A stretch of DNA of 64,000 bases. It comes from Octopus vulgaris. Its lineage: Eukaryota. Position numbers and translations under genes: made by a program. The notes under the pieces are model-generated. The model was given only the letters and a program-made list of their open reading frames with translations, was not told the origin of the DNA and did not search any database. This document shows positions 1 to 64,000 of this stretch, in pieces. Position 1 is the stretch's first letter, and each line of letters opens with the position of its first letter. The DNA is taken from assembly GCA_951406725.2 (NCBI GenBank), contig OX597825.1, positions 46,004,001 through 46,068,000 of the forward strand, given 5' to 3'.

Positions 1-968
1 AACCCATGGCCCCTACCTGGGACGTAGTCAGTCCACCTGTGCATACCTTCCTTCTTGTGACACTTGTGAAGACCTGTTGAGGCAAGTGAAAATCAAAATC
101 AAAATCAAATCAAATCAAAACAAATCAAAATAGATGAACATCAATGGAATTTGTATCTTTGTGGTACCAGTGCCGGTGGCACACAAGAAAACCATCCGAA
201 CGTGGCCGTAGCCAGTACCGCATCGACTGGCCATCATGCTGTGGGCACATAACAAACACCATCCGATCGTGGCCGTTCGCCAGCCTCATCTGGCACATGT
301 GTCGGTGGCACATGAAAACACCATCCGAAGACCCGGCAAGACTAGTCAGGCCATAACCCGTGGCCCCTACCTGGGACGTAGTCAGTCCACCTGTGCATAC
401 CTTCCTTCTTGTGACACTTGTGAAGACCTGTTGAGGCAAGTGAAAATCAAATCAAATCAAATCAAATCAAAACAAATCAAAATAGATGAACATCAATGGA
501 ATTTGTATCTCTGTGGTACCAGTGCCGGTGGCACACAAGAAAACCATCCGAACGTGGCTGTAGCCAGTACCGCATCGACTGACCTCTGTGCTGTGGGCAC
601 GTAACAAACACCATCCGATCGTGGCTGTTCGCCAGCCTCATCTGGCACCTGTGTCGGTGGCACATAAAAACACCATCCGAGCGTGGCCGTCTGCCAGCCT
701 CGTCTGGCACCTGTGTCGGTGGCACATAAAAAACACCATCCGAGCATGGCCGTTCGCCAGCCTCGTCTGGCACCTGTGTCGGTGGCACATAAAATCACCC
801 ACTACACTCTCGGAGTGGTTGGCGTTAGGAAGGGCATCCAGCTGTAGAAACACTGCCAGATCTGACTGGCCTGGTGCAGCCTTTGGGCTCCCCAGACCCC
901 AGTTGAACCGTCCAACCCATGCTAGCATGGAAAGCGGACGTTAAATGATGATGATGATGATGATGATG
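1..968 (+). mobile_element. RTE-type LINE 3' UTR/tail with internal tandem duplication
   Basis: Ends in ...catgctagcatggaaagcggacgttaa(atg)n, the same tail seen after the RTE ORF at ~62036-62055. A ~354-bp block is duplicated (1 vs 355) and ~60-bp subrepeats lie at ~540-790. Confidence 0.75.
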
Positions 969-1314
969 AATGAGAGAGAAAGAAAAGAGAGAGGAAGAAA
1001 ACCAGTGAGTGAGAGTGAGATAAAAACAAATGTAACATACATGAACATAAACTTCATGCATCATTTTTATAACTTGAAGGAAAGGGGTGGGTAGATAAGG
1101 TTGATAGTAAATAGAATATGGAGATAAACTGGTAGACAAAAGGACAAGGCAAAACAGAAAGAGTATGAATTAATGTAAATTGAATAGATATAAAGAAACA
1201 AGGCACAAACACAAAGATACAGTTAATGATTATAAATATTATACACAAAAGGTGGGATAAACGTGTACATAAAACAATGTATAAAACATGAAAATTATGC
1301 AGAGAATACATATA

Positions 1315-1745
1315 TCATCATCATCATCATCATTATTGTGTAACGTCCGTTTTCCATGCTGGCATGGGTTGGATGGTTTGACTGGGGACTAGCAAGCCCA
1401 GAGGCTGCATCAGGCTCCAATCTGATATAGCAAGGTTTCTACAGCTGGATGCTCTTCCTAACGCCAACCTCTCCAAGAGTGTAGTGGATGCTTTTTACAT
1501 GCCACTGGAGCCAGTGATGTGGCACTGGCATCAGCCACGTTTGGATGGGGCTTTTTACATGCTACCGGCACAGGAGCCAGTCGGAGTGGGGGGCTGGCAT
1601 CAATCATGTTTAGATGGTGCTTTTTATGTGCCCCCAGCACAGGGAGCCAGTCAGGTGGTACTGCCAATGACCCATGCATAAATGGTGCTTATTGCATGCC
1701 ACCAGTATGGGAACCGGTCAGGCGGTACTGGCATCAGCCACAACT
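1315..1745 (-). mobile_element. RTE-type 3' UTR fragment
   Basis: (cat)n tail followed by aacgtccgttttccatgctggcatgggttgg and degenerate ~60-bp subrepeats, same family as 1-968. Confidence 0.7.
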
Positions 1746-1789
1746 ACCATTTCCATTTTGATTTTGATTTGATTCAGATTCTGATATAA

Positions 1790-2255
1790 TAATAAAAAGT
1801 AACAACAAAAGAATGAGACCTTGATATTTGATAAATAGAGGATTATTTATATATGTTATAATTTAGAACAAACAGTAAGTTCAGTTCTATATTTAAGAGA
1901 TGAGGAATTATGTACATTATTTACATTCGACGGATATTTGTCCTCATCTTACCCACAGGCATATGGCATTGTGGTTAAAAGCATGGGCTACTAACATCAA
2001 GATTACGAGTTTGATTCCAAGCAGTGACCTGAACAACAACAACAACAACAACAACAACAATAATAATAATAATAATAATAACAGCAGCAACAACAACAAC
2101 AACATCAAAAAACACTTTAGGAATGAGAGCTCAGGTTTGAAGATTTCCCCAAGATACCTGAAGAAGGCTGGAGGGTATATCAGCCGAAACATTGTGTTAA
2201 CAACAAACAAGATGAGGACAAATATCCGTTGAATGTAAATAATGTAAATAAGAAA
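1790..2255 (+). mobile_element. Non-autonomous PLE-derived element with inverted repeats and HHR-like motif
   Basis: 38-bp inverted repeat (1913-1950 vs 2209-2246) encloses a tRNA-like head, (AAC/AAT)n and CTGAAGA-a-ggctg...cagcc-GAAAC at ~2158-2190. Confidence 0.55.
2152..2197 (+). ncRNA. Degenerate minimal hammerhead ribozyme (C3-G8 core)
   Basis: CTGAAGA + a + stem II ggctg/cagcc + GAAAC; stems I and III are imperfect. Confidence 0.45.
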
Positions 2256-2543
2256 CAGTAAGTCGTCGTTATAGCACTCAGAGCTATGATGCGTTCTCGT
2301 CGACTATTAATGGCAGGAGGTAATAATAGTGATACCTCACAGTACAAGTTTAATTCATTCCATGACCAAGATCGTTTTACGATCTACTTGTTTTACAAAA
2401 CAATTTTTACCATTGAGATTAATCAAAATATAATTAATCCATTCCAGCCCCACCCACCACCATTAATAGCCAACATGAATGCATTGTAGCTCTTCACTCT
2501 GACATTTGAAACTCTGACAACTTACTGTTTGTTCTAAATCATA

Positions 2544-2621
<78 letters not shown>

Positions 2622-2624
2622 CTG

Positions 2625-2850
2625 TATTTTATTTGTTTCAGTCATTAGACTGTAGCCATGCTGGGGCATTACCTTGAAGAATTTTTAGTTGAAGGAATCA
2701 ATCCCAGTACTTTATTTTTTAAGCGTAACACTTACTCTATTGATCCCTTAGGCTGAACTGCTAAGTTACAGACAAACATACCAACACTGGTTGTCAAGCA
2801 GTGGTAGTGGGAACAAATACAGACACCCCACACACAAATATATATATATA
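2625..2850 (+). mobile_element. SINE-like interspersed repeat (same family as 23160-23380, opposite orientation)
   Basis: ttgtttcagtcatt...gccatgctgg...ctaagttac...ggttgtcaagc matches the reverse complement of 23160-23380. Transcriptional polarity is unknown. Confidence 0.6.
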
Positions 2851-2875
2851 TACACACACACACACATATATATAT

Positions 2876-3581
2876 TGTGTCCTGTACCCATATATGCATA
2901 TAGATGTAGGTATGTACATATATGTATATATGCATATGTTTATATATTATTTTTGTTATTAAATGATCGAACACCACACATCCATTTCCAAGTAAGTTTT
3001 ATCTTAATAATTATGATGCGCACTCTTAACTTTTACTAATTCTCCTCTGTCTGTCTCTCTCCCTCTCTTGTTCTTCATCCTTTCTGGTTTTCTCTCCCAC
3101 CCTTCCCTATTCTTATCCTCTCCCTTTCACCGTTCCCTCTCGTCACTGACATGTGACCAGAGGGAAGCTATCTTTCCGACTGCTATCTTCAATGAGTCAA
3201 GCTGTCTCCTCAATGCGTTCAAAATAATTTTTCAATCGTCTTGGCTTAACAACCCTCATCGTTTGTTTTTACTGTGTTATTCTCCTTGTCCTGAGTAGAC
3301 GAAACAGGGACAACTGAAGAAGGGGAATATTCCTTGTGTTGTATGTCTTGTACTCTGTTATTTCGTTGTTTGAAAAAAAGTTCGTTTCCATGATTTTTGT
3401 TTTTATGTTTTCGTTTCTCATTATGTTCAACGTTTTTTTTGTGTCCTGTACCCATATATGCATGTATATATACATATAGATGTAGGTATGTACATATATG
3501 TATGTATATATGCATATGTTTATATATTATTTATGTTATTATATGATCGAACGCCACACATCCATTTCCAAGTAAGTTTTA
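2876..3581. repeat. Element bounded by ~125-140-bp direct terminal repeats
   Basis: 2876-3001 and 3440-3581 are near-identical (tgtgtcctgtacccatatatgc...ccatttccaagtaagtttta); no ORF lies between them. Confidence 0.7.
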
Positions 3582-3905
3582 CATATATAAATATACACAT
3601 GTATTAGAATTTTCTCTGATTCTTCAGATTTTTGTATGCTAGGCTACTGGTTTTAAATTGATATGAATTAAATTAATATTCAATTTATCTCCCTCATTAT
3701 TTAAATGTTAAAATAAATATGTTCTCTAATAGGCAGCATTAACTGCAGTAAATTATTTACTGCAGATTTTGTTTCCGGAATTTTAGCGTGCCAGAACTCA
3801 GACATTTGAAATTAACCCCAAGGTAATCGGTGAAACTAAGCACGTGTCTGTTTTTATACGGAAAACTGGTGGTTAGTTTTTACAAATTATATTACCTGTG
3901 GAACG

Positions 3906-3982
3906 ATCGTACTGACGAGCCCTACTGACGAGGGATTGCGTAAGTGATTCATTCGTTAATAGGCGAAACCTAGGTCTGCGAT
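3906..3982 (+). ncRNA. Type I hammerhead ribozyme, intact core
   Basis: atcgta-CTGACGA-gcc...ggc-GAAA-cctagg-TC-tgcgat. Stem I is atcgta/tgcgat, stem III is the palindrome ACCTAGGT, predicted cleavage after C3976. Confidence 0.75.
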
Positions 3983-4165
3983 TAATTTTTGTTTTTTTAT
4001 ATAATTTTCATCTGTCTTGCCTGCATATCGTTCTGGTGTCCGCTGAATTTTTCTCTAGAGAACATTCTTTTCTTTGTAGTTTGATCGCAGGTGATCTACT
4101 TCTAACATATGGTTAACCACATAGTGGTTTTTTAATCCTTTAAATATATAGCTAGCTAGATAGAT

Positions 4166-7100
4166 ATGTTTCTTTATTAGCCACACAGATTACAAAGTAA
4201 AGCTTTTCTTTTTGTGGGAGAGGAAAAAAAAGGTGGGTTAGGTTTTCAATCAAAAGGGATCGTGAAAGGGAAAGAAGAAAAAAAAAGAAAAGGGATAAAA
4301 AGGGGAAAAAACGATCAATAGGGATCATGTATCACAGTGTCATGGTGTAAAGGGGGAAGCAGATAAGGTTTATCCGTGGGAAGAAAAGCCTACGGAAAAG
4401 ACCAAAGTAACCTCGATCAATGATGTTACATGTTACCACATTTGTTTGCAAGTAGGTAACCCTCTGTTTTAAATTTTCCGGGTTCATAGGATTATGCTCA
4501 AAGTGGCTTCGTCATTCATACATGCCATCCTTGCTACACTCACTCATCTTTTTTTGAAACATTCGCTAGACAAAACTTGCCTCTCTATTCTCACTTTCCT
4601 TTCAAAGTGATACTTGAAAAAGTTGATGATAGATTGACCAGAGAGGAAAGTGTTTGTCTCCAATCCTTTCAGACGCATCCACCAGATTACATTCTTTCGC
4701 CATAGCCACAAGGATGATGAAAATAGCTCTTCCTTCCCGTTTGAAGGAAGGAGGCGTGACAATATTGACAATATACTCGGCTGGTAAACCGACTCGTCCC
4801 ACATGTGACAAGTCGTTCGACATAAGCCCACAGGTCGGAAATTGTTGGACACTGCACGAGTGCATGCAGAACGGTTTCGTCGCTCTGACCGCATCTCGGG
4901 CAGGGCGGCCCCGTGTTTCTCGAGCCGTGTCTGTAGAGCTTATCCCGAACGGGTAGCGCTTCTTGGTAGCACTACCCGGCCAGGGATCTCTGGAAGTTGT
5001 CCATGGGCCCTGGCCCGAAAGTCGTCCTGAACAGGCGGGTCAGGTATTCCTCGTCGACGTCCAGGTTCGCCCCAGGCTCGTCGTCGTACCTCCCCTCCAC
5101 CAATCCCCTATAGAATGCTTTGGTTGTGTTGAAGTCACTCAAGGTCGACCCGGGACGGCAGAGTTGCTTGAGAGCAACGCAACACTCACGGTGCCATTCG
5201 CCCTTCCTCGGCCTCTTTTTGATCCACGACTGCAGTTCGGTCATGGAGACGTGTTGCGGGAAAGCGTGCCTCACAAACGGCGACTACACCTGTTCACCGT
5301 CGTCTACGTAGAACCTGAGATGTCGCAGTCTCGGCGCGTGTCTGCGCATCATCAACCACGGCATGCCCAGTCCTTCTTTTAACGGGTGTTGACAGTAAAT
5401 AGATCGCCTGACCATCGGGGCGCATCCTTTCCACAAAAAGCGAAAGAGAATGCATTCTAGTTTGGTGATGGTAGGGTCGAGACAAGGCACGACGGTCAGG
5501 CGGTAGTAGATGACGGACGCGATGTACGAGTTCACCACCTCCGCCCGACCTTTTAGGGACAGTTTCCTCTCGGCCCATTGCCGGGCGAGAGTAACCACCC
5601 AACTCGTTATCTCGTTCCAGTTTTCTCCATTTGGAGGTCCGGACCAAACCAGACCCCGAGCAACTCGACCGGTCCGTCAGTCCAGCGTCCCATGACAGAG
5701 GCACTGGTGGATGACATGGGCTTGCTTCTCCAGGTGCCGAGTCGCAAGCCCACTGATTTTTCCCGGTTGATTTTCATTCCTGTCACCGCTTCGTAGTCCT
5801 TCAGTGTCTCGCCGACCAGCTCGATGTGCTCGTGGTTAGACACTATGACGGTGACGTCGTCTGCGTATGCAGACACGCTCGTCCCGCATCCCAATTCTCG
5901 CGGGATGCCTCTCAGAGTTGCCAGCTTCCGCAATAATGGCTCGAGAGTCAATACGTAGAGAAGCGACGAGAGATGGCATCTCTGACGGACCGAACGTGCA
6001 ATGTCGGAAGGTCTCAATAGATGTCCATTTACCGAGCGGATACCTCTGTACAAAGCGGCTATCCAGCCGCGGAAGACGGGACCGAAACCAGCCGCTCTGA
6101 GGACAGCCTCCAAGTATCGATGGTCTTCCCTATTGAAAGCTTTCGATTGATCCAAACTGATCAGCGCCCCACCCATGCCAGGTTCCTTAACTAACCTGTC
6201 TATGATGTAGCGCATCAGGTGGAGGTTGTCATGGATGCCCCTACCCGGCACGGCGCTCGTTTGCACCTTGTCGACCAGTTTCTCGATGACAAGCGTCAGC
6301 CTCTTGGCTAACACATTGACCAAAATTTTCAAGTCTGCATTAAGCAGAGTGATGGGCCTAAAGTTATCTATTACATCCCTCTTGTTTAGATCTTTCTTTA
6401 GCAGTGTTACGGCTCCTCGGCTCACAAAACTCCCGTTTTGCTGCCAGTTGCAGTACACTGCTGCCAAGACGTCTCCAAACAAGTCTGGCATACAACTGTA
6501 AAGCTTGTAGGGTAGACTATCCAACTCCGGCGATTTGTCCCTCGAGCATTCTGCCATCGCGTCCTGTACTTCCGTCACCGTGATGGCACCTTCGCAGCGC
6601 CCTGCCTCTCTTGTCGAGAGTCGTGGTAGGCTGTGTAGGTAGGCACTGAAGTCCACCCTACGTTCTTGCCCGCCACTCATCCTGAACAGTTGGGAAAAAT
6701 GCTGTTGAAAGGCCTCACATTTTACTTAGCTCGAGCAATTCGCGCCCCTGTTCATCTACCAGAGACCGAATGGTGGCTTTGTTGCCCTGTTGCACCTCTG
6801 CCACCCAGGCCTCTCACGCGGCTCCAACACCTTCGTTCCTTAGAGCACGCATCCTAGCTCTGACAACACATCCTTCCTGTTTGGCATTGAAGTGTTGGTT
6901 GAGGGTCAACCTCGCCGCCAAAACGTCTAGCTCACCCTCTACTCTGTTTCTATCTATGGCTAGTGCTTTGCTGTACATAATCGCTTCTGCTTTTACTACT
7001 CTCTTGAGGGCAAACCACCGTTTGTTATTGATAATAGCTCCCGTCAAAGCCTTCTTTATTAGTGTGCTAATCCGGTCTCTGAAAACCTGTCTCGATGGGA

Positions 7101-8722
7101 AAGACGCGTTTAGTTTCCAGTATCCGGGACCCTGCCTATGTGTCTTACCTAAGACTAGCGTACATGTCACAAGTTTGTGATTCGCGTAGCTGACTGTGTG
7201 GAATTGTGGACATCCTATGCTATCTCTATCTACTGTCCTACACAGTATCCTATCTAGATACGATCTCGACGACCCGATGTGGTTGCTCCATGTCCACGGC
7301 GCATTTGGGTGGTCGAGTCAGACAGTTGAAAGCGTCTGAGTAGGTCTCTGAGGCATTTGCATCCCCGTCTATTCCTATCTCTGCCCACGTAGTCTACATG
7401 CGTGTCCAAGGTAGCATTCCAATCCCCCACTAAGAGTAAAAGACGAGACGTTCCCAAGAATACTTCTAGACGTTGAAAGAAATCCGCCCGACCTGTCGAA
7501 AAGCGCACCCATTGCTGCCGTCGACATCCAGAACGACCAGTCTACCCTCCGGGGTCTACGAATATTGTCTTTACTTTGAGATCCAGACTCTTGCGAAAAA
7601 GTACCGCGGTGCCACTACCGCCCATTCTTGGCAGACAGGGGGAAAAATAAATGTTGAACTGTCCGACAAACATGGTCTTTAGGGCCCGCGGATTGTGGAG
7701 TCTGGTCTCACTTATGGCTATGATTTCTAACTTGTGTGACTTTATGTCATTTAAGAGGTACCCTTGTTTCCAAGGGGACCCCAAGCCACGTGCATTTACA
7801 CAACCAATCTTGATCATAATCCTAGTGAATTAAAATACAAGCGAAAGGAACAGAGGGTTACTTAGTGCTCGAAAGTGTTTGGTTTGTCCTCGAGGAGATC
7901 CCAGTAAAGTTTCTTCATGAGGTATTTTTTGCATATACCAATCGCACTGGGGAAAATGCCTTTTAGTGTGTGGTGCAGACTTCTGGAGATATGTAGTATT
8001 TTGATGTGATCCGGTGGTGTTGTGTATGGGTGATTGTTTGTTTTTATGTCATCTTCTGTTATGTTTGTTTTTGATTTGATGTATTCCATCAAATTTGTGT
8101 TTTTGGTGTCTATAGCTGTGAGCATGTTTGCTGTATATATTTTTGTGGTGTTGGTGTGGCTGTCGTTTGTGGTGGGTTTTGAAATGTCTTCGGGAGATGT
8201 ATTTCCCCCTGCTTTGTTTGTGTTTGCATTTGGTTTGGTTGTGTTTCTGCTCTTTTTTTCCATTCCTTTTCTAGCTATTTGCCATTCCTCACTGGTTTCG
8301 TCTTCCGGCGAATTTTCTGAGGAATCAGAAGGGGGTAGGGGTATGTTGTAGGCTTCTGTGTATGTCTGTGTAAGTGGTTGTGTTGCTGTTTTCGTTGCTG
8401 CTGGTTGTTGAGTGTTTGTGTGAGGTGAGTGTGGTGAGGGGATGTGGAATCAGTTTTTGTATATATTTTTGTTTTTCTGTTCCTTTTGTTCTTGCTGTTG
8501 TTGGTATTTTCTCAGGTGTTATATTATTTTTGATTGTTGATGGATTAGCTTGGTGTGCTTCTCTTGTCGTCTTCAGTGTTGATGGTGGTGTGGGTAGTAG
8601 TGCTTTTTTCTTCAGAGTATTTTGGTTGTGGTAGTGGTAGTGGTTGTTGTTGTTGCTCTTGTGCAGTGGTTGGACATTTTTTTTCAAATGTGTTTTGCTT
8701 CTGCACAAATAGCAACGTGGTA
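4166..8722 (-). mobile_element. Tx1/L1-clade non-LTR retrotransposon, 5'-truncated and frameshifted
   Basis: ORF1 remnant (7862-8720) with a knuckle-like CYLCRSKTH. ORF2 has APE (MIKIGCVNARGL, ISETRL, LVGDWN), RT (FRPITLLNAD, SAYADD) and a C-terminal CPRC...H..C finger. AATAAA lies near the 3' end. Confidence 0.9.
4544..7817 (-). pseudogene. Tx1-like ORF2 (APE endonuclease + reverse transcriptase), disrupted
   Basis: ORFs 7542-7817, 7254-7508, 6814-7170, 5607-6680, 5284-5598 and 4972-5274 are consecutive pieces of one protein. Confidence 0.88.
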
Positions 8723-8798
8723 TAGATACTTATACATGATGGGCAAAATTACCACATGATAAATAGTTATGAAGATAAAAATGTAGAGTAAAAATATG

Positions 8799-9168
8799 AA
8801 CAAGAGCACTCAGAGAGCACAAACCTCCACCAAGGCAACACCAACGTACTCTCAACGATTAGCCAGAGATGATTTTTAAAATGAGAATATCTGAAATAAA
8901 CTCAATTGATCTCAAAAACGAGAACACTAAAAATGAACCTGACTGCTCTCAAAAGTTAAGTGAGAAAACCGGAAAAATAATCCTGAATCCTTGTCTGGTA
9001 CTGGATCGATCCCAAAATCTAATCAATTCATGCCAGTCACAAGGCCAAACATCCCTGAAAGTTTCATCTGAATCCATCCAGCAGTTCTTGAGATATATTG
9101 TCCACAGACAAACAAACAAACCAACACGACTGAAAACAATACCTCTGCCTTTGCTAAGGCGGAGGTAA
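8799..9168 (+). mobile_element. Non-autonomous HINE/Helentron-like element
   Basis: Starts aacaagagcactcagagagc; subterminal inverted motif acctccacc / ggcggaggt; 3' hairpin acctctgcctttgctaaggcggaggt. Confidence 0.55.
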
Positions 9169-9171
9169 TAA

Positions 9172-11315
9172 TAGTGATACCTCACAGTATAAGTTTAATT
9201 CATTCCATGACCAAGCTCGTTTTATGATTTACTCATTTTACAAATCAATTTTTGCCATTGAAATCAATCAAAATATCAATCCATTCCACCAAAACCACCA
9301 CAAAATAATTTTTTATAACAGTAAAGGTGCAGTTATAAGGAAAATGACAATTATAAAAACATAATAAAAGAGAATGCAAAAGAATATGTAACCTGGTTTT
9401 ATTAATTTAATTACCTTAATGATTTGTGCGCAAGGAAGCTGATGGAGTGAAGAGAAGGATTATTGTTTGGAAGGAGAATGTCTTTTCATTAAGACTTCAG
9501 GAAGAACAATTTCTGACATTTTCTCTCTCACATCACTTTAGGCTTTTTGGATACACTTTAGATACTTTATCAGGATGATGTTTTTCTACAAATTCAGAAT
9601 CATATTATCACTTTGCCAAAACTGCCTTTATATCACTTGTATAGAGATAGCCTTCTCCACTACTGTGTCTTCCTCCAGGAAACCAGTCTCTTCCATCACA
9701 TCCGAATGCTGTAGGAGTTCATCTGTCATAAGCTCCTCTGAGTGTTCCTCGACAAGATTGTTAATGTCCCCATTGTCAACCTCCAGGTCCATAGACTTGC
9801 CAAGAGACACTATCTCCTTGATTACAGGTATCTCAGACTCAAATCCCTCAAAGTCTCTTTCAGATATGCAGTCAGGTCACAGCTTCTACCCTGCAGAATT
9901 CAACATTCTCCTTGTTACACCCTGCCAGGCCATATTGATTATTTTCAGGCAGTTAACAATGTTGTAGTGCTCCTTCCAAAATTCATGATGGATTAGATTT
10001 GTATTTTTGGTGACTTCAAAGCACTAATGAATTAGGTGTTTGGAGTACAATTTCTTAAAATTAGAAATCAATCATTGGTCTATGGGCTGCAAGATAAGGG
10101 TGGTGTTACATACAGGATGTCCAGGATATCATCTTCACGGTTAGGGGGTTGGGCAGGAGCATTGTTGAGGATAAAGAGAACCATGAGAGGAAGATTGTTC
10201 TCCAGAAGGTACTTTTCCACTGCTGATCTGAAGTCAAGTTTGATCCACTCGGTGACTCAGGCCTTAATGTTCGCACTCCACATGACCTGCAGCTTTCCTT
10301 CAGGATTTTGTACAACTTGAACACTCATGAATTTTTGAAATGGTAGACAAGGAACAGCTTAGTCTTCAAGTCTCCACTTGCATTGACACAAAGGATGAGA
10401 GTTTGCCTATCTTTCTTAGGCTTGTGGCCTGGCATTTTCTTCTCTGCAGTTATGTTGGTACTTCTAAGCATTTTTTCCCCCAAAAGGCCAGTTTTATCAC
10501 AGTTGAATACCTTTTGTGCAATGAGCTGATGGAATTCATGCATGAAATCCTCAGCTGCCTTTATGTCAGAACTCGCTGTTTCTCCATACCTAACTATGCT
10601 ATGAACACCAGTCTTCTTGAAATTATTGAACTAGCCACAGCTGGCCTTAAATACATCTGCTGATGTCTCTTCCATCAATGTTCCAGGGTTCTGCTTCAGG
10701 AGATCTCCATACAGCACTTGTGCTTTCTTACTGATGATGGTCTCCATAATTGTATCCCCTGTGACTTGCTTCACATTGATTCACAGGAGAAACAATTATT
10801 CCATCTCTTCGTGGACAGATATGCATTACTTGGAGATCCTGAAGATACCATTTGCTGTTGTAATGGCCTTGATCTCATCCTTTTTCTTCAGGATGGTACG
10901 GATCGTCAACATGCTTTGGTCATATTGACATACTATGTCCACTACATGCACTCTTCTCTCCTGTTTATCAATGATTTCCTTCTTCAATTCTATTGTGATC
11001 AGCTTTTCTTCTTCTCAGCACTGCCCTTTGCACTACCTTTCTTAGGAACCATGGCTAACACAACTAATTAACCTTAAAAAATTGCAAAAAACACACAAAT
11101 CTAAAAAATAGTGGGAAAAATACAATAGGGATGCTGCCACATTGAGATAAACATGTGAACTGAACATGCAGCAGCTGTACTTGCTGGGAGGGTATGTGTG
11201 AACTCGCACATACTGATGATTTCCACTCATACTTTAAGACAAAAATTCGTGCAACCCTTGGCTCACTCAACAATTTACTCGTACGATGGTGCACTCCTAC
11301 TGTGAGGTTCTACTG
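9172..11315 (-). mobile_element. Tigger/pogo-type DNA transposon, degenerate
   Basis: TIRs tagtgatacctcacagta / tactgtgaggttctactg followed by TA. Transposase remnants start MVPKKG (~11053) and include FNCDKTGL (FNxDETGL) and LCVNASGDLK. Confidence 0.85.
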
Positions 11316-12099
11316 TACTTGTATGACATATATCTTGATTGATAATGATGGTGAATAGGAAAAACACAGAACATACAATTTTGCTCTATTTTACTGCAGT
11401 AAAATTGTATAGAGCAAAATTTGATGGTAAAAAAATCATAAGAAAGGTCCAACGAATACTGAGTTATTTTTAAGCAATGAATTAAAAGATCAATAATGAT
11501 TGTTGAAGCTAGCTAGCCATTTGGTGGCATCAGTTTGCAAATTAAGAATATTGTCTACAAAAGTTCAGAAATTCAGTCTTGCAGTGCAATACAGATTAAT
11601 CTTTGAGTAGTATAAAGTACTTTTTGCTCAAGCACAATGAACACCTCATAGAATTCTATGATCCATGCCTGTAAGGATTAGCTTTCTCTGAAATAGACCA
11701 TTGTCTCTTAAAGGGGAACAGAACAACCAGCATCTTTTAATTGCCGTATGTGGGCTGGTGTGTGTGTGTTAGTGATACAATGCCACTCAATCAAGTGGTC
11801 CTCCCCTGGATACATTCTAGGATGTCAGTGTACATAGCAGCAGCATCCCTTAGTGAGGTGGTAAATGATGCAATTTTGCTTAAGACCTGGTAATATAATA
11901 TCTTCTGCTGTTAATAAGGGTCAGGACAATGAACATCAAGAAATATGGAGACAAGATAAAATTGACTGCAACATTTATTCTGACACTAAAAGGAAATACA
12001 GCAACTGGTATAACATTAATAAATCTGTCAAATACAATACATAGTTTCAAAGTGCTTCTTGAAGATGAAGATGAATGTTGTAAAAAACATAAAGCATGG

Positions 12100-14275
<2,176 letters not shown>

Positions 14276-14291
14276 CCAAAACAGGGCAAAG

Positions 14292-14362
<71 letters not shown>

Positions 14363-14371
14363 CAAGACAAA

Positions 14372-15212
14372 TCGCTAAAGAGACTACTAACAAATGCAAA
14401 GCTTTACAAAACAACCACAAAACCAACGGTTGAAAAATGTGGGCGCCCGAACTGTGGAACCTGCCCCCACCTGCTTGAAGGCTCGGATTTCCTTTTCAAA
14501 CAAGGACAGAGGTTCACAATTAAAACTAGTTTCACCTGTGCCTCTGAGAACCTAATTTATGTAATAACCTGCTCAGGTTGCAGTCATCAGTACATTGGAC
14601 AAACGAGTTTAACTTTGAGGAAGAGAATCACTCTGCATAAGGAGCAAATCCGTTTCCTGCAATACAGACAAATTCCTCTTAGTGAACACATAGAAAAATG
14701 TGCAGGTAACATCAAACCAAATTTTACAGTCTTCCCTTTCTACCAGTGCAAAGACACAATCTCTCAACTAGAATGCTTAAATAAAGAAACTTTTTTCATT
14801 GAAAAATACAAAACGCGTCTTAATAAGCACGCATAACCAACTTTTATATTTTTATATTTTTACATATTACATCACTGTACATAAATCCCCTACTAAACAA
14901 GGCCCTCTTTTTTTAAACCTGTCTCCTTTCTGTACACATATTTATTCCCCACCCAAAACCTAAACAGTTATCTCCCTTACACACAACAATAAAAATAATA
15001 ACAACCAATTACCTCCCATTACTTGTCAACTTGTAAAATCATTCACTTGTGAATTTCATTACAAACAACATGGACCGAATTTCTTCTTAAGAAAGAATAT
15101 ATTTTCATATAAATTAATCATTATATCATGAATAGCGATCGCGAAACCGGTCGATACATTAAAAATTATACTATAACCATGTAAGTGTGCGTATTTTCCT
15201 TTTTTAATTTCT
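14372..15212 (+). mobile_element. Neptune-like PLE 3' fragment (GIY-YIG endonuclease + pLTR)
   Basis: KCGRPNCGTC linker finger, NLIYVITCSGC...YIGQT, LHKEQI, EHIEKC; stop at 14836; HHR-like motif at 15124; flanked by (TA)n. Confidence 0.85.
15124..15156 (+). ncRNA. Minimal hammerhead ribozyme with A3-U8 core variant
   Basis: tatc-ATGAATA-gcgatcgc-GAAA-ccgg-TC-gata. Stem I is tatc/gata; stems II and III are palindromic. Confidence 0.6.
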
Positions 15213-15905
15213 TATATATATATATATATATAAATTTTGTATGACTCTTATTTCGTCATTCTTTCTATCAGCCCTTTCACACTTACTTCATTCTTTCCAC
15301 TCTTCTTTCTTTTGTTCCCCATCTCTTACATTTCCTAGCTTTCTCTTCATTCTCACCTTCCCTACTCTTTCATTTCATTCTCTCCCTTTTATTCTTGTCC
15401 CTCCCTATTTCTTATGTCCCTTTGCCTCTACCTCTCTTCTCTCTCCCTACGTGATCGGTGTTCAGCCAAGCCAGACCTTTCTTTCTTGGTTCGACCATCA
15501 TCCATGCAACATCTATATTCCTCACCATGCCTGTCATCTCTTATGTCCCTGCCATAAGGCTTCACTCTCACACACGCCAGCTTAATTTAATTTGTCCTTA
15601 GTCGAAAGACACCTGTTGTTTATGTCCTGTTATTTGCATTTGTATTTGTGTACCATTTCTCCATTTTTTTTCCCGTCCTTGTTTTCATAAACATTCACTG
15701 CTTTCTTCCAAGGAATCTAATGCTCTTAGCTTAGTTTTTGCTTGGGGCTGGCCAGATTGGAGCAATCTTGAGTATAACTAGTTGAAATTGCAAAGATAAT
15801 CTGGAACTCGAATGAGGAAAGAAAACTTTGAATGACCTGTCCGTGTTTTTTCTTGTCCTTTTTTTGTATCATCTGTCTGGATGTTTTGCATTCTTACATA
15901 TATAT

Positions 15906-15960
<55 letters not shown>

Positions 15961-15961
15961 T

Positions 15962-16953
15962 ATCATCATCATCATCATCATCATTTAACGTCCGTTTTCC
16001 ATGCTAGCATGAGTTGGATGGTTCGACAGGGGTCTAGCAAGCCATGGAGGCTGCACCAGGTTCTAGTCTGATTTGGCAGTGTTTCTACAGCTGGATGCCC
16101 TTCCTAATGCCAACCACTCCATGAGTGTAGTGGGTGTTTTTTTACGTGCCACCGGCACAGGGGCCAGAGCAAGCTGGCAAACGGCCACGATCGGTTGGTG
16201 CTTTTACGTGTCGCTCAATAAAGAGAATGAATGGGAGAAAGAGAGTCTGAAATGTCGACCCAACAGAGGGACCAGCTATCCGAATTGATAGTACCTTGGT
16301 AGATAAAGCAATTAAAAGTATGAAGACAGGGAAAGTCTCCAGCCCATCAGGAATTACCACAGAGATGCTGAAAATATCTGGCAGTGTCGGCTATAGCCTA
16401 GTCACCCGTATAGTTAACCAGGTGATACACGAAGGAGTCATACACAATGTCTGGTGTAGCAGCACCATAGTCAACTGCAACAAAGGTAAAGGTGACGCTT
16501 TAGATACAAATAATTACAGAGGTATCAAGTTGTTGGATCAGGTAATGAAGGTCATGGAGAGGGTCATAGCCCAATTAATTAGGGAGAGAATCGGTTTAGA
16601 TGATATGCAGTTTGGGTTCATGCCAGGGAAAAGTACCACTGATGCTATATTTCTGGTAAGACAGCTGCAGGAGGAATACCTAGCCAAAGATAAACCACTG
16701 TACCTGGCTTTCATTGACATGGAGAACGCCTTTGACAGGATCCCTCGAAATGAGGAAACTAGGGATAGATGAATGGTTGGTGAGAGCTGTGTGAGCCATG
16801 TACAAGGACTCCGTCAGTAAGGTGAGGGTTGGCAACGACTACAGTGAAGAATTCTAGGTAGAGGTAGGGGTCCACCAAAGCTCAGTCCTCAGCCTCCTTC
16901 TATTTATAATAGTCCTCCAGGCAATAACAGAGGAATTCAAAACAGGATGTTCC
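15962..16953. mobile_element. RTE LINE fragment with 5' inversion
   Basis: Minus-strand 3' tail (15962-16212) abuts a plus-strand RT segment (NNYRGIKLL, QFGFMPGKSTTDAIF, FIDMENAFD). Confidence 0.8.
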
Positions 16954-17330
16954 TTATCTCTTATTCTACTTTATGTTTTTATTTCTTTTGTTGCTTTTTT
17001 CCAATTTTGCTAAATCATATTTATATGTGTATCTAATTTTATTATCCTTATTTTTACTTTTATTACTCTTCTATTACTTTTATTTCTTACTTTATTTTTT
17101 AACTTTTATCTTTTCTTTCTATCTTATACACACTAATTAAATATAAACTCAAACCAATCTATTTAACATTCTCTCTATGCTGAATAGTGATACAGTATGG
17201 GCAGATTTTTGAAATCCAACGAACCTTTATACAAATATACCTTTTCAAGGAGATATGATAAACCTATTATAATGGGTAATACTACGCATACTTTTTATTT
17301 TGTGAGGTAATCTTTGGACTAACAATGTTT

Positions 17331-17427
17331 GCGGCTGAAGAGAGCTTTAAACCATCTTTTATATCAATAATATACCTATGCTGATGTAATAACAGATTGT
17401 TTATAAAGCTTGAAACACGTGTACCAC
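17331..17427 (+). ncRNA. Hammerhead ribozyme with extended stem II
   Basis: gcgg-CTGAAGA-gagcttta...taaagctt-GAAA-cacgtg-TA-ccac; palindromic stem III ACACGTGT. Confidence 0.65.
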
Positions 17428-17452
17428 GATATCCTTTGTGTTCTGTTTTCAA

Positions 17453-17508
<56 letters not shown>

Positions 17509-17635
17509 TCAGTTTGCCTCCATGTGTGGCCCTACCAGGAATCTAAGACTCCAGATGGCATCACTCGGAATCATTGGCACACACAAGCTCTTCCACCATG
17601 CCAAGGGGTGATCATCAGCAGAGTATATATATATA

Positions 17636-17800
17636 GGCGTAGGAGTGGCTGTGTGGTAAGTAGCTAGCTTACGAACCACATGGTTCCGGATTCAGTCCCA
17701 CTGTGCGACACTTTGGGCAAGTGTCTTCTACTATAGCCTCAGGTTGACCTAAGCCTTGTGAGTGGATTTGGTAGATGGAAACTGAAAGAAGCCCATTGTA
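17636..17800 (+). mobile_element. tRNA-derived SINE
   Basis: A-box-like tggctgtgtgg and B-box-like ggattcagtccc, conserved body, (TA)n tail. Related copies at ~46658-46800 and ~55455-55500. Confidence 0.75.
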
Positions 17801-17840
<40 letters not shown>

Positions 17841-18048
17841 TTAAAAAGAGTGAAAAAACTACAGAAGGCTTGTGTTATAAAGTTAAAGAATATGTTTAAG
17901 TCATTATGTTAGAAAAATGTTATAAACTTTTGTGTATAGCAACATAGTTTTTTGGAGAAATAACTGGTTTTGTATTTTCTTTTCAAATTTCTTAAATTTC
18001 TTTACCTACATTGTGTCATGTCTTCACTATGTTGTGCAATATGGAGTT

Positions 18049-20233
18049 CTGTGCAACACTCAAAAAAGTACAAGAGATCTGTGGCCATTTTTATATGCAA
18101 AATGACATGGGAAATCCATTTCTGGCCTCTTTTTTTTTGTTGAATTAGGCATGGTTTCTACAGAATTGTCACTGTATACTCTTTTGTCATTATTATTAAA
18201 TAAAATTCTCTACCGCATTGTAAAATGGGTTTTCACCCAGGGCTAGTGATAAATTTTAGTAACACCTGTAATGTGATTCAAAGCTTGTGTTTAATGTTAT
18301 TTTTTATCATTCAGATCTTATTTGTTTTCAACAATGAGTGCAAGATAGTGCAAAAAATGATCTAAACAGATTCTGTTATATCTGTGGGGAATTGACTTTT
18401 GCTAAAGAAAAGCACAGTATTACATGCCATATCAAGAAAATATACAAGACGTACTTAAATTGTTACTTAGGAGACCAGGATAAGTCATGGGCTCCTCATG
18501 TGTGAAGGCATTGAGTACCTGGTGTGCAGGAAAAAATGTTCACATGAAGTTTGGTTTGCCAATGATCTGGTGTGAGCAGAAAGATCACTCTAATGATTGC
18601 TATTTCTGTCACCATGACTTTACAGACTGTACTATAGCAAAGAAAAAGAAACACATTGTTTACCCAAATTTGCAATCAGCAATGTGCCCTGTAGAGCACT
18701 GAGAAAATTTACCTGTGCCCAAGTCTCCAGATCAAGAAATGCTGAGTTCCAGCAATGCTGATGAAATTTCCAGTGGCGAATGACTGGAGTCCAATGATCC
18801 AAAAAGCGAGAATAAAACAATACCATTTTCTCAAGAGGCTCTAAATGACTTGTGCAGGGATCTCTATTTAACCAAATAGAAAAGTGAGTTTCTGGCATCA
18901 AGGCTTCAAGAACGTAATCTTCTTGAGAAAAGAGTGAAGATAACACTGTACAGAAAACGTAAAGAGGATCTGCTTGCATTATTCGCCATGAAGGATGACT
19001 TATGCTTTTGTAATGACATCACTGAACTTTTTGAGCCACTGGAAATATCATATGATAAAACCAACTGGCGACTTTTCATAGATGCATCCAAGGGCAGCAT
19101 CAAAGTTGTTCTGCTACACAATGGTAGCACTCTGTCTTCTGTTCTCATAGCTTATAGTACAACCATGTAAGAATCATATGAAAATCTAAAAGCAATTCTA
19201 ACAAGCATACAGTATGATGACCATTCTTGGCATATCTGTGCAGATTTTAAGGTTGTGATCAAGCTTACTGGCCTTTAGCTTGGCTATACTAAATTTTGCT
19301 GCTTCCTGTGCTTATGAAATTCCAGAGCAAGAGCTGATTATGTACACAAGGATTGGGCAATCCAAGATGAAATTGAGCAAAGTAAACACATCATGCACAA
19401 ACCACTTGTGAAAAGTGATAGAATTTTTTTTACCACCTTTGCATATTAACTTGGTTTGTTTAAGCAATTTGTGAAAGCCTTGGACAAGGAATCCTCCGCA
19501 TTTGCATATCTTGCAGAAAAGTTCCCTTCCCTGAGTCAAGCTAAAATTAAAGAAGGTTTCTTCATAGGTCCCCAAATTCGAAAAATTGTACTTGATGAAA
19601 CCTTCATCAAACATCTCAAAAGAAAAGAGAAGCTTGCCTTTGAGTCATTCAAGAAAGTTTACAACAACTTCCTGGGCAACCATCGTTCAGAAGACTATGT
19701 GCAAGTTGTGAATGATCTGCTGAGTCATTACCATGATATGGGATGTAACATGTCTCTAAAAGTTCATGTGCTTCACTCTCATTTGGATTTTTTGCAGAAA
19801 ATCTTGGTGATGTAAGTGATGAACATGGTGAAAGATTCCATCAGGATATTTCAGTGATGGAGTGACGATTCAAAGGAAAATGGAACCCTGGCATGTTGGC
19901 AGACTACTGCTAGGGTATAAAAACAGAAGATCACACTCCACACAAGAGGCTTAGAAGGACAAAAGTTGTTTAAACTGACAGATATGTTTTTAATTCATAG
20001 CCAATATATGTTTTGTTATACCAACTAAATTGTTTGCTTTGTTTTCTGTAACTTTCAGTATTTGCAATGTTGTGTCCAATACGCAATATTATGCAGTATA
20101 TTATAAAAAATATGGTTCATGGTACGGGAAAACGGTGCCTAATCTGGAGAAATAAAGGTCAGAATCAGAATCAGGGCAATTTTTTAACACAGAAACTTGT
20201 ACTTTTTTTGAACCTGAAATTTGTTGCACAGTG
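18049..20233 (+). mobile_element. Chapaev3-type (CMC superfamily) DNA transposon, degenerate
   Basis: Transposase remnants FCYICGE, DQDKSWAPH, WCEQKDHSNDCYFC, WRLFIDASK, GYTKFCCFLC, KQFVKAL, MSLKVHVLHSHLDF. Right end ...gcacaGTG followed by TAA; left end ctgtgcaaca. Confidence 0.8.
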
Positions 20234-21876
20234 TAATCAGAGATTTCTTCCAGTATAAGGGAGATAATAGCTTTATATTTTTTTTCAATGAGATGAGTTT
20301 CCTTGTTTAAAAATGTTAGAAATGATTAAGTTTTGGCTTATATTTTTCAATGAAGAATGTTTCTTTGTTTAATCTAACTTGTGTTTGTGTTCCAATAGCA
20401 CATTGATAGAATGGAAAGATTATAAATTGTGGTAGTAGTTGCTTTGCACATTTCTCAATATTTTCACTAAAGGGTATCATTCTGTATTCTGGGAATGCAA
20501 TCTGTTGTCGATGCAGAGTGCATCTGCATCGGAGCAATAATCCCATGAACCCTATGTAGTTTTGGTGGCAGCCTGAGCATCTTATGTCATAAATTAGGTT
20601 TTCTGAAGCACAAGTAAAATTAGATTTGATCTTGAAATTTTGTTCCTCTTTGAAGAGGTATTCTGATCCTTGTAGAAGGTTTGGGCATACTGTGCAGTTT
20701 GGTCTACCACATTTTTTTTACTTTTGCATCCATTATTTCAGAAAATAATTTTGCCTTTGTGAGGATCTTTTTTAGTGATTTAGGTTGTTTGTAGCTTTTA
20801 ATGATATTATGTATGTTTAAAATTTCCTTTAATTTGGGGTCCTTATGAAGCATTGGTAAATTCTGGGTGATGATGGTGAAGGCGTCTTTGTTTCTGTGGA
20901 TATGTAAGGCGGTATTTTCGGGGAAGGTGCATTGCTGTGTTGAACTTTTCTTAAAGTTTCTATGTCGATTTCTGTTGCACGTCTGATTCCATTCTCTATG
21001 AGTTGAACTTGGTAGTGTCTGTCAATTAGGGTGTTTTTGAGTTCTTGTAGTCTAAAGTTTCTGGTATTTTGTTCTGACACTATTGTGCATATTCTTCTTG
21101 CAAGGTTGAAGGGGATGTTTGTTTTAGTGTGTCTTGGGTGGCATGAATCATAAAGTAAGTATTGTTTGGTGTCTGTGGTTTTGTAAAATATGTCTGTTTC
21201 TATTTTTAGGTTAATTTTTTTAATTAGTATATCTAAGAATTGAAGCTCCTTTTAGTTGTATTCCATTGTGAACTGTATGTTTGGGTTGACACTGTTCAGA
21301 AGGTTTTTGAATTTTAGGAGTTTAGGTTTTCATTCCAGAGTATAAAACAGTCATCTAGAAATCTTTTTCAATTCTCTTTTATGTATTGGGAAAGGGGGTT
21401 TCCAAAAGTTGATAAAGATTCCTGGTATATTATTACCTCCAGGTAGCCCATTGTTAGGTTCATAATGACTGGTGCTGCCCTAGTACCCATAGCAATTCCG
21501 GATTTTTGACGGTAAAATGTATTGTCAAACATGAAGTGGTTATTTTGCAGGATGAATTCAACCGATTTAGTAATGAATTCTTTACTGATCCTATTTCTTC
21601 AACTACTACCACAATTTATAATCTTTCCATTCTATCAATGTGCTATTGGAACACCAACACAAGTTAGATTAAACAACGAAACATTCTTCATTGAAAAATA
21701 TAAGCCAAAACTTAATCATTTCTAACATTTTTAAACAAGGAAACTCATGTCATTGAAAAAAATATAAAGCTATTATCTCCCTTATACCAGAAGAAATCTC
21801 TGATTACCTTCCCCTGCCTGGAACTCCATATTTCACTACATAGCGAAGACATGACACGATGTAGGTAAAGAAATTT

Positions 21877-21915
21877 GAGAAATTTGAAAAGAAAATACGA
21901 AACCGGTTATTTCTC
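21877..21915 (+). ncRNA. Minimal hammerhead ribozyme with U3-A8 core variant
   Basis: gagaaat-TTGAAAA-g aaaata c-GAAA-ccgg-TT-atttctc, with a perfect 7-bp stem I. The mirror copy at 17955-17993 has GAAA>AAAA. Confidence 0.55.
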
Positions 21916-22071
21916 CAAAAACTATGTTACTATACACAAAATTTTATATCATTTTTCAAACATAAAGACTTAAATATATTCCTTAACTTATAACACAAGC
22001 CTTCTGTAGTTTTTTCACTCTTTTTTATTTTTTATACATCCAACCATGTGCTTTCACACACCAACTCTCTC

Positions 22072-22980
22072 TCCTATATATATAAAACTGTAGTTGTGTG
22101 AGTGTCTGTCCCCTTCGATTTAGATTCCTAACTACTCCCACATTTTGCGGTGCAGTTTAACCAAATTCGGGTATCCTATAGTCGTGATTCATATCAAGCC
22201 CGTCTGAGTATTAGCGCACGTCTATGATGAGTCTACGATTTAAAAAATAATTTAATATCATTTTTTTCCATTTTAACGCATATTTTTTTAATTGGCGGCG
22301 GAGTTGGCATCCATGCTCACACCTGCACCTGTGTTGCTTCTCCCCCTTCATCCCTCCCTCGTGAAGCTGTGGGGAAGGGAGTGTAAGGAAATCAACGTCG
22401 TAAAGCGTTGTCAAGGAGACCAGCGTTCTTTTAGAACAACGACTTCATGGCTTGAAGTCGCCAAAACAGAAAGCGCTAAAAAAGCTGAAACAGATCCACA
22501 AAAATGGTAAAAACCGCCACACAGGGCAGGTTTCCTGTGCAACCAATTTGCACAACCGAATGTTTTAGTTGTTGCACAAATCTTTATATATAAAAGTGAA
22601 GTTGTGTGTCTGTCTCCTACGATTTAGATTCCTAACTACTCCCACATTTTGCGGTGCAGTTTAACCAAAACCGGGTATCTTATAGTTGTGATTCATATCG
22701 AGCCCTTCTGGGTATTAGCACGCGTCTACGATGACTCTATGATTTAAAAAAAAAAATTACCATCATTTTTTCCATTTTAATGCATTTTTTCGCTATTATA
22801 TAAGGGAAGTAACTCTCTAAAAATGTCTACGATGAGTCAACCATTTAAAAAAAAAATTACCATCATTTTTTTATTCCATTTTTAATGCAGTTTTTTGCTT
22901 TTATTTGGCTATAACAAACTAAAAATGCTTATATAGTTATTTCCCTTACAAACCCGAGCAACGCCGGGCGATACTGCTAG
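22072..22980 (+). mobile_element. Non-autonomous Helitron, composite with two 5' ends
   Basis: A|TC start at 22581; 3' hairpin cccgagcaacgccggg then CTAG|T at 22977-22981. A second, homologous 5' segment starts at ~22072. Confidence 0.8.
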
Positions 22981-23108
22981 TATATATATATATATATAAA
23001 GTATAGAAGCCATCTTATCATGGCTAACCACATTGGGGATAAGATGGCTTCTATACTTTACATTATGAAGCGATTACTGTTTCAATCTCATTCTGAGATT
23101 TAATTATG

Positions 23109-23159
<51 letters not shown>

Positions 23160-23164
<5 letters not shown>

Positions 23165-23380
23165 ATGTTTGTGTGTCTGTGTTTGTCCCCCCACCACATC
23201 GCTTGACAACTGATGCTGGTGTGTTTATGTCCCCCGTAACTTAGCGGTTTGGCAAAAGTGACTGATAGAGTACATACTAGGCTTACAAAGAATAAGTCCT
23301 GGGGTCAATTTGCTCAACTAAAAGCGGTGCTCCAGCATGGCCACACTCAAATGACTGAAACAAGTAAAAGAGTAAAAGAA
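23160..23380 (-). mobile_element. SINE-like interspersed repeat
   Basis: Homologous to 2625-2850 in opposite orientation; bounded by microsatellite. Confidence 0.6.
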
Positions 23381-23399
23381 AATATATATGTTCTGAGAA

Positions 23400-24100
23400 G
23401 AAAACAGCTGGCTCACTAACAGGCAGCATGACTTTGTCCAGGACAGGAGTTGCTCCTTACAGATACACTAAGTATTGAAACAATAATTCAATCCTTCAAA
23501 TGTGGATGTGGTATATCTTGACTATGCCAAAGCCTTCAACAAAGTCGATTACAGGATGATATGCAACAAAATGCAAGACATTGGTATTGTTTGTAAGCTA
23601 GGAGAAGGGCTGCACAATTTTTTAGAAGATATGAGTAAGGAAGTTGAAGCCAATGGTACTGTCTCACTCTCTCACTTTGAGGAGACATCAATCCTCAGTG
23701 AAGTCCCTAAGGGAACTGTACTGGGGCAACTACTGTTCTTAGTTGTTCTCTGAGACATGCCTTCAGTCATATGCCAGCCACTTTCACTATCTATGTCGAT
23801 GATACAAAAGTATCACAAATAATCAAGGACTCTGAAGACACGTCAAAACTACAAAATAATTTGAATGCAATATACATGTGAGAAAACAATATGCTGTTCA
23901 ATGCTGACAAGTTTCAAGCACTCCAATATCAACCAACAAACAGACTGCAATCAAAATATACAGAACCAGTGGGTATTTCAGTTCCGGAGTCAGAGTTAGT
24001 GCATTATCTGGGAGTTCACATGAGTGTGCATATTTACTAAGCAGGTAATAATACACAGGTGACCAACTAGTTGGGTTCTTAGACCATTCAGAACAGGGGC
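23400..24100 (+). pseudogene. CR1-type RT fragment
   Basis: DVVYLDYAKAFNKVD, VPKGTVLGQLLFL, YVDDTK. Confidence 0.75.
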
Positions 24101-25753
24101 AGACTGAGCCATCTGTCAATTGGGCACTGCCTGAGTGTCCACACTCTACATGTTAACTCTATTAAAATACACATTCAAAGGCCATAACTCATGCCGTTTC
24201 TCCCCTCCCCTCTCTCTGTTTTGTGTAATTTGAATAAGATTTGACTGCTATTTCTAACAGGTGGAAAGAGCTGATAGTAGCACCCTTACTAGATTCCGAG
24301 GGGTTAGGGAGAGGAGTTTTGAAAAATTCACATGATCCGACTCCCCCCCCCCCGTATCTTTCAAGCAAATAGATATCTTTTGATGAAAGTTTGTACAAAT
24401 TCCTTTCAAACAGCATAGATTATGATTATAAAAAGATTAGTAGGGGAAATTTTTGAAGTGGGTGGGAAGAGGAGTTTTGAATTAAGAAGACCACATAAAT
24501 TGAATTTCTCCATTTTGACGGCAATTTTTTCAATTTTTTTCCCCCACAGCCTTCGAAATGATAGGAGACATCTTTTTATGCAAAAAATGTTTTGGAACTA
24601 TTTTTTTACTCCCACCCCATTATCATCACTTTTTTGCACTTAAAAACCATAAAAGGAGCCTTTTTGGTAAAAAACAATAATAATAAAAAAGAATTGCAAA
24701 TATTTTCAGAAGAAAAAGTGTGTGATTTAAGGGAGAATTGGCTGTTGTTTCTAGCAACACAACCCACCTAGTTTCTTTCTCGCTGTCGCATATATTGATG
24801 CTTTTCAATATTTTTCTTCCTATAAACACATTAATGTTATAAAAAACAAAATTTGAAAATTTATGAGTGTTTTCAACCCCACTTCCTGTCCCTGATTGTT
24901 TCTGTTTATAATTTAGAATATTGGAGAGCCTGAGAAGGGCATTGCTGGCATTTATCCAAAGTGATTTTAAAAAAAGAGATATAAAAGATAATTAATTTAA
25001 TTGCATACTTTTCTGTTAGAAAATATTTTTCTTACACACACACACACACACACACAGTGCCTTGCTTGATTGATGTGGGGGTAAAAATTTAAATTACCAT
25101 TTTCTTTTTTGTTACTTATATCCCACCAGTTGACTGTGTGTGTGTTACTTTGACATTATCATTCCATAAAATGTGTTTAATGAGAGAAAAATAGGTATTA
25201 TTTGATCCTTTCACCCACATGATTTTCACTAAGAAGTAAAAAAAATCAGATTTTTTGCATGGAATCAAGTACCCTGACATTCTAATATGCTGCAAACCCC
25301 TTATTTTTGTGCAGAAAATAAAGGGGTGGGGTGGAACTCTTGGAAATATCAACCCCTTTCCCATTTTCAAATAGTTTTTGCTGTTTCTTCCTTTACCCAT
25401 AATTTTAGATAACATTTTGCAGAAATACATTTTCAAGAGAGTGTGGATTACATTAGATTCAAAATTCAAAGAAATTTGAACTGAATAAGTGAAAATGCAG
25501 AGGTTATAGAAATTAGTGGTAACAAAGTGTGTGAAGAGATAAAGAATGATAAATAATTCATCTAAAAGAAACACATTAGAGTTTGTGTATGTGTGTGAAG
25601 ACAAGTAAAAGTATAATATTAAAATCTTAAAATCACTGGATATAATATATATACAATATACAATAATCCCACATTGCAGGATAGATTTGAAAAACTACAA
25701 TTTTATTATTTTGGAATGAAGAACACAAACATATGTGACTAAACTTGTAGGGA

Positions 25754-25804
25754 TTACTCCAATGAATTGACAGTAAGGTAATTGCTTTTATCAGAATTGT
25801 TTAC
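25754..25804 (-). CDS. Putative terminal coding exon of unidentified host gene
   Basis: Long pyrimidine tract + ag acceptor, then VNNSDKSNYLTVNSLE-TAA in phase 0. Confidence 0.35.
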   Translation of the reverse strand, partial: VNNSDKSNYLTVNSLE

Positions 25805-26185
25805 CTTTAAAGCAGAAAAAAAGAAAAACCAACGTATATACAGGTATGTAAAATATATTTTGTGTACTTTTTTCTCTCTTCATTCAGATAAGCTGTAGAT
25901 ATTGTTGCACACATGCATGCACACACAAACACAAAAGTTCTCCAAACATTTAGCTGTTATTTTTAGCATATCGAGTTTTGTGGAGAGAGCTTCACATTCA
26001 AAACAACCGTTCTTTTTTCACATTTAGACAGCAGGATGGCTGGGAGATTTGGGGTCGGAGTTTTTCATAAAAAATTTAAAATTAAAATTTGAATTTGTGT
26101 TTATTTTTTCCATATTCTTAATTTCCATATTTTTTAAATTTAAAAAAGAAAATTTTTAAAAACCCTTTAATTTCACATGAATTAC

Positions 26186-26203
26186 TTTGTCATATTCCTT
26201 ACT
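26186..26203 (-). CDS. Putative 18-nt micro-exon of host gene
   Basis: atttctttcag|AGTAAGGAATATGACAAA|gtaatt, encoding SKEYDK, phase 0-0. Confidence 0.3.
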
Positions 26204-26439
26204 CTGAAAGAAATATTTGCAGGAAGGTGAATAGATTGATTACATTGTGTTATCGCAGTTTTGTGAGATTTGGCTGTTATTTCTAGCATGTGGATAACCT
26301 GCTTGAAGGCCTGAGGGTATATATATATATATATAGAATGGTTGTAGACTGTCAATCTAACATGAACGTGACAGCAAGGGGGTAAGAATCGGATCCGTAA
26401 AAAAAAAATCAATATGTATCCATTTTACCTGAAGTAATG

Positions 26440-27125
26440 TCGGAAAAATCGGATCTTGTGAATTTTCCGAAAGTCCCTTCTCCACCCCCAGTGTCGTCAG
26501 CGCGCATTTTTTTTTTCATATTCGTTTTCCATATACTTGTTAACCCCCTTAAAATTAACAGGCTGGTTAATTTTTCTTTTGTTCCCAGGTGAAGGTCTTT
26601 ATACTGACCAATGAAACAAAATTGAAGCCAAAACATTAAAAATTATTGAAAGTGGGTAGAAATAAACACTACGTTGTGTAGTAGTACTACGCTAGGGTAT
26701 CTGTAGAAAGTTGAATGTAATTAGGAATATAACGAGAAAAAATTCGGATCTTGGGAATTTTCCGAAAGTCCTCTCCCCACCTCAAGATTTTACCCACAAA
26801 TTACTTAATGTATGCCGTTTGAGAGGTATCTATATAAAATTTCAATAAAGAAAAAGCACATTTTCCTAATAGTTACAAGGGAAAAACTCGGAGCTTGTGA
26901 ATTTTCTGAAGTCCTCTCCCCACTCACTTGGAAAATATTTTCCCTTCAAATTTCTTTAAAATCGTAATGTATGCTGTTTGAAAGGTATTTATATAAAATT
27001 TTAGTGGAAAACCCCCCCATTTTCCAAAAGTTATGAGGGTAAAACTCGGATCTTGTGAATTTTCCGAGGTCCTCTCCCCACTCTCCCGTTGCATTGCACG
27101 CATTTTTTTTTTCATATTCATTTCC
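26440..27125 (+). repeat. Repeat family with reiterated ~35-bp motif
   Basis: tcggatcttgtgaattttccga(a)gtcctctccccac recurs four times; related copies at 48100-48430 (reverse) and 55500-55940. Confidence 0.65.
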
Positions 27126-27719
27126 TACACATTTTTTAAACACCCGTTGTACTATTTTTTCTAATTTTCGTTTCCAGGTCAAGTTGTAAACATTAACCCA
27201 ATTTTTAAATTTATTATTATAACTATTTCTTAACTATTTTCGCATTAATTGCGTTACCTATGTAATTGACCTCGTCTTTCTGTTCCGTCTTTGTTTTAAC
27301 TTGCAGTAATACCTTCATGTATTTGTTTTGTTTTCAAAACAAAACAATAACAAAAAACTCTTAAGAAGAAAGTTACCTTTGCATTTCGTTATTTGTTTGT
27401 GTATTTTATCGACTACTAACTCGACACTTTTATTTTGATGTAAAAGTCTGATAAAATCTGTATAATTAATGATTTTTATCCATAATTTCGGTGCAAGAAT
27501 AGGTTCGCTTTTCTATTTCTACATTACTCTGTGGTCACTCTACATGCTAATAACCACAACTACCTCAAAAAGCTCGCTAGTCTTTAAAACGAGCAGGGGA
27601 ATATTGGGCGAAAGTAAAGAATATGTACATTGGGTGTTTAGGAGTTAGGATTAGAGTATTTGTTTTTGTTACGCCGAAAACGGGTGGTGTACGTATTCTT
27701 TACCTCCGCCGGAATATTG

Positions 27720-27940
27720 TATGCTTTTCTACTATAGGCACAATGCCTGAAATTTCTGGGGATGGGGGGGGGCAGTCGATTAGATCTACATCAGTACGCA
27801 ACTGGTACTTAATTTATCGACCCCGAAAGGATGAAAGGTAAAGTCGACCTCGGTGGAATTTGAACTCAGAACATAAATACAGACGAAGTACCGCTAAGCA
27901 TTTCACTCGGCGTGCTAACGTTTCTGCCAGCTCGCCGCTT
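27720..27940 (-). mobile_element. tRNA-derived SINE (second family)
   Basis: Reverse complement begins gcggcgagctggcagaaacgttagcacgcc, has B-box gagttcaaattcc and core ctttcatcctttcggggtcgataaattaagtacc. An internally deleted copy lies at 27960-28080. Confidence 0.75.
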
Positions 27941-28507
27941 AATGTATTGTGTATTTATTTCTTCATTGCCCACAGGGGCTAAACATAGAGGGGACAAACA
28001 AGGACAGACAAAGGGATTAAGTCGATTATACCGCCAAGCTTTTCACTCTGCGTGCTAACGATTCTACCAGCTTGCCGCCTATTGTATTGACAGGAAGTTA
28101 TAGGCTTCCATTTTAATTTTGTATCTTATTTCTTTTCTTTTTGTTTCTTATCCTCATTTTCTTACTGGTTACTTTTGTTGATTTTTTAGAATGTTGTCTA
28201 TTATTTTTTTTTATATTCATGGGACTAACGACCGTTTCTTAAACGGCTCTTATGCAAGTCAATTTGTAGATATTACACGTGGATAGAAGAGTATCGTTTT
28301 GCAGTTGCGGTAGTTAGAGGCGGTGTTTCATCCTCGAAGATCCTCTGCATTCTCCCAAGGAACGAGTCGAAGCAATGGATGTTTTCTGTTCTAAACTCCC
28401 CAAAATTGTTAGTAATTTCAGCTATTTTGGATCATATTTTTTAATTTATTATTATTATTTTAACTATTTTCACATTAATTGCGTTACCTATGTAATTAAC
28501 CTTATCT

Positions 28508-28607
28508 NNNNNNNNNNNNNNNNNNNNNNNNNNNNNNNNNNNNNNNNNNNNNNNNNNNNNNNNNNNNNNNNNNNNNNNNNNNNNNNNNNNNNNNNNNNNN
28601 NNNNNNN
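28508..28607. other. Assembly gap (100 N)
   Basis: Run of N. Confidence 1.
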
Positions 28608-28943
28608 AGTTTCCCTAAGGATCCTTTGTGGCAGTCTACAGCATGTTGGTAGAAGATGGAGTTTGGCTTCCTTTCAATGTAGTTGTCCAGGTGTTCTTTG
28701 AACCTATCATTGATGCTTCTAGAAGTCTCACCTATGTATGACTCTGGGTTAGTCGCGCAAGCTCCCTCCTGGCACTTAATCTGGTATACAGTGCCCTTGG
28801 TTTTGCAATTTACATGTGGATTTGTGAACATACTGCACAATTACTTTGACAGGTGATTCTATCAAATGGATATGATCTGCATAATGCCGATTTGATAGTC
28901 CTACCTGTCTTTTCTACAACTTTAATTTTTTAGGCCAGTAATG
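28608..28943 (-). mobile_element. Near-identical duplicate of Naiad-like PLE segment 37350-37683
   Basis: Matches 37350-37683 apart from a 1-nt indel; encodes VYQIKC...YIGETSR. Confidence 0.85.
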
Positions 28944-29641
28944 GCTGTAGTAGTTAATTGAGGATAGTTAATTGAGGCATTAAAATGATGATGATGATAT
29001 TTATATATAAATATATGAGTGTGTGTCTATATATGTATATGTTTCTGCTCTCATTCTTGATCACTCTCTTTCTCTTGCTTTTTGCTTCAGGCTAGGTAAC
29101 CAAACATCTCCTTTACACCCCCTGTACCTCTCTCTCTCTCTTGCCGGGTAACCATGTACCTCCTCTATAGCAAGACACCTGTTTCTGCCTCTATTTCTGT
29201 CACACTCTAATCTTTCATCATCTGATACAAGATCCCCCCCTCCTCTCAAAATTCCTTGTCTTGCAAGTTACTTGGTGACCCTGCAGGTGCTGGTGCTGTG
29301 TAAAAAGCATTCAGTCTATATTGTTAAGTGGTTCGCATTTTGAAGGGCATCCAGCTGTAAAAATCATGCCAAAACTGACTAGCTCTAACCTCTCATTACC
29401 TGACACAAAGCCACCTCCTTCGCTACTACTCCCCATATCAGTTGAAGGATTTTGAGTTGCAAGTTAATATATATATATATAAAATATTAGAAAAAAACAC
29501 CTTTTATCAATTCAAAATGAATAATTAAATTACACCATCTAGAAAATTACATATAATAGAAAAGTTAAAATTAAAATAACAATTAAAAAGTAAAGATTAA
29601 GTAAATTACAAAAATAATGTAATGTATATAATAGGTAGAAA

Positions 29642-29728
29642 AACGACATGTGTTTCGCTTCTATATTTAAGAAATGATTATAGTAGTAGAGAAATCACTT
29701 GCATATAAATATAGTCGCTCATCAGGTT
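29642..29728 (-). ncRNA. Hammerhead ribozyme, intact core, extended stem II
   Basis: Reverse complement: aac-CTGATGA-gc ga ctatattta...taaatatag aa gc-GAAA-cacatg-TC-gtt. Confidence 0.7.
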
Positions 29729-29772
29729 AAAAATATAATAGAACAATTAATTAATAAATATACTTTGATATA

Positions 29773-31461
29773 TTGAAGGATATTCCTATACCATCTAGAA
29801 AAGAATATCTTTTAAAACTTATTAATAATATTAAGGATTTTATTAATAGAATTAAACGGAAAGCCTACTATTTTAATAATAACAACATTAATGATGTAGA
29901 TATTATAATTTTATTAATTCTAAATTTAAATCTAGAAAAGAACCCCCATATAATAGAGAAATACAGATTTTAGAGGATAATATTTGGAAGGTAGTGAAAA
30001 ATATTAAATTTCATAAATACCCTAATAGACATAACGAATATTTAAGAAATTTAGCTATTAAAATTAAAGAAATGCGAAATATGGAAGGTATCATAGTAGA
30101 ATCAGATAAAACCAAGAACCTATACGAATTAGATATTAGATTATATGATTTCCTTTTAAATAAAGAAATTAATAAAAAATATAAAATTGTTCCAGAAAAT
30201 ACACTATATAAATAAAGTCTCTAAATTAATAATGATGAAATATAATTTGGATAATAAAGCTGAACCTTATGTTCCTATGCACCCTAGAATAACTTTGAAA
30301 GATCATAAAGAAAATTTTTACTCTGACCCTAAGGTTAGATTGATTTGTCCATGTAAATCAGATTTAGGTAAATTAAGTAAAATTATTCTGGATAAATACA
30401 TTTATAGGTTAAATGAATTGAATTACCTTAAACTTTGGAACTGTACTAATGATACTTTAAAATGGTTTCATAATACTAATGATAAAAATAAATCTAAATT
30501 CATTCAAATTGATATAGATAATTATTATTGTTCTATTAATGAGATAGTACTTAATAAAGCCCTTATATTTGCTATGAATAAGGTTGAAATGACTAATGAT
30601 GAAGTTAATGTTATTAAAATGGCTAGGAAATCGTTAATAAGATATAATAATAAATTATGGGCTAGGAAAGATACTAGAAACTTTTTTGATATACCTATGG
30701 GGGCACCAGATTCTGCTCAGGCTACTGATTTAGTAGGTATTTATTTATTATTAGAACTTCAATTAGAAAATTAAAATTTTGATGGTGGTTTATATAGAGA
30801 TGACATTTTATTACTTACCAGGATTGTACAAATAGAAAATTAGAATTATATAAAAAGAAACTTCATAATTTCTTTAAAAGAAATGGTTTAAGTATTACTA
30901 TATATAATGAGAACTATAATGTTAAATATTTAGATGTTAATTTTAATTTAATAATGGGTAAAACCCAACCATTCCATAAAATTAATGAAAACCTTAGATA
31001 TATTAATGCTTGTAGTAATCATCCACCTTCTGTTAAAAAATCGTTGATAAATAATGTAGGTAAAAGAATATCATTACTTTCTTATGATATAGAGATTTTT
31101 AATAAACATGCACCTTATTATAATAAAGCTTTGAATGAGGCTGGATACAATAATAATATTAAATACTTTAACATTTGTAAATGTAATTATAATTTAAAAG
31201 ATAATTATTTTAATGATTTTTATAATGATAAACCTAATTGTCTGTGTTATGATAAATCTTATTTAGGAACTTATCGCCTTAATAATAATATGTATTTTGA
31301 TGATGAAAATCTTAAATTTAATGTTAGAATAAAAAATAAAAAGTATAGTAATAATAATAAAAATAAAAATTAAATTAAATTAAATTCATTTAATGAAGAT
31401 AATAAATTTAATAATATGGTAAATAATTTTAGTAATAATGATGATAGTTATAATAATAATT

Positions 31462-31509
<48 letters not shown>

Positions 31510-32256
31510 TTAATTATAATCATAATATAAAAGATATAAATAAAAATAAAACTTGGTTAGTTATTCCTTTTGGGACTCAGGTTAAAACAAATCTTATAAA
31601 AGAGATTTTACATCATCATTATTGAAATATTTATTAGAGATAATAAAAAATATAATATTTTTTCTAAAGATAATTTGGGTGTTGGATTTTCTACTACAAA
31701 TAATGTTGGTAATATTTCTTCATATAATAGTTTCAAATTAAAGAAATTTTATAAAGATAGATTTAATACTAATTCTAATTATAATAATAAAGACCAAGAG
31801 TTGATTTCTTGTACATGTAGGTATAAGTCTACATGTAAATTGAAAAATTATTGTGATTTAGATAATGTAGTCTATAGATGTAGGGTAACTATAATAGATG
31901 ATAAGAATTTGAATCATCGTAATTTAAATACTATTTATATTGGGTCTACTTCGAATAAAATTAAAAATAGAATTTCCCAACATATGTATTCTTTTAGGAA
32001 TAAAAATCTTATAAACTCAACAGGTCCCAGTAAATATATTTGGGACCTTAAATTTAAATCTATTAAATTAAAATTAAATTGGGATATTATTTGTAGGGCT
32101 AAATCTTATACTATAGGGAGTAATAGTTGTTCTCTTTGTAATAACGAATTTAGGGAGATATTATTTCATAAAAATTGTGCGTTGATAAACTCTTTAGAAG
32201 AACATAAAATTAAATGTAAACATAAATTAAAGTACCTTTATAATAGATTTAAATGA
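29773..32256 (+). pseudogene. PLE reverse transcriptase + GIY-YIG endonuclease, frameshifted
   Basis: KDIPIPS, KVRLICPCKS, FDIPMGAPD, GLYRDD, SNHPPS, CxCx5Cx5C (CTCRYKSTCKLKNYC), VVYRC...IYIG, CSLC, KCKH. Confidence 0.88.
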
Positions 32257-34479
32257 TAAATAAATAATTATATTATTTTTAAATAAATATTATAGTAATA
32301 TAAATTATTTTCAAAATAATATATATGTATTTTATTTGATTACTTATTATTTAGACTTTAAATTTATAGTAAATGTTTTTTAAAATTAAATAATATTTTA
32401 TGTAATTATATATTATATTTAACTTATCTTTAGTATTATTAAACCTTATCTTGTCTTATGTGGCTTATTTATTTATTATAGATATTATCTAATAGTACCA
32501 GAGTTTTTTTACTGTTTTATTACAAATCATATTATATTTTAAAAATAATGATGAATAATATTTGATGGTGAGTTTGAGATGAGTTTTGGGCTTCATCTGT
32601 TAGAGTCTTTAGGAAGGGTTGAATGGTAGGAAATAGTCGGCTGTGAATGAATTTGACATTAGTTTGCAGTTTGTTGTAGATTGGAATTTGTTAATGATGG
32701 TCATAATTTATAAAGATATTAATAATGTTAATTTTTATGTTAATTATTATAATATTAATGATAATAATATTTATAATCGCGTATAGCTTGTTATAGGATC
32801 CGGGTAGTGATGATGAAAAAGTAATACTTTATATACTATTTTTACTATTACTACTTTTATTAACTTTATTTGATTCATGAAGTTTAGATAATTCCCATAT
32901 TTCATTAATAATTTCCTTTAGCCCTTTTCATTAATAGTTATGTTCTATTTTTCCATGTAACGTTTCCACGAGTTTTATTTCTTATAGACGCTAAGTAGTA
33001 TTCTTTACGTTTATAAACTAGTGATTTTCTCTAATTAACTTAACGTTATTATCTCCTTTATTTTGGATTTGTATTTTGGGGGCGGTTAGTGTTTAGCTGG
33101 GATTAATTTTGTTTTTGATATAATAATAGGTGTCTGTTATTTTCATTTGCGTGTCTTTATAGTAGTTTCTCCGTTAGTTGTGGTTTTCTCTAATTTTTTA
33201 GTTCATGAGGCTTTAAGTTTTTTCGTCTTTTTGTATTTTTCATTCATAATAATTTTGCCACATTCATTGACTATTTATTGTATTCCACGCGATAAATTTT
33301 ATAAACGTTTTTCTCGTATTTTTCATTGTTAAATGTTTCGCTACATTCATTAAGGATTTATTCTATTTCTTTGCACTATGCGATAATTTTAGAAACGCTT
33401 TAAAATGTATATCTCTTTTAAAAATCAGTTACTCTTCATTCTTCACTAAAGCTAAGTCTGATTTTATCGTTTCTCTATTTCATTTGATTATTGAACTGTT
33501 GTGTTTTTGAAATTATTATTATTGTTGATATTATTTTTGTTTGATGTAATATTTTTATTTATTTATAGTTTCTTGATAGTATTTTTACGTCCGATGTTTA
33601 ATTGTTATAAAAGATTTTATGTTTTACATATCATTTAATTTGAGAATTTATAATGGTTAGACTTTTTTCTTATAATTAGATAATATTTTCATTAAATAGT
33701 ACTTTTTCTTAAATACACTAGTTTTTATTTTAATATAATGTTTATGTTTAACTTTTTATCGTGTGATATATTAAATCTATAGATTTTATACATGGATATT
33801 AATATAACAAGTTTATATAATGGATTTGAGTGTATTTGTACTTTTTCAAAGTTTTGATTGTATTTTCATGAATGAAATTGATTGAGTTGATTAATTAGAT
33901 GCTTATCATTTTAAAATCTAGATAGATTAATCAGAATCGTTGAACTTAGTAATTTAGTTTGCTTATCAATATTAGTTAGTTCTTGCTATTATTTTGACTT
34001 TGATCGTTTTTATTATTGTTAATGTTATTGACTGGTTTGGTAGAGGACTGGTGATTGTGATTGTACATCTTCATAGTATATTGTTCTTTGGTTTGAATAT
34101 TTTAGCACCTTTCTTTAATTTGGGGTTGATAGATTTCTTACTTTCCATTAACATATTATTCTTGCTATCATATATATATATATATATATGTTTAAAAATT
34201 AAAAAAATTTTTTTAATAATATATTATATTATTTATTGATATATAGGTGGATTATGTATTTGTAATACTAAATTGAAGTTAATATTATTTGATATTTAGT
34301 CTATTTTGTTACGGTTTGTTATATTAAATCTATAGATACTACACATGTATATTTATTATATGGTTAGCTTATGTAAGGAGTTTGTCTATATTTGAAACAT
34401 TTCTTATTTTGATTACAATTTAATGACTTAATTATTGAAGTATTATTTTATTTTTCAATTACGTATATTTAGAATTTTC

Positions 34480-34525
<46 letters not shown>

Positions 34526-34560
34526 GTATATTTATTAATTAATTGTTCTATTATATTTTT

Positions 34561-34647
34561 AACCTGATGAGTGACTATATTTATATGCAAGTGGTTTCTC
34601 TACTACTATAATCATTTTTTAAATATAGCAGCAAAACATATGTCGTT
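34561..34647 (+). ncRNA. Hammerhead copy with GAAA>AAAA mutation (also 34972-35058)
   Basis: aac-CTGATGA...gc-AAAA-catatg-TC-gtt; homologous to 29642-29728. Confidence 0.55.
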
Positions 34648-35308
34648 TTTCTACCTATTATATACATTATATTATTTTTGTAATTTACTTAATCTTTACT
34701 TTTTAATTGTTATTTTAATTTTAACTTTTCTATTATATGTAATTTTCTAGATGGTGTAATTTAATTATTCATTTTGAATTGAAAAAAGTGCTTTTTTCTA
34801 ATATTTTGTATATATATTATATTGTGTGGAATTTGATTTGTGTATTTTATTTAATTATTGAAGTATTATTTTATTTTTCAATTATGTATATTTAGAATTT
34901 TCATATACATATATATATATATATATATATATTAAAGTATATTTATTAATTAATTGTTCTATTATATTTTTAACCTGATGAGTGACTATATTTATATGCA
35001 AGTGGTTTCTCTACTACTATAATCATTTTTTAAATATAGCAGCAAAACATATGTCGTTTTTCTACCTATTATATACATTATATTATTTTTGTAATTTACT
35101 TAATCTTTACTTTTTAATTGTTATTTTAATTTTAACTTTTCTATTATATGTAATTTTCTAGATGGTGTAATTTAATTATTCATTTTGAATTGAAAAAAGT
35201 GCTTTTTTCTAATATTTTGTATATATATTATATTGTGTGGAATTTGATTTAGTATTTCTAAATTGAATTCTTTTTCCTTGTAAGTTTGGATTTTATTCCC
35301 TCAAATAA

Positions 35309-35416
<108 letters not shown>

Positions 35417-35768
35417 TACAAAGTGAGATAGGGGTTATGAGTGTAACCCACTATGGGATATCATTTATCCAATATACTGCCAGTAAAGTACCCAGAAAGG
35501 CTAATACATAAATGCTAAGAATTGCAATGCAATGAATTCATTTATTGTATTATATGGGCGAAGGTAAAATGTTTTACCTCAAATTCATAATACAAAATAA
35601 GAAAATGGAGGAATAGATTTTTTTCAATCATCAACTACTAGATAATACCAATTCATATAATTTATTAACTAATTATTTAGGAACATCCAGATTAAACAGA
35701 ATAATACAGAATAAAACATCAATAAGTAAGATAATACCATAAGAACAATACATATAAATATAAAATGG

Positions 35769-35898
35769 ATCTTACAGCTGTTTCAGCCTGGAGCTAAGAG
35801 TATCTCATTATGCTCATATTAGTCAGATGTATGTATTGAGGTAATATGCAGTTATAAATGAGCTACTTATATATATATCTCAAGGCCTCGTCAGAGAT
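35769..35898 (-). ncRNA. Hammerhead ribozyme with ~100-nt stem II insertion
   Basis: Reverse complement: atct-CTGACGA-ggcct tgag...ctc caggct-GAAA-cagctg-TA-agat; palindromic stem III ACAGCTGT. Confidence 0.65.
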
Positions 35899-36136
35899 TA
35901 TAAAGTACAATTATAAAGGTATAAAATGACATGGGGAGTAGTAGTGAAGGAGGTGGCTTTGTGTCAGGTAATGAGAACTTAGAACAGGGGTCAGTTTTGG
36001 CATGATTTTTACTTATTTGTTAAACTTTGGTACTTACTTAGTAAGTCTATTATGCCAAACAGCTAAGTTACCTATACCAATGTTTAATGGTGGTGAAAGC
36101 AAACACAAAGAGACACACACATACACTTATATGCAT

Positions 36137-36171
<35 letters not shown>

Positions 36172-36250
36172 ATTGCAGCATGGAAGGTGTTTATAAGCCA
36201 TTTAAGAAACACACAAAAGCCGTTCGATTTACTCCAACATTTAAGTTTAA

Positions 36251-36300
36251 TTTGTCAAAATATTTTCGTCGCTAAAATCCGCGACCTGTTCACTGACAAA
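36251..36300 (-). ncRNA. Minimal hammerhead ribozyme with G3-C8 core variant
   Basis: Reverse complement: tttgtca-GTGAACA-g-gtcgc ggatttta gcgac-GAAA-atat-TT-tgacaaa. Perfect 7-bp stem I and 5-bp stem II; a decayed relative lies at 55077-55120. Confidence 0.6.
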
Positions 36301-36339
36301 AATCCATGCTGCATCTGAGAAAGTAACAGTTAGTTCGTC

Positions 36340-36910
36340 ATATATATGTACGTATGTGTGTATGTATGTATACATGTGTGTATGTATGTATGTATGCATG
36401 TACGTACATACGCCTGTGTATGCATTATGTATGTATGTATGTATGTATATATGTATGTGTGTGTATATGCATGCACATACACACTATAAACATAAAGCTA
36501 TAAACCTGTAGCGATGGATAGATGTAGAGTGACCACTCATCACAATAATATCAAATTTCACCACCCCCCCGCCGAAGCCTGGAAGTGATTTACGACCCTT
36601 ACTCCCAAAACTATACCCTAAAACCTATTATCAGATATTTATCTCTATATCACAGAACTTTTGTTTTACTATTGTGCGTATGTATGTATGTATGTGCGTG
36701 TGTATGTACATACGTACGCATGTGCGTATGTATGTATACGCGCACGTATGCATGTGCCCATGTATGTACGTGCGTATGTACGTGTGTATGCCCATACGTA
36801 GGTATGTATGTATGTTTGTACTCATGTGCTACGTATGTATGTGAGTGTCTAGGAGAATGGGAGAATGGGCATGTCTGTGAGAGTGTGTACATGTGTATGT
36901 GTATGTGAAC
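36340..36910. repeat. Degenerate (TATG/TACG/TG)n low-complexity tract
   Basis: Alternating purine-pyrimidine sequence in two blocks. Confidence 0.85.
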
Positions 36911-37201
36911 GTATATCCGTGTACTGGCATGTGTCCGTCCAAGTTGTGTACATGACTGTTACTTTGTTGAAGGTTGTATACATATTCACATATATGTTTG
37001 TATAGACCCACACACATATATATATATGTGTGGGTGTGTGTTTGTTCCTCTCATCACCGTCTAACTGTGAATGGATACAACGCCTAAGTGCAACTGTACG
37101 TATCAAACAACGTACGCTCATACGGTTATATATAACTGCACATACGCATTGCAACCTGTATGTAAGGACTACAAGTAAACGAGAGAGAGAGAGAGGGGTG
37201 G

Positions 37202-37963
37202 TTATAGAATAGTCCTTCTGAATAGGATCTGGATGTTACTCCATTCGGACTTTCGGTTGAGAGTAGGTTTGTATTCTTGTATACAAACAGCTTCTGTGAC
37301 CTGTCTCAACATTGCATCGGTGGGATGTGTTGATAGGATGTTCAACTTAAGTTTCCCTAAGGATCCTTTGTGGCAGTCTACAGCATGTTGGTAGAAGATG
37401 GAGTTTGGCTTCCTTTCAATGTAGTTGTCCAGGTGTTCTTTGAACCTATCATTGATGCTTCTAGAAGTCTCACCTATGTATGACTCTGGGTTAGTCGCGC
37501 AAGCTCCCTCCTGGCACTTAATCTGGTATACAGTGCCCTTGGTTTTGCAATTTACATGTGGATTTGTCGAACATACTGCACAATTACTTTGACAGGTGAT
37601 TCTATCAAATGGATATGATCTGCATAATGCCGATTTGATAGTCCTACCTGTCTTTTCTACAACTTTAATTTTTTAGGCCAGTAGTGCGCAGGATTTTCTT
37701 GAATGCCTTACTTAGCTCGTTCTTAGGTGTGGCATCAACGAACATTACTCTGTGAAATCTCCTGTTATCGTACCAAGTAACGTTTCTCATCCTTTTGTTG
37801 GTGTCCCTCTCTAACCTATTCCAGAACTTGTTGCGGTATAGGGGGCATATACCGTTTTCGTCGTTCCTTGGTACGATAACAGGAGATTTCACGGAGTAAT
37901 GTTCGTTGACGCCACACCTAAGAACGAGCTAAGTAAGGCATTCAAGAAAATCCTGCGCACTAC
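37202..37963 (-). mobile_element. Naiad-like PLE 3' fragment (GIY-YIG) with fold-back at 5' break
   Basis: MFVDATP, IKVVEKTG, CQSNCAVC, VYQIKC, YIGETSR, EH..H...H, RQVTEAV, LNRKSEW. 97-bp inverted repeat at 37681-37777 / 37867-37963. Confidence 0.75.
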
Positions 37964-38939
37964 ATATAACCCACTGTCTGCCAAACTTTTAAGAGGTGAG
38001 GAAGCATTGGAGGAGGTGGTGAACAAAAGGTTATAGTGAGACAGATACAGATGTCTTGCTGTAGAGGAAGTACATGGTTACCAGGCTGGAAAGAGAAAGA
38101 TCAGGAATAAAGACAGAAACAAGTGTGCTACCACAAAGAAAATACATGGTAGCCCAACTTGAGGGAAGTGCAAGAGATAGAGAGAGAGAGAGAGAAAATG
38201 GGAGACTGCAGGATAGAGATAATGGCAAAATGCCAGGCATACTCACAAGGAATGGGGATCAAGTATAAATGAGATGGTTGAGTAAAGGAAGAGAGAGATA
38301 TAGATAGTGGTAAGTGACAGGATATTATGAAGGGAGTACGAGTAAGTGGCGAAAGACCTGGGTATATATACAGTTGGAGGGGCTACTGGGTAGCAATGAC
38401 ACAGAGGAACAGGGGTGTGAGGACAAGATTGGGGAGTGAGAGCTAGGCATAGTGAATGAAGGAGGAAATGTGAGAAAGAGATGAGTTGTAAATTGATTTG
38501 TTGGGGTAGGGTGAGGGAAACGTTTTCTTGTTAAATGTGGGTGGAACACCCAGATGGCAATAATAGAGTGAGAAAAGGCATGTAGGGGCAAGTAGAGAGC
38601 AATGATACAGTGGCACTGGGCCAAGAGGACAAGATTGGGAAGTCGGAGGTAATCATAGTATATGAAGTGGAAATATAAGGAAGAGAAGGGATGAAGAGAT
38701 GTAGTTTGGTTTGTTGTGGTAAAGTGTGTGAGAAGTTTTCTCATTATAGTAACAATAAAATAACAGTGTTTTATGAACATAGATAATATAATACAATAAT
38801 AATGTTTTTAGTGAGAAGGATGTAATTGATTTTGAGAAAGAATTTTGTCAAAATGCAGCTCTAAATTAATTAAACAAATATGTAACTTCTCATCTACCAC
38901 CTGTAATCATTCCTGTTTTTTTTGTTTTTTTTACTTCAT

Positions 38940-40560
38940 TTCCATATGCACAGAGATAACTAATTTGCAAAGGTACAATGATCCAAAGGGCGACAGAGAT
39001 TTAATGGCTGTAGTAGTTAATTGAGGATATTGGCTCCAAAGTGAAATCCCAAATTCTGACAATTCTAGTACAGAAAGCGAAGCTGTGTGCAAAAGATTGT
39101 TTTTCAAGTCTATTGAAATTTTTTCTTGTTAATGTTAATGGCAGGTGTGTATTGTCGTATCTTGTGAAAGGATTGATAATCCACTCATACATTTGATAAT
39201 CAAGTGATAGAAAATACTTAGAAAATGATACAGAGAGGTTTTCTACTGCCTTCTGCACTTCTGACAAAATTTAAAATTTGTTTGGAAAAGCCTCTACACC
39301 TGGGAAGCAATCAAGCTGCAAGTTTTTAACTTTCCTTATCCACAGTTCTAACTTGTTGGTGAAAGACTTTAATTTGCTTGTAATTGTAATAATATTTTCA
39401 TTCACTCCTTGCAGAATCACATTTAAAACGTTCAACTTCTCAAAAAGAATTTTCAGCATTGAAGAAACATTTCAGTTCGCAAAGAGATAAATCAAGAGAG
39501 CACTTTTCCTTTCAAGAGCTATGACACTTCTGTATGAAGCAGTAGTAAACACTTAAAATCAGAATCTATAGTTTCACATAAGGATACAAAAAGTCTGCAC
39601 TGCAGTGAATGCGATTTTATGTCCATCCTCTCCAGGAGACCATCATATAGAGATTTTGACATCAAAACTTTGCAGTGAATCAGGCAATGTACAATCTTAA
39701 CTTGTGAATTTTTTTGTAATACATGAGTCACAAAGCCATTTTGTTCAACCCTGCATGGATGGAGTGTCATCAATGCAAACACTAATACAAGTTTGCCACT
39801 GCATCCCTCTCAATACGACAGTTTGGTTTACCAAATTAAAGACATCTCCTGTCATTCTTTCCTTCAATTCACAACTGATTTTACCACCTCTGATGATTAG
39901 CAGAAATGAAATTAGTTGAGCTTTGCTGCTGATGTCTGTACTTTCATTAATTTGCAAGCCCACAAGTTTTTGAGTTCATTTTTTGCTTCAGTGAAATGTT
40001 CATGGAGCTGATCATCATTGTCTCATGAAATGTCTTGAATTTTATGAGAAACTGTGTGGGCAGACAAAGGAATGGTCTTAATTTGTTTGATGGTTTCATC
40101 ACTAATCATTGTGCCAATGACGATCTCCAAGACTGGTAAAATAATGTTTCCGGCATCAAAATGTGTTATTTTCTTCTTTACCAAAAGCTGGGCAATCTTG
40201 CAACTAGCAATTTGAGCTTTCTTGGGAATTGAGAGAATTTTCTTTAGCCTTTTTTATTGAATTTTAAAATTATTTTTTACCATCTCAAAGTATTATTTTG
40301 GTTTGTTCTTATGTTGCGGATGATTTGTTATTAAATGACGTTAAAGTTTACTGGGAACCATTACTTCATTTCAGGGTACTGTTAAACAAATCATACAAAA
40401 AGGAACTGAGATATCTTTTTTCAATGATATAAAACCATATTGAATGTAATTTTCATTATATTTTTGTTCTGAGGTGGACTTTTTATTCTGGTGTTTGTCT
40501 TGTTTGCTATGACTCTCTTTCACATTTTTCTGAGGTTGCAATAAAAATTTGTCCATGTTT
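38940..40560 (-). mobile_element. hAT Buster/Charlie-type transposase, degenerate
   Basis: MDKFL, KYNENYIQYGF, CMIC (BED finger), LQINESTD, CIDDTPSM, HCLIH, LLHTEV, WIINPF. Confidence 0.85.
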
Positions 40561-40741
40561 AAATCTAAAACTAAAAATCAATTAAAATTAACATAAAATA
40601 ACTTATGTAAATTTTAATGTAGTATATTGTAGCAAAACTGCTGTTCATCATGTAACGTAATTTATATTTACTGTATTTTACAAATTATATAACTAATTTC
40701 CATCCATCCATCCACCCATCCACACATACATATATCAGAAT

Positions 40742-40977
40742 AGGAGATTGGAAAAATTTTTTGGGTATTATTTATTCACCATTACACATATTTCACTTGC
40801 TAATAGGAGTTACAAAATTGTACACATAGGACATCTGTCATTGGATTCTCGGTCTAAAAAATTTCTAATAGATGTTCTACATGTTTTTCCTACATGTACA
40901 ATTTCGCAACTCCTATTATCAAGTGAAACATGTGTAATGGTGAATAAATAATACCAAAAATATTTTCCAATCTCCTG
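40742..40977. repeat. Fold-back inverted repeat, ~87-bp arms
   Basis: 40742-40828 is the imperfect reverse complement of 40890-40977. Confidence 0.8.
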
Positions 40978-41000
40978 TTTAGATGTGTGTGTGTGCAGAC

Positions 41001-41066
<66 letters not shown>

Positions 41067-41618
41067 ATATATACACGTACATGCTTATATGTTTACAAAT
41101 TGGTATTTGTGGATGTATGAATCCACTGATATCAAATCATAAATCAACCCAAGTGACTAGATAACAATTGTATGCTGCCTTAGCAATGTATGAGTGAACA
41201 CATGCATTGGCCTGTTGGCTGATGTCTGTGTGTGGTGCTGGTGAAAATGGGTAAACGAGTTTTATATGTGTATGCATGGGCATGTGTATGTATAAGTCAC
41301 CTAGGATCAGTCTGAATGTCTTCATGTTTTGTTTCTTGCTTCATTGATGGTTGTTTTATTGTTTAAAGATTTTATTTAATGTTTTTCATTATCAGTGTAA
41401 AGCATAATATTTGATTCACTTGTCTATTTATAAGCGAAGTGTTCTTCATTCTAACTCATGTTTCTCCTGTATGTGAGTGGCTACAGGCAAATACCAGAAA
41501 GTATGCTAATCAAAATAAGTGAAATATAGATTAAAGTACAAGGTACCTTTTGACAAATCACTTGATAAGACACATCTGCATCAAAAGATACACCACAAGT
41601 ATTTGTACAGAATCTCAC

Positions 41619-41730
41619 CTGCGAAGAACTGATGCTCAATGGGTTGAAATGATTGTAGTGATTAATAAAGACTCTCATGAATTCCATTTCTTTCTCTTTT
41701 ATATTACAAACTTTAGACATGAAGGTATTC
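41619..41730 (-). CDS. Putative internal exon of host gene
   Basis: ttacttcag|G AAT ACC...TCG CAG|gtgaga; 112 nt, open frame NTFMSKVCNIKEKEMEFMRVFINHYNHFNPLSISSSQ, phase 2-0, non-repeat context. Confidence 0.55.
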
Positions 41731-41869
41731 CTGAAGTAAATCCATTGGCATTTATATCCATAATGTTGATGACATTAGGTAGCTGAATACAGTGAACAGA
41801 CTTTAAACAGCATACTACAAGGTGTATACCCAAATTTAAAATTGTTATTTATACATATGTATACATATA

Positions 41870-43060
41870 TGAAAGGAAAAGCAGAAAGTAGATCTACCAA
41901 TGTTTTAAAGTATGAGGTGTTCCAGACTACAAAGTGGATCAGAGAGAATAGAGATATTGTAGGTGAGAAATGTGTGTGAATAGATACTGGTATACTTGCA
42001 CTCAGTGATTCAAAGAAGAAATGTGCATAGAAGTACCACAATGTATGAGAGAAGGAGAGTCTTTCAAATATAGACTCAACTGAGGGACTAACAATCACAG
42101 TTAACAACAGTATGATAGCTGAGGCAATTAAAGATATGAAGACAGGGAAAGCCCCTGGACCATCAGGAACCACCATTGAGATACTTAAAATATCTGGTGG
42201 AGAAGGATACAGTCTAGTTATTCATAAAGTAAATCAGGTTATCCCCAATAACTGGTATTATATTTAGCTGCTACAAGGGTAAAGGTGATGCCTTAGATAG
42301 AAACAACTACAGAGGTATCAAACTGCAGGACCAGGTCATAAAAATTAGAAAGAGTTAAAACCCAATTGATTAGGATTAAACTAGATGAAATGCAGTTTGA
42401 TTTTGTTTCTGGGAAATGTACCACAGATACCATCTTAGTAGTGCAACAGCTGCAGGAGAAATATCTAGCCAAAAGTAAGCCATTATACTTGGCTTTCATC
42501 AACCTGGAGAAAGCTTTGACAGAGTCCATTGCTCTCATTTGATGGTCCCTAATGAAGTTAGGATCAGACATGCAGCTTGTCAGAGCTGTACAAGCCACGT
42601 ATAGCAGTACTGTCAACAGAGTGAGAGTCAGCCCTGAGTACAGCGATGAATTTTGTGTACAAGTAGGGGTTCACCAGAGCTCAGTTCTCAGTCCCCTCTT
42701 ATTCATCATAGTCCTCCAGGTCATAACAGAGGAATTCAAAATTGGATGCCCATGGGAACTGCTATATGTTGATGACTTTGCTCTTATAGCAGAATTGGAA
42801 AAGAAATTCCAGGTATGGAAGCAAAACCTGGAAAATTAAAGTTAATCTAGCAAAGACCAAAGTTGTTAGCAAGAAAGCAGTAAGACTCTCTTTCCATCAG
42901 GTAAATGGCCCTGCTCAATATGTAGGAAAGGTGTTGGAAGGAATTCCATTTGTTGCACCCGGTGCAAGCTATGGACACATAAAAAGTGCAGTAGAATCAC
43001 AGGCAGATTAAGAGAGAAAGTCATCATTGTATGTGGCAGATGAACCGGAACAATAAGCAC
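41870..43060 (+). pseudogene. RTE LINE RT fragment
   Basis: KTGKAPGPSG, NNYRGIKL, VGVHQSSVLSPLLF, LLYVDD, followed by Cys-rich PCSIC...C..C..W.H..C. Confidence 0.85.
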
Positions 43061-43222
43061 CTTTAAAATATGATGAGATATATTTGCATGAATAAATGCT
43101 TTGTGTATGTAATTTATTTGAACCTTTAATTAATAAATTAAAGCTTGAAATTCAAAAAAATCTGTTGACTCAACCTGGTATATGTGTTCTTGCATACACA
43201 TGTAAACAGATGTGTATGTATG

Positions 43223-43270
<48 letters not shown>

Positions 43271-43749
43271 ACACATATGCACCAGCATAGGTACACAGGA
43301 GCACAAGTACATCATATATAATGTAAAAGCAAGGGTGGTTACGAATTGCTAGGGAAACGTGGGGAAGAAAGATGCATGGCTATCGTGGAGATTGTGAGGG
43401 CATGGGGAGGGAGTAGAAACAGGAGATAAAATGACAACTTATTTAGTAATTATTATGAGAAATCCTAATTCGTAATTGTGTGATGCTAAATGGAGACTCC
43501 CAAGAATATTTATTAACTAAAATGGCAATCACCATAAACAGTAAACTATTTTATACCATATACAAGAATCAACAAATTAACAACATATTACCATAATATT
43601 TTAAGGCTGAGGGAATGAGGGATGAGTAGAAGCTAGAGAGTAGATGTTACAAAACAGAATTTAAAACTTAAAACTCTTTTTCATTTTTCCAATATAAAAT
43701 GGGTAACTAAACAAAAACAATCAGCCATCCCCTGTATATCATCGCCATC

Positions 43750-46625
43750 TGGAATCCAGATACAAACTGCTGTCCTTGAATGCCCATAGTTTATGCAACA
43801 AGGTACATCTTTTTGACTCTTACGGCAAAAGTATCAACCCAGATTTCATCACAGTCACTGAAACATGGGCACATTCTGCACTCTGTGATGGGGTTTTCAG
43901 CATAGCCGGCTACAACCTGTTCCGCAAAGGCCGCATTAACCGCCGTGGAGGGGTTGTGATGGTTTATGTTCGATCAAATCTATCGGCAATTCCTTGTGAT
44001 GATTTGAACCAATCTCAACAGGAAGTATTTTTCTGCAATGACCATGTCAACACTTCTGCTTGATGTTGTTTACCCCCCCCCCCCAAATTATTGTCAAGAC
44101 ACACAACTTTTTTATATCCTCAGAGCTGCTGCCATGAAAACAGCCATTTATGTTTATATTGCAGGGGACTTCAATTTCCCTGAGATTGATTGGGAGGCCT
44201 TCCGTTGGCCACAAAGTGCAGCTAATTTCCTTGAACTGGTGCTGAATTCAAATTGGTCCCAAGTCGTTACCTCCCCCACAAGGGGTAACAACACTTTGGA
44301 TCTGCTACTTACCACTTCTCCTGAAACAATTATTAGTGTCACTACTGAAGAACCTTTAAGTGACTCTGATCATTCCATGATCATGGCCGACTTGTCTCTG
44401 ATTAGTTGTAACAAAAACCACAACCATCTTCAAACTGCCCGCTTTGACTGGAATAAAGCAGACTGGAGCTCTTATTGTACGGAGCTGCGATGCCCAAACT
44501 GGCTCGAATTTTATGCCTCTGGAGATGTGAACACTATACTTCAGAACATTCTGAATTCAATATGGGCGGCATGTGCAGCATCAGTACCACGCAAGCACAA
44601 AAAAAACCACCCAATAGTGCAATTTAGGAGACTGCAGCAGTCCAACTTGCCAGGAAAGAACGCCGTAATGCTGAACAGGAATACAAATTGCACAAATCAG
44701 AGATCAACAGGAAAAAGCGCAATAGATCAGCCAACCACCTCAAGCAGGTAACAAAAAAGGCAGTGCTTGAATTCGAACAACACATAACAACCAACCCTGA
44801 CAGCAAAGTCTTCTGGAAGTATGTACACTCAAAGCTGAGACCTCACTCTCCAGTTGGTCCTCTTCGCAATCCCCACACAAGGCAGATTACTGGCAATCCC
44901 AAAGAATGTGCAGAAATCATTGCTGGATGCTATGCAGGCATCTTTACTGACGAAGATCAAAATGTTCCATCTCCATCACCTCTGACACTGGACTCTATAT
45001 CTACTATGAAGTTTACACCAGCAATGCTACAACGCTACCTTAAGAATAAACGCAACTATGCCTCTCCTGGTCTCGATGGTGTGACATACCTACTTCTCAA
45101 ACATGGTGGGTACTTTCTTCTAAACCAGCTTTCACTATTCTTCCAATTCAGTCTTGACAATGGTGTTACTCCAGACAGTGGAAAACTGCCAGTGTTATCC
45201 CTCTGTTAAAAAAGGTGACCGCACATCGCCTGTCAACTATCGCCCCAATAGTCTTACTAGCTGCATCGCCAAACTGATGGAATCCTGTGTCAGAGAAACC
45301 CTCTGGAACTTCTGGAAGTCTCACAGCCTCATCCAGCCGTCACAATTTGGATTTATTCCAAACTCCAGCTGCTGTAATCAACTCATTGAGTTTCTTGAAG
45401 ACATTACCCAAATCACTGATCGCGGATCCTGGGTGGATGTTGTTTACCTGGACTTTGCTAACGCTTTTAACTCTGTGCCACACAAAAGATCTCTATAACT
45501 GGTTGAAGTCCTTTATTATCGGCCGAAAAGAGGTTGTCACAGTTCTAGGACAGCACTCTTCACCCTATGAGATGACATTTGGTGTACCACAGGGATCTGT
45601 TCATGGCCCCCTTTTATTTGTTGCATATGTTAATGACAGATGCCAACTTAAAGAATGCCACAGTGCTGAAATATGCAGATGACCTCGAAATAAAGAGGTC
45701 AGATCCTGTACACTATAGATCTCTATTGCAATCAGACCTGGACACAATGCAGCAGTGGATCATGGACTGGCAACTCAAGCTGGCTGTGGACAAATGTACC
45801 ACCATGCATTTTGGGAGGAAAAACCCAGCGTCTACTTACTCCCTCCACAACACTAATCTCAAAAAGTCTTCGTGTGAACGTGACCTGGGCGTTATTGTCG
45901 ACAGCGATTTGCGTTGGACAAAACACATCGCTAAAATTGCTAAGAAGGCTGAGGGTGTCTTGGCATCACTCACCAAGTCCTTTGTGAGCTGCTCTCTGGC
46001 TATCTATCTGCGGCTTTATATAGCTATGGTACGACCTCACCTGGAATTTGCATCACCGGTCTGGAACCCCTATCTTGCCCAGGATATTAATCGTCTGGAA
46101 GCCGTTCAGCGACGTGCAACCAAGAGAATACCCTCCATCAGGCATTTGCCATATTCTGAACGCCTTACTTCCCTGGGCATGGACACATTGAAACTCCGAC
46201 GTCTGGCAGCTGACTTGGCAGACACCCATAAAATTATTAACCATCTTACAAACAATAACTCTGAGCACCTTTTCAAACTCCACCTGTCTAACACCCGTGG
46301 ACATGTTTACAAAGTCAGAAAACAGCACAGCTCCCATGACTTTTGGAAACATTTTTTCACGCTAAGAGTTGCTGAAGCATGGAACAGACTGCCGGCATCA
46401 GTTGTTAGTTGTCGGAGCACTGCATCCTTCAAAACTTCCATGCTTCCTGAGATTCGCCAACACTACACCTGATTTTCTCCCCTCCATACACACGCAAGCA
46501 TGTATCTGACTCATACACTGTTCACTTTCCAGACATTTGTACATTACTGCATATACTTTATACGCACTTTTTGACAAGCTGTGGTGCACCAGAGCACTGT
46601 ATACAATAATTTCATTATATTATAT
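43750..46625 (+). mobile_element. CR1-clade LINE ORF2 (APE + RT), frameshifted
   Basis: LNAHSL, ITVTETW, AGDFNFPEIDW, SDH, NYRPNSLTS, DVVYLDFANAF, YADD, VRPHLEFASPVWNP, LEAVQRRATK; (ATT)-like tail. Confidence 0.9.
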
Positions 46626-46657
46626 TATATAAAATGAGAAAAATGACATTTATATGT

Positions 46658-46800
46658 TAGGCATGGTCGTGTGGTTAAGAAGTCACCTTTGCTACCACAG
46701 GGTTCCAGGTTCATTCCCATCGCGTAGTACACTGGGCAAGCTTCTTCTCATACAGTTCTGAGATAACCAAATGTCTTGTTAGCGAATTTGGTAGATGGCA
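46658..46800 (+). mobile_element. tRNA-derived SINE, degenerate
   Basis: tggtcgtgtgg A-box, ggttcattccc B-box; homologous to 17636-17800. Confidence 0.65.
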
Positions 46801-46846
46801 TGTGGTGTGTGTGTGCATGTATAGATATATATATATACATTCATAC

Positions 46847-47180
46847 ACAGGGTGTTTGGGCCAAATTTGATTATTTCTTTATGACTCCTTTTTGCAGGAA
46901 CAGCTTGATTTATTGGAGAACAGTCAACACTGATGAGAGTATAAAGATTAAAGCTGCAGTTGAGAAAAAGTTAGCTGACATGGAGGGCTGGAAGCCATCT
47001 GAGTGTTGGAAAGAAGTTACCTGTACATGATGATTTGTGCTGAGTATCAAAATGCAACATCACAACTGCTGCTCAATGATCTGTGAACACTTTAAATGCT
47101 GTAAGACACGACATGTACAGCTGCAACAGAGATGACAAAGAGGTGGCCAGTATGAAGGGACACAGGAGGTATTCTGTGTC
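46847..47180 (+). mobile_element. Possible Tc1/mariner 5' fragment
   Basis: Starts cagggtg after a TA-rich flank; no DDE domain is visible. Confidence 0.3.
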
Positions 47181-47289
47181 CATATACATATATTGTTGTA
47201 TCAATAATAATAATACACCTACTGGTTCAATATCACTTCTTTATTATTAGTTAATTGGTTAAATATCTAACCAACTAACTAATTGACTG

Positions 47290-47815
47290 TTTGGTTAGCA
47301 TTCAAACTGGCCAAAACCAACCAAAATAATCTCCCCTTTATTTGTTCAAATCAGCTATAACCAGCTGTAATTGACTTCTGTATGAAATTGATAAAAAAAA
47401 TAAACAATCATGTTATTGAACTTTCATAGCTTTGTGATAATGTGAGATAAAGCCTTTCTGCCTTTACTCAAGTATAAATACTGTGAAATTTTTTAGACCA
47501 CATGACTTTTTCAACATTGGAAGTGAAGTGTCTATATGGCGTCAGTAAGTAGAAATTCTGAATTTGAAGGTTTTACACTTGATGATATACGAAATGTAAA
47601 AGGAAACAAAATAGTGAGTGGTCTTCAGATGAATCTGATATTGATATTAATGAAGTTTCATCAGATGATGATGAAGATTTCGACAGTGAGAGTGAAGAAA
47701 ATGACAACATTCAAAACATTACAGCAACATGGTTGAAAATTACATCAACCACAATTCCAGGTTCTACAGAAAAGACTGGTCCATAACACAATTTACCTCC
47801 TGATGCTCAACACTT
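47290..47815 (+). mobile_element. Possible piggyBac-like 5' fragment
   Basis: Acidic N-terminus MASVSRNSEFEGF...SDESDIDINEVSSDDDEDFDSESEE...W, as is common in piggyBac transposases; catalytic domain absent. Confidence 0.4.
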
Positions 47816-47819
47816 GAGT

Positions 47820-48100
47820 TCATCATCATCATCATTTAATGACCACTGTCCATGCTGGCATGGGTCGGATGGTTTGACCAGTGCTGGCAAGCTTGGAGGC
47901 TGCACTGGACTACAGTCTGATTTGGCATGGTTTCTATGACTGGATGCTCTTCCTAACGCCAACTACTCTGAGAGTGTAGTGGGTGCTTTATATGTCACTG
48001 GCATGACATTTGCATGACACCAGTATCTGTCAAGACTGCGATTTTACTTGGCTTGATGGGTCTTCTTCTGAAGCATAGCATAATGCCAAAGGTCTTGGTC
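47820..48100 (-). mobile_element. RTE-type 3' UTR fragment
   Basis: (cat)n tail then ccatgctggcatgggtcggatgg...ttcctaacgccaac. Confidence 0.7.
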
Positions 48101-48429
48101 AGGTCAAACTAAAGTGTTTGACCAGAGCAAAAAATAAATTAAAAACTAGTGTAATAGGTGTAAAATAAAAATGCACTCACGAACGGGGGTGGGGGAGAGG
48201 ACTCGGAAAGTTCACATCGTGAATGTTCCAAGTCATCTCACCACAGCCCCCCAAAAAAATGGTGCAATAGGTGTAAAACAACTTGCTGTAAACAAATATG
48301 AAAAAAAAATGTGTGCTCATGAACAGGGGTGGGGAGAGGACTCGGAAAATTCACATCGTTAGACCATGACCATTAAACTCCAGTGTTTGACCCGAGCAAA
48401 AATAAATTAGAAAATAGCGTCATAGGTGC

Positions 48430-50285
48430 ACAACAAACAAGGCATTTGACTATTGTGAATACTGACTTTGCCAATTCTTTCCTTTCGATTACAGGTGGGT
48501 GGTCCCACTCATGCTTCATCATTAGCGACACAGACAAATGCAGGCACTACAAAATAATCATTCCTGGGGCGACTCCCACTGTCCCACCAAGGGAACATGT
48601 GAACCACCTTATAATTTTAGTTACTGCTAGTCATCATACAGGGGTCCTGCCTGCAAGACCCCTATGCTGAGAGCTAATCTCTCAGCATATTCTATGTGTG
48701 TAGCATAGCCATCCTGCTGAGTAGTCATTGGAATGACCTGTCTTTAATACCCAAGGCATCTAGAGCACTGCACTCGCAGGCTGGTGCCAGGCACTACAGG
48801 CACCAACTGGGAATCCATGCACTTCTACCAGCTGATCAAACTCTTGCAAAAGCAATGGTATAACTGGTCAATACTTGTGCACTTTCTCAAGAGATGCCTC
48901 TCTCAAGGCATCTCCCTCCTCTAACCAGATGGTCATGTCTACTACTACTACTTTCTCAGGACAGCTAAAGACTAAGTCAGGTATGAGCCTGGAGCCTCCC
49001 ACAATGTACAAAGGCTCCACACTGATACTCCAGCCACAGGCGACAGCTTCTTTCACAACCAGATTACAGATTTTGTTGTGTCTGGCAAGTCGTGGCCCTT
49101 TAAGAGCACCACAAACTCTGCTGATGTGAGATATTGTCTCCACCCTACTCTACACATTGGACACATGAAGACCCCTCGGCTACCACGTATCATGGTCTCT
49201 CGAGTGGGAAATATGTTGGAGCGCATCTTGAGTAAACTCAAGAAACACTTCTCTGTAATCCCACCCAGTCTACTTATCCAACTATTGCCAACCACATCCC
49301 CACGAAACGCTGCTACACATGCCCTGTGCACCAGCTGGGCTTGCCCATCTATGGGAGTGCACCAGCCAGATATCAAGGTCATGTTTGGTAGCATCAGCAA
49401 GTTGAAGGAAGCTACTAATTGCTGATTCTGTTCAGCTAATCCGGCAGAATCAGCAATCTTTTTCACAAAGGCGTATCTCAACATCAGAAGGCGAAGATTA
49501 CAGCGGATGATACATTTGGGGATCAGCCTCACCATCTGGTGAAGTCTTAACCTGCTATCACACCGGCTGCTATATAGAAAGTAAGAAGTGGTATCTGGGA
49601 GATGAAGAATCCACCTAGCTCCCACACAGATAACCATGTCAAGTCTCTTGAGAATTCCTCACCTGCTTGAGACTATAAAATAGTCTTGGCAAATTGTACT
49701 GCTGTAACAAGAGGAATTTCTGTCAGGGTTTCAGTGGAGCCCTGCAAATCTTATCAATATCCAGGGACACCTGCTCCACTGAATCTAAACAAAATTCCTG
49801 ACTCGAGCTCGAAGTCCATGTAGGAACATTAAGTCCTAGGTTGGACATCTCTCCCGGTTCTACCTTTTTCATCGCACTACCATGGAGAGTGTTAGAGTGT
49901 TGACAAGACAGGACTTGCCCCAGCCACAAATGGAGAACCACTCACACTTACTAATATTGATTCCCAGCCCAACTGCGCGATAGAACTCCAGGCATCTATT
50001 CATAAGAGCCTGGAGACTATCACGTAACCCAGCGACTAGGACCAAATTGTCAGTGTATGTGAGTTCTTCTATTCTGATCCCCTCAACACTGAGACCTTCG
50101 CTGTCCGACAGAACATCTAACAGTGGGTTGGTTGCAATGTTAAAGAGGACTGGCAAGAGTGCGTCCCCTTGTCTAACACCCTGGCGAATCTTGATGGGCT
50201 CGCTAAGTTGCCCACTGACTGAGAATCTGGTAATGCTACTTTCATAGATCCCCTCCACGAGCACTATAACGTGCTCATGGAAGCC
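48430..50285 (-). mobile_element. R2-like (RLE endonuclease) non-LTR retrotransposon, 3' half
   Basis: RT GVRQGDALLPVLFN and LTYTDNLVL; C-terminal CPMC...ETISHISRVC, RHN, RLIPDLV...VVVD and EKVHKY (CCHC + PD-D-K motifs). Confidence 0.82.
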
Positions 50286-50289
50286 AAGC

Positions 50290-52480
50290 CTGGCAGGACC
50301 CATTCCTGTAAAGAATGGTGTCAAGCAGGATGACATCCTTGCCCCGACTATCTTTTCTTTGTACTCTGCTGCTGCTTTTACTCATGTTATTGCTAAGGTT
50401 AGCTCTCTGGGAATACCTGGACAAGGACATCATTTACGAGGCACCCATTCAGGCAGGTAAGAAGAATATTTGCCAGAACCTTGCCAGCAGCTGATAGTAG
50501 AGCAATACCTCTAAAGTTACCACACATTGTTCTGGCTCCTTTTCCTTTATAGAGAGGAAGAATAATTGCATCCTTCCAGTCCTTAGGTAGTGCACCATTC
50601 CTCCAGACTGCACTAATAAGTTCGTGAAGGGACTGTATGATGTAATCACCACCAAATCGCAAGACCTCAGCACAAATTCCATCCTTTCCAGATGCCCTAT
50701 CAAGATTCAAATTACTTACTGATATCATTACTTCATCTATTGAGGGCGTGGAATTTAAGGAGCCAATGATAGGTCTTTGTTGCATAGTATCCATCACTAT
50801 TTCATCCACAACTGACTCATGGTTTAGGAGTTCAGAGAAGTGTTCGATCAAGCAACCTGCAATTTTTGTTGATTTAGTAGTTAGAGTGAAAGACTTCTTG
50901 GAAAGCAAAGGAGCTGATGTGGAGCTCTTAGGCCCATAAACTTGCTTCATAATGTGGTAAAGCTTCTTGCTGTCATTTGCATCAGCAGCAGCCTAAACAT
51001 CACAAGCATGATCCTCCCACAAAGTGTTCTGTACCCTCCTGAGAGATCACTGCAGTAATGATTTTACACTGATATAGTGGACAAGTACTAGATTTCACTG
51101 CACAACAGAAAGTCCTCCATGTAGCAATACATTGTGGGCATTGCGCTTTACAGCCAATAGTCGATGAACTTCAGCATCATTTACATCAAACCAGTCTCTG
51201 AGTTTGGCAGTAGCATATCCCAGTGCTTCAGCAGCATTTTGAAGAACCTGGTCTTGAAAATCTTCCCATGTTGCAGTATGCGAGTCAGAAGCTCTTTCCT
51301 CAACACAGCATCATATATCTCATGGACATTCAGACACCGAGAAATGCTGACAGGCCCTCTTCCCGCTTTCACTGTAATCATCATCAGGAAGTTTGCTCAT
51401 ACCAGACTGTGGTCTGTCCAGTATTCCGATCCATGAAAGAACTTGACATTACAAATGTCATAGATGTCACGCTTGTGGATGATGACATAATCCAGTAAGT
51501 GCCAAACTTTAGGCCTTGGATGCATCCATGTTGTCGTGTGATCACCTTTGTGTATAAAATGAGTGCTTGCAATGTAAAGTCCATGTTCATCGCAAAGCTC
51601 AAGCAGCATGAGACCATTACTACTCATTTTCTCTACTGGAAAACATTCTAGAGAGTTCTATGTTTGCCAGTCAGTTCCAACCCTGGCATTGAAATCCCCC
51701 AGTAGAACAACCTTATCAGAATTAGGGATTTTCATAAGTATGGCTCTCAACTAGGTATAAAAAATACTTGTATTTTCATCACAGCTAGTCAAAGTAGGTG
51801 CATAGGCACTTATTAGAATAGCAAACTACCCACCTTTCAGGTGAAATCGCAGAGTCATTAGATGTTCATTTATAGGAAGAGGAAGCTCCTCCAACTTCTT
51901 AAGGATATCAGATCGAACTGCAAAGCTAACACCAGCTTTTCTGCACGCCCCCTCCATTTCCCAGAAAAGGTGTATCCACCTCCAACTTCCTCAAGCTGAC
52001 CATCACCTTCTATACGAGTCTCTGAAAGTGCAGCTATATCAATGTTATAATAGTTCAGCTCATGAACAACAAATGCAGTGTGTCTTTCAGGCCTACAATC
52101 CCTCTTGTTATCCAACAGAGTGCGCACATTCCTACATGAAATGTTTAAGTTCCATCCAAATTTTGTAAATAAAAGTCTCTTTGTTTTTTGAGTGCAGGGT
52201 GGACATCTGTCAGTCACACTAAACTGACCAGATATAGAAAGACAGGCAATTTTTGGTTCACCTTTATTAGAACCTCCCCAGCCTCTGGGTGAGCAGTGCC
52301 CTCTCCAAATGGAGTTGCTCAGACACTGATGAAGCAACAGAATCCTACCGCTGTCTTGTGCGACAAGGAGATGGCTTTATATCTAGCATGGGTTGTTTGC
52401 GTGCAGGTCGCTGACTATATGCTTCCAACCCTTCAGGTCTGCATGCTTCACCACCTTCCCATCACCACAGGACTTCCGAA
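50290..52480 (-). mobile_element. RTE (BovB-like) LINE, 5' half, with small inverted RT piece
   Basis: APE NVRTLLD...RPER.TA...IDIAALSETR, TTWMHPR, WTDH; RT NFRGIALLS...PES. 50295-50390 reads NGVKQDDILAPTIFSLY on the plus strand. Confidence 0.85.
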
Positions 52481-52660
52481 TAAAAAGAAATGTACAAAAA
52501 ATATATAAATATATATACTAAAAATAAAATAATGGGAAAAAAAACAAAAAAAACGCACATATCGAGCAGAGGTCAGCAATGCCTGTGCAGAGTTTTAGGT
52601 TCAATAAGGCTGGCACAACACCTCACAGACCCTGTCCACTTTATTGACATTATCCCTCCT

Positions 52661-52713
52661 CACAAAACTATCTGACGAATGGGAATGTGAAACTCTGAGT
52701 AACAGGTTTTGTG
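52661..52713 (+). ncRNA. Minimal hammerhead ribozyme, partly decayed
   Basis: cacaaaacta t-CTGACGA-atgggaatgt-GAAA-ctctgag-TA-acag gttttgtg; outer stem I cacaaaac/gttttgtg, weak stem II. Confidence 0.5.
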
Positions 52714-52993
52714 ATATTTTTGCTGCTTTTTAATAAAGCATATTACTCTACCTCTGGTATTCGAGTACTATTTTTTTCACCTTGTTTCGCATTTATGTGC
52801 TTACTCTGGTGTGTGTACATATGTACAAGCACATGCAATCATATAAACACATATACACACTCATATATATATGTATAATCTTAAAGTATACACATATATA
52901 TGCTTATCCATCTACACATATATGTCACTATTTTCACAGACAATGGTTAAAACTGAAAATTCTTTTTATACATATACATATATATATATATAC

Positions 52994-53033
<40 letters not shown>

Positions 53034-53043
<10 letters not shown>

Positions 53044-53400
53044 AATAGTAAAAAGTGAAAAAACTACAGAAGGTTTAAAGGTTAAAAAATATATATTTAA
53101 GTCAATATGTCTGAAGAATATTAAAATTTTTTTCTTACAATGACATAGTTTAGAAGAAAGACCGGTTTCGCGTTTAGCTTTTCAAATTTCTTAACGTCGT
53201 AAGAAATTTGAAAAGCTAAACGCGAAACCGGTCTTTCTTCTAAACTATGTCATTGTAAGAAAAAATTTTTTTATATTCTTCAGACATATTGACTCAAATA
53301 TATATTTTTTAACCTTTAAGCCTTCTGTAGTTTTTTCACTTTTTACTATTTTCTATATATTCAACCACGTGCTTTCACAAACCAACTTTCTTATCTATAT
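53034..53400. mobile_element. Palindromic Neptune-pLTR derivative with U3-A8 hammerhead on both strands
   Basis: ~160-bp arms 53034-53193 / 53200-53360 with a 6-nt loop; homologous to 21870-22075; motif TTGAAAA-gctaaacgc-GAAA-ccgg-TC at 53208-53233. Confidence 0.85.
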
Positions 53401-53407
53401 ATATATA

Positions 53408-53960
53408 TCATCATCATCGTTTAACGTCCGCTTTCCATGCTAGCATGGGTTGGACGGTTCAACTGGGGTCTGGGGAGCCCGAAGGCTGCACCAGGCCAGT
53501 CAGATCTGGCAGTGTTTCTACAGCTGGATGCCCTTCCTAACGCCAACCACTCTGAGAGTGTAGTGGGTGATTTTATGTGCCCCCGACACAGGTGCCAGAC
53601 GAGGCTGGCAGACGGCCACGCTCGGATGGTGTTTTTTATGTGCCACCGACACAGGTGCCAGACGAGGCTGGCGAACGGCCATGATCGGATGGTGTTTGTT
53701 ACGTGCCCACAGCACGGAGGCCAGTCGATGCGGTACTGGCTACGGCCATGTTCGGATGGTTTTCTTATGTGCCACCGGCACTGGTACCACAAAGATACAA
53801 ATTCCATTGATGTTCATCTATTTTGATTTGGTTTTTGGTTTTCACTTGCCTCAACAGGTCTTCACAAGTGTCACAAGAAGGAAGGTATGCACAGGTGGAC
53901 TGACTACGTCCCAGGTAGGGGCCACGGGTTATGGCCTCACTAGTCTTGCCGGGTCTTCTC
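53408..53960 (-). mobile_element. RTE-type 3' UTR/tail, close relative of 329-968
   Basis: Highly similar reverse complement of 329-968. Confidence 0.8.
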
Positions 53961-54585
53961 ACGCACATATACATATATTTACACACATACTCATACGTGC
54001 ATGCATGTACCCACTCATACACACACATACATAGGTAAGCTAAAATATACATACATCTTGAAGCTGGCTGGATGTGGTGTGCCATATCAAGTCAATACAA
54101 TGTAGCCCACTACTAAATGTAGCATATAAATGTAACACTTCAAGGTTGGAGTAACCAGCGAACATCAAATAATTAACACTAAGAAGGAAGAAATGTTATT
54201 TACATATATTTATTCCCTTACCCCACAGGTTGTTAAAGAGCCAGTAGCAATTCTAGTGATAGTGATGACAAGGATGACTTGCTGGTTAATAGTTGATATG
54301 ATTGTCTGTCAGTAGAGAGTGAAAGACTAAGGTAGCCATGGTGCTGATTAGAAAGGAAAACAGGATAAAAGCAGCATTGTCTTTCTTATGGCCGAACGCC
54401 TCTCTTAGCATGTGAAGGGTGAATGGAAGTGCTGCTTTTGGTTAAGGCTGATGCAAAACATAATTTCTGTAATTCATTGTGGTAGCACACATTTCTCTTT
54501 GAGAATGTTTTCTGACACACGGTTTCTATTTTATTATTACTTATATTCCACCGCTTCATCATTTAATGGGAGAAAAGTACTGAAG

Positions 54586-54631
<46 letters not shown>

Positions 54632-54639
54632 GCTTGTTG

Positions 54640-54735
54640 TTTATACCCAAAAAATGGACTTGTTATTTATACTCAAGAAATGGACTTGTTTGTGCCCAAG
54701 AAATGGATTTGCTGTTTGTACCCAAGAAATGGACA
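54640..54735. repeat. Short tandem repeat, 4 x ~23-27 bp
   Basis: cccaagaaatggact-like unit repeated four times. Confidence 0.75.
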
Positions 54736-55944
54736 ACGCACAGGTTATACTTATTTCTATAACATCATTCTCTATTAGTAAATTTCGTTTCTTGTAACAA
54801 TTTAAAGGAATGTTAAAGACAATTTATTTTAATAACATGAACTGTCTGGATAAAGAATCAAATAAAAGAAAATGAAAAACAGTGGAAGGTTTTGTAATTA
54901 GGAGCAGAGTAAGGTTGAATATCTAAAAGAATTTGCAACATGTAAGATGTTTGTAAGCAATTCCATAACAACAAAAACCGTTCCTTTCACTGGAACATTT
55001 AAATTTCGTTTGTGTCTAAATATTTTCATTCTTTGAAACCACGGAAAAACCCTGACAAAAATTTGTGCTACATCTGTTTTGTCAGTGAACAAGTCTCGGT
55101 TTCAAAGCGACAAAAATATTGAGATTGAAATGAGATTTAAATCTTGGAGTGAAACCAAATTTGTGTGTGTGTGTGTGCATATGTTCTTGAGTGGTATACA
55201 AACATCTACGCTGCAATTGTTTTTGTTAATACCATTATGTAGAAGACAGAATCGAAAAAATTTTGCGCGCAAATTTTTGTTTTCATCTTTGTTTATAGCA
55301 TAGATAATTTTTTCTGAAATGCCACCTTTGGCCTGCAGGACGCATTGGTTGGCCTGAGGCAATAGTTGAAAACACTTACTGGCAAACAGGGGCGGAGGAC
55401 CAGGAGAATTCACACGATCCAATTTTTACCCTATAGAAAATGGATATTCTTTCTAACCACAAGGTTCCAGGTACAGTCCCACTGCATGGCACCTTGGGGA
55501 AACACTGGAGTTTAAAGGTCAAGGTCTGATGATGTTAACTTTCCAAGCGCGCATTTTTTTCCACATACATTTAAAGCAAGTTGTTTTATACCTATTACAC
55601 TAAATTTTAATTATTTTTTTGCTCAGGTCAAATGCTAGAGTTTAAAGATCATGGTCTGACGATGTGAATTTTCCGAGTCCTCTCCCCCACCCACCGTTCA
55701 CAAGTGCGCATTTTTTTAAATATTTGTTTACAGCAAGTTGTTTTACACCTATTACACTATTTTCTTTTTTGGCTGTGGTGAGATGACTCGCAACATTCAT
55801 GATGTGAACTTTCCAAGTCCTTTCCCCCACCTCCCATTAGCGAGCGCACATTTTTTTCCATATTCATTTACTACATGTTGTTGTACACCTATTACACTGA
55901 TTAAAAAATTTTTATTTGCTCAGGTCAAGCACTTTAGTTTAACA

Positions 55945-56662
55945 CTCGGTCATTTGTCATTGCCTCTGTGAGGCTCAACACTTGAAGGGTGCTTTTGAAG
56001 TACCACTGGCATTGGCCACTTCATCTCTGTGAGGCCCAATGCTCAAAATGGCACCCATGCTACTGGCATGGGTGCCATTTATGTGACACCAGCATTGGCC
56101 ACGACTACAATTTGACAAGTCTTCTTAAGTGCAGCATACCACCGAAGTCACTAGTCACTGCCTCTGTGGGGCCCAAAGTTTGAAGATCATGCTTCACCAC
56201 TTTGTTTTCCTGAGTCTATGTTTTCCTGAGTCTACCTCTACCACAAGTTCCCTCCACAGTTAGAGATCAGCACTTCTTTACCAGTGCAGTCAGCTCTCTT
56301 GCACACCACATCTGATATCTCTTATGCCCAACTTTTCTCTCAAGATGCATACACTTTTGAACATGCACACTGACGTTGTACATCCAACGAAACATACTTG
56401 CTTAATTTCTTTCAAGGTTACACATGTCTTTGGCTGTCACAGCCCAGGTTTCACTGCTGTATAGCAAAGATGTTTGTACATAGGCATCATATAATCTCCT
56501 TTCACTCTGAGGGAGAGGTCCTTTGTTGCCAGCAGAAGTAGGAGCTCTCTGAACTTTGCTCAGCCCATTCTTATTCTCACAGCTACAGTCTCAGAGCATC
56601 CACCTCCGCTACAAACTTGGTCATCTAGATAATGGAAGCTATCTACTACCTCTAGCTTACCC
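55945..56662 (-). mobile_element. RTE LINE 3' fragment
   Basis: GKLEVVDSFHYL..QV.SGGGCSE..AVRIR, collinear with the ends of the other RTE copies. Confidence 0.75.
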
Positions 56663-57092
56663 AAAACTATCACAGAGGAAATAAACAGATATCCCAACAA
56701 ATTTCTATTCATGGCAGAAATACAAGCTTTTTTTACTATAAAATAAGTCTCTCAGCAGTTGCTCACTGTCATAAATAGAATATTACTTCCACATCTCAGA
56801 CAATGCCAACACAATCATTAAGCCTTCTCTCATTATCCAAATTGTCTACTTCCCTACCTTCATTCAGGTTTTGTACTAATTATCATACCCAATTCCTCAG
56901 AATGTTAGCACTCTTGAATAATTTCTTTGTCCATGCTTTTCCAGCAGCCATTGGCTTGAAGCTGTTCAATAACATCAATCTCAATGATTTTAGAGAATTA
57001 GGAAGGCCATGAGCACAGCCCTAGCTGAACCATTAAAAATACCATTGAACCATTAAAAATACTGGTAGTAAAAAAAAAAAAAGAGCAAATAC

Positions 57093-57188
57093 CTTGTAGA
57101 TGTTTTATCTTTGCACAGAGTGATTCAAAAGATTCTACTGATTCAAAATATAGTGAAGCATCTTCAGGCTCGTCTTTGAAAAATTTTT
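57093..57188 (-). CDS. Putative internal exon of host gene
   Basis: ttcttctatgttcag|AA AAA TTT...CTA CAA G|gtattt; 96 nt, phase 1-1, EKFFKDEPEDASLYFESVESFESLCAKIKHLQ. Confidence 0.6.
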
Positions 57189-57704
57189 CTGAACATAGAA
57201 GAAATTTCAAGAAAAATGGGGAAAAACCCTTCAAATCAATTATACAAAATCCACAAATACAATCACAAATGTAGAAAACATTTATTTGCTATGAATTATC
57301 ATAAGATTATTGAGTTAATTAAGTATTTGATTGATAAGAAGAGAAATGGTTGAGTGCAGAAGGTATCAGATGAACAAGTTGTGAGTTCCACAGGAGAAAC
57401 AATTCTGCTTGTTTCTGTTCATCATCATCACCGTTTAACTGGAAAAAATATCAAGTCTTCTGAGAAAGGTTAGCAGTGATAAATAAGCAGCGCACCCACA
57501 GATTTCTTATGTGACATGGATGACTGAATACAACTGGCCAATCACAGGCACTGTGGTGAGTCCATGGCTAAAAAGTATCTCCCAACCACCTAGTCCACGT
57601 GCATGTGTTACACTGGGAAAGTTCGATATTAAGAGCACTAAGTGCTGTTGAACTGAAGACAATTTGAATTGCAGTCCTAAAATCAATTCCTACAAGAAAG
57701 TTAC

Positions 57705-57759
57705 TTGCAATAGACTGGTGTACTATACAAGCTGAAATCTGACATTCTTCTACTTAATT
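57705..57759 (-). CDS. Possible internal exon of host gene
   Basis: ctgattttcatag|AA TTA AGT...TGC AA|gtaact; 55 nt, phase 1-2, ELSRRMSDFSLYSTPVYC. Confidence 0.35.
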
Positions 57760-58749
57760 CTATGAAAATCAGCAAACACTAAAGTTTGAAAAGTTTAAAT
57801 GTTTGTGAATCATTAGTTATAATGAAATGTTTAATCAACTAGGAGACAAAAATGACAATTCCAAACATACCTTTATATGAATTTCTAGATTTTGTTAAAG
57901 ATAGCAATAACAATGTTTTAAACACAGAAAACAGAAACTAAGTATTTTTTAATTTTTGTTTTATTTTATTCTAATGTAACCTGCTTTAATGTCTCTCCCA
58001 TTCAGCATCTCCACCCACCCGAATTTTTTGATTTTTTTGATATGTTTATATGATAATATGTAGCTTAGACTAGTATGAGTTCTATGCTTTTATGTTAGTA
58101 TGTGGATTAGAACAGTATGATTTCTTATATGTTTATATGAGAATATGTAGATTAGAAATAGTATGGTTTCTTATGTTTTTTTATATTATGTGGCTTAGAG
58201 TGATTATTAATAATAATAATAATAATAATAATTTAAATATTAAAGAAACATTGAAACAATGGTGTCCATCTTTGCTAACAAGTCTGCCCTCCCACTCCTA
58301 CCGCTTCAATTTAAACATACATGACTTTCTTCCTTAGCTAACTGTACTCCTGCTCTGTGAGTAGAGGTTCCCCCACCTCTTGTACCCATATGCTTGTGTG
58401 CATATGCCTGTCAGAGTACCATATAAGTGTATGGATGTATGTGCTTGCAGGTATGTATGTATATATTTCTATCTAAGTGTATGCTTATGTGGACTACACG
58501 TTCATATATGTATATATATATGTGAGTATGTGTGTGTGTATATATGAATATGTAAGATTCATACCGTGCTGTGTAGTGTTTGTATATGTATATATATATA
58601 GACATATAAGACTGCTTTTTACCCCTCTCTTTACTGGCCCTTAATCTGGATGCTGTATGGTAGTAAAGAAATTGTCCCTCATTGAACTGAATACACAGTG
58701 TACCAAGGTTATCTGCTACCTGGAAAGTGTTTGTGCAGATCTTCTTTTC

Positions 58750-61700
58750 AGATAGACAAAAGCCCCACAAAAACTACCTTCACATTGTCCCTCCCAAGTA
58801 TACAATTTTAGGGTCACAACCATCAATGTTGGTACAATGAAGAAGAGATCTAATGAAATTATCAAAATGAAAGATCATCACGATGTCGATGTATGTGATG
58901 TGCAAGAAGTGAGATGGAAGGGGGCTTCTGCTTAATTCCCCACAGGTAAGAAACAGAGGTTCAAATTCTGGGTAGGCAGGAGTGATGGAATGGGTGATGT
59001 GAGCATACTCTTAGTAGAAAAGTGGGTAGATAAGGTAATTGAGGTAGTCAGACTATGTGATAGGGTTATTAAGTTGAGACTTATCATAGATAGATTAGCA
59101 GTTACATTTATCTCTGCCTATACTCCACAGGTTGGGCTGGCTGATGACCAGAATGACCAATTCTATGAGGTCCTTCTGCAGACTGCCTCAACAACAAATG
59201 ACAGAGAATTAGTTATTGTGGTTGGTGACTTTAATGGACATGTTGGGTAGCATTCTCATGGATTCCATGGTGTGCATGGTGGTTATGATTTTGGCCCCAG
59301 GAATGAGGAAGGAACAAGACTACTGGTGTTCTGTAATGCAAATGATCTCATGACCTGCAAACCTAACTTCAGAAAATCAGCCAGCCACCTATCACTTATT
59401 AGTCTGGTGGGAACATAAGCTAGGTCAATTACCTCCTCACCAGGTAATGAGATAGGCTGATGCTCACAAATGTGAAGTCTTTACCAGGGAAAAAGTGTAC
59501 ACCCCAACATAGGCTACTAGTTAGTGACTTCAGAATTAGGGCTATGAAGACTCGGAGAAATAAACCATATTGGAAAATAAGATTATGGAAGCTCAAAGAC
59601 CCAGCAAACAAACAAAATTTAGAGACATTCTCCTGAAAGCCTCTGAATATAGAGGAGGAAGGGATATATAGCTTAGAGGACAACTAGAAGTTCCTGTGGG
59701 ACAATTTACTGGGGCCACTGACCAAATCTGAGGTCAGTGCAAAGTCCCAGCTAGGCTGAGGGTGACATGGTAGTGGAACAAGAAGGTGGACAACACTATA
59801 AAAGCAAAGAGACAGGCCTGGAAAGATTGGAAAAATGGTGGAAGGAGAGCATTATATCAGGGAGCCAGAAGGGAAGCTAGGTGACAGGTTTACCTATCAA
59901 AAGAATAGCAGAAGGTAAAAGATTTTCCAATGTTCTACAGCATAAGGAACAGAGGCAATGAGATGGATTACAAAGTAGTGTCTCAGAAAGAATAGAGATT
60001 TGGTGAGTGAGAAATGTGTGTGAATGGATAATGTTATGTTTGCATCTAGTGACACAGAGAAGACAGATGCATGGAGATGCCATTATGAAAGGTTATTAAA
60101 TGTGGAGAATGATTGGGAGGAAAGTCTTTCAAATATTGAACCAATTGAGGGACCAGCTGTCAGAGTTGATAGCAGTATACTCTAGATAAGGCAATTAAGG
60201 ATGTGAAGGCTGGGAAAGCCCCAGGACCATTGGGTATCACTGCTGAGATGCTTAAAATATCCGGTAGTGTATGATACAGACTAGTCACTCGTATGGTTAA
60301 TCAGGTTATTTATGAAAGCATCATTCCCAAAGACTGGTGTAGTAGTATTATAGTTAACTGCTACAAGTGTAAAGGTAATGCTTTAGATAGAAACAACTAC
60401 AGAGGTATCAAACTACTGGAACAGGTCATGAAATTTAGAGACAGTTATAGTTCAATTGATTAGAAATAGAATTAAACTAAATGAGATGCAGTTAGGTTTT
60501 GTTCCTGGGAGAAGTACCATAGATGCCATCTTCCTAGTGAGACAGTTGCAAGAAAAGTATTCGGCTAAAAGTAAACCATTGTACTTAGCTTTGGTTGACC
60601 TGGAGAAAACTGGTGGTCTCTAAGGAATCTAGGAGTAGAGGAGTGGCTTGTTAGAGCAGTACAAGCCATGTAGAGCGGTGCTGTCAGTAAAGTGAGAGTC
60701 GGCCTTGAATACAGTGATAAATTATGTGTACAAGTTGGAGTTCACCAGGGATCAGTTCTTAGTCCACTCTTATTCATCAGAGTTCTCCAGGCCATAACAG
60801 AGGTATTCAAAACTGGATGCCCATGGAAACTGCTATATGTTGATGATCTTGCTATTATTGCAGAACTGGAGAAGTTCCAGACATGGAAGCAAAACCTGGA
60901 ATCAAAAGGCCTTAAAGTTAACCTAGCAAAGACTAAAGCTGTTAGCAAGAAAGCAGGTAAGATTCTATTTCCATCAGGTAATTGGCTCTGCTCAATATAT
61001 AGGAAAGGAGTGGGAAGTAATTCCATTTGCTGCATCCTGTGTAAGCTATGGATGCATAAGAGATGCAATGGAATCACAGGTAGGTCAACAGACGAGGTTG
61101 TTTTCGTGTATGGCAGATGTGCAGAAACATGTGACTTAGACTCTCTCAAATGGCCAGGAGGCTCTTTTGAGGTAGTAGATTGTTTCTGCTACTTAGGTGA
61201 TCAAATTAGTAACCATGGTGGATGCTCTGAAAGTATTGTTTCTAGAATAAGAATAGGATGGAGGAAATTCTGAGAGCTACTACCTCTGTTGGCAACAAAA
61301 GGATTTTCTTTCAGAGAGAAAAATAGATTGTATGATGCTGGTGTATGAACGACTATACTCCATGGTAGTGAGACATGGACTCTGAATGCGGAGGACATGT
61401 GTAGACTGGAGAGGAATGAAGGCAGTATGCTCCATTGGATTTGCAACATCAGTGTGCATAACTAATAAAGCACAACTATGTTAAAAGAAAAGTTAGGCTT
61501 AAGAGGAATTAAATGTGGCATGCTGGAGAGGAGAATGTGTTGGTTTGGACATGTGATGCGTATGAGTAAAAACAGCTGCATACAGAAGTGCCTGTCACTA
61601 AAAGAGGATGGAACTTGTGGAAGAGGGAGACCCAGGAAGACGTGGGATGAAGTGATGAGGACAAATCTCAGGAAGTTAGAGCTCATGTCTGGCAATATGA

Positions 61701-62058
61701 GGTTCAAGAGAAGACCCATCCACGTCAGCGAAACTGAGTGCTAGAAGCATTGTGCTCCACCCACATGTAGCAATAAACTTTTCACACACCCTACCCCAAG
61801 AAACCAAACTACATCTCTTCTAAATTGCATCTTTCTCTTCCTCACATTTCTCGTCATACACTATGATTGTCTCCCACTCCTCTTCCCTGCCCTCACTGCC
61901 CTGCTCAATGTATCGCTGCTTTCCCCCACTCCATTTTACACTCAAGTTTTCACCAGTCGCTGCAATCCCCACTTCCTACTTGCACCTACATGGCCAGCTC
62001 CTCTCAACAGTCCTACTAATGCATGCATGGAAGTTGGACGTTAAACGATGATAATAAC
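58750..62058 (+). mobile_element. Near full-length degenerate RTE LINE
   Basis: APE INVGTM, VQEVRWKG, ISAYTPQVG, GDFNGHVG; RT GVHQGSVLSPLLF, LYVDD; WFGHVMR, RGRPRKTW; tail ggacgttaaacgatgat. Confidence 0.9.
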
Positions 62059-62145
62059 ATAATTTTCACTATGGTGAGACATGTTTTGTTGGTAATTTTC
62101 AAAAATTAATTTTGTGACAAAATCAAATCTAAGATACTAACTTAC

Positions 62146-62388
62146 CTGTTTGTTTCTCTCTGCTTTCATTTTCAACATTTTCTTGATCCAGTTGTTTAGC
62201 TGCACCTATATGGATGTTATCATCAACCACACAATCTTCTTCAGGCTGTGAATTTTCTAATTTTGATATTTCTTCTAGATGTGGTTTTCTATCACATTCT
62301 AAACCACAACTGATTTTGTTAGAAACCTCAGAACCTGTCTTCGACACTATCTCATTCAAAAATGTTTTACAAAATGGTGATCCAGGTT
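62146..62388 (-). CDS. Putative internal exon of host gene (acidic, low-complexity peptide)
   Basis: ttctttccag|AA CCT GGA...ACA G|gtaagt; 243 nt, phase 1-1, open frame PGSPFCKTFLNEIVSK...ENESREKQT. Confidence 0.7.
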
Positions 62389-62450
62389 CTGGAAAGAAGT
62401 CATGAAGAAAGTCAAAAAAGATATATATGTATATATATATATATATATAA

Positions 62451-63202
62451 TGTTAGGTATATTTGCCATCTCAATATGGCTATCCACAAAGGGTGGGTGT
62501 TACTGTAGCTTGTAGCCCCAGGAGAACATCTTCTCCAGCTGGCTTTAGGCACACTTTCTGCACCCTATCGGTATTTGCAAAGGGAGGTCATCCTTCCCTC
62601 GTCAACCTAAGTGATACGCACGGACTGCAGTTTCTCGGTACTGACCCGTCATCAGCGCACGACAATCACCGGTTTTCGATGAAAGGAGTCCCAATGCAAA
62701 TATTTATATCCTTTTTCCAGTAACTTTTCGTCACTGATCTTGAAAAAGTGTATACAAGCAATAATAAATCTCTGAACGAGGTATAAACAGTAACTGCACG
62801 ACAATGTGAGGTATATTTGCCACCTCAATATGGCTAACCACTAAGGGTGGGTGTTACTGTAGCTTGTAGCCCCAGGAGAACATCTCCTCCAGCTGGAAAA
62901 AGGATATAAATATTTGCATTGGGACTCCTTTCATCGAAAACCGGTGACTGTCGTGTGCTGATGACGGGTCAAAACCTAGAAACTGCAGTCCGTGCATATC
63001 ACTTAGGTTGACGAGGGAAGGATGTCCTACCTTTGCAAATACTGATAGGGCACAGAAAGTGTGCCTATAGCCAGCTGGAGAAGATGTTCTCCTGGGGCTA
63101 CAAGCCTACAGTAACACCCACCCTTAGTGGTTAGCCATATTGAGATGGCAAATATACCTCACATTGTCGTGCAGTTACTGTTTATACCTCGTTCAGAGAT
63201 TT
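62451..63202. mobile_element. Non-coding PLE/retrozyme-like element with tandem + inverted copies and two hammerheads
   Basis: 62451-62720 and 62765-62896 are overlapping direct copies; 62893-63202 is inverted. CTGATGA-cgggtc...-GAAA-ctgcag-TC occurs at 62953-62995 (+) and 62618-62660 (-). Confidence 0.8.
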
Positions 63203-63221
63203 ATATATATATATATATATC

Positions 63222-64000
63222 AATACCTAGCCAAAGATAAGCCCCAGTACCTGGCTTTTGTTGACATGGAGAAAGCCTTTGACAGGGTCCCCTGATCCCT
63301 TATCTGGTGGTCAATGAGGAAACTAGGGATAGATGAATGGTTAGTGAGAGCTGTGCAAGCCATGTACAGAGACGCTGTAAGTAAGGTGAGGGTTGGCAAC
63401 GAGTACAGTGAAGAATTCCGGGTAGAGGTTGGGGTCCACCAAGGTTCAGTCCTCAGTCCCCTCCTATTTATCATAGTCCTCCTGGCAATAACGGAGGAAT
63501 TCAAGACAGGATGCTCCTGGGAGCTCCTCTATGCTGATGACCTTGCTCTAATTGCTGAGTCACTATCAGAACTGGAGGAGAAGTTTCAGGTGTGGAAACA
63601 AGGATTAAAATCGAAGGGCCTTAGAATCAACCTAGCCAAAACCAAAGTCCTAATAAGTAGGAAGGTAGACCAATCACAAACGACTTCAGGTAGATGGCCC
63701 TGCTCGATCTGTAAAAAAGGTGTAGGTAGAAACTCTATAAGGTGCACCAAGTGTAAGCTATGGACACATAAGAGGTGCAGCAATGTCAAAGGAAGGCTAA
63801 CTAGGAAAATAGTTTTTGTCTGTGGCAGATGCTCAGGCGCAATAAACACTGGAAATGTGCAGAGAGCAACTTCTACCACGTTCCAGGGAGACAAACTAGA
63901 AGTAGTTGATAGCTTCCGCTACCTAGGTGACCAAGTCAGTAGCGGGGGTGGGTGTGCTGAAAGTGTAACTGCTAGAGTAAGAATAGCCTGGGCAAAGTTT
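63222..64000 (+). pseudogene. RTE LINE RT fragment, runs off window
   Basis: FVDMEKAFDRVP, VGVHQGSVLSPLLF, LLYADD, PCSIC, LEVVDSFRYLG. Confidence 0.9.

Follow-up and report, generated by a model that had tools for sequence, protein, structure and literature searches.

Can the 3-8 base pair of the hammerhead ribozyme be inverted in nature and persist? This pair was deduced from the crystal structure and proved with engineered swaps and, to our knowledge, the only natural forms described were C-G and, rarely, U-A. The question is raised by the 64,000-nucleotide stretch of Octopus vulgaris DNA analysed here (the window), which holds, on its minus strand at 36251..36300, what a sequence-only reading had described as a hammerhead variant with an inverted G3-C8 pair. 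We therefore asked whether the motif is a hammerhead, which element carries it, how firmly G3-C8 is established and whether the motif is likely to cut.

Read on the minus strand, the motif has the layout of a minimal type I hammerhead. A 7-bp stem I (36300-36294 / 36257-36251) encloses core positions 3-9, GTGAACA (36293-36287, with G3 at 36293 and C8 at 36288), an extra G after A9 (36286), a 5-bp stem II (36285-36281 / 36272-36268), GAA (36267-36265), the AATATT palindrome of stem III (36264-36259) and U17 (36258), directly 3’ of which the cut is predicted. All of these features, with the UUU site, lie where they had been reported; the extra G, which had been remarked upon, is the normal state of hammerheads in Penelope-like elements (PLEs) (PMC4209133). 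The window motif forms a three-way junction, with stems I and II and an A15.1-U16.1 pair, and sequence comparison reveals compensatory changes between lineages in the junction stems. U4, G5, A6, A9, G12, A13, A14 and H17 are all kept, both in the window copy and in the consensus of lineages A and C described below. The motif departs from the literal hammerhead consensus, C3 and G8, in reading G3 and C8, and the two positions form a Watson-Crick pair, G-C in the window and C-G in sister lineages. A descriptor allowing any Watson-Crick 3-8 pair identified one site in the 64-kb window and none after shuffling the window 60 times, whether the stem lengths were strict or loose; an Rfam scan of the window returned no hammerhead family among 104 matches at E<=10. 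The 50-mer folds with a z of -3.40 and its reverse complement with a z of -3.41. Since both fold equally well, folding cannot fix the strand, which comes instead from the polarity and context of the surrounding element. We are confident in identifying the motif as a homologue of PLE hammerheads with a fixed 3-8 swap.

That element is a Penelope-type retrotransposon. The motif lies inside its 3’ UTR, or pLTR (36202..37201, minus), a segment rich in (TACA)n-like repeats which is common to other copies and is found in tandem in one of them, L333. Upstream on the same strand is the end of a 5’-truncated ORF (37202..37963), delineated by Pfam and by copy comparison. It contains a CX3CX2C linker and a GIY-YIG endonuclease at 37202-37672 (Pfam PF01541, E 1.8e-5, in a frame ending about 900 nt upstream of the motif), is broken upstream and includes a 5’ inversion at 37862-37963. 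Downstream of the motif, a copy of the ORF start (36171..36201, minus; ATG at 36201-36199) enters the element’s short 3’ end and then (TA)n, as delimited from the two 3’ ends of the family and from the full-length copies L332 and L333, which read on from the ATG; the latter is 56 nt downstream of the predicted cut. A branch point (36334-36329) and a 3’ splice site AG (36316-36315, minus) of a pLTR intron are predicted 15 nt before stem I, from the sequence and by analogy with D. virilis Penelope, where an intron ending at the hammerhead has been described (PMC4209133). The motif would accordingly lie within the 5’ leader, directly after the predicted 3’ splice site.

Copies of the family stop at two discrete 3’ ends about 58 nt apart, followed by (TA)n, while their 5’ ends are variably truncated; a 3’ tail and (TA)n ending are a signature of PLEs (PMC11167929, PMC8557442). 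Few copies extend into the RT (92 first-look candidates). L333 is full length: an inverted copy comes first, then a motif-bearing pLTR, the ORF and another motif-bearing pLTR, the two direct motif copies being 4,261 nt apart. In another copy, L331, the frame runs for 1,008 codons with one stop and includes RT motifs DKSG and YVDD and the CX3CX2C linker. Atlas neighbours of the element protein are RT and GIY-YIG proteins; a Pfam search of the element’s long frames did not flag an RT domain, and a PDB search with the element ORF gave no match. A single frame with RT and C-terminal GIY-YIG is the arrangement of endonuclease-bearing PLEs, and tandem pLTRs, 5’ truncation and inversion and a 3’ tail are features of PLEs generally. 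With the Neptune and Nematis clades (PMC8557442), the element shares the C-terminal GIY-YIG, the CX2-5CxxC linker before the endonuclease, (TA)n targets, partial tandems, 5’ inversions and a tail, although the tail here is about 58 nt as against the 30-40 bp quoted and our clade placement is by motifs. We thus read it as an autonomous and probably active Neptune/Nematis-like PLE. The sequence-only reading had seen a non-coding repeat, sense to a host gene, and had sought an autonomous PLE partner. These points need revision: the repeat is the pLTR end of a protein-coding retrotransposon, and no partner is required because the autonomous element is the very one whose pLTR holds the motif. For a host gene no confirmation was obtained, no Pfam match of the 20 candidate exons rising above the curated cut-off; the motif is equally frequent on both strands, and host-gene orientation is irrelevant to it. 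A second, identical piece of the same endonuclease frame is present in the window at 28607-28929 (minus), beside a 100-N gap (28508-28607), and may be an assembly duplicate.

How firmly is G3-C8 established? The 2.8-Gb genome was searched with a G3-C8 pattern including the start and end of stem II, and 7,082 matches were obtained against 9 in the control, split 3,600 / 3,482 between strands. This copy count, which had been called for, bears out the earlier claim that a natural repeat family has an inverted 3-8 pair as its fixed state: the swap is found in two lineages, A and C, with sisters that are C3-G8. Several loop II types occur among the 100 matches listed of the 7,082, all of them G3-C8 by construction. 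With a slightly looser pattern, G3 followed by another base at 8 gave 639 matches (146 in the control); by hand count, 69 of the 100 listed belong to lineage A, comprising 31 T8, 25 G8 and 13 A8. The 3-8 pair is broken in roughly 6% of lineage A, close to the 4% found at other C:G sites in sampled copies. Contigs from four runs, with four organism codes, cover the stretch, and none of those listed differs at position 3 or 8, which speaks to presence only.

Among the broken copies of lineage A, G8 is over-represented (22 of 64 after removal of duplicates, as against 15% expected, p 1e-4). The G3-G8 state makes up about 2% of lineage A, and its excess is unexplained. Among the matches listed, only older loop types show it, and the youngest has no G8. 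One insertion, L230, has G8 in both of its copies, and sources with G3-G8 may therefore have transposed. By eye, no diagnostic letters are common to the G3-G8 copies, and an ancestral G-G subfamily is unsupported.

When the base at position 3 was anything other than G, the same pattern returned 7,230 matches (781 in the control), nearly all from sister lineages with C3-G8. These lineages, B1-B3, have C3-G8 in the same frame as lineage A; B1 and B3 read CTGAAGAG where lineage A reads GTGAACAG. B3 has inner stem I and U17 in common with A, and is C at position 3 in 23 of 32 rows (T in 8) and G at position 8 in 28 of 32. In a hand-picked alignment of 17 copies, the 3-8 pair is C-G in nine and G-C in eight, i.e. 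paired in 17/17, and one stem II pair goes from G-C to A-U. In a tree built from 29 3’ ends, A+C and B separate with 100/100 support. Because of this split, the swap on the A+C branch counts as one event, C3-G8 being assumed ancestral from the wider literature, and copy numbers are therefore not independent evidence.

Lineage C allows the swapped core to be followed over time. It is old, with copies about 15% from their own consensus, and has G3 in 29 of 39 and C8 in 20 of 39 aligned rows, the remainder being mostly transitions or rows short of the core. A and C differ at N7 and at five of seven loop II positions. The palindrome has undergone a symmetric 2-nt indel, from six to four letters in C, and is still a palindrome; in stem I, one T-A pair has changed to G-C and the next outer pair is lost. 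Stem covariation across copies, the lack of which had been named among the refuting conditions, is thus present, with pairs of both stem II and stem I changed on both sides. Between the consensus sequences of this one lineage pair, none of 33 constrained bases has changed, compared with 8 of 57 in the non-coding flanks, a difference of modest strength (Fisher, p 0.025 without outer stem I positions, p 0.012 with them). Such a pattern is what would be expected of a hammerhead under selection.

Would such a hammerhead cut? In the hammerhead mechanism, G12 is the base and the 2’-OH at position 8 the acid (PMC6155905), and the active fold contains the 3-8 pair (PMC3884650). Because it is the 2’-OH that acts and the 3-8 pair that holds the base, the base at 8 can change if position 3 follows. 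Engineered C3G/G8C gave partial rescue of cleavage in a PLE hammerhead that needs PLE protein (PMC11167929), and was the only rescuing double change in the core region of a mutational scan (PMC9901934). Even when the pair is C3-G8, the minimal hammerheads of PLEs are poor at cleaving in vitro (PMC4209133). We consider that the G3-C8 hammerhead probably still self-cleaves; cleavage is likely to be slow, and would probably take place as a dimer or with the help of the element’s own protein. A transcript spanning both pLTRs would bring two motifs together. We infer that their AATATT palindromes would pair to form the dimer, that each motif would be cut after U17, releasing a unit RNA with its 5’ end 56 nt upstream of the ORF, and that the role is one of processing, whereby element RNA would be cut out of longer transcripts, with selection acting on that role. 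Taken as a whole, this is the explanation that we favour, with some reservation. Against retained cleavage stand the predicted folds, together with the spread of A9C copies (below) and the G3-G8 excess. In the monomer, the folding model pairs G3 with U17 and so hides the cut site. The drawn active dimer is not the lowest fold either, at -27.2 kcal/mol compared with -31.3 for the lowest two-strand fold and about -29.4 for two monomers, in models that omit tertiary contacts.

The same observations feed a different account, which we judge unlikely though deserving of weight: that the motif is a hammerhead by descent which no longer cuts, its fold being kept as a structural or protein-binding RNA element of the pLTR or simply carried along, with G3-C8 there for folding or by drift. 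It gains from the damaged cores that have spread. The youngest B2 subfamily combines A9C with a stem I mismatch and is the commonest in the non-G3 list, making up about half of the 100 matches listed; the hammerhead of this successful sister lineage is probably dead, judging by its core, and the abundance of the subfamily implies that a sound hammerhead is not needed for spread. It gains also from the G3-G8 copies and from the relative at 55077, which belongs to a decayed, non-autonomous derivative in which two pLTR ends are joined head to head (54933..55240). The sequence-only reading had cited this relative as evidence that the variant is not private to one copy. It does keep GTGAACA, and with it the G3-C8 letters, but has A for G12, no 3’ strand of stem I and no hammerhead fold (folding z -0.11), so that it attests shared descent only. 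The derivative spread with A for G12 in 19 of 26 copies and stem I absent in 26 of 26; with stem I gone, and usually G12 too, we rejected it as support for function. In published work, hammerhead mutants were without effect on insertion in vitro, making insertion independent of cleavage there (PMC11167929), and Naiad PLEs thrive without canonical hammerheads (PMC8557442). What drift fails to account for is the pairing itself: a Watson-Crick pair is predicted in about a quarter of doubly changed cores, whereas the G3-C8, U3-A8 and A3-U8 lineages all pair. Loss of cutting also sits poorly with the retention of G12, A13, A14, A9, G5 and H17 in A and C while the free position N7 changed, and with the presence of the 3-8 pair in the active conformation (PMC3884650), so that its retention points to catalysis. 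As to the extent of these families, the 54933-55240 derivative is MITE-like, formed from two inverted pLTR ends, with 1,607 first-look candidates, and the young A9C, stem-I-mismatch sister lineage (L040:5773, minus, and L081-L100) has thousands of copies.

It is very improbable that G3 and C8 are complementary only as a by-product of an overlapping signal that fixed them, whether a coding sequence, a splice acceptor with its last base at G3 or a splice donor beyond the extra G. A pyrimidine run followed by CAG does end at G3, and CAG/GT follows as C8-A9-G, but a better acceptor, complete with branch point, is available 22 nt upstream, lineage C keeps G3-C8 though its pyrimidine run is broken, and U3-A8 and A3-U8 would be left unexplained. 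No frame through the core stays open beyond 25 codons, and the ATG of the element ORF comes 56 nt after the cut site, on which ground coding overlap through the core was rejected. Finally, the refuting alternative named at the outset, in which this hairpin would form the end of a DNA transposon, or likewise of a MITE, has next to nothing left to recommend it. An 11-nt inverted repeat flanks the window copy (36303-36313 / 36174-36184) and head-to-head copies are common, but the two arms of the repeat do not match perfectly in other copies, and a head-to-head arrangement is what the known PLE 5’ inversion produces (PMC8557442). The 5’ ends are variably truncated, and the motif is situated inside the element, downstream of the RT / GIY-YIG frame and at 80-140 nt from a polar 3’ end; polar 3’ ends and full-length RT / GIY-YIG copies refute this alternative. 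The 11-nt repeat might form a long-range helix that joins the leader sequence preceding stem I to the element’s short 3’ end, itself a likely start of reverse transcription; this helix is perfect in the window copy, has 8 of 10 pairs in other copies and is partly retained in lineage C.

G3-C8 is not the only unusual 3-8 pair in this genome. The window contains two Poseidon-type PLE ends on the plus strand, one with an A3-U8 core (at 15128) and a stem II of 2-3 bp (15124-15156), the other with a U3-A8 core (at 21884) and almost no stem II (21877-21915). Among about 1,300 candidate copies of the first, A3-U8 is the family state, with compensatory stem I variation; U3-A8 is that of the second, whose relatives include a U3-G8 subfamily lacking one stem I base. 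This Poseidon-type group is unrelated to the element described above, and a pattern for it, left free at 3 and 8, gave 4,539 genome matches (13 in the control). By hand count, the 100 listed comprise 59 U3-A8, 31 A3-U8, 1 G3-C8, 5 U-G and 4 mismatches, numbers which, the copies being related, do not amount to a probability. Activity is less sure for this group, given its very short stems II. A second G3-C8 motif, L497 (G000:C1:11559080-11559105, minus), has unrelated stems, with a 7-bp stem I, an ACCGGT palindrome and A17, and is followed by a short tail and (TA)n; it may represent a second origin of G3-C8. One copy is known, none other having been found in the 1.6 Mb of genome DNA compared. 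Thus, all four Watson-Crick 3-8 pairs occur in one genome. At position 17, the G3 lineages have U or A and in no case C. G3-C8 performs less well with C17 than with G17 according to an unpublished remark (PMC3884650). The absence of C17, in two events, hints that a G3-C17 trap would be avoided. In a single head-to-head insertion, L491 (G000:C1:7828096-7828240), one copy has U3-A8 and the other A3-U8 with the same stem II, a swap caught inside one family.

The motif resembles the minimal type I hammerheads of metazoan PLEs (Cervera and de la Pena 2014, PMC4209133) in its location in the pLTR, its short palindromic stem III, the extra base between 9 and 10.1, G10.1-C11.1, inverted neighbour copies and thousands of truncated copies. 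It differs in its fixed G3-C8, as the consensus there is CUGANGAH and the sole 3-8 covariation U3-A8 (Schistosoma); the part of the Figure S3 alignment examined has no row with G3 or A3. Natural 3-8 covariation was likewise found among the core variants of Perreault et al. 2011 (PMC3088659), but as U3-A8 only, in rare single examples, whereas G3-C8 and A3-U8 are family states here, in thousands of copies; natural U3-A8 is thus already published. The core pair is identical to that of engineered C3G/G8C, partially rescued in the Anolis Poseidon hammerhead (PMC11167929) and the scan (PMC9901934), but those were made in the laboratory on a C3-G8 background, and the pair here is natural, with U17 instead of C17. 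We found no natural G3-C8 or A3-U8 in the literature covered, with Lunse 2017, the largest survey of PLE hammerhead variants, outside that scope and absence from print unproved; the available text of 10.64898/2026.07.22.740005, PMC6765202, PMC13282606 and PMC2920678 does not contain the G3-C8 variant. A metagenome pattern scan for G3-C8 gave at least 119 matches; among those listed, 49 have a 5-bp stem II and a handful weak stems I and III, none convincing.

We tentatively suggest that the 3-8 pair is freely exchangeable in PLE hammerheads: all four pairs would occur in working ribozymes, G3-C8 would have arisen at least twice, and the valley of inactive single changes would have been crossed because transposition tolerates a dead ribozyme for a while. 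If so, thousands of animal hammerheads per genome escape searches with CUGANGA fixed, and swapped cores may be concealed in some of the PLE clades regarded as lacking ribozymes. G-C in over 7,000 copies, beside C-G sisters and a U-A/A-U group, supplies the missing natural covariation, and B3 and A offer matched natural pairs for kinetics. Rfam and CUGANGA descriptors miss these motifs, so that both the numbers of hammerheads and the PLE clades scored as having ‘no ribozyme’ should be reassessed with a pair-based descriptor. On what PLE hammerheads are for, these data cut both ways, the 3-8 pair being kept as if catalysis mattered, yet damaged cores having spread. The window also holds canonical cores: a very AT-rich PLE (29490-35210, 20% GC), with inverted and tandem 300-nt repeats, has a C3-G8 core with a long stem II at 34564 (plus), and another short repeat carries a canonical C3-G8 minimal hammerhead at 2153-2200 (plus).
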